In this document: positions 1 through 64,000 of the stretch, piece after piece
Layout of the letters: every line of letters begins with the position of its first letter
Position numbering within the stretch: the first letter of the stretch is position 1
Assembly: GCA_020057405.1 (NCBI GenBank)
Contig: JAGVFW010000003.1
Coordinates: 141,893-205,892, forward strand
Length of the DNA: 64,000 nucleotides
From: an archaeon
GTDB lineage: Archaea; Micrarchaeota; Micrarchaeia; Norongarragalinales; UBA97
Reading direction: 5' to 3'
Notes under the pieces: generated by a model
Told to the model about the DNA's origin: nothing
The model's input: only the letters and a program-made list of their open reading frames with translations
Database searches by the model: none
Position numbers and translations under genes: made by a program

Positions 1-194
1 TTGACTAGTTCGAGGCCCGTATATCTCGTGCTTGCGGATACGAAGGCGCCCTTGTACTCGCTTTCCTCCAGTAGCTCTACAAACTCGTCGAGCGTTCGCA
101 CGTCCATGAGCTCGCGCATGCGGTCGGGGTCAAAAAGCTTGCTCTTCATTGCTTTTAGCCGCGCGTTTGCATACGAGAAGGAAAGGTCAGCCAT
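1..194 (-). CDS. atpC: A/V-type ATP synthase subunit C, N-terminal part (runs off the window edge)
   Basis: Manual translation from ATG at 194: MADLSFSYANARLKAMKSKLFDPDRMRELMD. The YANARxxAMKSKL motif is typical of AhaC/NtpC, and the gene follows subunit E. Confidence 0.88.
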   Translation of the reverse strand, partial: MADLSFSYANARLKAMKSKLFDPDRMRELMDVRTLDEFVELLEESEYKGAFVSASTRYTGLELV

Positions 195-915
195 TGGCGC
201 GCCTCTTGCTGCCCTTAGCGGGCTTCTTTGCCTTGCCGGCTTTCGCCTTGGCGGGCGTTGTCTTGAGTGTTTTTGCGGCCGCCGGCTTCTTGACCGCTTT
301 TGCGGCCTTTGCCTTGCTTTGCGCAATGACTTGCTGCTTTCGCCGCTCTCCAAAGAGCTCGCCGTAGGCAACGCGCTTTAGCTCGACTGCATATTGCTCA
401 AGGAGGCTCTCGAAAGTGTAGCTTGCGCGCACGCGGCCGCCTGCGTCCTGGGCCACCATGCCCCCTGTGCAGTCAAGTGCTTTTGTCTTTCCGAACTTGG
501 CTGCCATGGACAAGTCTTCCTTGCGGCAGTAAATCACGGCGTCGCCGCCGAGTTCGGCAACCGCGTTTTTCGCCAGCTTGTTAAAGAGTTTCTCGTAGAG
601 CTTGCGCTTTTCCCCGGCTTTTGCCGACGCGAGTTCTGCAAGCCGCTTTTGCAGCCTGCCCATCGCGGCCTGGATGACGCGCTCGCGCTCTTCAGCCATC
701 ACGCGCTTTGCTTTCAGGCGCGCGCTTGAGACTTTTCGCGCTTCGTCAACAGCTAGGGCCGCGCCCTCGACTTTGGCTGCCTCGACGATTGCGTTAGACT
801 CATTGACTGCCTGCGTGAGGACTTCCTTGGCAGACTCGTGGGCTGAGGCTAGCACGCGCTTTTCTTCTTCGGCTGCGCTGTGGCGGAGTTCCTTTACAAG
901 CTCTTCGAGGCCCAT
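187..915 (-). CDS. atpE: A/V-type ATP synthase subunit E with a Lys/Ala-rich C-terminal tail
   Basis: MGLEEL start, N-terminal coiled coil, GG-x-V...GRVRASYTFESLL motif; operon position. Confidence 0.88.
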   Translation of the reverse strand: MGLEELVKELRHSAAEEEKRVLASAHESAKEVLTQAVNESNAIVEAAKVEGAALAVDEARKVSSARLKAKRVMAEERERVIQAAMGRLQKRLAELASAKAGEKRKLYEKLFNKLAKNAVAELGGDAVIYCRKEDLSMAAKFGKTKALDCTGGMVAQDAGGRVRASYTFESLLEQYAVELKRVAYGELFGERRKQQVIAQSKAKAAKAVKKPAAAKTLKTTPAKAKAGKAKKPAKGSKRRANG

Positions 916-942
916 TGGTTGCTCAAATCTCCAGTCTTTCTT

Positions 943-1173
943 TTACTTCGCGCCGGATATGATGAGAAAGGCGACGACGAAGCCGAGGATGACGAGCGTT
1001 TCGGGAATTGCGAGGAACAGCAGCACAGAGCCTTCCTTGCCTTCCTTCTCCGCCATCAGGCCCATGCCTGCAGAACCGATTGCCGCTTGCGCGTAACCGG
1101 TGGCCAGGGCTGAAATGCCCAATGCGAGGCCTGCGCCGAGAGCGGCCAAACCGATACCAAGTCCTTCAACCAT
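943..1173 (-). CDS. atpK: A/V-type ATP synthase proteolipid subunit K/c (single hairpin)
   Basis: Two TM helices, GYAQAAIG and IPETLVILGF with the catalytic Glu; GAGGTG SD before ATG at 1173. Confidence 0.93.
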   Translation of the reverse strand: MVEGLGIGLAALGAGLALGISALATGYAQAAIGSAGMGLMAEKEGKEGSVLLFLAIPETLVILGFVVAFLIISGAK

Positions 1174-1184
1174 TTCTTCCACCT

Positions 1185-3077
1185 CTAACGTGATTTGCTT
1201 AAGTTGTTCGTGTTACGCAGCGGGGCGAATGCCGCCCCGCCCCCGTGATAGAATTTCGAGAAGAACTCCACGTACTGGAGACGAAGGGATTGGATTCCGC
1301 TCTCGAAAAGGCCGAGGACGAGAGCCATGCCCTGGGCGACGATGAAGAGTGCGGCAAACGCTATGAAGGTCGCCAAGGCGGTTAGGAATGCGACTAGCTC
1401 AAAGCCAGCGGAAACGCTTGCCGAAAGCGTGGAGAATGCCGTGCCGACGGGAATCTGGTTGATGATTTGCGCCAGGATGACGCCGCTCATGCCAAGGGCC
1501 ATGAGACGAAGGTATGACATGACGTTTGAGAGTAGGCTCGGGATTTCGACAACGGCCGGCACGCCTTCGAGGCGGTAGAGCGAGACTACCGCAATCAAGG
1601 CGATTGCGCCAAAAACTAGAGTAAGGGCAGGGTTGATGACGCCGACTTGCGTCAAAACGACGAGTACGAGGGACCACATGAGTGCGAGCCACGAGAGCTT
1701 GGCGTAGGCGTGCTTGCGGTCATGGTTCCAGTTGACGTAGACGCCGATGAGATAGCCGACGGTTAAGTGGATGACGCCGGCCGCAAGCGAGATGACCATC
1801 AGCGTGTTGACGCCCTCGGCGTTGCGCTCAAGCAGCCGCGGCAATGGCGTGCCGAAGATTGATTCGGCGCCGAAGAACTCGCCGTAGATGATGCCGAAGA
1901 AAATCGTCGAGACTGCGCTAAGGAACAGCATGCCGCCGATGTCTTTTAGGAACTCCGCCTTGGCTTTGAGACGAAGGTAGATGGCCATGATCACGGCGAG
2001 TGCGCCGTAGCCGATGTCGCCTAAAATCATGCCGAAGAAAATGGGGAAGGCGACGCCGATGAAGAGGGTCGGGTCGACTTCGCCGCTTTGCGGCAGGGAG
2101 AAGAAGCGCACGAGGAACTCGAAGCGGCGGATGAGGGGCGGGTTGGAAAGCATTGTTGGCGGCTGCTCGCGAACGCCGATGCGCTCGACCATCACCTTTT
2201 CGCCAGTTGCATCAGACATATCAGCCTGCATTTTGGCGAAGACTTTTTCGGGAACCCAGCCTTCGATGATTTCTACGAACGTTGAGCGGCCGAACTTGTT
2301 GGGCAACTCCGCCTTTTTGGCGTGCTCCTCAAGCTGAGTGCGCACGCGCGTGATTTGCTTGCCGTGCTTCGTTGCAAACTCTGCGAGGAACTCGGACTGC
2401 GTCTTTTGCTTCGCCTTGACGCTCTCGAGATCTGCCTTTGCCGCATCAAAGGCGGCCTGAAACGAGGCTGCAGTGGCTTTCGGCGCGGTCAGGCGGGTGC
2501 CGTGCTTTGCGAGTTCGCGCTCGGTGTCGCCGGCTTTTCGCGAGTCAACCGCGACTAGAGCGTAGTCGGCGTTGCCGTGCCTTAGCATTGCGGCGTCAAG
2601 GCGCAGCTTGCCTGCGGCGACGAGAAACTCTTTTGCATTGGAGGGCTTGAAGTAGAGAAGCGTTGCGCGATTGGTTGCGTCAAAGAGCTTGGGGTTAAGG
2701 GGCACTGCGGTAAACGGCTCGAGTTCGCGGGCGCGGCTTGCAAGCGACGACTGTTCCGAGCGCAGTTCTGAGAGCTTCTTTTCCGCCTCTGAAACGCCGG
2801 TGAGCTCAGCTTCGAGCTCGTGCGCTTCCTTTAGGAGGATATGGGCGGGAGCGAGTTCCTCAAAGGCGGCAGTTTCCTTGAGGCCGAGTGACTTTTCTGC
2901 TGCGCGAAGCGCGATGAGTGATTTTGAGAATTCCTCGAATGACGGCATTGGCAGGTCGGGAGTGCCCTGGCGCGAGCGCGTGATTTGGATTGCGCCGAAT
3001 TCGTAGAGCGCGTCTACTGCCTTCTCCGTGCTTGACCTTGAGCACACGACGCGCACTTTCACCATTTTTTCAATCAT
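1185..3077 (-). CDS. atpI: A/V-type ATP synthase subunit I/a
   Basis: EGWVP, PPTxLxNP, DPT, FFGMILGDIGYG, SYLRLMALG and LRLQYVEFFSKFY motifs. Confidence 0.96.
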   Translation of the reverse strand: MIEKMVKVRVVCSRSSTEKAVDALYEFGAIQITRSRQGTPDLPMPSFEEFSKSLIALRAAEKSLGLKETAAFEELAPAHILLKEAHELEAELTGVSEAEKKLSELRSEQSSLASRARELEPFTAVPLNPKLFDATNRATLLYFKPSNAKEFLVAAGKLRLDAAMLRHGNADYALVAVDSRKAGDTERELAKHGTRLTAPKATAASFQAAFDAAKADLESVKAKQKTQSEFLAEFATKHGKQITRVRTQLEEHAKKAELPNKFGRSTFVEIIEGWVPEKVFAKMQADMSDATGEKVMVERIGVREQPPTMLSNPPLIRRFEFLVRFFSLPQSGEVDPTLFIGVAFPIFFGMILGDIGYGALAVIMAIYLRLKAKAEFLKDIGGMLFLSAVSTIFFGIIYGEFFGAESIFGTPLPRLLERNAEGVNTLMVISLAAGVIHLTVGYLIGVYVNWNHDRKHAYAKLSWLALMWSLVLVVLTQVGVINPALTLVFGAIALIAVVSLYRLEGVPAVVEIPSLLSNVMSYLRLMALGMSGVILAQIINQIPVGTAFSTLSASVSAGFELVAFLTALATFIAFAALFIVAQGMALVLGLFESGIQSLRLQYVEFFSKFYHGGGAAFAPLRNTNNLSKSR

Positions 3078-3439
3078 TTGGTTTCCTCGATGAGGGTCGA
3101 AAGCATTTTTGCGCTCGTTGGCTCGACTTTGGTCATTGCGACTTTGCGCATCTTCTCGGCGTCGAGCTGCGCGCGCTCGACGATTTTCTTTGCCTCGGCA
3201 AGCGTCTTTGCCTCGGCTACCTTAAGGAGGGCGGTCTTCTCGTCAACCGCTTTCTTGCGGGCGGAGGCTATGATGTCCTGGGCTTTTGCGCGGGCTTGGG
3301 CGAGCAGCTCGGCGGCCTTGGCCTTGGCCGCTTCAATGCGCTCCTGGGCTGCCTTCTCTTCCGCCATGAGGGCTTCCATTCCCTTGCTTATGCCCTCTAC
3401 TCCAGTAGAAAGCGAATGAACGTGGCCGTCGCTACTCAT
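3074..3439 (-). CDS. atpH: A-type ATP synthase subunit H/G (peripheral stalk); start uncertain
   Basis: Small A/E/K-rich coiled coil, first gene of the atp operon, overlaps the atpI start. Confidence 0.75.
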   Translation of the reverse strand: MSSDGHVHSLSTGVEGISKGMEALMAEEKAAQERIEAAKAKAAELLAQARAKAQDIIASARKKAVDEKTALLKVAEAKTLAEAKKIVERAQLDAEKMRKVAMTKVEPTSAKMLSTLIEETK

Positions 3440-3779
3440 TTTCAATCACCGTACAAAATCGTATAGAGGGTGGGGCCCCCAACTGGGCCTCGCACAGCGT
3501 CGCGTGCAACGAGGTCCTTCAAATGCCCCCAACTCCCAAAACTTTATGATAAAAAAAAAGAACAAAGGAATGTTATTGCCGCACGTATTTAAGCCATGCG
3601 GTGCCACTGCCCCTTCAAAGAAGGTCGGCGGCGGACTCGACAAAGTGTTTCGTCGCCTCTGCAGCGTCAAAGGCCATCTGGAAGATTTCCATTATCATTG
3701 ACAATCACCAATTGACCTAATAAAGTGGGAAAAGCATTTATTGGTTGCGTCTTTCGTAGTGTGGGAGGGGGGAAAGGAA

Positions 3780-4982
3780 ATGGAGGCGGCAAAGCGGCTA
3801 GACGGCATCACTTACGCCATTCGCGACGTCATCGCGGCATCCCAGGAGCTCGAGAAGCAGGGCCGCACCATACTCAAACTCAACATAGGGGACCCCAACG
3901 CCTACGACTTTGACACGCCCGACTACGTGAAAAAGGCGCTCCATGAGGCAATCGAGAGCAAGCTCAACGGCTATGCCGACTCGCAGGGCTTCCTGCGCCT
4001 GAGGCAAGCGATTGTGGCGCAGAACCATAGGCGCGGCTTTGACTCAACTACTGAAAACGTAGTTGTCTCAAGCGGGCTTTCGGAGGCAGTGAACTTCACT
4101 TACGCCAGCCTGCTTAACCCCGGCGACGAAGTCATGTCGCCTTCACCCACCTACCCGCAGTACGAGGCGCTGGCTAAATTCTATGGCGCGAAGAACACCT
4201 ACTACGAGCTAGTCGAGGAAAACGGGTTTCTGCCCGACGTTGACGACTTAAGGAAGCACGTCACGGCCAAGACGAAGGCGATTGTCTTAATCAATCCAAA
4301 CAATCCGACTGGCAGCCTCTTGCCTGAAAAGGAAGTCAGGAAACTGCTTGACTTTGCGGGCGAGCACGGACTCGTCGTGATGGCGGACGAGATTTACAGC
4401 GAAATGGTCTTCGACGAAACTGCCGTTGCCGCAGCATCGCTTTCAAAAGACGTGCCCATTATTGCGATGAACGGCCTGTCGAAAAACTTTTTGGCACCCG
4501 GATGGCGCATGGGCTGGGTGACGTTCTGCAACTTTCCGGACGACAACGTGAAAAAGGCGTTCATCCAGTTGTGCCGCCTGAGGCTAAGCGCGTCATACCC
4601 GGTAGAGTATGCTTCGGCTGTTGCGCTTGAGAACACTGGCGAGTACGAGCCTGCGAAGAGACAGATGCTTGAGAAACTTCGCCGCCGGCGCGACTTGGCA
4701 TTCAAGAGGCTAAATGAGATTCCGGGCATTTCGTGCGTGAAGCCGGGCGGCGCGTTCTACGCGTTTCCGCAAATCCACGACGAAAAGAACGTCTTTGCGG
4801 ATGACAAGCAGTTTGTCTACGATTTGCTTGCCGAGCACGGAGTGCTGACGGTTTTTGGAAGCGGGTTTGCGGAAAAGCCGGGCAGCAAGCACTTCCGCAT
4901 CGTCTTTCTACCGCCCGAAGAGACTCTTGAAAAGGCATTCGGCGAGATAGAAAAGTTCATGAGAAAAAGGGGGTTTGCATAA
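3780..4982 (+). CDS. Class I/II PLP-dependent aminotransferase (AlaA/AlaT-like)
   Basis: LNIGDP, NPNNPTG, DEIY, NGLSKNFLAPGWRMGW (PLP Lys), PGGAFY motifs. Confidence 0.92.
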   Translation: MEAAKRLDGITYAIRDVIAASQELEKQGRTILKLNIGDPNAYDFDTPDYVKKALHEAIESKLNGYADSQGFLRLRQAIVAQNHRRGFDSTTENVVVSSGLSEAVNFTYASLLNPGDEVMSPSPTYPQYEALAKFYGAKNTYYELVEENGFLPDVDDLRKHVTAKTKAIVLINPNNPTGSLLPEKEVRKLLDFAGEHGLVVMADEIYSEMVFDETAVAAASLSKDVPIIAMNGLSKNFLAPGWRMGWVTFCNFPDDNVKKAFIQLCRLRLSASYPVEYASAVALENTGEYEPAKRQMLEKLRRRRDLAFKRLNEIPGISCVKPGGAFYAFPQIHDEKNVFADDKQFVYDLLAEHGVLTVFGSGFAEKPGSKHFRIVFLPPEETLEKAFGEIEKFMRKRGFA

Positions 4983-5184
4983 ACCCGGTTGGAAAATATT
5001 CGGTAGTGGCGATTGCAACAAAGCCGGCGCTAATGCCGCATTAGCCCGTTTTCATTACATATACAATTATAGTGCGAAATTCCGACAAAGTAATAAATAG
5101 CGGCGTGCGGTAAAGGGTATTCGCTGATTTTTTGCCGGCTTTATTCGGCTAGCTTCGTTTCATTTAATTTGGGGTGGGGTTTGG

Positions 5185-7155
5185 ATGGTTCTTTTGGCTG
5201 CAACGCAGATCGCTTTTGCCGTAGGCGTGTTCGTACTCTTATTCGCCGCTTATCTTGTCTGGAGCATCCTTCGGTTGCCTGCTGGCAGCGCCAAAATGCA
5301 GGAAATCGCCGCCGCAATCCGCGAGGGTGCCGGCGCCTATCTCATGCGCCAGTACACCACGCTCATCCCGTTCGTCATCGTCCTTGCGGGGCTCATTTGG
5401 TTTCTCGTCGGCAGCCCGACGGCAATCGCTTTTGTCGGGGGCGTAATCTGCAGCACACTTGCAGGCTACATCGGCATGACAATCAGCGTGCGCGCCAATG
5501 TACGGACCGCGCAGGCGGCCTTTGGAGGCATCGGACCCGCGCTTAAGACCGCAAGCCGCGGGGGCGCTGTCACCGGCATGGCACTCACGGGCCTTGGCCT
5601 CATTGGCGTTTCAACGGTTTACTACTTCACCCAAGACTTGGGCGCGCTTGTGGGCTTCGGCTTTGGCGCGTCGCTTATTTCGCTTTTCGCCCGCGTTGGC
5701 GGGGGCATTTACACCAAAGCCGCTGATGTCGGCGCTGACCTCGTCGGCAAGTTGGAGAAGGGAATTCCCGAGGACGATCCCAGAAACCCGGCAGTAATTG
5801 CTGATAACGTGGGCGACAACGTCGGGGATTGCGCGGGCATGGCTGCTGACCTCTTCGAGTCCTACGTCGTCACCGTCATCGCCGCAATGCTGCTTGGCGC
5901 TGCAATCTCGCCTTGGCTGGTTGCACTGCCGTTAGTCATTGCTGCAATCGGGGCGCTCGCGGGCATGTTCGGCGTGTTCTTCATAACGCTAAAGCATGGC
6001 ACGAATGTGATGGGCGCACTTTACAAGGGCGTTTACGCAACTGCGGCTTTTGCCCTGGTCGGCCTGTGGTCGATTCCGATGGGGCTCGAGCTTTACCTCG
6101 CCTCGGCGGTTGGCGTCTTGGCGACTGTTGCAATATTCTACATCACCGAGTATTACACTGGAAAGCAGTTTGCGCCAGTTCAGGAAATCGCTTCGGCCTC
6201 GAAAACGGGCGCCGCGACGAACCTTATTGCAGGACTTGCAGTCGGCCTTGAGAGCACTGCCCTGCCGCTGCTCTTGATTGTTGCCGCAATCGCGATTTCA
6301 TTCAAGCTCGGCGGCGTCTACGGCATTGCGGTTGCCGCGGCGTCAATGCTTTCGCTTACGGGTATCGTCATCACACTTGACGCCTACGGCCCGATTACCG
6401 ACAACGCCGGCGGCATTGCCCAAATGAGCAAGGCGCCAGAAAAGGTGAGGAAGGTAACCGACGCGCTTGACTCGGTTGGCAACACGACGAAGGCGACGAC
6501 GAAGGGCTTTGCAATTGCAGGAGCGGCCTTGGGCGCGCTCGCGCTGTTTGCGGCCTTTGCCGAGGCAACGCACCTTACGACAGTCAACCTGCTTTCGCCC
6601 GCAGTTGTCATCGGATTGTTCATTGGCGCGGCGCTTCCGTTTGTCTTCAGCTCGTTTATCATGCGCGCTGTTGGCAGGGCGGCTTTCGAGATTGTCGAGG
6701 AAGTGCGCAGGCAGTTCCGCGAGATTAAGGGAATCATGAAAGGGACTGCAAAGCCCGACTACGCAAAGGCGGTTGACATCAGCACTCGCGCGGCACTGCG
6801 CGAACTCATGGTGCCCGGAGCGCTCGCGGTCGTCACCCCGCTGCTTGTCGGCCTTCTCTTTGGCGCTCAAGCGCTTGCGGGCCTTCTTGCGGGCTCGATT
6901 GCAACCGGATTTCTCATGGCGCTATTCATGAGCACCTCAGGCGGCGCCTGGGACAATGCCAAGAAGCTAATTGAGGACGGCAAATGGGGCGGGAAAGGCA
7001 GCGATGCGCACAAGGCCGCGGTTGTCGGAGACACTGTCGGCGACCCGTTCAAGGACAGCGCGGGCCCGTCGCTAAACGCGCTTATCAAGGTGCTCAACAC
7101 CGTATCACTCGTGTTCGCAAGCGCGGTGCTTGTCTACGCACTAAATCTTTTGTAG
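5185..7155 (+). CDS. hppA: Membrane-bound H+-translocating pyrophosphatase, K+-independent type
   Basis: GGGIYTKAADVGADLVGK, DNVGDNVGD, GGAWDNAKK motifs; GNTTKA is the K+-independent signature. Confidence 0.95.
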   Translation: MVLLAATQIAFAVGVFVLLFAAYLVWSILRLPAGSAKMQEIAAAIREGAGAYLMRQYTTLIPFVIVLAGLIWFLVGSPTAIAFVGGVICSTLAGYIGMTISVRANVRTAQAAFGGIGPALKTASRGGAVTGMALTGLGLIGVSTVYYFTQDLGALVGFGFGASLISLFARVGGGIYTKAADVGADLVGKLEKGIPEDDPRNPAVIADNVGDNVGDCAGMAADLFESYVVTVIAAMLLGAAISPWLVALPLVIAAIGALAGMFGVFFITLKHGTNVMGALYKGVYATAAFALVGLWSIPMGLELYLASAVGVLATVAIFYITEYYTGKQFAPVQEIASASKTGAATNLIAGLAVGLESTALPLLLIVAAIAISFKLGGVYGIAVAAASMLSLTGIVITLDAYGPITDNAGGIAQMSKAPEKVRKVTDALDSVGNTTKATTKGFAIAGAALGALALFAAFAEATHLTTVNLLSPAVVIGLFIGAALPFVFSSFIMRAVGRAAFEIVEEVRRQFREIKGIMKGTAKPDYAKAVDISTRAALRELMVPGALAVVTPLLVGLLFGAQALAGLLAGSIATGFLMALFMSTSGGAWDNAKKLIEDGKWGGKGSDAHKAAVVGDTVGDPFKDSAGPSLNALIKVLNTVSLVFASAVLVYALNLL

Positions 7156-7165
7156 GTGGAAACAA

Positions 7166-7762
7166 ATGGCTGGCAAGAACTCGAACGGAATGTTTGGTGG
7201 CATCAGCAAGACCTGGTTGGCAGTAGGTGGTGTTGCGCTAATAGTCATCATCGGCGTGCTTTGGTGGATGGGCACTTACAACGCGCTTGTTGCTAAAGAC
7301 GAGGGCGTGGCGGGCCAGTGGGGCAATGTCCAGGCATCCTACCAACGCAGGTTTGACTTGATTCCTAACCTCGTTAACACGGCGAAGGGCATCATGAATG
7401 CCGAAGTTGCCTTGTTCGAGGAGTTTGCCAAGGCGCGGCAGGCGTACGCGGCTGCAGGCAGCGTGAACGACCAAGTCAAGGCTACAAACCAGCTGGAATC
7501 GACGATTTCGAAGTTCCTTTTCGTGTCGGAAAATTATCCCGAACTCAAATCGCAAGAGAACTTCCTTGAGCTGCAAGCCGAACTTGCGGGAACTGAAAAC
7601 CGCATCAGCGTAGAGCGCATGCGCTTCAATGACGCCGTCAGGGACTACAATGCCTTCAAGCGCAGCTTCCCGGCGAACTTCATTGCAGGCGGCTTCCCCG
7701 ACTACGAGTACTTCGAGTCAAAGGCGGGCGCTGACTCGGCACCGACCGTGACCTTCCCATGA
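7166..7762 (+). CDS. lemA: LemA family protein
   Basis: N-terminal TM, YQRRFDLIPNLV, ENYPELK, ENRISVERMRFN. Confidence 0.93.
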   Translation: MAGKNSNGMFGGISKTWLAVGGVALIVIIGVLWWMGTYNALVAKDEGVAGQWGNVQASYQRRFDLIPNLVNTAKGIMNAEVALFEEFAKARQAYAAAGSVNDQVKATNQLESTISKFLFVSENYPELKSQENFLELQAELAGTENRISVERMRFNDAVRDYNAFKRSFPANFIAGGFPDYEYFESKAGADSAPTVTFP

Positions 7763-8694
7763 AAACGGCCATAGCGGCTGTTTTCCTCCTTCTTCTTTTC
7801 TCCTTCTCCTTAGCGGAGTCAGTAGACTCGCTCGCCCCAACTGGTTTTGTCAACGACTTTGCGGGCGTACTCTTGCCCAACGAAAGCGCAGCGCTTGAGC
7901 AAAAGCTTTCCGAATACGAGAAGAACTCGTCGAATGAAGTTACAGTTGTCATTGTCAACAACATGGGTGGCGACTACGTCGAGCACTATGCCGTGACTCT
8001 CTTCGAGAAGTGGGGCATTGGGAAAGAGAAGCAGGACAATGGCGTGCTCTTGCTCTTCTCCATGGAAGAGAGGGAAGTGCGCTTCGAGGTCGGCTATGGC
8101 CTTGAAGGGATGGTGACTGACGGGCGGGCCAAGCGCATCATCGAAGCACGCGTAGTGCCTAACTTCAAAAACGGCGGCTATTACACCGGCATTGATTCCG
8201 CTGTTGACCAAGTGATTTATTTTGCCGGAGGTGGTGAGGAGCAAATTACTCCGTTGCCAGCGTGGCAGAGCGCTATCGTGGGCGCCTGGATTTTGCTTTT
8301 GCCTTTTGCTTTCGTCGGAATTTTCGCCGGCATTGCCGCGCTTGCCTACATAGGCCACAAGAACAAGGGCAAGCTACCGACACGGGGCTCGCGAATCTCG
8401 GCAGCAATAGCGGCCCTCGGAGGCAACTTGCTCATCGTCCCGATGCTGGCGATTCTGCTTTTTGAAGTGAGCTTCATCCTCTCGATACTGCTTGCGGTTG
8501 CAAGCCTCATTTCAATCTACCTCGCGTGGAAGTGGGGCGGCGCTGGCGTCAAGGGCGGCTCAAGCGGAGGCGGCTATTGGGGCGGTGGCTTTGGCGGAAT
8601 GGGCGGCGGATTCGGCGGCGGTTCTTCCAGCGGAGGCTTTGGCGGGTTCGGCGGCGGCATGAGTGGCGGTGGCGGCGCCGGCGGAAGATGGTAG
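7759..8694 (+). CDS. TPM-domain membrane protein with Gly-rich tail (YgcG-like)
   Basis: VNDFAGVL, WGIGKEKQDNGVLLL, EVGYGLEG; GGFGGFGGGMSGGGGAGGRW tail; paired with lemA. Confidence 0.92.
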   Translation: MKTAIAAVFLLLLFSFSLAESVDSLAPTGFVNDFAGVLLPNESAALEQKLSEYEKNSSNEVTVVIVNNMGGDYVEHYAVTLFEKWGIGKEKQDNGVLLLFSMEEREVRFEVGYGLEGMVTDGRAKRIIEARVVPNFKNGGYYTGIDSAVDQVIYFAGGGEEQITPLPAWQSAIVGAWILLLPFAFVGIFAGIAALAYIGHKNKGKLPTRGSRISAAIAALGGNLLIVPMLAILLFEVSFILSILLAVASLISIYLAWKWGGAGVKGGSSGGGYWGGGFGGMGGGFGGGSSSGGFGGFGGGMSGGGGAGGRW

Positions 8695-8695
8695 T

Positions 8696-8947
8696 TCAGT
8701 ATTCCCTATAGACTTCGTCGCGCTTGCCGACTCGCACGAAAATTACGGTGCTTCCTTCTACGCGGTAAATAATACGATAGTGCAGAAAACGCTCGCTGTG
8801 GAAAAGCAGCTTTCCGTGCAGATGCTTTCCAAGAAAAGGGCGTTCCAGAATCCTCTTGATGCGTTTTGCTACAACTTCCTTGACCGAACCGTCAAGCTTT
8901 GCTGCCGTTCCTTTGAATTCATCGGTGTAGAACGGTTCAAACTGCAC
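8696..8947 (-). CDS. RelE/ParE family type II toxin
   Basis: 83 aa, basic; GKHLHG...YRIIYRV...VGKRDEVY RelE pattern; GTG start with GGTGAG SD. Confidence 0.82.
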   Translation of the reverse strand: MQFEPFYTDEFKGTAAKLDGSVKEVVAKRIKRILERPFLGKHLHGKLLFHSERFLHYRIIYRVEGSTVIFVRVGKRDEVYREY

Positions 8948-9045
8948 GTGAGCTCACCACAAAACTATCGAAGACTATAGCACCAATCCTTTCGCCAGTG
9001 GCTTGCCGGATGGTTTTTATAGTAGTTATTAGCATAGTTTTAGTT

Positions 9046-9303
9046 ATGAATATGAACATCAAGCTCATCGGTATTCCGGAACGCATCATCGAGGGCGCAA
9101 TTCACGAGGGTCTGGCAAAGACTAAGACTGACGCGATTACACTTGGCCTCCTTGAGCTTGACCACAAGTACAAGCTTCTTGAAAAGCTCGAGGATGAAGA
9201 AGACATTCGCGAGGCCGACAGGATAATGGCGGAAGTGAAAAGCGGCAAGCAGAAACTCCATTCCCAAAAAGAATTCGAGAAGCAGACTGGAATCAAGTTG
9301 TGA
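9046..9303 (+). CDS. Putative ribbon-helix-helix antitoxin
   Basis: N-terminal beta-strand (MNIKL), helix pair (GLAKTKTDAITLGL), acidic EDEED stretch; adjacent and divergent to the RelE gene. Confidence 0.65.
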   Translation: MNMNIKLIGIPERIIEGAIHEGLAKTKTDAITLGLLELDHKYKLLEKLEDEEDIREADRIMAEVKSGKQKLHSQKEFEKQTGIKL

Positions 9304-9438
9304 GCTTTGGCGCAAACAACCGATGCGGGCGATAGGCTCCCAAACGCAAGGGGTTATAAACCTCTTGGAGGCGTAATTACTTTTGCTCTTTATTTTCTTT
9401 AGCTTTGGCTTGGGATAGGGAAAACGAGGTAAAACAAG

Positions 9439-9981
9439 ATGTACGAACTTGCAAAATTCGTTGAGAGTGTGCGCATTCCGCCCGCTCTCTTTGGGAAGAA
9501 GATGAATGACGCTGCACTGCAGATGCTGCGCGAGCAGTACGAGCGGACGGTGCAAAAAGAGTTCGGCGTAATCGTGAGCCTGCACAACGCCAAGATTTCG
9601 GGCAAGGGCCGCATCATCCCGGGCGACGGCGCGGCTTATTTTGACGTCGAGTTCGACGCGGTTGTCTACAATCCTAAAGTGAACGAGATTATCATCGGCG
9701 AAGTGAGCGAGATTGTCGAGTTCGGCGCGTTTGTCCGCCTCGGACCCATTGACGGCCTGGTGCACGTTTCGCAGGTTGCAGATGACTTCTTCACTTACGA
9801 CAAGAAGAAGCTCATTCTAGTCGGGCGCAAGAGCAAGGCGACGGTGAAGAAGGGCGACGTCGTGAAAGCCAAGATTGCGACGGTTAGCATGAAGGACAAC
9901 ATTCCTAACTCTAAGATTGCGCTTACGATGAGGCCCATTGGTTTGGGCAGGGAAAAGGGAGCGGCTGTAGTAAATGTCTGA
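9439..9981 (+). CDS. rpoE: DNA-directed RNA polymerase subunit Rpo7 (E')
   Basis: VRIPP, GRIIPGDGAAY, S1 domain FGAFVRLGPIDGLVHVSQ, LTMRPIGLG. Confidence 0.96.
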   Translation: MYELAKFVESVRIPPALFGKKMNDAALQMLREQYERTVQKEFGVIVSLHNAKISGKGRIIPGDGAAYFDVEFDAVVYNPKVNEIIIGEVSEIVEFGAFVRLGPIDGLVHVSQVADDFFTYDKKKLILVGRKSKATVKKGDVVKAKIATVSMKDNIPNSKIALTMRPIGLGREKGAAVVNV

Positions 9982-10156
9982 GAAAGCGTGCCGCACTTGC
10001 CGGCTCATAGTCAGTGGCGACGTGTGCCCCACCTGCAAGGATTCGGAACTTACGAAAGCCTACGAGGGCTTCATTTTAGTGATTAACCCGGAGAGCGAGG
10101 TCGGCAACGCGATTGCCGCCAAGACCCCCGGAAAGTACGCGCTCAAAATAAAGTGA
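9974..10156 (+). CDS. spt4: Transcription elongation factor Spt4 (RpoE'')
   Basis: KACRTC...CPTC zinc ribbon; PGKYALKI. Confidence 0.94.
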   Translation: MSEKACRTCRLIVSGDVCPTCKDSELTKAYEGFILVINPESEVGNAIAAKTPGKYALKIK

Positions 10157-10169
10157 GAGAAGTGATAAG

Positions 10170-10466
10170 ATGAAGATTGAACTTGTTTCGGAAAAGGACA
10201 ACCCCTTGCTTGAACGCAAGGAAGTCGTCGTGAAAGTCAGCGACTACGGCGCAACGCCATCGCGCACCGACTTGCTCGAGGAACTGCCCAAAATCCTCAA
10301 GGGAGCGAACAAGGAAGGCGTCTACATTGAGAAGGTCGACCAGCACTACGGCCGCAAGCAGACTCTCGTCATGGCACACGTTTACGCCAGCAGGGAATCG
10401 CTTGAGAAGCACATCCACAAGAAGCTTTTGCGCACGAGCGGCAAGAAGAAGGCCGCTGCTGCATAA
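10170..10466 (+). CDS. rps24e: 30S ribosomal protein S24e
   Basis: NPLLERKE...ATPSR motif; conserved operon position. Confidence 0.93.
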   Translation: MKIELVSEKDNPLLERKEVVVKVSDYGATPSRTDLLEELPKILKGANKEGVYIEKVDQHYGRKQTLVMAHVYASRESLEKHIHKKLLRTSGKKKAAAA

Positions 10467-10477
10467 GGTGAAGTAAC

Positions 10478-10627
10478 ATGGCTGAGAAACCGAAGACCAA
10501 ATCCTTTAAGGCTTATACTGGTGGCAAGTACTGCCCCAAGTGCGGGCCCGGCACCAAGCTCGGAGTGCACAACAACCGCTTTGCCTGCGGAAAGTGCCGC
10601 TACACCGAGATGGCAGACAAGGCGTGA
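10478..10627 (+). CDS. rps27ae: 30S ribosomal protein S27ae (not in the ORF track)
   Basis: Manual translation MAEKPKTKSFKAYTGGKYCPKCGPGTKLGVHNNRFACGKCRYTEMADKA; CPKCG...H...CGKC zinc finger; AGGTGA SD. Confidence 0.93.
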   Translation: MAEKPKTKSFKAYTGGKYCPKCGPGTKLGVHNNRFACGKCRYTEMADKA

Positions 10628-10633
10628 GTCTAA

Positions 10634-11113
10634 ATGAAAATCGTTTATGCCCGGTTAGGAGTTTTGCTGCTAATCCTGGCCGCAGGCGTTTTTGCAATGC
10701 CGCTTTCAAAACCAATTGACGAGCCCTGCCCGGCTCAAATTGCTGACTTTGGTGACGGCATGATTCAAGGCTGCGCCATTGAAGTTCCCAAGCCCGACTA
10801 CGTAGTGCAGTGGATTCGCATCGACCACGTCAACAACACGGGCTTCGTGCACATCCAGGCGCTAACAGTCAACATCGGCGCTGACGCGGCTCAATCATCG
10901 CAAACTAAACTTACAGCCACTGAATACAACGGACTCGACTACTCAGTCAGCTTTGATGTCCCGCCATTGCCCCACGGCGGCTATTCGCTCCACGAGCTCT
11001 ACTACAAGTGCAGCTACAAAGTCACGGTCCATGGCCTAGCCGACGCGCAGGGCAACATCGACGAGGAAAGCGAGACGAACAACGGGAATTCCGCGTCGGG
11101 CCGTTGCGCATAA
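10634..11113 (+). CDS. Secreted CARDB-domain protein
   Basis: Signal peptide; PKPDYVV...NIG...ADAQGNIDEESETNN matches the CARDB consensus. Confidence 0.75.
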   Translation: MKIVYARLGVLLLILAAGVFAMPLSKPIDEPCPAQIADFGDGMIQGCAIEVPKPDYVVQWIRIDHVNNTGFVHIQALTVNIGADAAQSSQTKLTATEYNGLDYSVSFDVPPLPHGGYSLHELYYKCSYKVTVHGLADAQGNIDEESETNNGNSASGRCA

Positions 11114-11189
11114 AAACCATTAAATCCCCTCTTTCACATTAATTGTTTCGCTAGTTCTTTGAGCTAGCCCGAAGATATAAGGGCAAATT

Positions 11190-14100
11190 GTGATGCAGGA
11201 ATTCGGCCAGTATGGCCGTGAGTTGGAAAAGTCAGTGCTTGCCTACTGGCAAGAAAAACAGATTCCGCAAAAACTTTCTTCTCAGCGCAAGGGCGCGAAA
11301 AAGCACGTCGTGCTTGACGGCCCGCCTTACGTCAATGCACTGCCGCACGCTGGCCATGTGCTCACGACAACGTCGAAAGACATTTGGACGCGCTTGGCGT
11401 ACATGCGGGGCTTTGACGCCCACATTCAACCCGGCTTTGACTGCCACGGCCTGCCAATCGAAGTCATGGTAGAGAAAGAACTCGGAATCAAGAGCAAGCG
11501 CGAGATTCTTGAGATGGGCATCGAGAAGTTCGACGCGGCCTGCCTTGCGAAAGTCACCAACAACGAGGGCGCGTGGATGAACTACTACCGAGAGCTTGGG
11601 GCATGGCGCGCATACTTTGAGCCCTACTTCACTTACAAGCCGTCCTACATCCAAAGCGTGTGGTGGGCGTTCAAGCAATGGCACGATGCGGGCATGATTA
11701 CAGAAGGCGAGCGCAGCATCCACTGGTGTTCCCACTGCGAGACGGCGCTCGCGGGTTATGAAGTGAGCGACAGCTACGCACAGCGTTCGGACCCGGGGCT
11801 TTACGTCAAGTTCAAGGTAAAGGGCGCGGAAAACGAGTTTCTCCTAGTGTATACGACCACGCCTTGGACTTTGCCGGCAAATGTCGCGATTGCGGTTAAG
11901 GGAGATGCCGAGTACGTCAAGGCGAAAGTCGGCGGCACGGTCCTCATCCTCGCTAAGGCGCTTGCGGAAAAAGTTTTGAAGGAAAAGGCCGGCGTTGACT
12001 ACGAAGTCGTCTCGACAATCCGGGGAAGCGACCTTGACGGCGTGGAGTACGAACCGCTTTTCGGGTGCGCAAGCCAAAAGAAAATCGGGGAGAATCCAAA
12101 GGCCCGACGCGTTTACTTGAGCATCCAGTTGATGTCGAGGAAAAAATACAACAAGCACGTGAAAAAAGACGAGGCTGGCGGCAAGGACGCAACCGCCGTT
12201 CTTGACGGCAAGAAAGAGGAGGGCGAACTGGCCGCTTCGGCAAGCGCTCCTTCGTCTGAATTCGAGGAGTTCGTCACACTTTCTGAAGGAACGGGTCTTG
12301 TGCACTGCGCTCCCGGCCACGGCACTACTGACTTTGTCTTTGGCAAGCACTATGGGCTGCCTGCCGCCTCGCCTGTCGACGAGCGCGGGCTCTTTACGGC
12401 GGACGTCGAGCAGTGGCAGGGGCAGTACGTCAAGAAGGCTGACAAGGAAATTTCGGCTTTTCTTGACGGCAACGGCAGCCTCTTCCACCAAGAGACGATA
12501 ACGCACAGCTACCCGCTTTGCTGGCGCTGCAAGACGCCGCTTCTCTTCCGCCTTAGCCCGCAGATTTACCTTAGCATCGACGCGGTGCGCGAGAAGATGC
12601 TTGAGGCGAATGGCAAGACTCACTGGATGCCGCCGTTTGGCGAGGACGCGTTTGGCAACTGGGTCGCTGGGGCGCAGGACTGGTGCATATCACAACAGAG
12701 GTTCTGGGGCACGCCGATTCCGCTTTGGAAGTGCGGAAAGTGCGGTGCGAAAAAGGTTATCGAGAGCTTAGCCGAACTCAGGCTGTCCGCGGTGAAGGAC
12801 CCGGGCGTGCTCACTGACTTGCACAGGCACGCGATTGACGGCATCGAGCTAAAGTGCGGCGAGTGCGGTTCGCCGATGAAGCGCGTGCCCGACATTTTCA
12901 ACGTATGGATTGACTCTGGCCTGGCGTTCATTGCAAGCCACGGCTATCCTTTTGCCAACAAGGAATTGGCGGAAGAGCTGATGCCCGTGAATTTGGTGTG
13001 CGAGAGCCAGGACCAAATCAGGGGTTGGTTCTATGCCCTGCAGTTCACTTCGTTTGCAACTTTCGGCCGGCCGGCGTTTAAGGAGTGCGCGGTGATGGGC
13101 TGGGTTGTCGACGAGAAGGGCGAGAAGATGAGCAAGAGCTTGGGCAACGTCGTTGACGCGCAAAAGGCAATCGATACGCTTGGCGCGGATGCGCTAAGGC
13201 TCTACTACTGCAGCGACGTTGCGCCGTGGAATGTCCACAGGTTTTCGTTCACTAACGCGAAGGAGAGCCAACGCAACCTCAACATCCTGCTTAACACGCT
13301 CAAGTTTTACAAAATGTACGCACCCGACGGGTTTGTGCCGGTTGAAGTGAGCGCCAAGACGGCGGGGCTTAGGCCAGAGGACAAGTGGATTCTCTCGCGG
13401 CTCAACACTGTTGCGGGGCAGGCCAACTCGCGCCTAGACGAGTTCGAGTTCCACACTGCGGGCAGGCTGCTCGTTGACTTTGTCGTAAACGACTTTTCGC
13501 GCTGGTATGTCAAGCTTGCCCGCGACAGGGTTGCCGTTGAGGCAGAGGAAGGAGACAGGAGGGTTTGCTTGAGTGTCATGCGACACGCGCTCTTGCAGGC
13601 AAGCAAGTTGCTTGCGCCAATCACGCCCTTTCTTAGCGAATACTCATACGGCCAGCTAAACGGAGGGCTCGAGAGCGTTCACTTTGAAAGGTACCCGAAG
13701 TCGATTGAGGGCGCTAGCGACGAGGAGCTTGAGGAGCACATGGCAATTGCGATGGCTGCCTCAGAAGCTGCGGCAAGCGCTCGTCAGGAGGCGGGCGTGA
13801 AGTTGCGCTGGCCGCTTGGCCGCCTCGTCGTCACGGGCGATGCGGGCTTGAGCAAGGCGGTCGAAGGGTTTGCATCCCTGCTCTCAACACAGGCTAATGT
13901 TCTGCAGGTGAGCTATTCGCAGGTTCCGCCTGCAGGTGGCAAGTGGGTGAGCCGCGAGATTACGGCAGGGGAAAAGACGGTGACGGTGTTGCTTGACTGC
14001 GAAATGACTGAAGACTTGCGGATGCAGGCGCTTTTGCGCGAGCTCGTGCGCGCGGTCCAGGAGAGCCGCAAGCAAAATGGCCTCAACGTGCGCCAGAGGA

Positions 14101-14294
14101 TTGTCGTCTCGGTTGCATCGCCCCAGAGCTCGGTTGCGGAATTTTTGAGGAAGAACGCCGGGCTTTTGGCGCGGGAAGTTGGCGCCGGCTCTGTCGGCAT
14201 CGTCGAGGAAGCGAAGCTAGTTGGAGCGTTCTCGGCATCGGCCTCCATTGACGAGAAAGCAACGGTGAAGGCGCGCTATTCTGTTTCCGGCTAG
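11190..14294 (+). CDS. ileS: Isoleucyl-tRNA synthetase
   Basis: DGPPY, HAGH (HIGH), GFDCHGLP, YTTTPWTLP, GTGLVHCAPGHG, DWCISQQRFWGTPIP, DQIRGWF, KMSKS. Confidence 0.96.
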   Translation: MMQEFGQYGRELEKSVLAYWQEKQIPQKLSSQRKGAKKHVVLDGPPYVNALPHAGHVLTTTSKDIWTRLAYMRGFDAHIQPGFDCHGLPIEVMVEKELGIKSKREILEMGIEKFDAACLAKVTNNEGAWMNYYRELGAWRAYFEPYFTYKPSYIQSVWWAFKQWHDAGMITEGERSIHWCSHCETALAGYEVSDSYAQRSDPGLYVKFKVKGAENEFLLVYTTTPWTLPANVAIAVKGDAEYVKAKVGGTVLILAKALAEKVLKEKAGVDYEVVSTIRGSDLDGVEYEPLFGCASQKKIGENPKARRVYLSIQLMSRKKYNKHVKKDEAGGKDATAVLDGKKEEGELAASASAPSSEFEEFVTLSEGTGLVHCAPGHGTTDFVFGKHYGLPAASPVDERGLFTADVEQWQGQYVKKADKEISAFLDGNGSLFHQETITHSYPLCWRCKTPLLFRLSPQIYLSIDAVREKMLEANGKTHWMPPFGEDAFGNWVAGAQDWCISQQRFWGTPIPLWKCGKCGAKKVIESLAELRLSAVKDPGVLTDLHRHAIDGIELKCGECGSPMKRVPDIFNVWIDSGLAFIASHGYPFANKELAEELMPVNLVCESQDQIRGWFYALQFTSFATFGRPAFKECAVMGWVVDEKGEKMSKSLGNVVDAQKAIDTLGADALRLYYCSDVAPWNVHRFSFTNAKESQRNLNILLNTLKFYKMYAPDGFVPVEVSAKTAGLRPEDKWILSRLNTVAGQANSRLDEFEFHTAGRLLVDFVVNDFSRWYVKLARDRVAVEAEEGDRRVCLSVMRHALLQASKLLAPITPFLSEYSYGQLNGGLESVHFERYPKSIEGASDEELEEHMAIAMAASEAAASARQEAGVKLRWPLGRLVVTGDAGLSKAVEGFASLLSTQANVLQVSYSQVPPAGGKWVSREITAGEKTVTVLLDCEMTEDLRMQALLRELVRAVQESRKQNGLNVRQRIVVSVASPQSSVAEFLRKNAGLLAREVGAGSVGIVEEAKLVGAFSASASIDEKATVKARYSVSG

Positions 14295-16099
14295 TTGTCG
14301 TAAGTGTAGCTAGTTTTCTTCTTGTAGAGGTAATACCCGCCCGCCGCTACTGCAATTAGTACGACTAGCCCGAGGATTACCAGCGGGTCTATTGAAAGAC
14401 CGCCCTGTTGGGGAACGGGAGTGGCGGTAGAGGCAAGCGTGGCCTGCAGTGACGCTTCTGCTTCCTTAAGCTTGGTAATCGCGGCAGTGTAGTCGCCGCT
14501 TGAGGCCAAGCCTTCTGCAACTGAAATTATCGACTCGACGTCTGCGGTGAACAGGCGTTTTTCCTTCAGTTGGGCCAAAAGCGCCTCGACAACCTGCTTT
14601 TCGGAATCGTAGTCCTGCTTGGCTGATGGCTTGGGCGTGACTGAAGCTTGGGGGGTTGCGTTCAGTGAGGGGGTGGGTGTTGGCGTTACTGAAGGCCGGG
14701 GGGTGGGGGTCGGGATTGGCGTCGGGGCGGGCGTGGGGGATGGCGTGACGGATGGTGCCCCGCCGCTTGTCGGACCGTAGACCGTGCGCTTTGCGGTTTT
14801 GTTCATGTTGCCGGCGGAATCGCTGGCGTAGACTGCGAATGAGGCGCTTCCTGCAGTGGCGATTGTCTTGTTGGTGATGAAATAGGGGCTGCCGGCGGGG
14901 AGGTTCTGGAGTTCGGCAGTGTAGTTGATGCCGTTAAGCTCGAGTGTGACGGTGCTGCGGAATGCGTCTGAGATGCTGGTGTTGATTACTAGAGTCGTTG
15001 TCGCAAGCGTGGTGCCGTCAGCCGGCGTTTCTTGCGTGAAGGCGACGCGGGGGGCTTTTGAGTCGGTGATTAGTGAGTAATTGGTTGGAGCAAAAGCGCA
15101 GCCTGTTGCGGTGCAGGCAAGCGCGTTCCAGACGACGAGGGCTTCTGAAGGCGGGCTTGTGACTGAGACTGTGTGCGTTGAGCCCGCAAGCGTGGCATTC
15201 GAGGTCGTTGCCGCCCAGGTGCCCGAAAAGTTCGAGTAGAGCGTGAAGTTTACGGCGTTTGCTGCAGTGATTGTGAAAAGTATGGCCTGGCTTGGAGTCG
15301 AAGCGCCGCTTGAGGGGCTGACGAGTGAGACGCTAGGCAGTTCGGCAACGGTGATGAAAATGCCGGAATAGTTTGCGCAGTTGCCGGCAACGTCGCACAA
15401 TTGGTGCACCAGGTCGTAGGTGCCTGAGGGGAGGGAAGCGAAGCCAGTGCTGACTGCAGAGCCGTTTGAGACGCTGGAGTTTGCAGCGCGGGCCATTGCC
15501 GAGCCGTTTGAGTGGACTGCGAACACGGTTGTTGCCGAAACGCCGGAGAGGGCGTCGCCGGGAGTGAAGGTGACTGAAAAGCCGCCCGCCGCATTTGAGT
15601 TGTTTGAAGGTGCGGTTGAGGCGAAGTAGTTTGGCGCAGTCGAGTCTATTGTGAGGGTGTTGTTGGATGCTGCAAACGCGCTTGAGTCGTTGGTCGAGAC
15701 GTTTGCGTTCCACAGAAAAGTGCCTTCAGGCATGTTGACTGAAATCGAGCTTGCGGTGAGGTCGGAAAGCGGGGAGGAGTTGGTTGAGTTGGCGGCCCAA
15801 GCTATTGCCGGAATGCCTGGGGCGAGGGAGGAGGTGTTGGTGAAGTATAGTTCTGCAGTCCAGAAGCTGCAGCATGGGTCGGCCTCGTCGGGAGTGAAGG
15901 AAAACGACACTGCCGAAGTTGCCTGCACCGCGCCGTTTGAAGGAGAAGACAAGCTTACGGTGACGGGGGATGCGAAAACAAGTGTTGCGAGCAGAAGGAA
16001 CGCGGCGACAAAAGAGAACCTCAAGACAACCAACTCCACCAGATGCTGAAACAAGAACGAAGAGTAACAATCTCGCAAGGTAATATAATTGTTTTGCAA
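14291..16099 (-). CDS. Cell-surface glycoprotein: Ig-like domains, PT linker, helical bundle, C-terminal TM anchor (true start probably ~16030-16040)
   Basis: Signal peptide, many NxS/T sequons, one copy of the PGDA...QLCD.AGNCAN repeat, PTPTP linker, TM followed by KKK. Confidence 0.78.
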   Translation of the reverse strand: MQNNYITLRDCYSSFLFQHLVELVVLRFSFVAAFLLLATLVFASPVTVSLSSPSNGAVQATSAVSFSFTPDEADPCCSFWTAELYFTNTSSLAPGIPAIAWAANSTNSSPLSDLTASSISVNMPEGTFLWNANVSTNDSSAFAASNNTLTIDSTAPNYFASTAPSNNSNAAGGFSVTFTPGDALSGVSATTVFAVHSNGSAMARAANSSVSNGSAVSTGFASLPSGTYDLVHQLCDVAGNCANYSGIFITVAELPSVSLVSPSSGASTPSQAILFTITAANAVNFTLYSNFSGTWAATTSNATLAGSTHTVSVTSPPSEALVVWNALACTATGCAFAPTNYSLITDSKAPRVAFTQETPADGTTLATTTLVINTSISDAFRSTVTLELNGINYTAELQNLPAGSPYFITNKTIATAGSASFAVYASDSAGNMNKTAKRTVYGPTSGGAPSVTPSPTPAPTPIPTPTPRPSVTPTPTPSLNATPQASVTPKPSAKQDYDSEKQVVEALLAQLKEKRLFTADVESIISVAEGLASSGDYTAAITKLKEAEASLQATLASTATPVPQQGGLSIDPLVILGLVVLIAVAAGGYYLYKKKTSYTYDN

Positions 16100-16102
16100 T
16101 CG

Positions 16103-16708
16103 TCAGGCAATCTGGCGTGCCAGGTCGTCGAAACCGCGGCGCTCTATTGCGCTTGCGAAAACGACCGACTCGGGCTTGTCGCGGCTGGGCGCGAACAAGT
16201 TTGACTTTGCGCGCTTGACGGACTCGGCCTTGTTTAGAACAGGCACTACTGGCTTTTCGCACGCGCTTGAAAGCAGCGCGCACGTTTTTTCGAAAAGCGC
16301 GTAGTCGCTTGCGCGGGAGGCGTCGGCGACGTAGACTACTTTGTCGGCGTGCTCAAGCACGCTTTTGCCTGCGGCGAAGAGTAGGGAATCTAGGGGCGCG
16401 CGCAAGTCGAGGAGAGTCACTTCAGTGCCGGCATCGCGCAGTTCGCGCCAGACGCGTTTATCCTCAATTGCCTCAAGCAGCGCAAGTTCGCACGCGCGTT
16501 CCTGGTTGCCGCCGGCCTTTTTTGAAAATGCTTTTGCGGGAAAATGCTTGCGGATGTCGAAGTCGGGAGAGTAGGGCGGGCGCTTTGCCGCGGGGTCGAA
16601 GTTGGCGATTGCGCAGCTAATTCCGCGCTTTTGCAAAAACTTGCTAAAGGAAAAGCACAGCGAGCTCTTGCCCGAACCGCTCTGGCCGCAGACTGCAATC
16701 ACGCGCAT
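16103..16708 (-). CDS. GPN-loop GTPase-like protein with degenerate motifs
   Basis: GQSGSGKS P-loop, NFDPA...PY...DIR, VLNKAE, ASA; the GPN and DTPGQ motifs appear replaced by GGN and DLRAP. Confidence 0.65.
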   Translation of the reverse strand: MRVIAVCGQSGSGKSSLCFSFSKFLQKRGISCAIANFDPAAKRPPYSPDFDIRKHFPAKAFSKKAGGNQERACELALLEAIEDKRVWRELRDAGTEVTLLDLRAPLDSLLFAAGKSVLEHADKVVYVADASRASDYALFEKTCALLSSACEKPVVPVLNKAESVKRAKSNLFAPSRDKPESVVFASAIERRGFDDLARQIA

Positions 16709-16781
16709 GGTTTCAACACCAAATCACTCGAATACATTTAAATATCCGGGTTGATTAGTGTTTGCAGTGGTTCTATTGGGG

Positions 16782-19700
16782 ATGCGTTCTGGCAAAGCTA
16801 CTTTATTTTTCATAGGTATTCTGTTCGTCGCGTCGGTTGCCTTCGCAACCCAATTGAATGTCCTGCTAGTCTTTCCGGCTAACAACACTAACGCAAGCGC
16901 CACTACGGTGAACTTCGTGTTCACTCCAATTAACCAGAACTCGACTTTAGGGGAGGGATTGGAAAACTTTTCTGGCGCCACAGTATGGATAACCAACACC
17001 ACGGCGCTGCCTGTAGGCGTCAGCGGCCTCGTCTGGGGAGTTGCTAACAACACGAACGCTTCGGACTTGCAGAACGCAACCCAGGCGACGATAACTGCCG
17101 GGCTCTACCAGGGCCGCTATTCTTGGAACATCAACGTTTCCACAAACGCCACTTCCAACTTTTCGCAAGCCAACTATACGTTCACCATTGACAACACCGC
17201 GCCGGGTTACTTTGCCTCAATCCTGCCGCTAAACGGATCCAACCAATCAAGCACGGCAGTAGACATCAGCTTTGTGCCCGGAGATGGGTTTACAGGCGTT
17301 GCGAACACCACAGTTTGGGCAACTTCAACGGGCCCGCAGACAGCAAGCTTTTCAAACACCACCTGGATTTTGAACGGCACGCCCGTGACCGGCGGTCTTG
17401 TCGGTTTGGCTGCCGGCAGGTACAACCTCACCTACCAGCTTTGCGACTTTGCCAACAACTGCGCCAACTTCACCGGAGTCTTCTTCACAATAGACAACGT
17501 CAACCCCGGCTACTTCGTTTCCGTCAGCCCGACGAACAACACCAACCAGTCAAGCCCGTTCGTCAACGTAAGCTTCGTACCCGGCGACGCCTTCACTGGC
17601 GTCACAAACACTACCGTGTGGGCGCGTTCGGCGGGTTTTGGCGCGCACTTCACCAACACCTCAGTCACCAACGGCACTCAAGTCACCGGCGGTTTCGCAG
17701 GCCTGACTAACGACGCCTACAACCTTACTTACCAATTGTGCGACTGGGCGAACAGCTGCGCCAACTTCACCGGCGTGTTCGTCATTGTCGACAACACCAA
17801 CCCCACCTATTTGCCAATCAGCCCGACAAACAACAGCAACCAGTCCGCCAATTCCATTAACGTAAGCTTTGTTCCATTCGACGGGCTCGCCGGAGTAGCA
17901 AACACGACGGTTTGGCTGCGCAACACTACAGGCTTCGATCGTCACTTCACCAACACGAGCATTGCCAACGCGACGCTCGTGAGCGGCGGGTTCTTGCCGT
18001 TGTCTGAAAGCGTTTACAACTTCACTTACCAGTTGTGCGACTGGCCGGGCAACTGCGCAAACTACACGGGCGTATTCACAACTATCGACTTTACTAACCC
18101 CGGCTACTTCGTGCCAGTCACGCCCGCGAACAACACCAACCAGTCAAGCGCCTTCGTCAACGTCAGCTTCGTGCCAGGGGACGCGCTCACCGGAGTCGCT
18201 AACACCACAGTCTGGGCAAACAGCAGCGTGACGGGAATTACACGCCACTTCACCAACACGACTGTAACCAACGGCACGCTCGTCACAGGCGGGTTCGCGG
18301 GGCTGGGGGCAGCCACCTACAACTTTACTTACCAATTGTGCGACTGGGCGAACAACTGCGCAAACTACACTGACACAGTAGTTACGGTCTTAGGCGACGT
18401 TTCGCCGCCCGGCTACTTCGTCTCAGTCAAGCCGTCCGGCTATCAGGCTTCCACTTTCGTCAACGTCAGCTTCGTGCCCGGCGATGCGTTTACGGGAGTG
18501 ACCAACACTACGGTGTGGCTCGGTTTTGTGGCAAACGCGACGATATTCCGCAACTTTGACAACACTAGTGTCGTCAACGGTACGCTCGTAAACGGCGGTT
18601 TTGTCGGCGTCGGCACCGGCAACTATAGCCTGACTTACCAATTGTGTGACACTACCGGCAACTGCGCGAACTTCACCGGCGGCTCCAACGTTACTGTTGA
18701 CACCAGCGCGCCGAACTACATCGTAGTCGATGCGCCAGTCAACAACAGCAACCAGTCGGCAACAGGCATTGGCTTCTACTTCACGACCGGTGACGCGTTT
18801 ACTGGAGTGGACAACGTCACGGCATGGCTGTTCAACGCGACCGACACAGTTTATATCTCTACATCCTTAGCTTCCGGCGGCAACCTCAACAACACACCCT
18901 ACGCTTCGAGCTTCCCAAGCGTGGGCGCGGGCCCATACAACATTACTTTCCGGTCCTGCGACTTTGCCAACAACTGCGCGAACTTGTCCACCTCGTTTGT
19001 CACAGTTGACCCGCAGCCGCCCGGCTACTTCGTATCCATTAGCCCCACCAACAACAGCAACCAGTATGTCGGCTTCGTCAACGTAAGCTTCGTGCCAGGC
19101 GATGCACTAACCGGCGCGGCCAACACAACCGTATGGCTGCGTAACTCAACCGGCGCGTTTACCTCCAGCTTTACCAACTCAACAGTCACCAACGGCACTC
19201 AAGTCACCGGCGGTTTCGCGGGCCTGACTAACGGCGCCTACAATCTCACTTACCAGCTTTGCGACCTCGCAAACACCTGCGCCAACTTCACAGGCGTGTT
19301 CTTCACAGTCGACACCCAAGCGCCCGGCTACTTTGTCTCAGTCAAGCCATCAGGCTACCAGGCCTCCACTTTCGTCAACGTCAGCTTCGTGCCGGGAGAC
19401 GCGCTAACCGGCGTGGCCAACACCACGGTGTGGCTCGGCTTTGTGGCAAACGCGACAATCTTCAGAAGCTTTACCAACACTAGCGTTGTCAACGGCACTC
19501 TCTTGACGGGCGGTTTTGCCGCAGTTGGCACCGGCAACTATAGCCTGACTTACCAATTGTGCGACGCGGTCGGAAATTGCGCCAACATCACCGGCGGCTC
19601 CAACGTCACAGTCGACACTGACGCGCCCAACTACGTCGTGGTCTCTGCGCCGGTCAACAACAGCAACCAGTCGAATATTACTATTAATTTCAATTACGTT

Positions 19701-22700
19701 GCCGGCGATGCGTTTACGGGAATAGACAACCTCTCCAATTATCTTCGCAATGAATCAGGCGTCATAGCCTTCAGCGGGGCTTCTTCCTCGGGCGGCAACG
19801 CCAACAACACGCCCACAATTGGCTACTTTGAGAACTTGGCTGCAGGCAGGTACAATCTTACTTTCGGGGCCTGCGACTTTGCCGGCAACTGCGCAAACCT
19901 GACAACCTCGTTTGTCACAGTTGACCCGCAGCCGCCCAACTATTTCGTCTCAGTACTGCCGGGGCAGAACCACCGCAACCAGACTGCTTCGTTCATCAAC
20001 GTGACTTTCGTGCCAGGCGATGCGCTTAGCATGATGGCGAACACCACGGTTTGGCTTGGCTTAACCAACGGCACGCTCCTTGGCCACTACACCAACGCAA
20101 GTGTGGAGAACGGCACGACGGTCGTAGGCGGGTTTGTTGGTTTGCCTGAAGGAAATTATCTCGTAACGCACCAATTGTGCGACCTCGCAAACAACTGCGC
20201 CAACTACTCAACGGCAGTCACAATAGACAACAGCGGGCCTGCGGGATTGTGGAGCAACCTGACCGGCCAGGGCGCCCAGCTGCAGATGATGCTTGGGCAA
20301 AACGGCGCGACTTTCACGCAATTCGTTGGGCTAAGGCGGGCAAAGCCGGTTGTCAACAACGCGACATTCATGGTCGCGCTCACTGATGCCGGGAGTGGAG
20401 TCCAGACCGTGACGGTTTCAAACGGCACGCCGGCGAGGACTGGTTTTGCGGGCCTCACGGTGGCCGCGGTTCTGCACTCGCGAACGGCAAGCGGGTCGGT
20501 ATGGAACGCAACCTTAAACGTTAGCAACTTCAGCGAAGGATTCCAGAACTTCACGCTCACCGCAACTGACTTTGCGAGCAATTCGCAGTCGATGAACTTA
20601 AGCGGCAATGGGGCGGGCGGTCTTTTCGAGACGAACTACGACTTTATGGCCGAAGCGGGCGTTCCGGGCTTGGGCGCGTTTTACGTGGACAACTACCCCA
20701 CAGTCCAGGGCATCGTGTTCAGCACGCTTACTTCGAGTGCGCTTAACGGGTCGAACATCGCCACAGACGGCTATGCGGTAAACATCACGGTTCAGGAAAA
20801 CGCATTCGGCCAGCCGCCGTCGTACGCGCAGTCGTTTACGGTCAACAGCCAAGGCGAGTTCTTCATCGACGTGATTGACGAACGGGCGCGCGCGAATGCC
20901 AACTCATTCGGCCAGGGCGGCCAGCCCCCGACGCTCTATAACTATATAGTACGCGTAAAGGGCCTCAACAACCAAGTGAGTTTTGCCTCGCCCAACCTGC
21001 CGCCAATGCCAATTGGCGTTCCCGGCATGGGCATTCCCGGCATGCCGGTCAGCGGAAGGAACTTGTACGTCGTGCCTGCAGAAACGCTTAACATCGCGGC
21101 GTCAAACGGCACGCACTGCACTTCGTTCTATGGAATGATTCTCGACCAGCGCAGCGGCATTCCTTACGCTTTCTTCGACAACCGCAGCGCATATACGCCA
21201 ACGCCGTGCCAGTTCGTCGAGGCAATAGTGCCGGCAAACCGCAACTTCACCATCACGCTTGGCAACGAAGCCCAGGGCGGCGGCTATAGCTTCCCGGCAA
21301 GGACGGTTGCAGTCACGACCGAGAACATCAGCACCACAAACGCACAGCTTGGCCAGTATAACGGTAGCAATCTCACCGTGACAATCAACACGAGCTTCAT
21401 CATCATCGAATCGGCAGGCAACTGGAGCGTGAACAATGGCACGCTGTCGTCACCGGCTGCAAGCAACTTGAGCAACGTTCAAGTCAACTACACGCGCTTC
21501 CAGATTCAGATGGTCGCCGGCCCAAGCGGATTTATCCCGCCTGCAGTGCCCATGCTCAAGCTAAACGCTGTCGAAACCAACGCAAGCGGCGGATGGAACA
21601 CGAGCCTTCCGAGCGGCTCGCCTTACCTAGCGTCCGTCTTCGGCCACAGCGGGCCGACTGATTCAACCGGCAATTACTTCATGGGCTTCGTAGTCGTGCC
21701 CGGCCCGACGTTTAACGACAATCTCGCCACTGCAGTCAACCAGAGCATCACGCTCTACCGCATGGCGGGCGTTTTCCGGGGAACTTCCGCAAGCGACCCG
21801 TTCGGGTTCAACACGAGCAAGACGCGCATCCAATTCGTTGACGATAATGGCACGCTGATTACGCAAAACCAACAGGGCCAGCAGGCCAATGACATCAACG
21901 TCGAGGTTGAGACCAACTACAGCGGCGTTCAAATGAGGCGGCAGTACCGCACGCAAGGACAGGCGTCGGTCGACGTGCCGCTGCTTGCAGGCGAGCCGGT
22001 GAAAATAAAGGTGTTTGCAGGCGGGTTCATGCCCATCCAGCGGCTCTTTTCAGGCACGCTTGTCACTGCCAACGACACGCTTAACGTCACGCTGCAAAAG
22101 CCCTCGATGAGGCCGCCGCGCAATGGCGGGCAGGAGAACAGCTCGTTTATTAGCGGGGTGCAAATCGAGTTCGTCACTTACAACTCCACCTGCAATCGGC
22201 CCTCGCCGCCCAACTCATGCTACCTCTCGAACATAAACTCGAACTTCCGCGTCGAGGGCGGCAGCGCACAACAGTTTGACTCACAGAATTTCGTCATGGG
22301 CGGCACGCAGAACATCCTCATCAAGGACAACAACACGAACACTAGCGTACTCATCATCGGCCTGTCGATGGACCAGAGCAGCATTCCAAACATGGAGTTC
22401 GACACCAACCCAATCCAGCAATCCCAGAACGGAAGCGCGCAGGTAAGGCGGTTCGGCAGCCTCGTCCCAAGCAACTCCATCGAGTCAGCATGGCTGGCAA
22501 CGCCCTACAACGCAAGCGCAATCAACGAGAGCCTGAACTTCAGCATCGACATCCCCTACCTTTACGACGATGACGGGAACCTCGCGTGGAACGTAAGCGC
22601 TAACACGAGTTCGCAAGTACCATCGCAATACCAGGACTATTCGGCCTATTACCCGGGCATTGCGACCAACGCCAGCTACCTCAAAGGCATCCAGTGCTTT

Positions 22701-23351
22701 GCGCTTAACGACACTAACATTGCAAACACTTCGCGCAAGTGCCTGGTCGACACCACGCTCAACCTCATTTGGCTGCAAGTGCCGCACTTCTCCACAATAG
22801 GCGCCCAGGGTGCGGGCCAGCCGGTTACAACCGCATCAAGCAGCAGCTCGAGCAGCTCCTCAAGCTCCAACAACGGAGGCACGTACGGAGGTTACGTCGG
22901 CAGCTCAACGCCGACGCCCGAAGCGCCGGCTGCAACACCGACGCCGGCAACTCAGGCAACGCCAGAACCGACTACTGTCGAACCGGACGTTACTCCAACA
23001 CCAGCTGCAGGCACCGGAATCGACGCCGGCAAGGCCATCATGCAAGCCAATTCTCTCTTCCGACAAGCGAAAGATGCCGGAGTCTCACAGGCCACTCTTG
23101 CCGAGGCCACGCGCCTGTTGACACTGGCGCAGCAGCTGCTTGCTGCAGGCGATGAAGCTGGCGCTGCTGCAAAGGCAAAGGAAGCGGCGGACGTGCTTAC
23201 TGCGGCGATGGCAGTGCGGCCGACGAGCCAGCCGCCTCAAGCGGCCGGCGGCATTGGAGGAGCTTGGGTCGAAATTGCGCTCATTCTCGCAGTGCTAATC
23301 GGCGCTGCGGTTATCCTCTCTACTGTGCGGAAGAACAAGCGCGGGCGCTAG
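16782..23351 (+). CDS. Large cell-surface glycoprotein with 10 tandem ~100-aa repeats and C-terminal TM anchor
   Basis: Signal peptide, repeats, VPHFS motif, poly-Ser and PT linker, helical bundle, TM + RKNKRGR. Confidence 0.85.
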   Translation: MRSGKATLFFIGILFVASVAFATQLNVLLVFPANNTNASATTVNFVFTPINQNSTLGEGLENFSGATVWITNTTALPVGVSGLVWGVANNTNASDLQNATQATITAGLYQGRYSWNINVSTNATSNFSQANYTFTIDNTAPGYFASILPLNGSNQSSTAVDISFVPGDGFTGVANTTVWATSTGPQTASFSNTTWILNGTPVTGGLVGLAAGRYNLTYQLCDFANNCANFTGVFFTIDNVNPGYFVSVSPTNNTNQSSPFVNVSFVPGDAFTGVTNTTVWARSAGFGAHFTNTSVTNGTQVTGGFAGLTNDAYNLTYQLCDWANSCANFTGVFVIVDNTNPTYLPISPTNNSNQSANSINVSFVPFDGLAGVANTTVWLRNTTGFDRHFTNTSIANATLVSGGFLPLSESVYNFTYQLCDWPGNCANYTGVFTTIDFTNPGYFVPVTPANNTNQSSAFVNVSFVPGDALTGVANTTVWANSSVTGITRHFTNTTVTNGTLVTGGFAGLGAATYNFTYQLCDWANNCANYTDTVVTVLGDVSPPGYFVSVKPSGYQASTFVNVSFVPGDAFTGVTNTTVWLGFVANATIFRNFDNTSVVNGTLVNGGFVGVGTGNYSLTYQLCDTTGNCANFTGGSNVTVDTSAPNYIVVDAPVNNSNQSATGIGFYFTTGDAFTGVDNVTAWLFNATDTVYISTSLASGGNLNNTPYASSFPSVGAGPYNITFRSCDFANNCANLSTSFVTVDPQPPGYFVSISPTNNSNQYVGFVNVSFVPGDALTGAANTTVWLRNSTGAFTSSFTNSTVTNGTQVTGGFAGLTNGAYNLTYQLCDLANTCANFTGVFFTVDTQAPGYFVSVKPSGYQASTFVNVSFVPGDALTGVANTTVWLGFVANATIFRSFTNTSVVNGTLLTGGFAAVGTGNYSLTYQLCDAVGNCANITGGSNVTVDTDAPNYVVVSAPVNNSNQSNITINFNYVAGDAFTGIDNLSNYLRNESGVIAFSGASSSGGNANNTPTIGYFENLAAGRYNLTFGACDFAGNCANLTTSFVTVDPQPPNYFVSVLPGQNHRNQTASFINVTFVPGDALSMMANTTVWLGLTNGTLLGHYTNASVENGTTVVGGFVGLPEGNYLVTHQLCDLANNCANYSTAVTIDNSGPAGLWSNLTGQGAQLQMMLGQNGATFTQFVGLRRAKPVVNNATFMVALTDAGSGVQTVTVSNGTPARTGFAGLTVAAVLHSRTASGSVWNATLNVSNFSEGFQNFTLTATDFASNSQSMNLSGNGAGGLFETNYDFMAEAGVPGLGAFYVDNYPTVQGIVFSTLTSSALNGSNIATDGYAVNITVQENAFGQPPSYAQSFTVNSQGEFFIDVIDERARANANSFGQGGQPPTLYNYIVRVKGLNNQVSFASPNLPPMPIGVPGMGIPGMPVSGRNLYVVPAETLNIAASNGTHCTSFYGMILDQRSGIPYAFFDNRSAYTPTPCQFVEAIVPANRNFTITLGNEAQGGGYSFPARTVAVTTENISTTNAQLGQYNGSNLTVTINTSFIIIESAGNWSVNNGTLSSPAASNLSNVQVNYTRFQIQMVAGPSGFIPPAVPMLKLNAVETNASGGWNTSLPSGSPYLASVFGHSGPTDSTGNYFMGFVVVPGPTFNDNLATAVNQSITLYRMAGVFRGTSASDPFGFNTSKTRIQFVDDNGTLITQNQQGQQANDINVEVETNYSGVQMRRQYRTQGQASVDVPLLAGEPVKIKVFAGGFMPIQRLFSGTLVTANDTLNVTLQKPSMRPPRNGGQENSSFISGVQIEFVTYNSTCNRPSPPNSCYLSNINSNFRVEGGSAQQFDSQNFVMGGTQNILIKDNNTNTSVLIIGLSMDQSSIPNMEFDTNPIQQSQNGSAQVRRFGSLVPSNSIESAWLATPYNASAINESLNFSIDIPYLYDDDGNLAWNVSANTSSQVPSQYQDYSAYYPGIATNASYLKGIQCFALNDTNIANTSRKCLVDTTLNLIWLQVPHFSTIGAQGAGQPVTTASSSSSSSSSSSNNGGTYGGYVGSSTPTPEAPAATPTPATQATPEPTTVEPDVTPTPAAGTGIDAGKAIMQANSLFRQAKDAGVSQATLAEATRLLTLAQQLLAAGDEAGAAAKAKEAADVLTAAMAVRPTSQPPQAAGGIGGAWVEIALILAVLIGAAVILSTVRKNKRGR
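17200..20235 (+). repeat. Ten tandem ~300-bp intragenic repeats
   Basis: Repeating GYFVSxxP-NNxNQS-VNVSFVPGDAxTGVxNTTVW...YNLTYQLCDxANNCANxT; units starting near 18410 and 19325 are near-identical at the DNA level. Confidence 0.9.
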
Positions 23352-23389
23352 AAAAGAGTTAAATGGCCGAACGCTGTTGCTAAATCCCT

Positions 23390-23932
23390 ATGGACGAAGA
23401 GCGCGTGCTTGAGCGGATGGCCGGGGGGCTAAAGAAGGCTAATGTACCCCAGTTGCGCGCGCTTGGGTCGGAACTGGCCGAAGAATCTTTCCTCACAGGC
23501 TCGCCCCGGCTAGTTGAACTGGCTGCAGTAAGCTATTCGCTTGGCAAATTCCTCGAAAAGCACTACATCACCGGGAGCAAGCGCTGGAAGGCATTTGAAA
23601 AGCAGTCGGGCGAGCGGCTTGCTGAAGCGGCAAAAGCGGTCCGCGCCGGCAGGGAAGAGGACGCCGAGCGCGCGATTGACTCCGTCGTCGAGGACATCAC
23701 CGAATTTAGCGAGTCGATGGGCCGCTTCCAGGTGGATGTGGTGACTAAAGCGCGCGTCAAGATTGCCACCGACGCGTATGCCCACGGCGCGTCCCTTGGC
23801 CGGGCCTGTGCCTTGGCGGGAGTCAACAAGGCGCTCGTGCTAAACTACATCGGCGTCACTACGCTTTCCGACAAGTACGAGACTCTAAGCGTGCGGGAGC
23901 GGCTTGCAAGCGCCAGGAAGGTTTTCGGATGA
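23390..23932 (+). CDS. Hypothetical helical protein with possible C-terminal HTH
   Basis: Promoter-like ttaaat upstream; overlaps the next gene (ATGA); HGASLGRACALAGV is HTH-like. Confidence 0.65.
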   Translation: MDEERVLERMAGGLKKANVPQLRALGSELAEESFLTGSPRLVELAAVSYSLGKFLEKHYITGSKRWKAFEKQSGERLAEAAKAVRAGREEDAERAIDSVVEDITEFSESMGRFQVDVVTKARVKIATDAYAHGASLGRACALAGVNKALVLNYIGVTTLSDKYETLSVRERLASARKVFG

Positions 23933-24600
23933 CTGCGACCATCGTGTTTGACTCATCGACGCTCATCAGCTTCAGCGAGTCCTGCCTCGTAGGCAGCCTG
24001 CCGTTTTTGAAGGAAAAGACTGGCGCGCGGTTCCTAATCACACCCGAAGTGCGAAACGAGATTGTCAGCCGGCCCCTGCACGTCTCGCAGCACGCCTTTA
24101 GCGCCCTTAGGCTGCGCAAGCTCCTTGACGACGGCGTTTTAGAAGTGGCCGAGCCGCCAGAGGGCCTGGCGCGCGAGCTTCTCTCAATTGCCAATAGCCT
24201 CTTCATCATTCGCGGCGGGCCTGTTGAGATACTGCAGGCGGGCGAGGCCGAGTGCGTCGCGCTCTTGGCGGCAAAAGGAGCGGGTGCGATTGCGGTTGAC
24301 GAAAAAACGACGAGGCTTTTGCTTGAGGACCCCAACTTAATGCTTGACAAGATACGAATGGAGTTCCGCTCGAAAGTCGAGATAAACGGCGAGCGGCTTA
24401 GGGAGTGGCGAAAAACGGCTGGCGCCGCGACGGTGCTGCGCTCAAGCGAGCTGCTTGCAATCGCCGCTGAGAAGGGGTACTTCAAGGACTTCGGCAAATC
24501 GGAGGGCGAGGTGCTTCACGCCGCGCTCTTCTCGCTTCGCTCGGCTGGCTGCTCGCTTACGGGAAGGGAACTCGGCGAGTACTCGCAAGTTCGGATTTAA
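23929..24600 (+). CDS. PIN-domain-like protein
   Basis: IVFDSSTLI, ITPEVRNE, LQAGEAE, AVDEK acidic motifs. Confidence 0.72.
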   Translation: MTATIVFDSSTLISFSESCLVGSLPFLKEKTGARFLITPEVRNEIVSRPLHVSQHAFSALRLRKLLDDGVLEVAEPPEGLARELLSIANSLFIIRGGPVEILQAGEAECVALLAAKGAGAIAVDEKTTRLLLEDPNLMLDKIRMEFRSKVEINGERLREWRKTAGAATVLRSSELLAIAAEKGYFKDFGKSEGEVLHAALFSLRSAGCSLTGRELGEYSQVRI

Positions 24601-24637
24601 ATCGCTTTCCCGACACAATTACTTCGCAACTCCTTTA

Positions 24638-24708
24638 GGGCCTGGAGTCGGTCGGTAAGACACCGCCTTCGCAAGGCGGGGATAGCGGGTTCAATTCCCG
24701 CCGGGTCC
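24638..24708 (+). tRNA. tRNA-Ala(CGC), atypical core
   Basis: Acceptor GGGCCTG/CGGGTCC with G3:U70; anticodon arm CCGCC-TTCGCAA-GGCGG; T arm GCGGG-TTCAATT-CCCGC; A73; tttaaat box upstream. Confidence 0.9.
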
Positions 24709-24721
24709 ACTGAACCTTTTT

Positions 24722-25615
24722 TTACTTAACGAGGGCGACGCCAATCAAGATGAGCAGCGTTCCCAGCACCTTCTGCATCAGGGTAGTGCGCTTGAGCTCC
24801 TCGTCAAGGGCCTTGGGGTAGGTCATGCCGACTAGCACTGCGAAGACGAGGACGAAGAGGGCTTGGGTCGAGAGGATTGCGGAAACGGCGGTGATGGGGC
24901 CCGTCTCTGCGGCTATGGTAATTAGGAGAAATGACGCCATGCTCGCAACTGCAAGGGCGGTTACTATTTTCGTGGTGCGGGTGCCGGCGGCGCTTGCCTC
25001 GCGTGAAAGCGTAGTGCGGCCGACAAAGGCGGCGACCACCATCATGGCAAGCACTGCGCCAAAACGCGTGTAGGAAAAGACGGTGAGGGCGTCTGCAAAG
25101 TAAAGAAGGTACTTCATTGTCACCACGTATGCTGCTGAGAAAAGCAGCGAGGCAAGCAGGTACTTCTTGGCCTTGACAAACCGCATTTCCTTGAGGCTGT
25201 GGATTGACAGGACGATTGCGCCGGCTACAAGCAAAGCAGCGCCAAGGTATCTTACGGGTTTTAGCGTCTCGCCCAAAAACAGGAATGCGAAGGCGGCGAT
25301 GAAGAGCGTGTCAAGGTAAAGAATGGGGATTACGCGCGAGACTTCCTCGGCTTTGAGTGCCTCGAAGTAGTACCATGCGTGGATTACGAAGAATGCGCCG
25401 GCGAGGAGGCCGAGAAACACGTTGACTGACGAGAGTGGGTCAAAGCCGCGGAAGAGGAGAATGGCGAGGGCGAAAGCGAGGCCGACTAGGGCGTCGATGG
25501 AGAGCATGAAGGCCACGCTTTTGGTCAGGCGCGTGACGACGTGCTTGTCAGCTACGTTGACTGCAGCCAAAATCGCGGCCGCGAGGGCAGCGGCGAGGGG
25601 CCAGAACGGAAGCAT
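24722..25615 (-). CDS. EamA/DMT family transporter
   Basis: About 10 TMs; EEVSRVIP...FLGETL...GAALLVAG, duplicated EamA halves. Confidence 0.88.
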   Translation of the reverse strand: MLPFWPLAAALAAAILAAVNVADKHVVTRLTKSVAFMLSIDALVGLAFALAILLFRGFDPLSSVNVFLGLLAGAFFVIHAWYYFEALKAEEVSRVIPILYLDTLFIAAFAFLFLGETLKPVRYLGAALLVAGAIVLSIHSLKEMRFVKAKKYLLASLLFSAAYVVTMKYLLYFADALTVFSYTRFGAVLAMMVVAAFVGRTTLSREASAAGTRTTKIVTALAVASMASFLLITIAAETGPITAVSAILSTQALFVLVFAVLVGMTYPKALDEELKRTTLMQKVLGTLLILIGVALVK

Positions 25616-25651
25616 AGCATTAGAAAAACAAGTCGGGGCTATAAAGCCTTC

Positions 25652-26209
25652 GTGAAGCATTTCAAAGCCGTCGGCGGCTTGGCGGGCATTTTCTTCAAGC
25701 AAAAGCGCGACTCGCAAACAAAAGACGCCTTGCTCTTCCTCCTCCTCTTCGCGGCCTTCGCGGGCGTAGCCTATGGGGCGCTTTTGGCAACAGGCACGGC
25801 GCTTAATTTGCTTGCGGCAAAGTCAAGCGTGCTCGCGATGGGCGCACTCGGGATTGATGCAAGTGTAGTGCCTAACTCCGACTTTCCGCACATTGTCGGG
25901 GAAGTGCGCGGCACGCCCTTTGAGGCCGAAATCAACGGCCTCTGCGCCGGTGCGATTGAGCTTGCTGTTGTCTTTGGCATCGTGATGGCGAGCCGCGACA
26001 AGAGCGTTCGCGCGAGGCTGCTGGGGGCACTCGGCGGTTTTGCGGTTTTCCTCGCCTTTAACCCATTGCGCATCGCCCTTACGCTGAACGCAGTAGGCAG
26101 CTGGGCCCTGCCACTCTTGCACGACGTGCTCTTCCGTCTCTCGCTTCTCTTCGTCATCGTGGGTTACTACGCAGTGTGGTATTACTCGACCGCGAGCAAG
26201 CGTTTTTAA
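25652..26209 (+). CDS. Archaeosortase/exosortase family protein (1)
   Basis: Cys-Arg-His triad: EINGLCAG, FNPLRI, LLHD; multi-TM. GTG start inferred. Confidence 0.8.
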   Translation: MKHFKAVGGLAGIFFKQKRDSQTKDALLFLLLFAAFAGVAYGALLATGTALNLLAAKSSVLAMGALGIDASVVPNSDFPHIVGEVRGTPFEAEINGLCAGAIELAVVFGIVMASRDKSVRARLLGALGGFAVFLAFNPLRIALTLNAVGSWALPLLHDVLFRLSLLFVIVGYYAVWYYSTASKRF

Positions 26210-26231
26210 CGAGCCCGCGCTAAGCGTTGCT

Positions 26232-28196
26232 ATGCTCAAGGGCTTCATCTCAGCGCCTCTTCTTGGAACGCTAGTTTTCCTCGGCGCTGTTGTCTTCGTC
26301 GTGCACATCACGCAGATGGAGAAAGCCGAGGTCAGCAGCATAGTCTCCGACATTTACCACAACCGAGTAACCTCAATGCTCGAAGACTACCGCTACGACA
26401 TGGGCTCGCTCTTTGCGGTTGCCCTCTCCCGCGCGATTGAACGCTATCTCTCAAGTGAATGCTGGGAAATCTTCGCGCTCAAAAACGACAATTACGCCGA
26501 GCCCGGCGGTGCCGACGGTGGCGGAATTGCGACGCGGGGCGTGCCGCCCGCGGGCTTTCCTAAAACGGGGCACGCGGACTACAACTACGACGACTTTGGC
26601 TGGTGCAGGAACACCGGCACCGGCGCTAACCCGACCTGCAGCGACGTTAGTGAGACGAACAAGCACCCAAACAACCCGAACTACGATTACCTGTGCGCCG
26701 AGAACTGCAACGGCCAGCTCGACTACTACGAGCTGCGCTACAAAAAGTGCACTGAAATAAGCGACATCATCCGCGACGGCATCTGCCCGTATGACCCCAA
26801 GTACGGCCTGACGGCGTGGCTAAACGCGACGCGAACGCCGTTTAACTTCGAGGGAGTCGGCTTCTCCCTCTCGAACCCCGAATTGGTCGAGACATACGTC
26901 TCGCAGATTTCCTGCACGTTTAGCGGCCTGGGGACGGTCACCAACACGAACATGTTTGAGTACGACTTGGGCTCAAGCAGCGGCTCGTGCAAGGGACGCG
27001 ACAACTGCAAAGTCAAGGTCGGAAACGGCTTCCTTACCTGCGCGAAAAAGGACGGCGTGCCCGACGGCACGCTTTCGGTCGGCGACGGCATCAAGAACTG
27101 CAGGCAGCTTGTGGGCGACAGCCTCTTTGACTGCAGAAACTTCGCAGAGGACTTGGGCAACCCGTACCGCTGCTGCAGCCTCTACTCGAACACTGGAGAA
27201 TGCTGCGCGCAGTCCGATGGCCCGTCTAAAGGGTGCGACCAAAAGAGCCACGTCATGCCAGGCTGTGACGGGGGCAGCTTTTTCGTCGGCGTCAACGTGC
27301 TTGCAAACGACAACGTCTACCGCAGCCTGCCGCGGGTCAACGCAACTGACAAGGGCGGAAACGAAATCCAGGGCGGCGCCCTTGGCGATCGCAACTTCAC
27401 AATCCACGTCAAGTACCCGGTCTACAAGTACCTCGACGCGGCCTTCAGAACCTACATGCCAATCGCTTACGGCATTTGCGTGAATTCCGCGCACCCAGAG
27501 TACGACTTTGAGGCGCCCGTTAACATGCGCGTGCACGAAGGCCAGGGCGGCGGCACCAGGTCGTGCCCAAGCGGCAACAGCCCGCAGAGCGACTTTGAGG
27601 GAATCATCGAGGGCCTCTGCTACGGCGAGAGCTGCGGGGGCTTCAACGTCAACCCGGAGTGCCTGGGTTTAAACCCGCCGGCTTATTGCGACACGAAAGG
27701 CTTTGAAGGGAACAACAATGGCCAGCATTTCCGCACCAGGGAAAAAGCAATTGAGTATGCAAGGGCCAAATTCTTAGGCGTGTTTTTGAGCCCCGACCCG
27801 GCGGTGGGGACAAGCGTGTGCCGGCTGTTTCGGCCGCTCCTTTGCGACACTTTCGGCCTCTGCGACACGAAAATGCTCATCCGCGGCATGGGCCTGCAAA
27901 ACCCTGCGGACGGAAGCGACGGCTTCTACACTCTTTGCCCGCAACCGCCGGCTAGTTGGGATTCTCCAGACTGGACCGCAATCCAAGCGAAGTTGTCAGT
28001 CGACAGCCTCTTCCGCGCTTATGACGACTGCACAAGGAATCCGAACAACCACCAGGCGTGCGCTGCGGTCAACAGCCTGTCGTTTACGATTAAGTTCGTG
28101 GACAAGAAGGCGGAGACTCTAGTGAACCCCATTGCAAACAACTTCTGCTGGCACATGCGGCCGGTGCACGTTAACCCTACCAAGTCAACGCAGTGA
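26232..28196 (+). CDS. Cys-rich exported protein with class III (pilin-like) signal peptide
   Basis: MLKG|FISAPLLGTLVFLGAVVFV followed by a helix and a large Cys-rich domain. Confidence 0.7.
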   Translation: MLKGFISAPLLGTLVFLGAVVFVVHITQMEKAEVSSIVSDIYHNRVTSMLEDYRYDMGSLFAVALSRAIERYLSSECWEIFALKNDNYAEPGGADGGGIATRGVPPAGFPKTGHADYNYDDFGWCRNTGTGANPTCSDVSETNKHPNNPNYDYLCAENCNGQLDYYELRYKKCTEISDIIRDGICPYDPKYGLTAWLNATRTPFNFEGVGFSLSNPELVETYVSQISCTFSGLGTVTNTNMFEYDLGSSSGSCKGRDNCKVKVGNGFLTCAKKDGVPDGTLSVGDGIKNCRQLVGDSLFDCRNFAEDLGNPYRCCSLYSNTGECCAQSDGPSKGCDQKSHVMPGCDGGSFFVGVNVLANDNVYRSLPRVNATDKGGNEIQGGALGDRNFTIHVKYPVYKYLDAAFRTYMPIAYGICVNSAHPEYDFEAPVNMRVHEGQGGGTRSCPSGNSPQSDFEGIIEGLCYGESCGGFNVNPECLGLNPPAYCDTKGFEGNNNGQHFRTREKAIEYARAKFLGVFLSPDPAVGTSVCRLFRPLLCDTFGLCDTKMLIRGMGLQNPADGSDGFYTLCPQPPASWDSPDWTAIQAKLSVDSLFRAYDDCTRNPNNHQACAAVNSLSFTIKFVDKKAETLVNPIANNFCWHMRPVHVNPTKSTQ

Positions 28197-28284
28197 CGGC
28201 CGGACACAATCACTGCTTTTTTAAAGCAGCCTTGCCACAAGTAACTGTCTGTCTTGCAAGTGGGTAAGCGGGGTAATGCGTTCA

Positions 28285-31200
28285 ATGGGTTTGGCCGAGC
28301 AATACGAGGAGTTTCTTGACAAGCTTGATGAACAAGGTTTTCCAAGCCCAAAGATACTAGTTCCCGCACTCGCAATCTTAGCCGTTCTTGCAATAGCCTT
28401 CTTCGCCCTCCCGCTCTTGCAGGGAGTTGCCGGGGGCGGCTCGAAAAAAATACTTCTTGAAGTCCAGGACGCGGGCGGAACTAAAGTCTCCGGCGCTAAG
28501 GTAACACTCCTAACGATTGACGGCACGAAAGTCGATTCAACGGTAACCGACTCAAGCGGCGTTGCCTCTTTTGCCTCCGCACCTGCAAAGGAACTGCAGG
28601 TGACTGTCGAGGCGCCCACCTACAAGGCAGGGTTAATCACGCTTTCCTTCGATAGCCTTGGCGATACGGTCACACTCGAGTCCGACAACGCGCTTGCCAA
28701 AGTAAGCCGCGTGCAGGTTGCAGTCATCGACGAGGCCAGCTTCCCTGTTGCCGGCGCCGCAGTGCGCTTAACTACGTCAGCAGGCGACCGCTCTAGCGTC
28801 ACCGACGCTACAGGCATTGCAGAATTCCCGTTTGAAACGCTTCCCGACTCCGCAAGCTTAACTGCGCAGCGCACAAGCTATGACGACGGGGTACTGCAGG
28901 GCGTTACCAAGCTCGAGCTCCAAGGCGCCGCTGACACGCCCATCAGAATCATCCTCAAGAAGCCGGCGCCAACCCCGGCGGCAACTGCAACAGTTCGCGT
29001 CACCATCCTCTCGCCAACTGGCGCCCCCGTAACCGGCGTCCTCGTTTCTCTCGTTGACAGCGCGGGTTCAACTGCGGGAAGCATGCAATCAACGCAGGGA
29101 GCGGCAGTGTTTGACAGCATGGTCCAAGGCAAGACTTACTTCGTGCGCGTGAACGACCCCAAGGGGGCATTCGAGGCGTTTGACGGCCCTGCCTTTACAG
29201 TCGACGCCAACTACAAGGAACTTCAAGTGCAGCTAAAGCGAAAGGCCGCCGAGAAAGTCTACGGCATTGCCGTCGGAATTGAGAACGCAAGAGGCGACCC
29301 CATTCCCGAAGCACAAGTGTCGTTATACTCGCGGGCGACAAACGCCCTCGTTGACACGAAATTCACTGACGAGAACGGCGCCGCGCTCTTTGACGCAACA
29401 GCCACCGAAAGCTACTACGTCACCGCATTCAAGGAAAGCTACTTGCCGGGATTCAAGGCGTCCGCAAAGACGGGAGACAGCATTACACTCACACTTGAAG
29501 AACAGGCTGCGGGCAACTTCGCAGACGCGATAGTGACTGTAACGCAGGACGGCAATCCCGCTTCGGGCGCTGTTGTGTCGCTCGTCGTGCGCGGAGGCTC
29601 GCGAAACGGCTTTTTCCTCGGCCTGCCGACTCTTTACGCCGGTCCCGACGGCATTGCGAGAACGATAGTGCCACGCAAGCTTGACTCTGCTGACTACAAG
29701 CTCGCTGCCTACGCGACTTTGGCCGAAAAGACGGGCGAGAGCGACGCTGTTGCAGTAGGGCAGGAGGGAGCGAAACTGCAGGTCGCTCTAAAGGCGCCCC
29801 AAGCATTTGTTGAGGCAATAGTCACCGACAAGCTCTCCGGCCGCAACGTCTCAAGCGCACTTGCGCAGGCCTTTGCCAACGGCTCTGTCGCCGGCAGCTG
29901 CATCACAGACGCCCGGGGTGACTGCACGATGACGCTTGAAGCCGGCCGACAGTATACCTTTACTATCGGCGCGCCCGGCTACATTGACTCGACTACCGTC
30001 CCCCGGACGCTGGCCGCCAACGAGCACTCGGCAATCAACGCCGCGCTCTATTCCGAGGCCGACTTGAAGGGGGCGAAAGCCGAGTTTCTTGGCGTCTTTG
30101 ACGCTGGCGAAAACCGCGTTCTTGAAATCGACAACGCGCAAAGCTATCGTGCGCGCTTCCTTCTCTCCGCCCAGCAAGGCAACACGCTTGCCGGCATTCA
30201 CTTCCGCGTTGGCAGCGGCACTGACACCGCGCACAACGAGGCGTTCATCACTAAAATCAACGCGCCCGGCGCGACCATGGTAGGCTACGGCCCGGCCCTT
30301 GCGGCGCAAGGCTGCGACGTGCAGGCGAACTCTTCAAACCAGGACGTGCTTGCAAAGTGGGCTGAAGCGGCCTACCCCGCGGGAATCACTTCAAGCAAGC
30401 AAATCGAGTTCACTTTCCGCGTAAAAAACGACGTGCCGGCAGGCACGCACGTTCCAATCGAATACCGCGCTTACGCTTACAAGACGGGCTTGCCGATGCT
30501 ATCGCCCCTTGACAAGACCAAGGCAGCGGAACTGCTAAACAAGGCGCAGGGAAATGCCCAAATCACTGCCGCAGACTATTGCGGTGCTGCAAGGGACAAC
30601 GCCGACCTGCGCCTCACTAGCCGGCCCCTTGCCTGCGACTCGACCGGCCTGTGCACGCGCTTCTCTTTCGCCAGCACCACGGGCTTAAGCGGCGGCAACG
30701 GGTTCCCCATCGAGCTTGGCAAGGAATTCTCGCTGCAGTTTACCATAATCTCCCCGCAGGGAATAGACTACACTGGCATTTCCACCGCAAACGCGCAAGT
30801 GCTCGGCTTTGACTACAACACCACCGCGGCATTTAGCGGCACTCCGCTTTCTTCACTAAAGCTGGCAACAGAGACAACCGGCGAGCAGGCCCTTGCAATC
30901 AGCGCCTCGCCCGGGGAGCGGGTTGACGGCACTGTGCGCATGAAGGCAACGCAGCCCGGCGTGCGCGCGCCAGTTGACTTCTTCATCCACGTGCCCGGCG
31001 GCGATGCCAGGCGCGCGCCACTCTTCGTGCGCGTCACTGGCACTAACGCGTTTACGCCCACCACGCAATTTTCCGAATTAATCCTCGGCGTTGACACTAA
31101 CGAGCGCATTACGATAGTTGACAAGCTGGGCAAGCCCGTTACCGACGCGACTTTAACACTCACCGAGTGCAGCGGCTCGCCCCTTGGAGGCAACGAAATC

Positions 31201-34200
31201 ATCATTGCGGGAGACGGGTCGACCAACCGAGGCAGAAGCGGCGTTTACCTCATTTCACTTAAGCCATCGGCCATGGGAAGGATGGGAGTGCGGCTAGAGC
31301 ACACGGACTTTGACACTTTCGAGTCCTGCGGCATCACCGTAATCGCAGGCAATTTCATCACAGTAGACCCTGACACCGCCGACTTCTCCGGCAGCTCGAC
31401 GCCCCAGCAAGTGCTGCCCATTCACATTGCCTCGACACTGCCGATGCAGTCGCGCGTGAGCACCGCAGTTCGCTGCAGCGTCGGCGGCTCTTACGTTCCA
31501 AGCTCTCTCCTCTCAGTCGAGCCCGCACAATTCACGCTCGATGCATCCGACCGCGATGTTTCGATCAAGCTCACCGAGGGGGGGCGCGCGCAAACCGAGT
31601 GCGTCGTTGTCTTCACGGGCACTGCAGGCAGCGTGAGGACTGTTGCAACGGTCTTTGCAACAATAAACGTCACGTCGCCTCCGACTGCGCAGGAAACCTA
31701 TCCGCCCGTCCCCTCAAGCATCAGGCTTGCGGTAGACGACACGGGCGTAGCGCAGGCGTTCTACTACATTGGCGACTTGGGCGAAGTGCGCGGCTGCCGC
31801 TTTGCACCATCAGGAACCAACCCCATTGACGAGACTGCAATCCAGATGCAGTGCGGCGGGCAAGTACTCTCACTCGCTGTTGCATACAACTTTGCGACCC
31901 AATGCCTTCCCTCGTCCGGCGCGACTGGCCGGATTTTCGTCTCAAGGACAGTCAATGGCTTGCCACAAGCTGACGCCGCAATCGGGCTCGTCTTGACTCC
32001 CGGAAGCGGCGCCAACATTTGCAGCGGGACAAGCGCGACCCCAACGCCAACTCCCGAAGGCGGGGCGACTCCGACTCCTGTTCCAACCGGTTCGCCAAGC
32101 CCGACTCCAAACGGCTATCCGCAATTGCCCTCGCGCGTTGACTTGTTCCTAGACGACTTCGCTTTTGCTGAAAGCTATTATTCCCTTAGCCCTGTTGACG
32201 GCCCCATTTCGGGGTGCGAACTTCGCGCGACGGGGAGCGGCACTGACTCAATAGTGAACTTCGTGCGCATTGACAGCGACGCTTGCGCAAACGGGTTCCT
32301 TCACGTCATTGCCGACTATAGCGGCTTCCCGGTGCCCCCCGGCCTCTACAAGTCGCTTAAGCAGACTGCGCAAGTGCGGCTTCTGCGCGCAGGACAAACT
32401 GCAGTCACGCGCGAGCTGTCAATAAGTGCCAGTCGCATGACCGACATTCCGGCAGACGCGCCACGTTGTGGCGACGGAGTGTGTGATTCCGAGCGCGGTG
32501 AAGATGGCGCTTCATGCAGTGCCGATTGCCCGCTTGTCTCAAGCTGCACTGACGGTATCCGCAACGGCGCCGAGGACGGCGTTGACTGCGGCGGAGGCTG
32601 CGCAAAGAACTGCACTTTCTCGGGCTATCCTGCGCTTCCGGCAACGGTTTCCTTGCGGCTTAACGACGAGGGCCTGGCGCGAAAGACTTACAGCCTCAAG
32701 CCAGTGATGGACGCCGGCTGCAAGCCCGCATCGTGTGAAGTGCGCGCGTCGTACCTTGACTCGCAAAACCCGCTCACCGCGATTCCAAACTTTGTCTCAG
32801 TTGACTCCGGCCAATGCGCTTTGGGATTGGCGCAAGTGAGTGCGGACTACGGCACGTTCCAGAACCTCTACCGCACTTACGTTGGCATGGGCTCGCTTTA
32901 CGTGCAGTGCGAGGATGGCTCTTTCGTGACGCGGCCGCTTCGAGTGTCGGCAGCTGACATGGCAAGCCTGCCTGAGGACCCCGCGACTTGCACTGACCGC
33001 ATCAAGAACCAGCACGAGGAGAATGTCGACTGCGGCGGCCCGTGCAACGCGTGCCCCGCGGCACCCACGTGCACGGATGGAGTCAAGAACGGCAACGAGA
33101 CTGGCGTTGACTGCGGCAGCCAGTGCGGCATTTGCGCCGAGAGTCTTTATGAGGCGCTGCCAAACGAAATCAAGCTTTACTTGAACAACGACAGGTTTGC
33201 CGAATCGACTTACCACACCAAACTATTGTCGGTCAAGCCCGTCACTTGCTCGCAGTTGCGTCCTGCCGGGTTCTTCGAGGACCAGGAACCGTCAACGCTG
33301 ATTACAAATTACGTCCAGCTTGACTGCAGCGGCGGCATCGTGCACGTCACCGCGGATTACGCAGGCTTCCCGACTGAATTATTGTGGCGCGGCCTTTCCC
33401 ACGGAGGCAGCTTCCAGGTGAGCTTCGAGCCCATTGCCGGTAGCGGTGCGGTAGGCGGAGTTTCTTCAGGCGTCCAGCCCGGGCCCATGCTAAAGAAAAC
33501 AATCCGCGTGATTGTGAGTGCGTCTAATGTTGACGGCGCGCAAATGACTCAGCCCGTCACCGGCATTGACTCGCTTCCAAACTCGATTGTCCTAAACGTT
33601 TACTCGCAGCAAAGCACTCAGCCCGGCCAGTTCGGCGGCGGAAGCGCGTTTGGCATTGACACGGGCAACCAGCGGACGGTGAAAGTCAAGTTCTTGCGCG
33701 AACCCGATTGCACTCTACAGGGCTTCCTTGGGGCTGGTGCGGGCGGCCAGTTCGGCGGCGGCATTCCGGGCATGCCTTACGGCGCGCCACAAATCGCGTT
33801 CCAGCCGCAATCCTACTGGCAGGGCGCCCCACTGGCAGATGCAGCGGCAATACTCTACCCCGCAAGCGTTCCCCAGTCTTGCAGGGTTCCGGACGTGCTT
33901 ACTAACCCCGAACTTTGTCCCGTTTGCCAGCAATACTTGCCCGGATTCAACTACTTTGAGCCCGGCGCCTTCTCCAAACAGTCAATGCAGGAACAGCGGC
34001 CGGCTCTGCAAACACAATACCCGTGGGTTGCAGGCGGCAATCCCGGCTACAACAGCTTCCAGCAGCCCTACGGCGGCTATTCCGGCTACGCTGGCCAGTC
34101 GCAACTTGGTTATGGCAGCAGCCAGGGCAGCTTTGCCGGAATGCAGCAGCAAGTCAATCCAGTTGCAATAGGCTTCCCAACCGGCCTGCCCCCAGGATGC

Positions 34201-36237
34201 CAGTTGCCCTACGTTTGCAGCAACCCGCAAGCTTGCCAGCTGAGTTACTGCAACGCACTCGTTGTCGGCGGCAAGGCGGCCCTGCAGGCGGCCGGAGCGC
34301 AAGTGAGCATGCAGCCGACGGTAAGCTGCAGCAGGGACGAAATTACGGTTGTCGCAAACTACTTGGGCACCACGCCAACTAGCGGCTTTACGCAAACCAA
34401 CACGCTCAAAGTAAGTGAGACCACACCCTCAGGTAAGGTGCGCACAAAGAATGTTCAAGTGCTCATCAACGTCTTAAGCTCATTTAGTTCCAACAGCATT
34501 CCGACACAGTCGTTCCAGCCAATGTGGTGCAGCCAACCCATTGCGGGACTGCAAAGGGGCCAAGTAATCCGCGTCACTGACTATGACACTGACAAGACGG
34601 GCGTGCCAAAGTCGATTGAAATCAAGCTCAACCCGATTACCATGAAGGGCGAGTACTCGACCGTGATTCCGGTCAAGTCGCCCGACGGCTCGCGTGTGCC
34701 CCTTTTGTGCGACAAGAGCCAAATGAGCCTCAGGGGCGGGCCTGACGTGCAACTTGATTGCGGCGATTCAGGCGCGCTGCACTTCGTCCTAGACTATTCG
34801 GGCACTAGCGTTGCGGGCCAGTGGCAGTCCGCGCCCGACTTCCCGCAAAGCATTTCCGATTCAGGCACTTTCCGCATCAAGCTCACTTCAGCCGGCCCAA
34901 CCCTCGAATTCCCCGTTGCAGTCAAAGTCGTCCCAGATGACTTCGCGCCATGGCAGATTGCGCTAATGGTTGACGCAAAGACTGGCAAGGCCGTTAGCAG
35001 CGAGTTCAAGTCGAGCACTAAGCTCTCGACGACGATGCTCAAGTCCATCATGGCCGCCGCGACAAGCATTAGCGCTTCCGCAAACGGCAATTCGTTCTTC
35101 ATCGACGCAGCGTTCAAGAAGGGCGACGACTTGAGCAAGGCGAAGGGCACGGCGTTTATCGCCACGCGGCCCAAGCGTGAAATCGCAATCTACGCAGCGC
35201 AAGTGCCCAACAAGATGACTGTTACGCTTGCCAAGAGCGGAGATTCAATCACGATTGCGCCAAATGGCTGTAGCGACGGTGCCACCAAGTGGGACCCCGA
35301 AGGCGACAGCGACACTTGCGCATACCGCTTCTACCCCAAGGCAACGTCGTTCTCGCTGCCGGTTGGGTGCAGGCTTGACGCCAAGACCAGCGTGTCTGCA
35401 AGGCCTAGTGGCGATCAGTTCGCAACCGACGTGATTCTCTTTGACACAGGCGGCCCCACCTGCAACGCGGGCAAAGGCATCTTCCTCAAGCTCGACCCGC
35501 AGGCAGTTGCCGAAATCATGGCGCAAAACGCCGCGACGCCATTCGAGTTACTCAAGCTGCCGTTCCAAGTTACGCTGCAGGTTGGCGACGACCCGGCAAC
35601 CGCATCGTCTTACACCATCCACGGCATGGCACTCGGTCCCAAGGCAAGCGCTTACTCAACAGCAGCTGATGCGGAAATGACACTCAAGGCACCCCTTGGC
35701 ACCGCCGACTTTGACGAGGAGACGGGCACTGCAAAGGCGACGCTTGCCGCGCCCTCAAAGAGGACTGCGGCACCCAGCCCCATAAAGGCGGGCGCCAACC
35801 GCTATGTCGGAGTCAAGTTCCCCAAGATTGTTGACGCAGGTGCGACGGGCACCAGCACTGCCGGCCTGCGCGTTGCAACCGAGGACGGCACCACGCTCTT
35901 CGCTTGGGGCAGCTTCAAGTGCGCTTCTGACGACAAGGGCTGCAAGCCACTGAAGCTGGAAGAGGACATCGGCCCCGATGGTATACACTACTTCAAAGTG
36001 CCGTTTGGCAAGGCCGCAAAGTATACTGTAGAGTCGACGGCACGCATTAGCGGCAAGAAACTTTCCGCAAAGGTAGACGTGCCGACCGACAGCGACGCCA
36101 ATGTCGAGAAGCAGAAACCACCGGCAACAACGCCAGTCAAGAACTTAAACGGGCAGTCGGTAGCACCAAACACGCCGCCAGCGAAAACAACGACGGCTAA
36201 GGGCAAAAAGCCACTCAACGTAATAGGATTCGGATAG
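28285..36237 (+). CDS. Giant N-anchored surface protein A (~2650 aa; carboxypeptidase-regulatory-like Ig domains, Cys-rich repeats)
   Basis: N-terminal TM; repeated V-x-D-x-x-G-x-P-V-x-G-A-x-V...T-D-x-x-G-x-A domains; CxDGxxNxxExxVDCGGxC repeats. Confidence 0.85.
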
Positions 36238-36239
36238 AA

Positions 36240-37439
36240 ATGAGAAAACTTTTCGCGCTGACTGCTTTCCTTGCGATTGCGGCAATAGTGTCAGCCGCGT
36301 CAATCACTATTGACTCTGCCACTTACGACAAGGACAAGGCGGTCGGGTCAAAGAGCGCAAACCAAGTAATAGGGTTTGTGGAAATTCCCGAAGAACAGAT
36401 TTCCATCGCTGGATTTTTGCTCGACAGCAGCGGCAACTCGCTTAAAACCACGGCGGCACAGGCCTTTGACGGCGCCAAGGGAAAGTTCGCAAAAGTAACG
36501 GTTAACGTCGGCGATTCCAGCAAAAAATCGAAACTCAAGCTCCAGGGGGGCGCGGAATACGAGAGCATGGTTGAACTAAAATTCGGCACTGGCGAGGCAA
36601 CCGGCACCGGCAACAACTACGCAGTAAAGAAGGTAATTGGCGTGTTTGCCGGAGAAAGCGGCCGAAGCCAAATTTCAGCGGCTCCCGCGGGCACTAAAGT
36701 AGTTATTTGGATGGAATTTGACTCGAATGTCGTCAAGGACGGCGGCAAGGTAAACATGAAATTCAATTTCGGGGGCGACAACCTGGATGCAATCGTGGGC
36801 GGGAAAGACACGGCCATAATCAGCAGCAACACATTTGACGTTCCCGTGCGCAAGGACAGGGCTTCAGGAATGCTTTACGGAATCGGGACTTGGACGCTGC
36901 CGGAACTGAGCAAATACGACTACCAGAACACATGGATTGCAGCGATAGAAACGAAAATTTCAGAAGGCTCATGGACGCCATTCACCATCTTGCCCAAAGG
37001 AAAGTACGGCAAGAGCATCTACTTGGGCAACGGCGAGGCACTCCTTGCCCAAAACAGCTTACTGGCAATGAATGTCAACGGAAGGACACGCAAATTCAAG
37101 CTCCTTCAGCACGGCAACGTATTTACAAATGGGGCAATCGGCACTGCAATAAAAGTATTCGACGAAAAAGGCAGCCAATACGACTGCGACGCTTCGGTAT
37201 TCAGCGGCGAACTTCTCCTAGAGCCCGGGGAAACGAAACCCTGCTGGGACGACAAGGCGCACCTTAAGGTAAAAGACATTGGCGGAGCCTATTGCGACGG
37301 GGCGGTATTCACCCAAGGCTCGGTTGTCACAGGAAAAATTATCTTAAACCTAGTTACGTTTGGCATGGGCTCTTGGATACCCATCTACCGGTCCTGCGAC
37401 TACTACGAAGGCAGGTTCAAGATAATCCCCGTAGGCTGA
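36240..37439 (+). CDS. Secreted hypothetical protein
   Basis: Signal peptide MRKLFALTAFLAIAAIVSA; starts 2 nt after the giant gene; looks more A-rich than its neighbours. Confidence 0.75.
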   Translation: MRKLFALTAFLAIAAIVSAASITIDSATYDKDKAVGSKSANQVIGFVEIPEEQISIAGFLLDSSGNSLKTTAAQAFDGAKGKFAKVTVNVGDSSKKSKLKLQGGAEYESMVELKFGTGEATGTGNNYAVKKVIGVFAGESGRSQISAAPAGTKVVIWMEFDSNVVKDGGKVNMKFNFGGDNLDAIVGGKDTAIISSNTFDVPVRKDRASGMLYGIGTWTLPELSKYDYQNTWIAAIETKISEGSWTPFTILPKGKYGKSIYLGNGEALLAQNSLLAMNVNGRTRKFKLLQHGNVFTNGAIGTAIKVFDEKGSQYDCDASVFSGELLLEPGETKPCWDDKAHLKVKDIGGAYCDGAVFTQGSVVTGKIILNLVTFGMGSWIPIYRSCDYYEGRFKIIPVG

Positions 37440-37509
37440 GCTCGGCAATTCGAGTACGCCCCACCAAATTCTTTTTAAACTGCCGAGTGGCTAATTAAAG
37501 CGGTTGTAG

Positions 37510-40500
37510 ATGGGGGAAGGCGAGCAATCAGAAGGCTCTGGCGGCATTTACCACCAGCTTGAGGACAAGTATTACGACTTGTGCGACTGGCTGGTAGAGA
37601 AGGGAATGCCCGTCTACCAGTATTGGGTTGAGCCCATTGAGAAAAATGGCGTCCCCAGCTTTCCAATCAGCGTAATTATTCTCTTCGCGCTTCTTTTCGC
37701 AATCGGTTTTGGCCTCGGCGCATTTGGCGGGGTCGGCAACATATTCGCTCCCCAGACGGCGTCACTTGACGTCTCAGTCCTTGCAGATGGCGCTGCCGTC
37801 GCGGGAGCGCAAGTGAGCCTCACTATAGACGGCGGCAAGACGTTTACAGCCACTACCGACAGCGGCGGCACGGTTTCCTTCTCGGGCCTGCCCAAGGGCG
37901 CGCGCGGCGTCATCGAAGTCACTAAAGACGGTTATGGCGTGCTAAAGCGCGCGGTAGTCATCGGCGAGCCGGTCACGGCAAGCCTTCAGGCGTCTGAAGT
38001 CACTCCCCCGCCAAGCCAAAGGACCGTAGTCACTTTCGTTGACGAAAAGACGCAGACGCCCCTCGATGGCGTCAAAGTCGTTTACCGCGACTCGAAGCTC
38101 GGCGTGCAGGAGCTCGCGAGCTCTGCCGACGGCAAGGCGGAACTGCCGGTCTCTGACGACACGGTCACGATTTTCGTCTCCTACGACAACTACAAGCCCA
38201 CACGCGAAGTCATTACGGCGGGGAGCACGAACAAAATCGTCTTCCTTACGGCAGTGACATCGCCCCCGCCCGAAGGCTGCACTGGAGTTAACTGCCCGCA
38301 GCCAAAGGCAAGCGTTGCAGTCACTGTCGTTGACCCGGACGGCAATCCCGTTGACGGCCTCGTGCAGCTCTTCGAGTCCGGCAACACGGCTGGGCCCAAG
38401 TCGGCCCGCACTGCAAACGGCGTCGCCCTCTTTGAGGACGCAAAAGCTGCTGGCGTCACCGTCTACGCGGTTTTCACTCCAGACGACACTGCTACTTTCG
38501 GCAACGCGCAAAGCGAGTCCCTCACCCTAGCCGAGGGCTCAAACGATTTGGTCGTCACTGTTGCGACAAGGCCGCTTGAAGGCACGATAAAGATTGACTT
38601 GACGGTTCAGGACGATGCCGGGAGCAAGATTAGCGGGGCACGCGTCATGCTCTTTCTTGCCGGCAGCACCGACCCGGTCTCAATCCAGGAGACTAACGAA
38701 CTTGGAATCGCTTCATTTGAGGCGGCCTCAAATGTCGAGAAAGTCGCAATTGCCTACTCCCCCGGACTTCTTCCAAGCGACAAGCTCTTGATGCAGTCAA
38801 CGAGCCAGTACGGCACGCTAGTCCTCAAGAAACCGATTGCCGGAAACAGCGGGAAAGTGAAGGTCGCGGTTACCGACACTGACGGCCACACGCAAGTCGC
38901 CGGGGCGGATGTGGAGTTGCGCTACTTTGAGGACAACTACCCGCTCGGCATGCCACCAATCCAGACTAACGAAGTGGGCGAGGCACTCTTTGAGCTCGTG
39001 CCCCCAGACAAGCGCTTCATTGCAGTAGCTTCATACGGCGCGCAGAGGGGTAAGAGCGCCGGCTTTACGGGCTCTGCAGGCAACACGGTCAACGTGCCCG
39101 TCAAGCTCGACAAGGCCCGCGGCGACATCGCGATTCTAGTGCGCGACCCCATCTCGCACAACCCGATTGCTAACGCGAACGCAACTGCCACGGTCCAACG
39201 CAATCCTGCCGGCCAGTGCGCCACTAACGGCCAGGGCACTTGCGTCATCAAGAACGTCGAGGCAAACACTGCAGTCACTCTCTCGGTAAACGCCCCCGGC
39301 TATGTCGTCAAGACCATCGACGGCCTCTCGGTCCCCGCACTTGGAATCCTAAGTGTCATCATTGAGGACGACCTCGTGCCCGCAGCGCTTGCAAACGAGA
39401 GCCGCCTGCACGTGGCACTCTACGACCCAAGCTGCGGCACACCCATTGCCTCAAGCGCGATTGAAAAGGGCAGGACTTACTGCGTGCGCGTTGACTTCAA
39501 CCTGCCGACAGCGCAGGCAAATCCGGTTGGCTTTAACGTTAGGATAAACGGCGATGGCACGGCTGACGCCGACTTCGCCTCAGTCACTTACTTCCAGGAC
39601 CTCGACGTTTTGCGCCTGACTCCAGACAAGCTAACAATAAAGCGCTCAAACGACTACGCCACAGCTGCCGGCTATTCGTGCGACGACGCGCACAGAAAGA
39701 GCGCGAACAAGCCGATTAAGTGGGTCAACTACGAGTTCCAAAACGTGCAGGGCAACAAGGCCATTCTCCTAAAAGTTTTTGTCAAGCCATCGGCGCAAAA
39801 CGGCGACAAGCTTTCACTCAACTACTTTAGCTACGCAGCCCGGGACGGCCGCTTCTACCGCGTGCCGCAGGATGCCGTGCTTAGCACTCAACGGTCCACC
39901 GCAGCACGCGACTGGTGCCAGGCGACTTCAAGCACTGCGGAGTACACCATTGCGGACGGCACGGTTGCTTACTCCAAGGACGGCGCCCTCGGAATCAGCT
40001 TCTCGCAAGCAAAGGACGGCCCCCGCGCGTCATCGCTTGCAACGCAGCCCGGCAACGGCTTTTTTGTCCACTTTTCGGGCCGCCTCTTTAGCGCCCCGAC
40101 CGCGCCCTTCATCAACGTCTACTTCGCCGACCCCGCGGGCAACAAGCGCGCCTACGCCCTCTTCAATGAATTTTCCTACAGCATCGGCGGCATCAGCCTG
40201 GCCGCAAGCCGCATTGACTTCCAGTCGCCAACGCCCAGTCCCTCTCCCGATCCGACGCCCACGCCAACCCCATCACCAACTGCAACGCCCTCCCCAACGC
40301 CTAATGCTACGGCAACTCCGTCGCCGACTCCACCGCCCGGGCCAACCAACCTCACAGTCACCGTAACCACCTGCTCAAGCGGCTCGCCACTTGCTGGCGC
40401 AACAGTCAATGCTGGCAACGACATCCGCAACACTGATTCCCACGGCGTCGCGTTCTTCCCGGCAATGGCCCCCGGCCAAGTGCAGCTCTCGATTAGCGCA

Positions 40501-43500
40501 ACGAATTACGTCACCCGCGGTGCTGGAGTGCAAATCAACCAAGGACAGGCCAACACTTTCTCCACTTGCCTCAACAGGCAAGGCGAGACTGGCGGAGGCG
40601 GGGGCGAGACCGTCGGCGGCGGGCCCATCAACAACTTAAGCGAGTACCGCATCAACATCGACCCTGCTGCAATCCCAGTCCGTGACGGAGTGTGGGAAGT
40701 CGCAGGATGGCTTCGCGCAACAGCCGCAGTTCCAATTCCCGCAGGCCGGGTGTTCGCCGAGTTTGGCGACGACGGTAGGCCCGACAACCAAGTTGTCGTG
40801 CGCAGCAACGCCTCAATCCGCATTTACGGCACTGGTCAACTAGTCATCGAAGCGACGCCGGTGCAAATCTACGCAGGCACTGACACGCGCGTTGTCGTCG
40901 TCATCAGGACTGCACAAGGCGCACCCGTAACCAACACCATCTTGAGTGTAAACAACATTGACGGCACCGACTCGCCGTTTGGCAGCCAATACAGCAACGG
41001 CGACGTCCAACTCGTCGGCGATAACACGCGCGACCGCGGGCAGGACGGCAGGTACGTCTTTACACTTAGGCCGCTTCGCTCGGGCACATTTACATTTGCA
41101 GCGGGCGGCAACTATGACCCGCGCTTTGCCTCCGGGGTCCTCTTAGAGAATGTCGTGCACCACAACTTCGCGGAAGCGACGCCAGCGTCACTATCGCTTG
41201 GCTGCACTGCGCAAACGCTTAGCGTGCGCAACTCACTCGACTACTCAAGCGCCCCGATACAGGTTTTCGTCCGCGAAAGCTGCGTGACCGTGACGGGTGC
41301 GACTTGCGGCACGGTAAACGGCAACACCAACTGCTCTTTTGTCCTCGAACCCCTGGCGGAAAAGACTCTCACGATAACGCCAAAGTTCTCCGGCGACTGC
41401 CCGATCGTCGTTTCCTCAAATCCGGCGCCGCTTCTGCAGTCCAGCCAAACGGTTGGCACTTCAATCGACTGCGCGCAGCTGGAGAGCTCCTGCGCCATCT
41501 CTTTTGACAAGGACTTTGTGACAGGCGGAGCGCAGGGAACGGTGCGGGCAACCGCGACTTTCGCCAACCTGCGGCCAAGCGACCCTGCAACCAACATCAG
41601 CTGCGATTACCCTGATGCCGAGGGCACGCGCGTTGGCATTTCCGGCGGAGTAGCCCGCCGCCAGTGCACTTACGCCGAAGTCGGCGGCTTTACTGAATTC
41701 ACCGTCCACGCGGTAAGCGACGGCGGAGTCGAGTGCAGCCAAACGATTACGGTCCTCCCGCCCTCTTCAGTGCCAACTTGCTCCCTAACGTCAAGGCCAA
41801 TCAATGGAACGACGATTGCGCGGCTTAGCGCGGACTTCTTCAACCTGCCAACTTCAATCCAGAAAGCGTTCTTCTTCTGCACGCCCAACGACGACCCCCA
41901 CGAGGTTGACGTCACCCCAAGCGAGGGCGTCGCAAGCGCTACTTTCGACTGCGACTACGCGACGCAAAACGGCGGGCTCTTCAACGCAAGCGCCGCGGCC
42001 GGCACTGCATTCTGCTTTAACCCGAATGTGCGGCTAACACCACAGGACTCTTGCGCCTTGGGCGGCGAGCAACTGCGGTTCGGCAACTGCTCTACTTCAG
42101 CGTCGTGGCTGCGCTGCGACGAGTCGCCCTCAAACCCTGCAATTGCGCAAGACGCCGCCTGCTGCAGCGAAGTGCTAGGCAGCGGCAGGGTGCTAAAGAA
42201 CAGCCCATCAGTCCACTGCGGTCCAGTCAACCCGCCCCAAGGCAAGTGCGATGACGGAATTGCAAGCCCCGGCGAATGCGGCAGCAACGGGGCGGCGCCA
42301 CTGCCCTTGCGCTGCGGCAATGACTTTACGTTTGCAACCGACGGCGCTTGCTGCGCCGAGGTGCTCGGCTACACTTACGACGCCAGCAGGCACGCGTGCA
42401 TCAAGCCGTCAACTGCAGGCAAGTGCGTCGTTACCGATGGTACCACTAATGTCGTCACCGACTACGGCGTGTGCTCAACCGTTTACTCTGGCCAGAAATG
42501 CGAGGGCGACGCCTCCGCACCTGCACTCAAGGGCGAGAACGCCTGCTGCCCGCAGGGACAAGTCTACAACGACAACGCAAAGAAGTGCGTGCCGTCAAAC
42601 CAGGGCTCAAGCTCTTGCAGCAGCTTTGCCGACCCCGGCCGCTCAAACTGCTTGAGGCCAAACGCAGTCGGCGTGCCTGCACCATTCCAGTGCTCTGACA
42701 GCACGCTACAGCAGGAGGGCGCCTGCTGCACCAACATTGTCTCTAACGGCAAGAAGTTCCGCCAGAGCACTGACGGGAACTATTGCGTTGAAATCCCGGC
42801 TAATGAGCTTACACCCGACTGCACGCTAAATGTCACGTCATACACGCGGGGTAGCGTGAGCGAACAGGGTAGCTTAAACGCGACGCTAGTTGCGCTAAAC
42901 GGCTTTGGCGGCGGTAGCGGCAAGTTCGACTACTCGTGCGACCGTGGCGTGGCGCAAACGCGCACTCAAACATTTACTATTTCCAACACCCCAGGCGTGA
43001 CGAAAGGACTGCAGTTTAACTGCGACTACCCGCGCCAGTGGCTCGACTATTCAGTAATGCCGGCCACTGCAGCGATTGTAAGCAACAACGAACGCCAGGC
43101 CAGCATTGCCTGCACCTTGGGCGGCCCTGCCGATGTCATCCGCGACGGAGTGATTATCGTGCGGGGCACGAGCGGTGCCAACCTAACGTTCACTGCAAAA
43201 GCTTTTGCCGGCTCGACAGACTGGACGCAACTGACAGAGCGCCTCTTAGGTCCGCTCTCTAGCGTGACGCTCAAGGTGAAGGCGACGTCGCTGCCAACTG
43301 GCGTTACCTCGAGTCAAGTGCACCTTACTTTCGTCTGCGACTCGAGCGAAGAAGAGTCGCAGCAGCAAATGACGGCCTCGCGGACCGAGCAAAACACTTG
43401 GACTGGCTTCTGCAGCTACGCTTCAGCGCGGGGCACGGCCTTCCCGGCAACCCATTCCGCCCGCGCGTTCTACCAAATCGAGGCGACCAACCAAAGCGGC

Positions 43501-46500
43501 ACTTTCATCATACCACCAGTGCCCGCAGGCATCAACGCGGGCTTCCCGCCAATACTAGAGTACGACGCTCCCGTTGCAGCAGGCTTTGCTGAATTCTCTG
43601 GCCTGCCTTACGACGTGCTTCATGCTGCCACTCCACAAGACCAGTCAATGAAGGTAGGGCTTAGCGCGCTTTTCACCGGCCTGCCGCCCTCAATCAACGC
43701 TCAATTCACTACCGACTGCGGCAACGGCGGACAGACGGTTCAGGCAAGCGCCCTTGCAAGCACTGATGGGAAGGCGACTGCGAAGTTCAACTGCACTTAC
43801 TCCTCGGGAACTCCCCAGGACTTCACGGTAAAGGCGCGCTTTGACTACAAGGGGCTTAGCGGCAACCGCATTCTCGCGGCGAATGCAGAAAACACGGGTT
43901 CGGTTGCTTACGCCCCGTCGGGCTCGAATGCCGCGTGCACGTTTGACACCCTGCCGGCGCAAATCATTGCGGGCGACCCCAACTTGAACAACTTCCAGCC
44001 CATAGCCCGCGTGCTTGGCCTGGTGAAGGCACCCAAGTCAGTGCGCATCGACTGCGGCAATGGCGCTCAGGTTGACGCCCGCCTCGAGAACATCGCAGGC
44101 GAGGGCCAGTCGGTTGCAGTGAAGGCAACCGCGAGGACGGCTTGCCGCTACGACTTTAGCTTCCTGCAGGAGGGAGGCACTCAAGTGCAATTCAAGGACG
44201 CTCAGCTGGCAGTGTTTGTCGACGGCGGCGACTGCGAAGTTGCAGGCGGCAGCGAAGTGCACGTCGTTTCCGACAACAACACTCCGACCCTTGCGCTTGC
44301 GGGTTTTGAAGTGACGCCGGCGACTGGCGACCAACTCAACCAGGACGGCAGCGTAAAGACGCCCGGCACTAATGCGGTTGCAAGCTTCACCCCAACCGCA
44401 ACGGCCGCACACGCAATCGCGGACGCGACTTTCAGCGCGAAGATTGACTGCGGCACTGGGAGCACAACCGCGGGAAGCCCGACGACAGTGCAACTGCCTG
44501 ACGACGGCAGCGGAACCGTGTTTGCAGCTGATGGCCAAAGCAAGTGCGAGTACAAGCCAGTTGTCGCGGACGCGCAACGCAAGATTACCGTTTCACTCTA
44601 CCGCACTGCAGGTTCCAAGACGAACAAGGTCGGTTCTGTGCAAAACACGTTCACGCAAGTCAAGACGCCTGCGCAGGGCGCGGAGTTCCAAGCCTGCAAC
44701 AACCCGATGATGATGATGCTCATGTTTGGGCAAATGAGCGGCGAGGTAGGAGTTGACCAGGGTGTCGAGAACTCCGAGCGCGCGGCCCTGCTTCGGGCCC
44801 AGGCGCAAAAGCTTGCAGACCAAGGGAAAGCCATCGTGCTCAATGCAGACGGCTTTGCAACGAGCCCTGCTGCAACGAGCCGCACGGCTTACTTGTCTTC
44901 AGTAATCGGTTCTTTCGCCACCGAACCCGTTCCGGTCGTCAACCTAGTGCCATCAGCCAACCCCATAACTTTCGACGTCAACGTCCCTGGCGACGGCGCG
45001 TCCTGCCTTACGCCGTCAATCTACGGCGGCACTCCCAACGGGCAGTCAAGTGTAAAGCTTAAGACCGGGCAGACCGCAGCGGTTGCCTTCAGAATCAACC
45101 CCGCCGGCTGCCAAAACATCGCCCAAATCGGAGTCGAGATACGCGCCCAGGTCTCTGGCTCTCCACGCAGTTCAATCATCATCGTCAGCATAGTCAAGCT
45201 TAATGGCCTTGACGCGTACAAGTCGGTCACCGCACCCGGCAACACGGCGGTTCAATTGAGGACAAAAGCTGCAAACCCGCAGGAGCCGTTCGTCATCAAC
45301 GCCCAGTACCAGCCGCTTGCAAGGGACGCGTTCCCGCAGGGCGTGACTTCAGCGATAGTGCCGTTTGATGCGGCGAAACTCGAGAAGCTCGTGGCGTTTG
45401 ACGTGGTGGGCAACTCGCTGTCTTCCGACCCGAACGCTGCCCTTGGCTGCAGCGGCAAGGACTTCTGCACGCCCAAGCAGGCGCAAGCCGCGGCCGACAA
45501 GCTGGCAGGCGAAATCGCCGCCGCAATCGGCCCGGTTTCGTCCAAGCGCACTGACTCGGTTCCCCAAGACACGTACATGCGCGCGCTCGCCGACGAGCTT
45601 TACAAGCAAAACTCTGTTTTCGGCAACCAAGTCCAGCAAAACGGCGGTCTTCAGGGCGGACTCTTCAGCAGCCCGCTCGGGCTCTTGGCAATGGGCGGGT
45701 TTGGCGGCAACACGGGCGGTTCGCAAGCCTGCGCCGCGATGATGCAGTGCACAATAATGATGAAGCAGCTGCTCAAGAACAACGCCGCCCTCGGCCCCGA
45801 CGCACAGGCGCTTCCACTCATCTTCTGCTCTGACAAGAAAGTGCAGGAATCGCTCTCAAAGGGCGACTCGAGCCAGTTCACCAACCTGTTCATACTCTCG
45901 TCGCTTTCCAACCGGGTCCAGCAGCAAAAGGGGACGATCAAGACCGGCGGCGGTTACGTGATAATGCGCGGACAGGGCCAGGGCGCACAATCCAACTACC
46001 CGCTTTCGATTCCAATACGCGTTTCGCAAACCAAGGACAGCGAGTCTTCAATGCAGCAAATCACCTGCGACATCAGAAGCGAACTTGACGTCAAATGCAG
46101 CCCCAAGCCTATTACGAACGGGCGCGTCGGCCAGCCGTTCCTCGACTCAAGCGGCATCGTGCAGTTTGATGAAGGCAAGCGCAACCTCTACACAATGAAC
46201 AAGTACGGCGCGACCGACGCAGCGGACTGCCACTACCACTGGAGCTCCAACAACCTAGTTGACGACACTAGCGGCTGCAACATACCCGCCGTGCTAACTG
46301 CAGTCAATGGCCTGTGCTCGGACAAGCCAAACGGCGTGTGCGCGGCCCTTGTGATGAGCGAAGGCAAGCTCTACCGCGGCCTCGTCTCTGGGCAGGGATT
46401 CCCAATACCTATCGACTATGTCAATGCCGGCACCGGCTTCAAACGCAACACCGAGATGACCGACGACCTCAAGGCGTTCCTCCTTGATGAAGCAAACGCG

Positions 46501-47679
46501 GGCACCGCCATCAAGCAACTGCTTGACGCCAATCCCGGCTGCGCAGCCAAGGCAGGCACCGACGCTAACGGCGTGGCAATCGCCTGCGGAAAGGACAAAC
46601 TCAAATTCAACCCGGCTGTCCTGCAGCAACAACAACCGCAGCCACCGAAGGACTACCTCGTAGGGGGATTGCCCGACCTCAACGATAAAGGCATCAAACT
46701 CACACTACAGGGAAGCGCGCTGCAGCTTCACGCAGTCCAGTTCGGGTTCCTGCCGGACGAAGGCGGGTTGATACACTTGCAAGTCAGCAGCAACAAGTTA
46801 AAACTCTCGATTCCAGGCTATGATCCGACGTTCTGTGCAACGGACAAGGCAGGAGAATACACCGAGGATAACTGCATTGTAACCTTCAGTGAAGTGTTCA
46901 GCCCGAGCAGCCTCTGGGTGCAGATGCCGCGTGGCAACAAAGTCGACGTCGTCATGGCATACGCAGGCTACAATGGCGGCGAGTACGCAGGCAAATCCGA
47001 CACCCTGACGCTCCAACCGCCAACCACCGCAACTTTCACCGTAACGCCGGCCACATATAACTCGGCAACTGAAACGCCATTCACCATCACCCGCAATGGA
47101 TACCGCGGGAAAATCACGGCAGTCGGCATGCGCGGTACGACCGAAGCATCAACTTTGAACGTCGATTCAAACACCTACAAACTCGCTCCGGAAGGCTACT
47201 CTAGCGTGGTGTTCAAAGACGAGTTCGGAAAAGCTGTCACGGTTACCCAAACGGCGCCAGACACTTGCCAAGCGTTATTCAACAAACCAACTGTCGAAGT
47301 CAAGGCCGCCCTGATTGCCACGCAAGTGCCCGGCAGCGTGCGCGTGGAAGTCAACGGCAAGATAACCATTGCGCGAAACCCCAGCCTAGCGCCAGGCCAG
47401 AACGTTATAGTCAAGAAAGCTGAATTTCAAGCCTACCTATCGAGCAACGACAAACAATTGAGTGGAAACAACGTAGTAGTGGACGCAAACACTCCGCTTG
47501 TAATCCCCATCGAACCCGAGCCAGGCTGGCATTTCGTAGACATTACCAGAAGCGATTGCAACGGGGCAGGCAAGCCGTTCCTGAGGATTAACTACGACGA
47601 TGACTTTATCGGGGGCGAGAAGACCTACACTTGCTACAACGACGCCTGCGACAAGCCACCCGCCGAGCCCACGACTTAG
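37510..47679 (+). CDS. Giant N-anchored surface protein B (3389 aa), paralog of protein A
   Basis: YHQLEDKYYDLCDWL N-terminus, TM, carboxypeptidase-regulatory-like repeats, PT linker, Cys-rich block. Confidence 0.87.
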   Translation: MGEGEQSEGSGGIYHQLEDKYYDLCDWLVEKGMPVYQYWVEPIEKNGVPSFPISVIILFALLFAIGFGLGAFGGVGNIFAPQTASLDVSVLADGAAVAGAQVSLTIDGGKTFTATTDSGGTVSFSGLPKGARGVIEVTKDGYGVLKRAVVIGEPVTASLQASEVTPPPSQRTVVTFVDEKTQTPLDGVKVVYRDSKLGVQELASSADGKAELPVSDDTVTIFVSYDNYKPTREVITAGSTNKIVFLTAVTSPPPEGCTGVNCPQPKASVAVTVVDPDGNPVDGLVQLFESGNTAGPKSARTANGVALFEDAKAAGVTVYAVFTPDDTATFGNAQSESLTLAEGSNDLVVTVATRPLEGTIKIDLTVQDDAGSKISGARVMLFLAGSTDPVSIQETNELGIASFEAASNVEKVAIAYSPGLLPSDKLLMQSTSQYGTLVLKKPIAGNSGKVKVAVTDTDGHTQVAGADVELRYFEDNYPLGMPPIQTNEVGEALFELVPPDKRFIAVASYGAQRGKSAGFTGSAGNTVNVPVKLDKARGDIAILVRDPISHNPIANANATATVQRNPAGQCATNGQGTCVIKNVEANTAVTLSVNAPGYVVKTIDGLSVPALGILSVIIEDDLVPAALANESRLHVALYDPSCGTPIASSAIEKGRTYCVRVDFNLPTAQANPVGFNVRINGDGTADADFASVTYFQDLDVLRLTPDKLTIKRSNDYATAAGYSCDDAHRKSANKPIKWVNYEFQNVQGNKAILLKVFVKPSAQNGDKLSLNYFSYAARDGRFYRVPQDAVLSTQRSTAARDWCQATSSTAEYTIADGTVAYSKDGALGISFSQAKDGPRASSLATQPGNGFFVHFSGRLFSAPTAPFINVYFADPAGNKRAYALFNEFSYSIGGISLAASRIDFQSPTPSPSPDPTPTPTPSPTATPSPTPNATATPSPTPPPGPTNLTVTVTTCSSGSPLAGATVNAGNDIRNTDSHGVAFFPAMAPGQVQLSISATNYVTRGAGVQINQGQANTFSTCLNRQGETGGGGGETVGGGPINNLSEYRINIDPAAIPVRDGVWEVAGWLRATAAVPIPAGRVFAEFGDDGRPDNQVVVRSNASIRIYGTGQLVIEATPVQIYAGTDTRVVVVIRTAQGAPVTNTILSVNNIDGTDSPFGSQYSNGDVQLVGDNTRDRGQDGRYVFTLRPLRSGTFTFAAGGNYDPRFASGVLLENVVHHNFAEATPASLSLGCTAQTLSVRNSLDYSSAPIQVFVRESCVTVTGATCGTVNGNTNCSFVLEPLAEKTLTITPKFSGDCPIVVSSNPAPLLQSSQTVGTSIDCAQLESSCAISFDKDFVTGGAQGTVRATATFANLRPSDPATNISCDYPDAEGTRVGISGGVARRQCTYAEVGGFTEFTVHAVSDGGVECSQTITVLPPSSVPTCSLTSRPINGTTIARLSADFFNLPTSIQKAFFFCTPNDDPHEVDVTPSEGVASATFDCDYATQNGGLFNASAAAGTAFCFNPNVRLTPQDSCALGGEQLRFGNCSTSASWLRCDESPSNPAIAQDAACCSEVLGSGRVLKNSPSVHCGPVNPPQGKCDDGIASPGECGSNGAAPLPLRCGNDFTFATDGACCAEVLGYTYDASRHACIKPSTAGKCVVTDGTTNVVTDYGVCSTVYSGQKCEGDASAPALKGENACCPQGQVYNDNAKKCVPSNQGSSSCSSFADPGRSNCLRPNAVGVPAPFQCSDSTLQQEGACCTNIVSNGKKFRQSTDGNYCVEIPANELTPDCTLNVTSYTRGSVSEQGSLNATLVALNGFGGGSGKFDYSCDRGVAQTRTQTFTISNTPGVTKGLQFNCDYPRQWLDYSVMPATAAIVSNNERQASIACTLGGPADVIRDGVIIVRGTSGANLTFTAKAFAGSTDWTQLTERLLGPLSSVTLKVKATSLPTGVTSSQVHLTFVCDSSEEESQQQMTASRTEQNTWTGFCSYASARGTAFPATHSARAFYQIEATNQSGTFIIPPVPAGINAGFPPILEYDAPVAAGFAEFSGLPYDVLHAATPQDQSMKVGLSALFTGLPPSINAQFTTDCGNGGQTVQASALASTDGKATAKFNCTYSSGTPQDFTVKARFDYKGLSGNRILAANAENTGSVAYAPSGSNAACTFDTLPAQIIAGDPNLNNFQPIARVLGLVKAPKSVRIDCGNGAQVDARLENIAGEGQSVAVKATARTACRYDFSFLQEGGTQVQFKDAQLAVFVDGGDCEVAGGSEVHVVSDNNTPTLALAGFEVTPATGDQLNQDGSVKTPGTNAVASFTPTATAAHAIADATFSAKIDCGTGSTTAGSPTTVQLPDDGSGTVFAADGQSKCEYKPVVADAQRKITVSLYRTAGSKTNKVGSVQNTFTQVKTPAQGAEFQACNNPMMMMLMFGQMSGEVGVDQGVENSERAALLRAQAQKLADQGKAIVLNADGFATSPAATSRTAYLSSVIGSFATEPVPVVNLVPSANPITFDVNVPGDGASCLTPSIYGGTPNGQSSVKLKTGQTAAVAFRINPAGCQNIAQIGVEIRAQVSGSPRSSIIIVSIVKLNGLDAYKSVTAPGNTAVQLRTKAANPQEPFVINAQYQPLARDAFPQGVTSAIVPFDAAKLEKLVAFDVVGNSLSSDPNAALGCSGKDFCTPKQAQAAADKLAGEIAAAIGPVSSKRTDSVPQDTYMRALADELYKQNSVFGNQVQQNGGLQGGLFSSPLGLLAMGGFGGNTGGSQACAAMMQCTIMMKQLLKNNAALGPDAQALPLIFCSDKKVQESLSKGDSSQFTNLFILSSLSNRVQQQKGTIKTGGGYVIMRGQGQGAQSNYPLSIPIRVSQTKDSESSMQQITCDIRSELDVKCSPKPITNGRVGQPFLDSSGIVQFDEGKRNLYTMNKYGATDAADCHYHWSSNNLVDDTSGCNIPAVLTAVNGLCSDKPNGVCAALVMSEGKLYRGLVSGQGFPIPIDYVNAGTGFKRNTEMTDDLKAFLLDEANAGTAIKQLLDANPGCAAKAGTDANGVAIACGKDKLKFNPAVLQQQQPQPPKDYLVGGLPDLNDKGIKLTLQGSALQLHAVQFGFLPDEGGLIHLQVSSNKLKLSIPGYDPTFCATDKAGEYTEDNCIVTFSEVFSPSSLWVQMPRGNKVDVVMAYAGYNGGEYAGKSDTLTLQPPTTATFTVTPATYNSATETPFTITRNGYRGKITAVGMRGTTEASTLNVDSNTYKLAPEGYSSVVFKDEFGKAVTVTQTAPDTCQALFNKPTVEVKAALIATQVPGSVRVEVNGKITIARNPSLAPGQNVIVKKAEFQAYLSSNDKQLSGNNVVVDANTPLVIPIEPEPGWHFVDITRSDCNGAGKPFLRINYDDDFIGGEKTYTCYNDACDKPPAEPTT

Positions 47680-47755
47680 CAACCACGAATTGCCGCCTTC
47701 CGCCGCCTTAAAAACGCTTTTCCTACATAAGTAATTCAAGCTGTTTTGGTGGATT

Positions 47756-48868
47756 TTGTTGGATATTCCGAACCCGTATCTTGGCAGGGACTACCGCGTT
47801 TACATGGTAGTGCCCGTAGTGCTAATGCTCATCGCGGCATACTTCGTGCTCGTTAACCCCGGCCTAGAGCAGGGAATCGACTTGAAGGGCGGCCTTCTTA
47901 TCACGCTTCAGACAAGCAAGCCCGTCGACACTCCGGCACTGCAGGCGGCGCTCTTGAAGTACTCAAGCAGCGTTGAAATCCGCACGATTAGCACTCCAAG
48001 CGGAGGCACTGGCGTTGAAATCGAGCTTGAAAACAATCCCGAGCTAGAGCAGGCGGAAGCCGACGTAAAGTCGCTTTTAGAGCTTGACAGGACGCTTACC
48101 GACGCCGAGCTTGCAATAGCGGCGCAAAACGGCACTGGCGACACCAGCCGCGTGACTGCCCTCAAGACCCAGATTTTCGCCCAAAGCAAGGCAATACTCG
48201 CATCAATCCGCTCGCAGGCCGTTGTAGGCGACGACGCGCACGAGACAGTCCAGGTTGTTGCCGACGAGCAGGCCGCTGCAAAGGCAGCCTACCGCGAGAC
48301 CCTCATTAGCGAAGTGAAGCGGCTAACGGGCACGAGCGACCTGAGCTTCCGCGAAGTCGGCTCGTCGCTCTCCAAGTTCTTCCTCACAAAGACGCGCGAA
48401 ATCGTCCTACTCGCCTTCGCCCTCTCGGCAATAGTCATCTTCCTCGTCTTCCGCTCGATTGCCCCAAGCATTGCAGTCATCTTCGGCGCGGTTGCCGACG
48501 TGACGATTACGATGGGAGTAATGGCCCTCGTCGGCATTCCCCTCACGCTTGCAACTATCGCCACCCTCTTAATGCTCATCGGCTTTTCACTCGACACCGA
48601 CGTCATGCTTACCATGCGCGTGATTAAGCGAAAGGAAGGCACGGCAGAAGAGCGGGCGTTTGAGGCACTCAAGACCGGATTTCTCATGAACCTGACGACC
48701 ATAGGCGCGTTTGGGGCGCTCTACATCGTCGCCCAGTGGCTTCAAATCAGCACGTACGCCCAAATCGGGAGCGTGGCGCTCATCGGCGGCTTTGCAGACT
48801 TCATCGCCACCTGGATGTTCAACGCTGCGCTCATCCTTTGGTGGCACAATAGGGGGCTAAAGAAATGA
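47756..48868 (+). CDS. secF: Protein translocase subunit SecF
   Basis: GIDLKGG, VGSSLS, FRS, LMLIGFSLDTD. Confidence 0.92.
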   Translation: MLDIPNPYLGRDYRVYMVVPVVLMLIAAYFVLVNPGLEQGIDLKGGLLITLQTSKPVDTPALQAALLKYSSSVEIRTISTPSGGTGVEIELENNPELEQAEADVKSLLELDRTLTDAELAIAAQNGTGDTSRVTALKTQIFAQSKAILASIRSQAVVGDDAHETVQVVADEQAAAKAAYRETLISEVKRLTGTSDLSFREVGSSLSKFFLTKTREIVLLAFALSAIVIFLVFRSIAPSIAVIFGAVADVTITMGVMALVGIPLTLATIATLLMLIGFSLDTDVMLTMRVIKRKEGTAEERAFEALKTGFLMNLTTIGAFGALYIVAQWLQISTYAQIGSVALIGGFADFIATWMFNAALILWWHNRGLKK

Positions 48869-50520
48869 ACTACGCCGGCCTCCTTGGCAACAGGCGCATC
48901 CAAATTGTCATCTTAGTCGCGCTAGTGTCGCTAGCCGCGGTCTTGCTTCGCGACTTAAATCCCTCAACGCTTGACGTCAACCTAGGCATCGAGTTTGTCG
49001 GCGGAGTGAGGATTCCGGTCATGCTCGAGCACAGCATCGATGCAGTGGCTATGGACCAAATGGTCGAGACGGTAAAGACGCGCATCAACAAGTACGGCCT
49101 CTCACAGGCGGTCGTGCGGCCGGTTGGCGACAGCGAAATACTCGTTGAAATCCCGCAGGCAGATGACAGCGTGATAAAGAGCGTCGAGACGCTCCTAAAG
49201 GACCAAGGCAAGTTTGAGGCAGTGATTGACGGCAAGCTCGCGCTTGCTGGGAGCGACATTCTTGCAAACGCAGTAGGCGGGGCCAGCAACGAAGGCGTCA
49301 CGAGCACGGCTGGTGGCGGTGTTGGCTGGTACATTGGCTTTGCCGCATCGCGGCCCGGTGCCGAGCGGTTTGCCGCGGCGGCGACTGGAAAGGCATACTA
49401 CCCGGTCTACATGTTCCTCGACAGGCCCTCAAACGCGTCGATTTTGTTTGACAACGCTTGGCTCAACAACACTTCAGACTCGGCCCGCATCATGGGAGCA
49501 ATGCAAAAAGCGGTTGCCAAGCAGGGCGACGACCTCGAAATACTCTCGCCATCCGACTTTTCCAACAACACGCCGGCGTCATTGGCCACGAAAACCGTTT
49601 TCGTCGCAGACAAGGACCTTGCAACCGACCACCCCGACATCTACCGCAAGCTACAGCAACTGGGCTTCAATGAAACGCCGTCAACAAGCGGCAAGCGCTT
49701 GATTCTTTTCGAGCGGGCTGACATGATTCCCCTCACTTACGTCAGCGAACAGTCCGAGATGATTGTGAATGACTGGCGCGCAATTGGCCTGCTTTCTGGC
49801 CCGACCCTCTCCCCCGGCCTTGCAAACGGGTTTGTCTCGCAGTTCTACCAGGTGAATGGAGGCGCCCGCGGCAACACGCCCGACGAGCAGAAGAAGAATG
49901 CTATTGCTGAAATCAAGCACTTAAAGACGGTCATCAGCGGCGGGAGGCTGCCGGTTAGCACGTTTATCGGCTCAAGCTACACTGTCGCCCCGTCACTCGG
50001 CAAGCAGTTCCTCAACTACAGCGCAATCGGCGTGCTCCTCAGCGTCGCCATAGTCGCCGGTCTAATCGTCCTGCGCTACAGGAAAGTCCTCCTCGCCGTG
50101 CCCATCGTCATCATCAACGTCATCGAAATGGTGATTACACTTGCAATAGTCGGCACTTTTGGCACACTCGACTTGGCCGCCATGGCTGGCATCATCACCC
50201 TAATCGGCACTGGAGTTGACGACCAGATTATCATCACCGATGAAATGCTGCGCAAGAAGCACGCCGGCGAGGAAGTGCACGAAAAGAATGAGGAGGAAGT
50301 CCAGCGCAACATCAAGGCGCGCATCGGCCGCGCGTTTGAAATCGTAGTCACCGTCGCAAGCGTCGCAATCGCGACAATGCTGCCCCTCTTCCTCTCAGGC
50401 ATCGTCGAAATCCAGGGCTTCGCGCTCTCCTACATCATCGGCGTGCTCGTAGGCGTCTTAATCACGCGGCCCGCCTATGGCGTGATGGTGGGCGAAATGT
50501 TCGGCAGGGAAGTTAGCTAA
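48865..50520 (+). CDS. secD: Protein translocase subunit SecD
   Basis: LGIEFVGG, RINKYGL, GRLP, PSLG, IGTGVDDQIIITDE, ITRPAYG. Confidence 0.93.
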   Translation: MNYAGLLGNRRIQIVILVALVSLAAVLLRDLNPSTLDVNLGIEFVGGVRIPVMLEHSIDAVAMDQMVETVKTRINKYGLSQAVVRPVGDSEILVEIPQADDSVIKSVETLLKDQGKFEAVIDGKLALAGSDILANAVGGASNEGVTSTAGGGVGWYIGFAASRPGAERFAAAATGKAYYPVYMFLDRPSNASILFDNAWLNNTSDSARIMGAMQKAVAKQGDDLEILSPSDFSNNTPASLATKTVFVADKDLATDHPDIYRKLQQLGFNETPSTSGKRLILFERADMIPLTYVSEQSEMIVNDWRAIGLLSGPTLSPGLANGFVSQFYQVNGGARGNTPDEQKKNAIAEIKHLKTVISGGRLPVSTFIGSSYTVAPSLGKQFLNYSAIGVLLSVAIVAGLIVLRYRKVLLAVPIVIINVIEMVITLAIVGTFGTLDLAAMAGIITLIGTGVDDQIIITDEMLRKKHAGEEVHEKNEEEVQRNIKARIGRAFEIVVTVASVAIATMLPLFLSGIVEIQGFALSYIIGVLVGVLITRPAYGVMVGEMFGREVS

Positions 50521-50551
50521 TTTTAAAAGCCCCGCCGGCCTAAGGCTGTGC

Positions 50552-51049
50552 GTGAAAAACGGCAAGAAAAAGCCTGGCGTCAACAAGTGGATTGCAGCAG
50601 GCGCCATCATTGCAATCGCAGTTCTTGCCGCGCTCTATTACCTTGGCAGCGAAGACCAAAAACAGCTTGAGAGCTCAATGCTTGAAGGCAGGGCGATACC
50701 GGTGATGGCCGAGTTCGCCATCTGCGCTCCCGTCGAGGGGCTTGACGCATGCCGGGCGAAAGTTGTTTCCTGCGGCCTCAAAGTGCAAGATAACGCCAAC
50801 GACTGGCCTGCGGTGCCAAGTGACACGATAGTCAACTGCGTTAAGGCGCTTGCCTCAAGCGACGCGGTTAGCCAAGCGTGCTCTACTTACGTCAATTCAG
50901 TTGATGACAGCGTCAGGGCAATAAGGCGAGAAAATCCGGTTGCATTCTACGCGCAATTCCGCTTAAGCGGCGCGAGCTACATGGAAGGGCTGGCAAGCAA
51001 GTCGCTTTTGGAGCTTGGCAACTGCATGACCGCGCTTAAGAAAAACTAG
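50552..51049 (+). CDS. Hypothetical N-anchored membrane protein
   Basis: Basic N-terminus plus TM, Cys-containing helical ectodomain; ttttaaaa box upstream. Confidence 0.6.
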   Translation: MKNGKKKPGVNKWIAAGAIIAIAVLAALYYLGSEDQKQLESSMLEGRAIPVMAEFAICAPVEGLDACRAKVVSCGLKVQDNANDWPAVPSDTIVNCVKALASSDAVSQACSTYVNSVDDSVRAIRRENPVAFYAQFRLSGASYMEGLASKSLLELGNCMTALKKN

Positions 51050-51052
51050 CGC

Positions 51053-51598
51053 CTAGTCCTTCTTTTCCGCGTCCGCTAGGAGCTTCTTGCCTATTTCGGC
51101 ACGCTCCTTGAGGCGCGCGTGGTGGCGGTCAAGCTCGTCGCCCTTGAGCACGTTTTTGAGCATGTAGGCAGTGTAGTCCTGCGCGTGCTGGCTTGCGTCC
51201 AAAAGAAGCGCGTGCGCTTCCTCCAAGGACAGCTTGATTTGCTGGGGGTCCAGAAGCTCGACGCCGACGGGGCCGAAGCGCAGGCACAAATCTAGAATCT
51301 TGTTGAAGCTGTCGACGACAATCTCCACCTTTGCACTCGTGGTGAAGCCGTCTTTTGGCTTTGCCCCTTCCTCCTGCACCGGCAGGGGACGGGCAAATGG
51401 CTCGAGCACTTCGCCCTTGCAGTAAATGACGCCCTTCTCGCTTGTGAGGGTAGAGACGAACTCAACTAGCGAGCCCTTAACCGCGTCATTGTCAGTGCCG
51501 TGGGCGTCAAAGTAGAGCATGGCGTGAATCGCGCCGTGGCGCGTAGTCTCCTCAATCAAGTGCTTCAAGTCCCGTTCGGAATATTTTTGTTCAGCCAT
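51053..51598 (-). CDS. Conserved-looking hypothetical protein
   Basis: Soluble 181-aa ORF downstream of sppA with a GGTGA SD; ferredoxin-like alpha/beta pattern. Confidence 0.7.
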   Translation of the reverse strand: MAEQKYSERDLKHLIEETTRHGAIHAMLYFDAHGTDNDAVKGSLVEFVSTLTSEKGVIYCKGEVLEPFARPLPVQEEGAKPKDGFTTSAKVEIVVDSFNKILDLCLRFGPVGVELLDPQQIKLSLEEAHALLLDASQHAQDYTAYMLKNVLKGDELDRHHARLKERAEIGKKLLADAEKKD

Positions 51599-51613
51599 TT
51601 TGGAATCACCGTT

Positions 51614-52549
51614 TTATTGGTACCTCAAGCTAAGGCGTGGTTCGGACAAGCCTTGGGCGATTTGCGCGGCGAAGCCCGAAGACAGGCCGCCTAGGATTGC
51701 CGAAAGGCCAGTCTGTTCTTCAAGCTCGCACTCTTGCGGCGACTCTCCCTTTTCGACGGTGACGTTGCCAAGCGAGGCTGCCTTCTCTAGCGCCGTTCGC
51801 CTTGAGCCAATTCCGTCAATGAGGCCCGCAGAAAGCGCCTGCTTGGCAGTCAGCAAGCGCGCGTCCAGCACGGAGGCGAAGAGCTTCTTGTTCAGCTTGC
51901 CATTGCGGCCTGCCTCGACGTCGGCGCGGAAGTTGTCGAAGCTCTCGTTGATGAGCGACTGGATGACGAGGCGCTCCGCCCCGGTGAGGTTCCTTGAGCC
52001 GTCGCCAATGTCCTTTAGCTCGCCTGACTTTATCGTGTCGGTGCGCAAGCCAAGCTTGGTGAATAGCTCAGCGTAGTTTAGAAGCGTTGCGCGCGCGCCT
52101 ATGCTGCCGGTAATGGTGTTGGGATTGGCGACGATGTAGTCGGTGCCGCTGGCAACGTAGTAGCCGCCGCTTGCGGCAACTTCGCCCAAGTAGGCGACGA
52201 CGGGCTTCTTGCTTGCCGCAACTTCGTCGTAAATTTCCTTGCTTGCGACTGCAGAACCGCCTGGGCTGTTGATGACTAAAAGCACGCTGCCAATTGAGGA
52301 ATCGGAATTCGCCTCGCCTAACGCAGCGGCGAATCTATCCGAGAGCGACTGGCTTGAGAAGAACTGCCCGCCACTGTCGCTGATTTCCCCGTCAAGGCGG
52401 ATGACGCCAACGCAGTCGGCGCCCTTGCTTAGAAAGAGGCCCTTGCCAAACTGCGAGAAGTTGGCTGTAGCCAGTGCTAAAAGCACGACTCCGAGCGCGA
52501 TTGCCGATAGCAGGAGCAAAAGCGGGTTTCTAAAGCTCACAAATACCAC
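51614..52549 (-). CDS. sppA: Signal peptide peptidase SppA (S49)
   Basis: INSPGG, AASGGYY, TGSIG, KSGELKD. Confidence 0.94.
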   Translation of the reverse strand: MVFVSFRNPLLLLLSAIALGVVLLALATANFSQFGKGLFLSKGADCVGVIRLDGEISDSGGQFFSSQSLSDRFAAALGEANSDSSIGSVLLVINSPGGSAVASKEIYDEVAASKKPVVAYLGEVAASGGYYVASGTDYIVANPNTITGSIGARATLLNYAELFTKLGLRTDTIKSGELKDIGDGSRNLTGAERLVIQSLINESFDNFRADVEAGRNGKLNKKLFASVLDARLLTAKQALSAGLIDGIGSRRTALEKAASLGNVTVEKGESPQECELEEQTGLSAILGGLSSGFAAQIAQGLSEPRLSLRYQ

Positions 52550-52616
52550 CTACACCAAGTTGTAATTATTAAGGAGGATTTGGGTTAATTAATACCGTTT
52601 TGGGAGTAGCTTGCCA

Positions 52617-53126
52617 ATGGCAATTGAGAACCTAATAGCTTTCGTGCTGCCCGCCTATTTCGCCAACGCCGCACCAGTAATCGCGCGGGGAAAGACCGTA
52701 GTTGACCTGGGCCGCAACTTCGTTGACGGAAGGCGCGTGTTTGGCGACGGCAAGACATTCAAGGGCCTGGCTGCCGGCATCGTAGTCGGCACTTTCACCG
52801 GCGTGCTCTTGGCCCTCTCGTCGGAGTTTTTCCTGCCGGGACTCGACTTTCGCGCTAAAGTAACTATCGGCTTTCTCCTCTCAATCGGCACCATGGCAGG
52901 CGACTTGGCCGGCAGCTTCCTCAAGCGCCGCATCGGCATCCAAAGCGGCAGCCAACACGAATTTTTCGACCAACTGCTTTTCCTCGGAGGCGCCCTCCTC
53001 TTCGCCGCCCTCCTCTATCTGCCGCAAGCCACTGAAATTGCGATTCTAGTCGGCCTGACTTACGTGCTGCACAAGCTCTTCAACGTCATCGCACACGCCT
53101 TAAAGCTCAAGAAAGTCCCGTGGTAA
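52617..53126 (+). CDS. carS: CDP-archaeol synthase
   Basis: LPAYFANAAP, DGRRVFGDGKT, GDLAGSFLKRRIG, DQL, KKVPW. Confidence 0.93.
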   Translation: MAIENLIAFVLPAYFANAAPVIARGKTVVDLGRNFVDGRRVFGDGKTFKGLAAGIVVGTFTGVLLALSSEFFLPGLDFRAKVTIGFLLSIGTMAGDLAGSFLKRRIGIQSGSQHEFFDQLLFLGGALLFAALLYLPQATEIAILVGLTYVLHKLFNVIAHALKLKKVPW

Positions 53127-53127
53127 A

Positions 53128-53712
53128 ATGAAAGTAAAAGTAATTGCCAAGGGAAAACAGCAAACAAACGAAAGCCCGCAGACAGCAGAAAAACCAACGA
53201 CAACCGAAAAACCGCTTGCCCTTGACTTTTCCAAAATCACGGCAGAAGAAAAGACCTTCCTCATTAGGTTCCTAATCGCATTCGCCGCGCTCTTCATTGT
53301 CGCAACCCCCCTTCCCCTCACACCACTTCTTGAGTGGATTGCGCACACCGAGGCAGACTGGCTCATCTTCTCGGGAATGCTGGCCTATTCGGATGGCGCA
53401 GTTGTGCACGCTGGCGGCATTGCATTCGAAATAGTCAACGAATGCAGTTCGCTCGTGATGATTGCTCTGCTCGCGTCATTGCTAATCGCAGGCGGGGCAA
53501 AAAGCGACTGGAAAGCGCTTGCAATCGGCATTCCCGTCCTCTTCGCATTTAACCTATTGCGCCTCTTTGCCACAATGTGGGTGGGCGCCACCTACGGGGA
53601 GGCCGCCCTCGATACAATCCACTACTTGCTGTGGCTCGTTGACTCGGCCTTCGTGCTAGGCCTGTGGATTGCGTTTGGAAGAAAAAAGCAAGACACGAAT
53701 GCAGAGCAGTAA
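53128..53712 (+). CDS. Archaeosortase/exosortase family protein (2)
   Basis: FEIVNECSS, FNLLRL, IHY triad; multi-TM; directly coupled to carS. Confidence 0.8.
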   Translation: MKVKVIAKGKQQTNESPQTAEKPTTTEKPLALDFSKITAEEKTFLIRFLIAFAALFIVATPLPLTPLLEWIAHTEADWLIFSGMLAYSDGAVVHAGGIAFEIVNECSSLVMIALLASLLIAGGAKSDWKALAIGIPVLFAFNLLRLFATMWVGATYGEAALDTIHYLLWLVDSAFVLGLWIAFGRKKQDTNAEQ

Positions 53713-53750
53713 GAAGACAATTTATTAGCCCGGCGGCAGTAATCTCCCTC

Positions 53751-54143
53751 ATGTCCTCGTCTGAAATCGGCCGCCTTGACTCAAAGGGCCGCCTCATCAT
53801 TCCTTCCGGTCTGCGCGACTACCTGCGACTCAAGCCAGGCTCGCAAGTTCTCGTCAGCCTCGACGAGGAGCGCTTCCAAATCATCATCACGCCAGCCTCC
53901 GAAAAGAAGCTGGTGCTTATGAAAATAGGCCTCTGTGACAACCCCGGCAGCCTCGCTGCTGCCGCAAAGGTCCTCGCAAGCGAAGGCGTCGACCTTGTCT
54001 CGACCGAATCGCGCTCGCTCTCGCGGGGCAAGACCGCCGAGTGGCGCGTCGTTTGCAGCGCCGGCTCGGTCAAGGACTTCGCCGGCCTGAAAAAAAAGCT
54101 CCTGAAGGCAGGGACGACTGGCTTTTCGGCCCATCACATTTAG
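53751..54143 (+). CDS. AbrB/MraZ-type DNA-binding domain fused to an ACT domain (putative amino-acid-responsive regulator)
   Basis: LDSKGRLIIPSGLRDYLRL (AbrB/MraZ) plus DNPGSLAAAAKVLASEGVDL (ACT). Confidence 0.82.
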   Translation: MSSSEIGRLDSKGRLIIPSGLRDYLRLKPGSQVLVSLDEERFQIIITPASEKKLVLMKIGLCDNPGSLAAAAKVLASEGVDLVSTESRSLSRGKTAEWRVVCSAGSVKDFAGLKKKLLKAGTTGFSAHHI

Positions 54144-54154
54144 TGGGAAAAAAG

Positions 54155-54200
54155 TGGGAAAGCCTTAAATAGCTCCTCCGTCACTAATTGTTTGGGTCAA
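54155..54200 (+). promoter_or_regulatory. BRE/TATA promoter of the his operon leader
   Basis: gggaaag-cc-ttaaata followed by taatt about 15 nt downstream; same architecture as other promoters in the window. Confidence 0.6.
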
Positions 54201-54203
54201 AAT

Positions 54204-54248
54204 ATGGCAAGGAATTTCCTTCACCTGCGGCGCTTCCTCTCAGCCTAG
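54204..54248 (+). CDS. Putative his leader peptide MARNFLHLRRFLSA
   Basis: ATG at the expected TSS-proximal position; CAC (His) codon at 54222; TAG at 54246-54248. Confidence 0.45.
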   Translation: MARNFLHLRRFLSA

Positions 54249-54300
54249 GCTAGCCTCCGTTTCCTTGCCGCGATGCCCCGCAACTTCTTCCCTAAACTGC

Positions 54301-54372
54301 GGCAGCTGTAGTGTACCGGGCGCATTCAGGATTGTGGATCCTGCGGACCGGGTTCGACTCCCGGCCGCTGCC
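54301..54372 (+). tRNA. tRNA-His(GTG)-like cloverleaf in the hisG leader (non-canonical)
   Basis: G-1:C73; acceptor GCAGCTG/CCGCTGC with a 6:67 mismatch; anticodon arm CAGGA-TTGTGGA-TCCTG; T arm CCGGG-TTCGACT-CCCGG. Confidence 0.85.
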
Positions 54373-54395
54373 CTAATTCCGGAGGCTGTCACGAA

Positions 54396-56300
54396 ATGAT
54401 TACAATCGCCATACCCAACAAGGGCACGCTCTCCAAGCCGGCAAAGCTGCTCGCCTCCAGCCTGGGCTTTAGCAACGGAGTTTCCGGCGAACGCGAATAC
54501 TCCGTAGACTCTCCTGATGGAAAGTACCGTTTCCTGCTTGCCAGGGCAAAGGACATCCCGGGCTATGTTGAGTCGGGCTCTGCCGACTTTGGCATTACCG
54601 GCCAGGATCTAGTAGCCGAAGCCGAAGCGAGCGTCGCCGAAATCAAGCCCTTGCCTTTCGGGAGCTGCAAGCTCGTCTACGCCATCCCCAACCAGCCATC
54701 GGGCCCCATCCTGCGCGTGGCAACGTCATTCCCCAACCTCACAGCAAAGTACCTTGAGAGTACTGGAGTGGAGGCGAAAATCGTTCTCCTAAACGGCGCG
54801 GTCGAGGCGAGCGTGGGCGCAGGCATGGCGGACGCCATAGTCGACCTCTCTGCAACAGGCAGGACGCTTGCGGCAAACGGCCTGAAGCAGGCGGGCGTGG
54901 TGATGGAATCAAGCGCAGTCCTCATTGCCAACCGCAAGTACGCAGACACCAACCCTCAAGCGCTAAGGCAAGTGCTGGGGCTCATGCTTGGCGACTTTGA
55001 AATCTTCAAATGCGAGCTTGCAAACCTTGGCGAAAAAGAGCAAAAGCGCATGCTATCACGCAAGGCAGGCAACGAGGCTGCAGTCGAGCAGACGGTGAAG
55101 GAAGTCTTCGAATCAGTTTCAAGAAGGAGAGACGAGGCGCTGTGCGAATACAGCGAGAAGTTCGACGGCGCGAAACTCCAGCCCAAGGCGCTTGAAGTCA
55201 CTGCCAAGGAAATCAAGGAGGCCTACTCGCAGGTAAGCGGCGAGCTCATCACCGCGCTAAGGAAGAGTGCCAAAAATATCGCGCGGTTCGCCAAGAGAGA
55301 AGTCCCCACGCGCTGGGAAATGAAAACTGAAGGCGGGCTGATGGGCAAGCGCATTGTTCCGCTCGATTCCGTCGGCGTCTACGCCCCCGGAGGCACGGCC
55401 GCCTACCCCTCAAGCGTCCTCATGGGAGTAATACCCGCCAAGGCCGCAGGCGTCCCGGAAATAATCCTGTGCACGCCTTGCAACAACCAAGGCAAGTGCA
55501 ACCCCGCAGTCCTGGTGGCTGCAGACATTGCTGGTGCAACGCGCGTCTTCCGCCTGGGCGGCGCACAGGCAATCGCGGCAATGACAATCGGCAGCCGGAC
55601 CGTACCCAAAGTCGCCAAAATCGTCGGGCCGGGAAACGCCTTCGTGCGCGCTGCCAAACTCGAAGCCATCTCGCGCGGCCTTGTCTCAATCGATTCCCCC
55701 GCAGGCCCCACCGAAGTCATGGTCATCGCCGACGAGACGGCAGTTCCAGCATTCATCGCGGCAGATATGCTTGCGCAGGCAGAGCACGGCCCTGACGCCG
55801 CCGCAATCCTAGTCTGCACTTCGCAGGCAATTGGCACTGCGGTCGAGGCCGAGCTCAAAAAACAGCTTACGCTGCTTCCGCGTCGGGAAATTGCAAGAAA
55901 ATCCCTCTCGCAAAACGGCGCCATCCTCATTGCGGCCGACGTTGCGCAGGCAATAGAGTTTGCAAACAAGTACGCACCAGAGCACCTCGAACTGGTTGTC
56001 GAGCGGTCCTTTGCGTGGCTTGAAAAAGTGCGCAATGCGGGTGCAGTCTTCATCGGCAACTACACTTGCGAGGCTGCAGGCGACTACGCTGCAGGACCCA
56101 ATCACGTTCTTCCAACAGGCGGGGCGGCGCGCTCCTATTCCGGCCTCTCCGCACGGGACTTTGTCCGGGAAGTCAACTATCTCAAATTAGAGAAGAGCGG
56201 CCTGGAGGCCCTTAGCAGCACCATAATCGAGCTTGCAAACGCCGAGGGACTAACCGCCCACGGCCGCTCGGCACAAAAGAGGTTCGAAAACTATGCCTAG
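54396..56300 (+). CDS. hisG-hisD: Fused ATP phosphoribosyltransferase (short form) / histidinol dehydrogenase
   Basis: aa 1-200: IAIPNKG, RAKDIPGYV, DFGITGQD, GAVE, DAIVDLSATGRTL. aa 200-634: GVYAPGG, KIVGPGN, PAGPTE, AQAEHG, APEHL, GDYAAGPNHVLPT. Confidence 0.93.
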   Translation: MITIAIPNKGTLSKPAKLLASSLGFSNGVSGEREYSVDSPDGKYRFLLARAKDIPGYVESGSADFGITGQDLVAEAEASVAEIKPLPFGSCKLVYAIPNQPSGPILRVATSFPNLTAKYLESTGVEAKIVLLNGAVEASVGAGMADAIVDLSATGRTLAANGLKQAGVVMESSAVLIANRKYADTNPQALRQVLGLMLGDFEIFKCELANLGEKEQKRMLSRKAGNEAAVEQTVKEVFESVSRRRDEALCEYSEKFDGAKLQPKALEVTAKEIKEAYSQVSGELITALRKSAKNIARFAKREVPTRWEMKTEGGLMGKRIVPLDSVGVYAPGGTAAYPSSVLMGVIPAKAAGVPEIILCTPCNNQGKCNPAVLVAADIAGATRVFRLGGAQAIAAMTIGSRTVPKVAKIVGPGNAFVRAAKLEAISRGLVSIDSPAGPTEVMVIADETAVPAFIAADMLAQAEHGPDAAAILVCTSQAIGTAVEAELKKQLTLLPRREIARKSLSQNGAILIAADVAQAIEFANKYAPEHLELVVERSFAWLEKVRNAGAVFIGNYTCEAAGDYAAGPNHVLPTGGAARSYSGLSARDFVREVNYLKLEKSGLEALSSTIIELANAEGLTAHGRSAQKRFENYA

Positions 56301-57345
56301 CCCTCGGCCCGCAATCCAAGCGCTTTCGCCATACGTGTGCGCCCGCGACCTCTACAAGGAAGCGGACGTATTCCTTGACGCCAACGAGAACGCCTTCGGC
56401 AGCGCAATTGAGTTAGCGGACGCCAGCCTCAACCGCTACCCCGACTCCGACTGCACTGCCCTCCGAAAAGCAATCGCGGACTACTGCGGGACCGACGCGG
56501 AGAACGTGATTGCGGGAAACGGTTCCGACGAAGTGATTTCAATGGCAGTAGCCACATTCGCGGGCGAGGGCGACAACATCGTCACGGTCCAGCCGGACTA
56601 CGCAATGTACGGCGTATCTGCCCGCATTGCGGGGGCAAGCGAACGCCAAGTGCTCCTGGCGGAAGAATTTGCCTTGGAAGTTCCCGCCATCCTGCAAGCA
56701 GTCGATGCCAGGACAAAAATAATCTTCCTCTCGTCACCCAACGCGGGCTCTGGTGCGCCAATTGAGGAAAACGCGGTAAGGCAACTGCTTTGCGAGTTTG
56801 ATGGGCTGGTGTTCGTTGACGAGGCTTACTACGAGTTCTGCGGAAAAACGCTTGCGCCGCTTGTAAGCGAGTACGACAACCTGCTTGTCTCGCGCACGCT
56901 CTCAAAAGCCTGGGGTCTTGCGGGACTGCGCGTTGGCTACGGGATTGCACCTAAGCCGGTCATCGCCGCAATGAGGAAAGTAAAGCCGCCCTACAACATC
57001 GGCACGCTCAACGCGCAGATTGCAACTGCCGCCATCCTCACCGGCCGCCAAAGGATGGAGCAAAACGTCAGGCAAACCCTGGAGGAGAAAGAGCGGCTCT
57101 CTGCAAGGCTCGCGTGCCTTGGCCTTGAAGTCCTTCCCGGCGTCGCTAACTTCATCGTAGCGCGATTTCCATCCAGATTGAGCTCAAAGAAGGTGCAGGC
57201 TGTCCTGGCGCAGGGCCGCATCGTCGTGCGCGACCGCTCGTCGCTGCCGTTGCTTGAAAACTGCATCCGTTTCACGGTCGGAACGCCTGCAGAGAACAAC
57301 GCGATGCTCGCTGCTTTGGAAAAAATAATGGTGCAAAACGAATGA
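56293..57345 (+). CDS. hisC: Histidinol-phosphate aminotransferase
   Basis: LDANEN, NRYPD, GNGSDE, DEAY, RTLSKAWGLAGLRVG. Confidence 0.95.
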   Translation: MPSPRPAIQALSPYVCARDLYKEADVFLDANENAFGSAIELADASLNRYPDSDCTALRKAIADYCGTDAENVIAGNGSDEVISMAVATFAGEGDNIVTVQPDYAMYGVSARIAGASERQVLLAEEFALEVPAILQAVDARTKIIFLSSPNAGSGAPIEENAVRQLLCEFDGLVFVDEAYYEFCGKTLAPLVSEYDNLLVSRTLSKAWGLAGLRVGYGIAPKPVIAAMRKVKPPYNIGTLNAQIATAAILTGRQRMEQNVRQTLEEKERLSARLACLGLEVLPGVANFIVARFPSRLSSKKVQAVLAQGRIVVRDRSSLPLLENCIRFTVGTPAENNAMLAALEKIMVQNE

Positions 57346-57977
57346 ACGGGCGGAAGCCCCTTGCGGGCGTACTGGTTGCCTCCGATGTCGACGGCGTCAT
57401 TGTCAATGGCGACACTATCTTCTCGTTTTTCGAAAGGTATGGCAAGTTTGCCAAAGCCAAAACGCTAAACAAGCGCAAGCCCGGCTCAGACATCACCCTA
57501 GTACTTGTCGAAATCGTGCGGGAAAACAAAGTCACCGAAGAAACGCTCGCGCGGGAAGCCAAGCTCGCCAAGCTCTACCCCGGCGCAAGGCAGTTCTATT
57601 CGGGCCTTGAGGCGCTTGGAGCGCGGGTTTGCCTGCTTACCGCAACTTACGAGCCCATTGCAAAAGGCATTGCCAAAAGAGTGGGGCTCAAAAGGCCAAT
57701 TATAATGGCGACGAAAGTCAAGTCGGCAAGCGGATTGCTAAAAGGAGCATTGGGGACGGCTATGGAGGCCGGCCGCAAGAAATCCGCACTCCGGCAAGCC
57801 TGCAGGCGCACGGGCATTCCCCTTTCAATGACAGTTGGCATCGGCGACTCGCCAAGCGACAGGCTATTCATGGACGATATTGCTAATAGCAGGGGAATGT
57901 GCGCCTGGGTCAAGCAGCCCGATTTTGCTAAAATCAAGAAACAAATTTTGAGAAGATTTGGGGAGGGAAAGGAATGA
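57342..57977 (+). CDS. HAD-superfamily phosphatase, probable histidinol-phosphate phosphatase
   Basis: DVDGV motif I, LLTAT, K, GDSPSD motif IV; lies between hisC and hisB. Confidence 0.72.
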   Translation: MNGRKPLAGVLVASDVDGVIVNGDTIFSFFERYGKFAKAKTLNKRKPGSDITLVLVEIVRENKVTEETLAREAKLAKLYPGARQFYSGLEALGARVCLLTATYEPIAKGIAKRVGLKRPIIMATKVKSASGLLKGALGTAMEAGRKKSALRQACRRTGIPLSMTVGIGDSPSDRLFMDDIANSRGMCAWVKQPDFAKIKKQILRRFGEGKE

Positions 57978-58561
57978 GGAACGCAAGAATAGAGCGAAAG
58001 ACTAACGAGACTGACGTTGTCGTGTCGCTTGAGATTGACGGGACTGGCACAAGCGAGCTTGACACTGGCATTGGGTTTTTCAACCACATGCTGGCGCAGT
58101 TTGCAAAGCAGTCCCTAATTGACCTCAAAGTGCAAGCCAAGGGCGACCTTGAAATCGACGAGCACCACACAATCGAGGACGTCGGCCTGGCCCTAGGTGC
58201 AACCTTCAAAAAAGCCCTTGGCGACAAGCTCGGCATAGAGCGCTACGGCTCGGGCGAGGTCCCCATGGACGAAGCGCTAGCGCGGGTGGCAATTGACTGG
58301 AGCGGAAGGAGTTGCACTGTCTTCAAGGCAAAATTCTCACGCGAGAAGGTAGGCGAAATGCCTACCGAGATGGTGGCGCACTTCTTCGAGGCCTTCAGCC
58401 GGGCAAGCGAGTGCACGCTGCACGCCCGCGTCGCTTACGGCGAGAACGACCACCACAAGATCGAGGCGCTGTTCAAGGCCTTCGGACGGGCGGTAAAGGC
58501 AGCGTGCGCCATCGAACCGCGGGCAATTGGCATCCTGCCGTCAACAAAGGGAACGCTATGA
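57974..58561 (+). CDS. hisB: Imidazoleglycerol-phosphate dehydratase
   Basis: RKTNET, GIGFFNHML, DEHHTIED, PMDEAL, NDHHKIEA, PSTKG. Confidence 0.96.
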   Translation: MRNARIERKTNETDVVVSLEIDGTGTSELDTGIGFFNHMLAQFAKQSLIDLKVQAKGDLEIDEHHTIEDVGLALGATFKKALGDKLGIERYGSGEVPMDEALARVAIDWSGRSCTVFKAKFSREKVGEMPTEMVAHFFEAFSRASECTLHARVAYGENDHHKIEALFKAFGRAVKAACAIEPRAIGILPSTKGTL

Positions 58562-59154
58562 TAGGCATACTCGACTACGGCATGGGCAACATCGGCAGCG
58601 TTAGCTATGCGCTTGAAAGGATTGGCGCCAAAAGTGCAGTCGTTACCGACGCGCAAGAAATCGGCAAGTGTGATGGGCTCATTATTCCCGGAGTGGGCGC
58701 GTTTGCTCCTGCAATGAAGCGCTTGGAACAACTCAAGCCCTCACTCAAGGAATTCGTCGCAAGCGGCAGGCCTATGCTAGGCATCTGCCTTGGGATGGAA
58801 GTGCTTTTTGATGAGGGCACCGAGGGCGGAAAATGCGCTGGCCTCGGGTTCCTTGAAGGAAGCGTGAAAAAGCTCGAAGGCGCGCCCAAGCTCCCTCAAG
58901 TGGGGTGGAACACCATCGAAATCACAGGCGAGTCGCCTCTCTTTGCCGGAGTAGCAAGCGGCGAGTACGCTTACTTTGTCCACTCGTATGCCTGCAAGCC
59001 CAAAAAAGCGGGCGTGACGATTGCGACAACCGAATACGGCGAGCGCTTCGCATGCGCTGTTGGCGGAGGCAATGTCTTCGGCGTGCAGTTTCACCCTGAA
59101 AAAAGCGGGGCTGCTGGCGAGCGGCTGCTTAGGAATTTCGCGAGGATGACGTGA
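58558..59154 (+). CDS. hisH: Imidazole glycerol phosphate synthase, glutamine amidotransferase subunit
   Basis: DYGMGN, PGVGAF, GICLG, YFVHSY, QFHPEKS. Confidence 0.96.
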   Translation: MIGILDYGMGNIGSVSYALERIGAKSAVVTDAQEIGKCDGLIIPGVGAFAPAMKRLEQLKPSLKEFVASGRPMLGICLGMEVLFDEGTEGGKCAGLGFLEGSVKKLEGAPKLPQVGWNTIEITGESPLFAGVASGEYAYFVHSYACKPKKAGVTIATTEYGERFACAVGGGNVFGVQFHPEKSGAAGERLLRNFARMT

Positions 59155-59871
59155 ATGCAGGTAATCCCGGCAATAGACTTGCTTGAAGGAAAGGCCGTGC
59201 GCCTGACGCAAGGAAAGCGCGAGACTGTCAAGGTCTACTCTAGCGACCCGCTAGCATTGGCACTCGATTTTGCAAAACAGGGCGCACAATGGCTGCACTT
59301 AGTTGACCTTGACGCCTGCTTTGGTCTCGGCAGCAACGCAAGCGCAATCAAGCAAATCGTTTCGGCAAGCGGTGCTAGCGTGCAGACCGGCGGTGGCGTG
59401 AAAAGCGCGCGGCAAGCGAAGGAACTGTGCGAAATTGGCGTCAAGCGCGTGATTGTCGGAACTGCGGCAATCGATGACGCCACGATTGCGCAAATGTCGA
59501 CGGCAATTGGAGAGAGCCTATGGATTGCCTGTGATGTGAAGGACGGCAAGGTCGCAGTAAGCGGTTGGGAAAGAAAAGTGGAGTTGACCGTTGATGAACT
59601 CCTCGACCGAGCGAAGGCGCTTGGCGCAGGCGGCATTATTGTCACCGACATTTCCCGCGACGGGACTGCAAAAGGCATTTCTAGAGCTTTCTTTTCAGCC
59701 ATGCGGCAAAAGACTAGCCTGCCGCTCATTGCCGCAGGAGGCATCGGCTCGCTTGAGAACTTGCGCGAGCTGGGCGGAATGGGTTATGACGGCGCAATCG
59801 TCGGCCTGGCGCTCTACGAAGGCAACTTCACTTACGCAGAAGCAAAGGAGGCAGTTGAAAATGTTGGCTAA
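59155..59871 (+). CDS. hisA: ProFAR isomerase
   Basis: IPAIDLLEGKAVRL, LHLVDLD, QTGGG, TDISRDG, AGGI. Confidence 0.95.
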   Translation: MQVIPAIDLLEGKAVRLTQGKRETVKVYSSDPLALALDFAKQGAQWLHLVDLDACFGLGSNASAIKQIVSASGASVQTGGGVKSARQAKELCEIGVKRVIVGTAAIDDATIAQMSTAIGESLWIACDVKDGKVAVSGWERKVELTVDELLDRAKALGAGGIIVTDISRDGTAKGISRAFFSAMRQKTSLPLIAAGGIGSLENLRELGGMGYDGAIVGLALYEGNFTYAEAKEAVENVG

Positions 59872-60616
59872 GCGCATCATCGCCTGCCTTGATGTCAAGG
59901 AAGGAGTAGTTGTGAAAGGAACCAACTTCATCGGGCTAAAGTATGCCGGCGAACCTGCCGAGCTTTCCAAGCGGTACGCAAGCGAGGGGGCAGACGAGAT
60001 AGTCTTCCTAGACATAAGCGCAAGTGAAGAGGGGCGCAAGCCCAATCGGAATTGGATTCAACTGGCTGCAGAGCAACTCAACGTGCCTTTCACGGTTGGA
60101 GGAGGCATTTCGACCGTCGATGACGCGAGGGAAGTGCTTTCGCTGGGGGCCGACAAGGTGGCAGTCAACACCGCGGCAATCAACAACCCGCGCCTCATCA
60201 GCGACATTGCGGAGAAATTCGGCTCGCAGTGCGTAGTTGTCGCAATTGACTGCAAGCGCGAGGGCAATGGCTGGAATGTCTTCTCTTACGGCGGCTCCGA
60301 GGCAACAGGCAAAGACGCAGTCGAGTGGACACTTGAGTGCGAAAAGCTTGGCGCGGGCGAAATACTTGCAACAAGCATCGAAAGGGACGGCACGGGCAAC
60401 GGATTTGACTGCAAACTCACCTCCATGCTTGCAGACAAACTTGGCATCCCAATCATCGCATCGGGTGGTGCGGGTGGCGAAAAGGACTTTCTCGACGCAT
60501 TCACGAAAGGGAAGGCAGATGCTGCCCTTGCTGCTGGGATTTTTCACTACGGCAAGCTATCGATTGTCGGGCTCAAGCAATACCTCAAGAAAAATGGAGT
60601 CGAAGTAAGGGCATGA
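59861..60616 (+). CDS. hisF: Imidazole glycerol phosphate synthase, cyclase subunit
   Basis: MLAKRIIACLDV, GADEIVFLDI, VGGGI, GADKV, GAGEI, IASGGAG. Confidence 0.96.
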   Translation: MLAKRIIACLDVKEGVVVKGTNFIGLKYAGEPAELSKRYASEGADEIVFLDISASEEGRKPNRNWIQLAAEQLNVPFTVGGGISTVDDAREVLSLGADKVAVNTAAINNPRLISDIAEKFGSQCVVVAIDCKREGNGWNVFSYGGSEATGKDAVEWTLECEKLGAGEILATSIERDGTGNGFDCKLTSMLADKLGIPIIASGGAGGEKDFLDAFTKGKADAALAAGIFHYGKLSIVGLKQYLKKNGVEVRA

Positions 60617-61188
60617 ACGAAAAATTAATTCCGCTCATCGTGCAGGACGCGTCCACCAAGCAGGTGCTCTCGCTATTCTACTGCAACGAAGAAAGCGTCA
60701 GGCTCATGGCCCAGACTGGATTTGTCTGGCGCTACAGCCGCAGCAAGGGAATGCAGATGAGGAAGGGCGACACTTCGGGCAACTTGCAGAAAGTGCGCGA
60801 GCTACTCTACGACTGCGACAACGACGCGGTTCTAGCAATAGTTGACCAGCAGGGCGAGGGCGCCTGCCACACGGGCACATGGTCGTGCTTCACGGCAAGG
60901 AAGATGCGCCCCTGGGGCGTGCTAGACGAGCTTTGTGGAGTGATTGCAAAGCGCAAGAGCGAACCCAAGGCTGGCGCGTACACGTCGCAGTTAGTGCAAA
61001 GCCCGCGACAGCTTGCCGAAAAGCTTACAGAAGAGGCTGGCGAGCTTGGCGAAGCATTACTTGAGAAGCCTGATGCTGAAGTGGTTTGGGAAGCTGCTGA
61101 CTTGCTCTACTTCACGCTCGTGGCGCTCGAGAACCGCGGGATTGACGCGGAAAAAGTGCTAGAGGAGCTAAAACGAAGGCGAAAGTAA
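60613..61188 (+). CDS. hisIE: Bifunctional PR-AMP cyclohydrolase / PR-ATP pyrophosphohydrolase
   Basis: YSRS, KGDTSGN, DCDND, ACHTG..SCF; C-terminal KLTEEAGE, EAADLLY. Confidence 0.94.
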   Translation: MNEKLIPLIVQDASTKQVLSLFYCNEESVRLMAQTGFVWRYSRSKGMQMRKGDTSGNLQKVRELLYDCDNDAVLAIVDQQGEGACHTGTWSCFTARKMRPWGVLDELCGVIAKRKSEPKAGAYTSQLVQSPRQLAEKLTEEAGELGEALLEKPDAEVVWEAADLLYFTLVALENRGIDAEKVLEELKRRRK

Positions 61189-61209
61189 GGCGAGGGACTA
61201 TCCGAAAAA

Positions 61210-62547
61210 TTATTCTTTGAGCAACTTTGCAGCAGCTTCAATCGAAAGCTCTTTTTCAACGCCGCTTGTCAAGTCGCGCACCTTGACTTTATTCGCGTCA
61301 AGCTCTTGTTGTCCGACGAAAACTGCAAACGCGTAGCCCTGCTTTGAGGCGTACTCTATTCCTTTCCCAACCGCCCTGCCCAGCAAGTCGACGCCGGTTG
61401 GAACGCCAGCATTGCGAAGTTCCTGCACAATCGGCGCGACTTTGGCGAACTCGACCTTGATTGGAATAAGAAACGCGCGCTTGAGGCCACCAACGGCGGG
61501 GGTAGCGTCAGTGCCGATGCAATCGCAGAGAACGTCAACGCCAAAGCTGATGCCGACTGCGGGAACCGCCTCGTCGCGACCGGTTGCCTCTTTGACAAAC
61601 CCGCCCACAAGCGCATCATAACGCCCGCCGGCTGCAACACTTGATGAAACGCCCGTCTTCTTCACCATCGCAGGCGAAAGAAATGCTTCAAAGACGGTGC
61701 CAGTGTAGTAGTTGAGCCCGCGGGAAAGTGTGGGGCTGAAGGTGACGCCGTCTGCGCATCCCATTGCCTCAAGCAATGCGAAGAGGTCGCGGAGTTCTTT
61801 TGCGCCCTGCTTGCCCGCAACGCTTGCGACTTTGGCTTCAAAGTCCTCGATTGACTCAAGCGAAAGCAATTCGAAAAGAAATTCTGTTTGCTTTTCCGAC
61901 AGGCCGCGCTTTGCCAAGAGTTCCTCGCGCACGGCAGGACCGCCGATTTTCTCGAGCTTGTCAATCGCCAAGAGCGCTCCCTCGCGCTTGCTTTCCGGCA
62001 CGCCGGCAGTCTCTAAAACGCCGTCAAGAAGCTTGCGGTTGTTCACCTTGATGGTGAAATTTCCCTTGCCGAAGAGCTTTGTGAGCACGCCAGCAGTCAT
62101 TGCCAAGAGTTCGGCTTCAGCCTCGATGCCGCCAACGCCTAGCGTGTCAGTGTCGGCTTGGCTAAACTCGCGGTAGCGGCCGGCTTTTAGCGGCCCGTCG
62201 CGCCAGACGCTTCCGATGGCGTAGCGCTTGAACGGCCGCGGCATGTTGGGGTTTTGCGCAAAAAAGCGGCAAAGCGGGACCGTCAAATCGTAGCGGAGGC
62301 CAAGCTCGCGGCCGCCCTGGTCCTTGAAGCGATAGGTCTCCTTGAGTATTTCCTCTCCGCCTGCAAATTTTGCCGAGAGGACGCCGTAGTTTTCAAACGC
62401 GGGCGTCTCTAGGGGCGAGAAGCCGTAGAGCTCAAAAGCTGTCCGTAGCTCGTTTAGCAAATAGTCCCGGGCGCGCTTGGCGTTTCCGCTAAAGTCGCGC
62501 GTTCCCCGCGCAGCCTGCAGCTCCTGGCTTGAGAGTTCAGTTTTCAT
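61210..62547 (-). CDS. hisS: Histidyl-tRNA synthetase
   Basis: RGTRD, LRYDLTVP, GRYREFSQ, RGLNYYTG, GGRYD, plus anticodon-binding domain; start placed at ATG 62547. Confidence 0.95.
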   Translation of the reverse strand: MKTELSSQELQAARGTRDFSGNAKRARDYLLNELRTAFELYGFSPLETPAFENYGVLSAKFAGGEEILKETYRFKDQGGRELGLRYDLTVPLCRFFAQNPNMPRPFKRYAIGSVWRDGPLKAGRYREFSQADTDTLGVGGIEAEAELLAMTAGVLTKLFGKGNFTIKVNNRKLLDGVLETAGVPESKREGALLAIDKLEKIGGPAVREELLAKRGLSEKQTEFLFELLSLESIEDFEAKVASVAGKQGAKELRDLFALLEAMGCADGVTFSPTLSRGLNYYTGTVFEAFLSPAMVKKTGVSSSVAAGGRYDALVGGFVKEATGRDEAVPAVGISFGVDVLCDCIGTDATPAVGGLKRAFLIPIKVEFAKVAPIVQELRNAGVPTGVDLLGRAVGKGIEYASKQGYAFAVFVGQQELDANKVKVRDLTSGVEKELSIEAAAKLLKE

Positions 62548-62634
62548 TGCAATCCTTTTGGTCAAGCTTTTCAAGCTCCGAGAAGCGAGCCGCTACGGAG
62601 CGGGAGCCTCGCAGGAGCGCAGAAACGGTTGAGG

Positions 62635-62707
62635 GGCCGGTAGCGAGAATCGAACTCGCGTCAGGGGATCCACAATCCCCGATCCTAACCACTAGACGAT
62701 ACCAGCC
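62635..62707 (-). tRNA. tRNA-His(GTG), canonical
   Basis: Reverse complement GGCTGGTATCGTCTAGTGGTTAGGATCGGGGATTGTGGATCCCCTGACGCGAGTTCGATTCTCGCTACCGGCC; G-1, C73, U8/A14/G15/C48 all present. Confidence 0.96.
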
Positions 62708-62847
62708 ATCATAATCCGAGTTGGCTTGCGCTTGCGTTGCCGAAAGGGCGTTAACCGCAATGAAGTAGACCACTATTCACTATGTCCAACTCTCGTAGAT
62801 TATAGTGTCGCCCAAGATATTTAAACCACTGCGAAATGGACTGGGAT

Positions 62848-63675
62848 TTAGAAGAATAACAAGTAGAGGCCCGCCGCAACTGCGGCGCCAAGGATGGTGC
62901 TCGCCAGGTTGACTACGTCGTTGTCAAACCAGCGGAACCCGCGGATGGCCTGCGTTTTCGTGCCGCAGTTGTGCAGCGTCTTTTCGGTTTCCTTCTTGCA
63001 TTTCGTGCAGTAGTACATTGCTTGGAGCGTCGCGCCCATGAGAGAGTCGAAGAGCGCGCCCGCGAGGCCGGAAAGAGCGGCGATGGGCACCATGAGCATG
63101 CTCGACTCAAGACCTCGGACTTGGGTGAAGCCGAGGAGGTAGTAGGCGGTTACGCCAATGAGTGCGCCACCGGCGAGGGCAACTGCCATGCCGAGGCCGG
63201 AAACCGCCCCGCTTGTGCCGACGGGCACGCGCTCCCAGTTGGTTATCAAGCGCGGCTTTCCTTTTGCAAGAATGCCTAGCTCGGTTGCCCAAGTGTCTGA
63301 AGTGACGGTCGCAATCACGCCGAGGAAGGCGTAGAAAATTACTGGCGAGTGGTAGTAGAACCACGCGAAGGCGAGAATGCCTGCAATGCCGCCGTTGGCC
63401 AAAACCTGCCAGAAATCCCGCACGCCGCCTTTTGCGAATTCCCGCACGACTTCCTCCTTCTGCGCTGCCTTAAAGCGGGTGAAGAAAACGCTCGTGATGA
63501 AGAAGGCGGCTAAAACGCCGAACCACGCGGCCCCGCCGAGGACGAAGACGACTACGCCAAGGAGTACCGCGGCGAGGGTGCCCGTGCGGGAGAGAGTCTC
63601 GCGGCGGAAGGAGAACACACCTAGGGCAAGCGAAATGATGAGGCCGATGAGGACGTTTTGCAGCTCGGTTGCCAT
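62848..63675 (-). CDS. DUF92 (TMEM19-like) membrane protein with zinc-ribbon insert
   Basis: RDFWQVLANGG, SDTWATELG, VPVGTSGAVS, DSLMGATLQ, CTKC...HNCG, NDVVN. Confidence 0.9.
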   Translation of the reverse strand: MATELQNVLIGLIISLALGVFSFRRETLSRTGTLAAVLLGVVVFVLGGAAWFGVLAAFFITSVFFTRFKAAQKEEVVREFAKGGVRDFWQVLANGGIAGILAFAWFYYHSPVIFYAFLGVIATVTSDTWATELGILAKGKPRLITNWERVPVGTSGAVSGLGMAVALAGGALIGVTAYYLLGFTQVRGLESSMLMVPIAALSGLAGALFDSLMGATLQAMYYCTKCKKETEKTLHNCGTKTQAIRGFRWFDNDVVNLASTILGAAVAAGLYLLFF

Positions 63676-63684
63676 GATAAGAAT

Positions 63685-64000
63685 CTAGTCTTTCTTGAGC
63701 TTTAATATTGCCTGTGCGATGTCCCCGCCGGCTTCTTCTAGGGCCGCTTGGGCTTGCTCGATTGAAACTCCAGACTGCTCGGCGACCATCTTGGCGTCGT
63801 CATCCCCGCTTCCGGCTTCGCCTGCGCTTGCCTCTTCGGAGAATTCGCCTGCCACCTGGAGGGTCTTTTGGCCCTGGAATTCAATCATTGACACTGTCGC
63901 TGGCGAGACGACGAGGCTGGTGCCGTCTTTTTTCTCGACAACCACGCGCTCGACCTCTAGCTCAGTGGTCTTGATGCCCATTTGCCGCATCATTTGCGCC
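63685..64000 (-). CDS. nac: Nascent polypeptide-associated complex protein (5' end outside the window)
   Basis: MMRQMGI NAC domain plus C-terminal UBA (DDAKMVAEQSGV...GDIAQAIL). Confidence 0.92.
   Translation of the reverse strand, partial: AQMMRQMGIKTTELEVERVVVEKKDGTSLVVSPATVSMIEFQGQKTLQVAGEFSEEASAGEAGSGDDDAKMVAEQSGVSIEQAQAALEEAGGDIAQAILKLKKD

What the first reader, a model, noticed from the sequence alone, without database searches (positions are those of the whole stretch)
54150..54395. Candidate tRNA-embedded attenuator of an archaeal his operon: uORF + switch strand + tRNA-His mimic + anti-SD
Seen in the sequence: a promoter, then a 14-codon uORF with a His codon (54222), a 52-nt spacer, a tRNA-His(GUG) cloverleaf (54301-54372), then GGAGG SD and hisG 23 nt later. 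Competing pairings are present. (a) TTCCTTGCC (54261-54269) pairs perfectly with GGCAAGGAA at the uORF start (54206-54214). (b) The overlapping TTGCCGCG (54265-54272) can instead pair with TGCGGCAG (54298-54305), invading the tRNA acceptor stem, or with TGCGGC just after the His codon. (c) AGCCTCCG (54252-54259), just after the uORF stop, is the exact complement of the SD region CGGAGGCT (54380-54387) and would enclose the tRNA domain. Established: bacterial hisL attenuation uses ribosome stalling at His codons, and comparable attenuation is poorly documented in archaea. Inference: ribosome position on the uORF decides whether the cloverleaf folds. Folding would control RNase P/RNase Z cleavage or HisRS binding, and so SD availability or mRNA fate. 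The polarity cannot be determined from sequence. A single His codon is weak for classical attenuation.
Basis: partly seen in the sequence, partly recalled or inferred. Interest (0 to 1): 0.92.

Follow-up and report, generated by a model that had tools for sequence, protein, structure and literature searches.

The report
Histidine-sensing frameshift leader enclosing a tRNA-His gene
In a tiny archaeon, the histidine-synthesis operon is preceded by a short reading frame whose single histidine codon sits in a ribosome-slipping site, and ribosomes that slip appear to read straight through an extra tRNA-His gene to reach the first enzyme gene; this would be a new way for a cell to sense shortage of an amino acid.

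Summary
Window 54143-54399 holds a TATA-type promoter, a 14-codon uORF with one His codon, a 52-nt spacer, a tRNA-His(GUG) with encoded G-1, GGAGG, and a hisG-hisD fusion gene 23 nt after the tRNA. The window lies in a 1.22-Mb Candidatus Micrarchaeota genome.

Across six tRNA-bearing leaders only the cloverleaf is conserved. Helices a and c exceed shuffles only in the window, with a weaker signal in its closest relative. Helix b is lost in that relative.

Relatives point to a different sensor. In 19 of 72 Micrarchaeia hisG loci, against 0 of 87 hisG loci from other phyla, hisG has no usable start of its own. An SD plus ATG opens a short frame that reaches a purine-rich, SD-like element and then CUU-CAY, and hisG continues in the +1 frame. 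This is the layout of the bacterial RF2 frameshift site, with a His codon in place of the stop.

The window's uORF carries the same site. Its +1 frame runs stop-free through the spacer and the whole tRNA, and ends at a UGA overlapping the hisG AUG. Five such loci keep this frame despite differing lengths (177-192 nt, all multiples of 3).

Best reading (confidence about 0.6): a His-tRNA-sensing +1 frameshift coupled to hisG translation. There is no expression data.

The parts
53751..54143 (+). Gene for a small AbrB/MazE-type DNA-binding domain with a weak ACT-like C-terminal half. It is the likely histidine-responsive transcription factor of the operon (inferred).
   Evidence: Pfam MazE_antitoxin 27.4 bits (cut-off 24.7); ACT 16.2 bits, below its cut-off. 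A homologous gene lies directly upstream of hisG in most related loci (read).
54143..54160 (+). Direct repeat GTGGGAA-N4-GTGGGAA, a candidate operator abutting the TATA box.
   Evidence: It is conserved next to the TATA box in the related hisG loci. In the whole 1.22-Mb genome the only exact copy is here.
54164..54171 (+). TATA-like box CTTAAATA of the his promoter.
   Evidence: Read from the sequence. The same box sits at the same place in relatives. No other AT-rich box lies between it and hisG.
54204..54248 (+). uORF1, MARNFLHLRRFLSA plus stop. It begins about 33 nt after the TATA box and so lies near the 5' end of the transcript.
   Evidence: Homologous uORFs with the same Leu-His site occur in L215, L002, L154 and L156.
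54209..54224 (+). Candidate +1 frameshift cassette: purine-rich SD-like AAGGAAT (54209-54215), 3-nt spacer, CTT (54219-54221, P site) and CAC (54222-54224, His sensor codon in the A site).
   Evidence: The same cassette stands at the hisG start in 19 of 72 Micrarchaeia loci and 0 of 87 control loci. It is the only site in the genome that meets the motif and frame criteria. The 16S rRNA 3' end reads ...GATCACCTCC.
54220..54399 (+). +1-frame ORF of 59 codons that can be entered only by a shift at CTT. It runs through the spacer and the whole tRNA and ends at TGA 54397-54399, overlapping the hisG ATG (ATGA).
   Evidence: The only canonical start in this frame is a TTG at 54265 with no SD. The other two frames hold 2 and 3 stops over the same stretch.
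54301..54372 (+). Second, intron-less tRNA-His(GUG) gene with encoded G-1 and C73, no encoded CCA, and a U6:C67 mismatch in the acceptor stem.
   Evidence: Orthologues lie upstream of hisG in G001, G002, G238, G244 and L215, with compensatory stem changes.
54252..54269 (+). Segment carrying the 5' strand of helix c (54252-54259, complementary to the hisG SD region) and the 3' strand of helix a (54261-54269, complementary to the start of the uORF).
   Evidence: The signal is confined to the window's lineage (window and L215).
54380..54387 (+). hisG Shine-Dalgarno region CGGAGGCT (GGAGG at 54381-54385), the 3' strand of helix c.
   Evidence: The minimum-free-energy fold of 54196-54400 pairs it with 54251-54259.
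54396..56300 (+). hisG-hisD fusion gene (634 aa) with its own in-frame ATG, followed by hisC, a HAD hydrolase gene and hisB.
   Evidence: Pfam HisG 160 bits and Histidinol_dh 536 bits in one protein.
62635..62707 (-). Canonical tRNA-His(GUG) of the genome, with G-1 at 62707. It is the housekeeping copy.
   Evidence: Rfam 55.7 bits. Orthologues occur in many related genomes away from hisG.

Best explanation
The his operon leader is a translational histidine sensor built on a programmed +1 ribosomal frameshift, and an extra tRNA-His gene lies inside the frame that the shift opens.

Proposed sequence of events:
1. Transcription starts just downstream of the TATA box at 54164-54171. The promoter is probably also controlled by the neighbouring AbrB/ACT-type protein through the GTGGGAA repeat.
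2. Ribosomes start at AUG 54204.
3. With CUU (Leu) in the P site, they wait for His-tRNA at CAC 54222-54224.
4. If charged tRNA-His is plentiful, they decode CAC and stop at UAG 54246. The RNA downstream stays free of ribosomes, the cloverleaf folds, and the tRNA can be cut out.
5. If charged tRNA-His is scarce, peptidyl-tRNA-Leu slips from CUU to UUC, helped by the purine-rich SD-like element 3 nt upstream.
6. The shifted ribosome then translates 59 codons through the spacer and the tRNA sequence, melting the cloverleaf and any pairing that covers the hisG SD.
7. It terminates at the UGA overlapping the hisG AUG, so hisG-hisD is translated by coupling or from a freed SD.

Shown here: the parts, their conservation, and the constraints on reading frame.
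Inferred: that the shift occurs, that histidine supply sets its rate, and what it does to tRNA processing and hisG yield.
For: 1. The tRNA is real and the linkage is specific.
- Rfam gives 43.1 bits.
- G-1 and C73 are present in all 6 hisG-linked copies.
- Four stem pairs show changes on both sides.
- Among 163 hisG loci scanned 700 nt upstream, all 6 same-strand tRNAs are tRNA-His, and all 6 are in Micrarchaeia.
- It is an extra copy. A canonical tRNA-His also exists in G000, G001, G002 and G238.

2. Frameshift-type hisG starts in relatives.
- CTT-CAY lies in the frame that needs a +1 shift, with an upstream f0 start, in 19 of 72 usable Micrarchaeia loci and 0 of 87 usable control loci.
- In 15 of these 19, the hisG frame has a stop 12-33 nt upstream of the site and no ATG, GTG or TTG in between.
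- By my reading, most f0 starts have an SD-like purine run upstream. In L175 and L204 I see none, and in L010 and L206 it is doubtful.
- The base before TTC is always C, although the hisG-frame codon there codes Tyr, Leu, Cys, Ala, Val, Ile or His.
- A 15-row HisG clade (support 96/89) consists only of such loci plus the window and L215.

3. The window's uORF has the same cassette, and CTT-CAC is invariant in 5 of 5 uORF1 copies while the flanking codons vary.

4. Reading-frame constraint across the tRNA.
- The distance from CTT to the next ATG is 177, 180, 183, 189 and 192 nt in L001, L215, L002, L154 and L156.
- The spacers are 82, 85, 88, 100 and 100 nt, all 1 mod 3.
- The trailers are 23, 23, 23, 17, 20 and 20 nt, all 2 mod 3 (the sixth value is L004).
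- The first +1-frame stop falls at +1, +4, -8, +1 and +1 relative to that ATG.
- The other two frames hold 2-5 and 1-3 stops.
- The window and L215 differ by one 3-nt indel in a spacer that is otherwise poorly conserved.
- Shuffling gives such an outcome in 6-19% of trials per locus.

5. In 4 of 5 loci the +1 frame has no start codon upstream of the site.

6. In the whole genome only this site combines the motif, a short f0 frame and a long +1 frame: 1 of 14 motif matches.

7. Precedents, from passages of PMC5009743: the RF2 CUU_U shift with an internal SD, Ty1 CUU_AGG_C with a slow-to-decode A-site codon, and ketolide-induced frameshifting in the ermC leader, which unfolds the mRNA and allows initiation.
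Against: - There is no expression, ribosome-profiling or protein evidence of any kind.
- In the window hisG has its own in-frame ATG and a good GGAGG, so it could be translated without uORF1. The coupling could therefore be dispensable or vestigial.
- The SD-like element in the window (AAGGAAT) matches the anti-SD less well than in relatives (AAGGAG, AGGGGT, AGGGAT).
- The five loci with the frame constraint represent about three lineages, so the statistics are modest (roughly 1e-3).
- L004 (G001, same genus) has a decayed uORF1 without CTT-CAC, which shows that uORF1 can be lost.
- L154 has an in-frame GTG just upstream of the site in the +1 frame.
- In four f22 loci (L175, L204, L191, L206) the f0 stop abuts the expected hisG start, so termination-reinitiation could replace frameshifting there.
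- L003, L005 and L010 have an in-frame GTG or ATG 9-18 nt upstream of the site.
- The tRNA-Leu that reads CUU was not identified (one search was uninformative).
- Dependence on histidine is inferred only from the identity of the A-site codon and of the pathway.
Confidence: 0.6

Rival explanations
1. This is an ordinary extra tRNA-His gene that merely shares the his promoter. The uORF is a relic of the ancestral frameshift leader. hisG is translated from its own SD and ATG, and only the AbrB/ACT-type transcription factor regulates the operon.
For: hisG has its own GGAGG and an in-frame ATG. The tRNA has all tRNA-His identity features that could be tested. The tree places the window and L215 as a derived lineage that lost the proximal frameshift start. 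G001 shows that uORF1 can decay. The operator is unique to this promoter in the genome.
Against: CTT-CAC, the x3 spacing, the stop-free +1 frame and the stop at the ATG are all kept between the window and L215, although their spacers have diverged and differ by a 3-nt indel. The same constraints hold in L002, L154 and L156. Chance gives 6-19% per locus.
Confidence: 0.2
2. The position of the ribosome on the uORF, stalled or not at the His codon, selects between alternative pairings a, b and c. These decide whether the cloverleaf folds and whether the hisG SD is free. No change of frame is involved.
For: Pairings a and c are real and stronger than shuffles in the window (z = -3.05 and -2.37). 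Helix a survives in L215 with one A-T to G-C exchange (read; z = -1.84). Helix c appears in the minimum-free-energy fold. Helices a and c cross and so could compete.
Against: Only the cloverleaf is conserved across six leaders. Neither a nor c is significant in L002, L004, L154 or L156. Helix b is lost in L215, and two flanking pairs of helix c are broken there without compensation. The whole-leader fold has z = -0.72. This model does not explain the x3 spacing or the open +1 frame.
Confidence: 0.1
3. The embedded tRNA is a cis-acting tRNA-like element. It would bind HisRS or a HisZ-like partner, or serve only as an RNase P / RNase Z cleavage signal that sets the 5' end and half-life of the hisG mRNA, independently of uORF translation.
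For: Acceptor-stem mismatches occur in 3 of 6 hisG-linked copies against 1 of 11 canonical copies. The G001 copy has G at position 55 and lacks G18-G19. The trailer to the next start is short, 17-23 nt, in all six.
Against: Anticodon GUG, G-1 and C73 are kept in all six, and the stems co-vary like those of a working tRNA. Nothing here tests protein binding. This model gives no reason for the frame constraints.
Confidence: 0.07

Closest known systems
Autoregulatory +1 frameshifting of bacterial release factor 2 (prfB)
   Same: A short zero-frame ORF, a CUU shift codon in the P site that re-pairs one base downstream with a first-position G:U pair, a slow-to-decode A-site codon acting as the sensor, an internal SD-like stimulator just upstream, and the functional protein in the +1 frame with no start of its own (passages of PMC5009743; loci).
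   Different: The sensor codon is a sense codon (His, CAY) and not UGA. What is sensed would be charged tRNA-His and not a release factor. The host is an archaeon. In the window the shifted frame encodes no enzyme but crosses a tRNA gene and ends at the hisG start.
Ty1 / ABP140 CUU_AGG_C +1 frameshifting in yeast ('hungry' sense codon)
   Same: CUU in the P site next to a sense codon whose slow decoding drives the +1 slip (PMC5009743 passages).
   Different: There the slow codon is permanently slow because its tRNA is rare, and the output is a fixed ratio of products. Here CAC is the preferred His codon (14.3 against 2.4 per 1000 for CAT), so slowness would arise only when histidine or charging is limiting.
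Ketolide-induced frameshifting in the ermC leader ORF
   Same: A shift within a leader ORF lets ribosomes run on into the intergenic spacer, unfold mRNA structure and allow initiation of the downstream gene (PMC5009743 passage). This resembles the window's uORF1, spacer, helix c and hisG arrangement.
   Different: The inducer there is a drug acting on the ribosome and not a scarce aminoacyl-tRNA. There is no tRNA gene in the spacer and no stop/start overlap.
hisL-type leader-peptide transcription attenuation (enterobacteria)
   Same: A short leader ORF reads out His-tRNA supply to control his genes.
   Different: hisL uses a run of His codons and terminator/antiterminator hairpins (recalled). 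Here there is one His codon, no terminator-like site was found, and no alternative helices are conserved.
T-box leaders of his genes in Firmicutes and Actinobacteria
   Same: Control of his genes through tRNA-His charging (abstract of PMC9413887 as listed).
   Different: No T-box or other Rfam family apart from tRNA was found in the window. Here the tRNA is encoded in the leader and is not bound by it.
tRNA-mRNA co-transcripts (tRNA punctuation, dicistronic tRNA-mRNA units)
   Same: A tRNA and an mRNA lie on one transcript, separated by RNase P / RNase Z cleavage (general knowledge; search listing).
   Different: I found no described case in which the tRNA lies inside a reading frame that is reached only by frameshifting, or in which the tRNA is cognate to both the sensor codon and the pathway.

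Membership tests
tRNA (Rfam RF00005), tRNA-His | Cloverleaf scoring above the family cut-off | tested here: met
   43.1 bits against a cut-off of 29. ARAGORN calls tRNA-His with anticodon gtg.
tRNA (Rfam RF00005), tRNA-His | The extra G-1 opposite C73, the tRNA-His identity element (recalled) | tested here: met
   G at 54301 and C at 54372. The same holds in all 17 tRNA-His genes compared.
tRNA (Rfam RF00005), tRNA-His | Stems kept by compensatory change among orthologues | tested here: met
   4 of 25 predicted pairs show changes on both sides among six hisG-linked copies. However, one acceptor pair is mismatched in each of 3 of the 6 copies.
tRNA (Rfam RF00005), tRNA-His | Processed, CCA-tailed, aminoacylated and used in translation | not testable with these tools
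   No sequencing run was listed.
RF2-type programmed +1 frameshift site | CUU in the P site able to re-pair one base downstream | tested here: met
   CTT 54219-54221 is followed by C, giving UUC. CTT is invariant in 5 of 5 uORF1 copies and in all 19 proximal sites, the latter by construction of the search.
RF2-type programmed +1 frameshift site | Slow-to-decode A-site codon that reports the regulated quantity | tested here: inconclusive
   The A-site codon is always His (CAC or CAT) in a histidine-synthesis leader. That its decoding becomes limiting is inference.
RF2-type programmed +1 frameshift site | Internal SD-like stimulator a few bases upstream of the shift codon | tested here: inconclusive
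   A purine-rich element ends 3-4 nt before CTT in most sites (AGGGAT, AGGGGT, GAGGAT, GGTGGT). In the window it is the weaker AAGGAAT. The anti-SD is ...GATCACCTCC. Pairing strength was not modelled.
RF2-type programmed +1 frameshift site | Downstream ORF in the +1 frame without a start of its own | tested here: met
   In relatives, 15 of 19 have no in-frame start between the upstream stop and the site. In the window, the +1 frame has no ATG, GTG or TTG before 54265.
RF2-type programmed +1 frameshift site | Trans-frame protein product demonstrated | not testable with these tools
   This needs a reporter assay or mass spectrometry.
Leader-peptide transcription attenuator (hisL type) | Run of regulatory codons in the leader peptide | tested here: not met
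   There is one His codon in 14.
Leader-peptide transcription attenuator (hisL type) | Terminator hairpin with a U-run and a competing antiterminator | tested here: not met
   0 terminator-like sites in 53600-54700. No conserved alternative helices.
T-box or other described riboswitch or leader | Match to a curated RNA family | tested here: not met
   Only three tRNA matches reached the gathering score in the 64-kb window.
ermC-type leader in which a frameshift unfolds an SD-sequestering structure | SD of the downstream gene paired with a segment that shifted ribosomes traverse | tested here: inconclusive
   Helix c (54252-54259 / 54380-54387) has z = -2.37 in the window and -0.87 in L215. It shrinks to 6 pairs in L215 and is absent in the other four loci.

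The most novel reading that the evidence does not exclude
One transcript has two fates, chosen by histidine supply.

When His-tRNA is ample, ribosomes stop after the uORF. The embedded cloverleaf folds and is excised as a working tRNA-His, and that cut severs and inactivates the hisG message.

When His-tRNA is scarce, a +1 frameshift at CUU-CAC sends ribosomes through the tRNA sequence. This keeps the cloverleaf unfolded and uncut and delivers the ribosomes to hisG.

In relatives a second identical frameshift site at the hisG start would make the response depend on two successive shifts. This would be a natural amino-acid sensor based on hungry-codon frameshifting, with a gene that is alternately mRNA and tRNA precursor.
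Probability: 0.25. Interest if true: 0.95.

Novelty: new variant of a known kind. Interest (0 to 1): 0.85.

Why it matters
How archaea regulate amino-acid synthesis after transcription is poorly understood. Passages of the 2016 review of frameshifting that I read (PMC5009743) name no established natural case in which scarcity of an aminoacyl-tRNA at a sense codon is used as a frameshift sensor for a biosynthetic gene. The nearest candidate, pheL, is judged incidental there.

The pattern found here gives a directly testable example. It is an RF2-like cassette with a His codon as the sensor. It stands at the start of hisG in at least a dozen Micrarchaeota genomes. In six loci it is combined with a cognate tRNA gene inside the shifted frame.

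It also matters for annotation. These hisG genes have no conventional start, so gene callers are likely to truncate them or treat them as broken, which would affect metabolic reconstructions of these small-genome DPANN archaea.

Tried and rejected
Things tried that led nowhere, or were rejected:

- Expression data. The look-up of sequencing runs on 53700-55200 listed no run, so no RNA holder is listed.
No earlier findings were seen.
- Bacterial promoter and terminator scan: 0 and 0. The promoter part is not informative for an archaeon.
- A general 'frameshift regulon' in this genome. A strict scan gave 8 sites, none with an SD-like element. A motif-based scan gave 14 motif sites, of which only the his uORF has the right frames. 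I found no sign that other operons of G000 use the trick. Other genomes could not be scanned whole.
- Identifying the tRNA-Leu that reads CUU. Default ARAGORN finds Leu taa, tag and cag only. A relaxed run gave 402 calls, mostly false. The question is left open.
- A canonical tRNA-His in G244. None was found with a BLAST query or with model R1. That genome is 68% complete, so this is not evidence of absence.
- More tRNA-bearing loci. The order holds 68 genomes, 18 with hisG, and all had already been seen. The genome-contig scan added no new Micrarchaeota locus. The metagenome scan added L215 and L217.
- Tree. Only 35 of the Micrarchaeia loci entered, because the stretches fetched with 300 nt of the gene were dropped by a length filter. 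The four f22 frameshift-type loci are therefore not on the tree.
- L012 (G036) has GTT-CAC and a further frame break inside hisG. I set it aside as possibly broken.
- Literature. Searches returned nothing on a frameshift at hisG, a tRNA in a his leader, or recoding in Micrarchaeota. These were seen as search listings and abstracts only. For PMC5009743 I read passages found by term search, and only the first 300,000 of its 449,034 characters are held. Supplementary files were not consulted. A claim that this is unpublished rests on these searches alone.
Full report
**What is there.** The window lies in a 1.22-Mb, 17-contig, 56% G+C genome. Record titles of its closest relatives name them Candidatus Micrarchaeota.
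- a TATA-like box at 54164-54171;
- a uORF from 54204 to 54248 (MARNFLHLRRFLSA) with one His codon at 54222-54224;
- a 52-nt spacer;
- a tRNA-His(GUG) from G-1 at 54301 to C73 at 54372 (ARAGORN; Rfam 43.1 bits against a cut-off of 29);
- GGAGG at 54381-54385;
- a 634-aa HisG-HisD fusion starting at 54396.

The three complementarities are at the stated coordinates. Perfect complementarities of 8 nt or more are somewhat more frequent than in shuffles (3 against a mean of 0.32; 2.9% of 1000 shuffles reach 3). The leader as a whole folds no better than shuffles (z = -0.72).

**The tRNA.** It is a second copy. The genome also has a canonical tRNA-His(GUG) at 62635-62706 on the minus strand (55.7 bits). 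His is the only anticodon found twice among the 28 tRNAs called.
- A tRNA-His sits directly upstream of hisG in G001, G002, G238 and G244, and on the metagenome contig L215.
- All six copies keep GUG, G-1 and C73, and none encodes CCA. Their stems co-vary (4 pairs with changes on both sides).
- They form one sequence type, distinct from the canonical genes of the same genomes.
- Canonical copies exist in G001, in G002 (with a D-loop insert) and in G238 (with two inserts). None was found in G244, which is 68% complete.
- Of 163 hisG loci scanned 700 nt upstream, the only same-strand tRNAs are these six.
- Three of the six have one mismatched acceptor pair (window U6:C67), against 1 of 11 canonical genes.
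- The G001 copy has G at position 55 and lacks the D-loop GG.

So this is a conserved, probably functional tRNA-His, perhaps under somewhat altered constraint.

**The lead from relatives.** Printing the hisG upstream regions showed that in most relatives of the order hisG has no start codon in its own frame. Instead an SD and an ATG open a short frame. This frame reaches a purine-rich element, then CTT and a His codon (CAC or CAT), and the hisG frame continues from the second base of CTT, that is, in the +1 frame.

I collected 76 Micrarchaeia loci, of which 72 were usable, and 94 hisG loci from other phyla, of which 87 were usable.
- The pattern (CTT-CAY in the frame needing +1, with an f0 start within 25 codons) occurs in 19 of 72 against 0 of 87.
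- In 15 of the 19, the hisG frame is closed by a stop 12-33 nt upstream of the site, with no ATG, GTG or TTG in between.
- By my reading, most f0 starts are preceded by an SD-like purine run matching the 16S 3' end ...GATCACCTCC. L175 and L204 show none, and L010 and L206 are doubtful.
- The base before TTC is always C, whatever amino acid that hisG-frame codon encodes.

Caveats:
- L003, L005 and L010 have an in-frame GTG or ATG 9-18 nt upstream of the site.
- In four f22 loci (L175, L204, L191, L206) the f0 stop abuts the expected hisG start, so reinitiation is an alternative there.
- L007 and L217 are near-identical.

In a HisG tree of the 35 loci that were long enough, a clade of 15 (support 96/89) holds only frameshift-type loci plus the window and L215. 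The latter two are nested within it and so have secondarily acquired an ordinary start. Within the order, 18 of 68 genomes have hisG.

**The window's uORF is the same cassette.** uORF1 in the window, L215, L002, L154 and L156 has an invariant CTT-CAC after a purine-rich element, with variable neighbouring codons. From that CTT the +1 frame is free of stops through the spacer and the entire tRNA. It ends at +1, +4, -8, +1 and +1 nt relative to the next ATG. That ATG is hisG itself in the window and L215, and a second frameshift leader in the other three.
- The other two frames hold 2-5 and 1-3 stops.
- The lengths differ in every locus, yet the distance from CTT to the ATG is 177, 180, 183, 189 and 192 nt.
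- The spacer is always 1 mod 3, and the trailer always 2 mod 3 (six of six, counting L004).
- The window and L215 differ by a single 3-nt indel in the least conserved part.
- In 4 of 5 loci the +1 frame has no start upstream of the site. L154 has a GTG.
- With shuffled spacers and trailers and a random phase, the +1 stop falls within 10 nt of the ATG in 6-19% of trials per locus. With about three independent lineages this is roughly 1e-3.
- In the whole genome, this is the only one of 14 motif matches that has a short f0 frame and a long +1 frame.
- G001 (L004) is the exception. Its uORF1 has decayed, though it keeps two His codons, and there the hisG frame runs unbroken through the tRNA.

RNAalifold on the six leaders predicts only the cloverleaf. 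The spacers align poorly, so I also tested each locus on its own.
- The duplex between the uORF 5' end and the spacer (helix a) has z = -3.05 in the window and -1.84 in L215.
- The duplex between the spacer and the SD region (helix c) has z = -2.37 and -0.87.
- The other four loci range from z = +1.48 to -1.07.
- Helix a keeps 9-10 pairs in L215 with one A-T to G-C exchange (my reading).
- Helix c loses two flanking pairs in L215 without compensation.
- Helix b has no counterpart in L215.

Helices a and c cross, so they could compete. Helix c may matter in exactly the lineage where hisG gained its own SD, but this rests on two related sequences.

**Most likely mechanism.**
- Shown: the parts, their conservation, the specificity of the tRNA-hisG linkage, the lack of conventional hisG starts in relatives, and the frame constraints across the tRNA.
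- Inferred from established knowledge of +1 frameshifting (passages of PMC5009743): CUU is the classic shift codon of RF2 and Ty1, re-pairing one base downstream. A slow A-site codon drives the shift, and an internal SD stimulates it in RF2. Frameshifting in the ermC leader lets ribosomes unfold downstream structure.
- Applied here: scarce His-tRNA at CAC lets peptidyl-tRNA-Leu slip from CUU to UUC. In relatives this makes HisG directly. In the window it sends ribosomes through the tRNA to a UGA overlapping the hisG AUG, which favours hisG translation by coupling and by opening the SD.
- Further inference: translation through the cloverleaf competes with its excision, so the transcript yields either tRNA-His or intact hisG mRNA.
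- A transcriptional layer is likely as well. An AbrB/MazE-type gene with a weak ACT-like half precedes the operon. A GTGGGAA direct repeat abuts the TATA box in all related loci and is unique in this genome.

**Limits.** There is no expression or protein evidence. The window's hisG can in principle be translated on its own. The SD-like element is weaker in the window than in relatives. The decoding tRNA-Leu is unidentified. The number of independent lineages is small.

I put 0.6 on the frameshift-coupling model for the window. I put about 0.85 on frameshift-dependent hisG starts in the main clade of relatives.

**Novelty.** Six literature searches found no description of this. The mechanism class, regulatory +1 frameshifting on CUU, is known. 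Three things appear new: a His sense codon as the sensor for the histidine pathway, its occurrence in archaea, and a cognate tRNA gene inside the shifted frame.

Noticed in passing
window 53751-54171; related loci L002-L012, L154, L156: A small AbrB/MazE-type gene with an ACT-like tail lies directly upstream of hisG. Next to the TATA box is a GTGGGAA-N4/5-GTGGGAA direct repeat. The repeat lies upstream of the TATA box in families f1 and f9 and downstream of it in L008-L012. In L006 it is palindromic, and L009 has an inverted copy upstream as well. In G000 the only exact copy is at the his promoter. This is a candidate histidine-responsive repressor or activator and its operator.
   Followed up: partly
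window 54396-56300: hisG and hisD are fused into one 634-aa protein. The HisG part is of the short form (Pfam HisG on residues 50-194). The fusion is also present in several relatives (open frames of 630-676 aa).
   Followed up: no
L245 1500-1593 (G002); L247 563-674 minus strand (G238): The canonical tRNA-His genes of relatives carry inserts. G002 has one in the D-loop region. G238 has two, one after the anticodon loop and one in the T arm. The hisG-linked copies are all intron-less and 72 nt long.
   Followed up: partly
L003 (G017), oriented 574-697; L009 (G025), upstream of hisG: Other designs of His-codon uORF occur in his leaders. In G017 there is MERDFVH-stop (GTT-CAC-TAA), followed about 85 nt later by a frameshift-type leader with no tRNA in between. 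In G025 there is a uORF ending in Thr-His-His-Arg-stop far upstream of a conventional hisG start.
   Followed up: no
L004 1390-1461 (G001): The hisG-linked tRNA-His of the same-genus genome has G at position 55 of the T loop and no GG in the D loop. Its upstream uORF has lost CTT-CAC but keeps two adjacent His codons.
   Followed up: partly
window 54225-54231 and 54297-54303: A 7-nt direct repeat CTGCGGC occurs just after the His codon and again across the 5' boundary of the tRNA. Both copies are kept in L215. It may be a trace of how the tRNA was inserted, or it may be chance.
   Followed up: no
window 54244-54256; L002, L154, L156 spacers: A CTAGCC(T) motif recurs after uORF1 and, in L002 and L156, again just before the tRNA. 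It is read in different frames in different loci. In the window it places TAG stops in the two frames other than +1.
   Followed up: no
window 57342-57977: A HAD-family hydrolase gene lies between hisC and hisB. It is a candidate histidinol-phosphate phosphatase.
   Followed up: no
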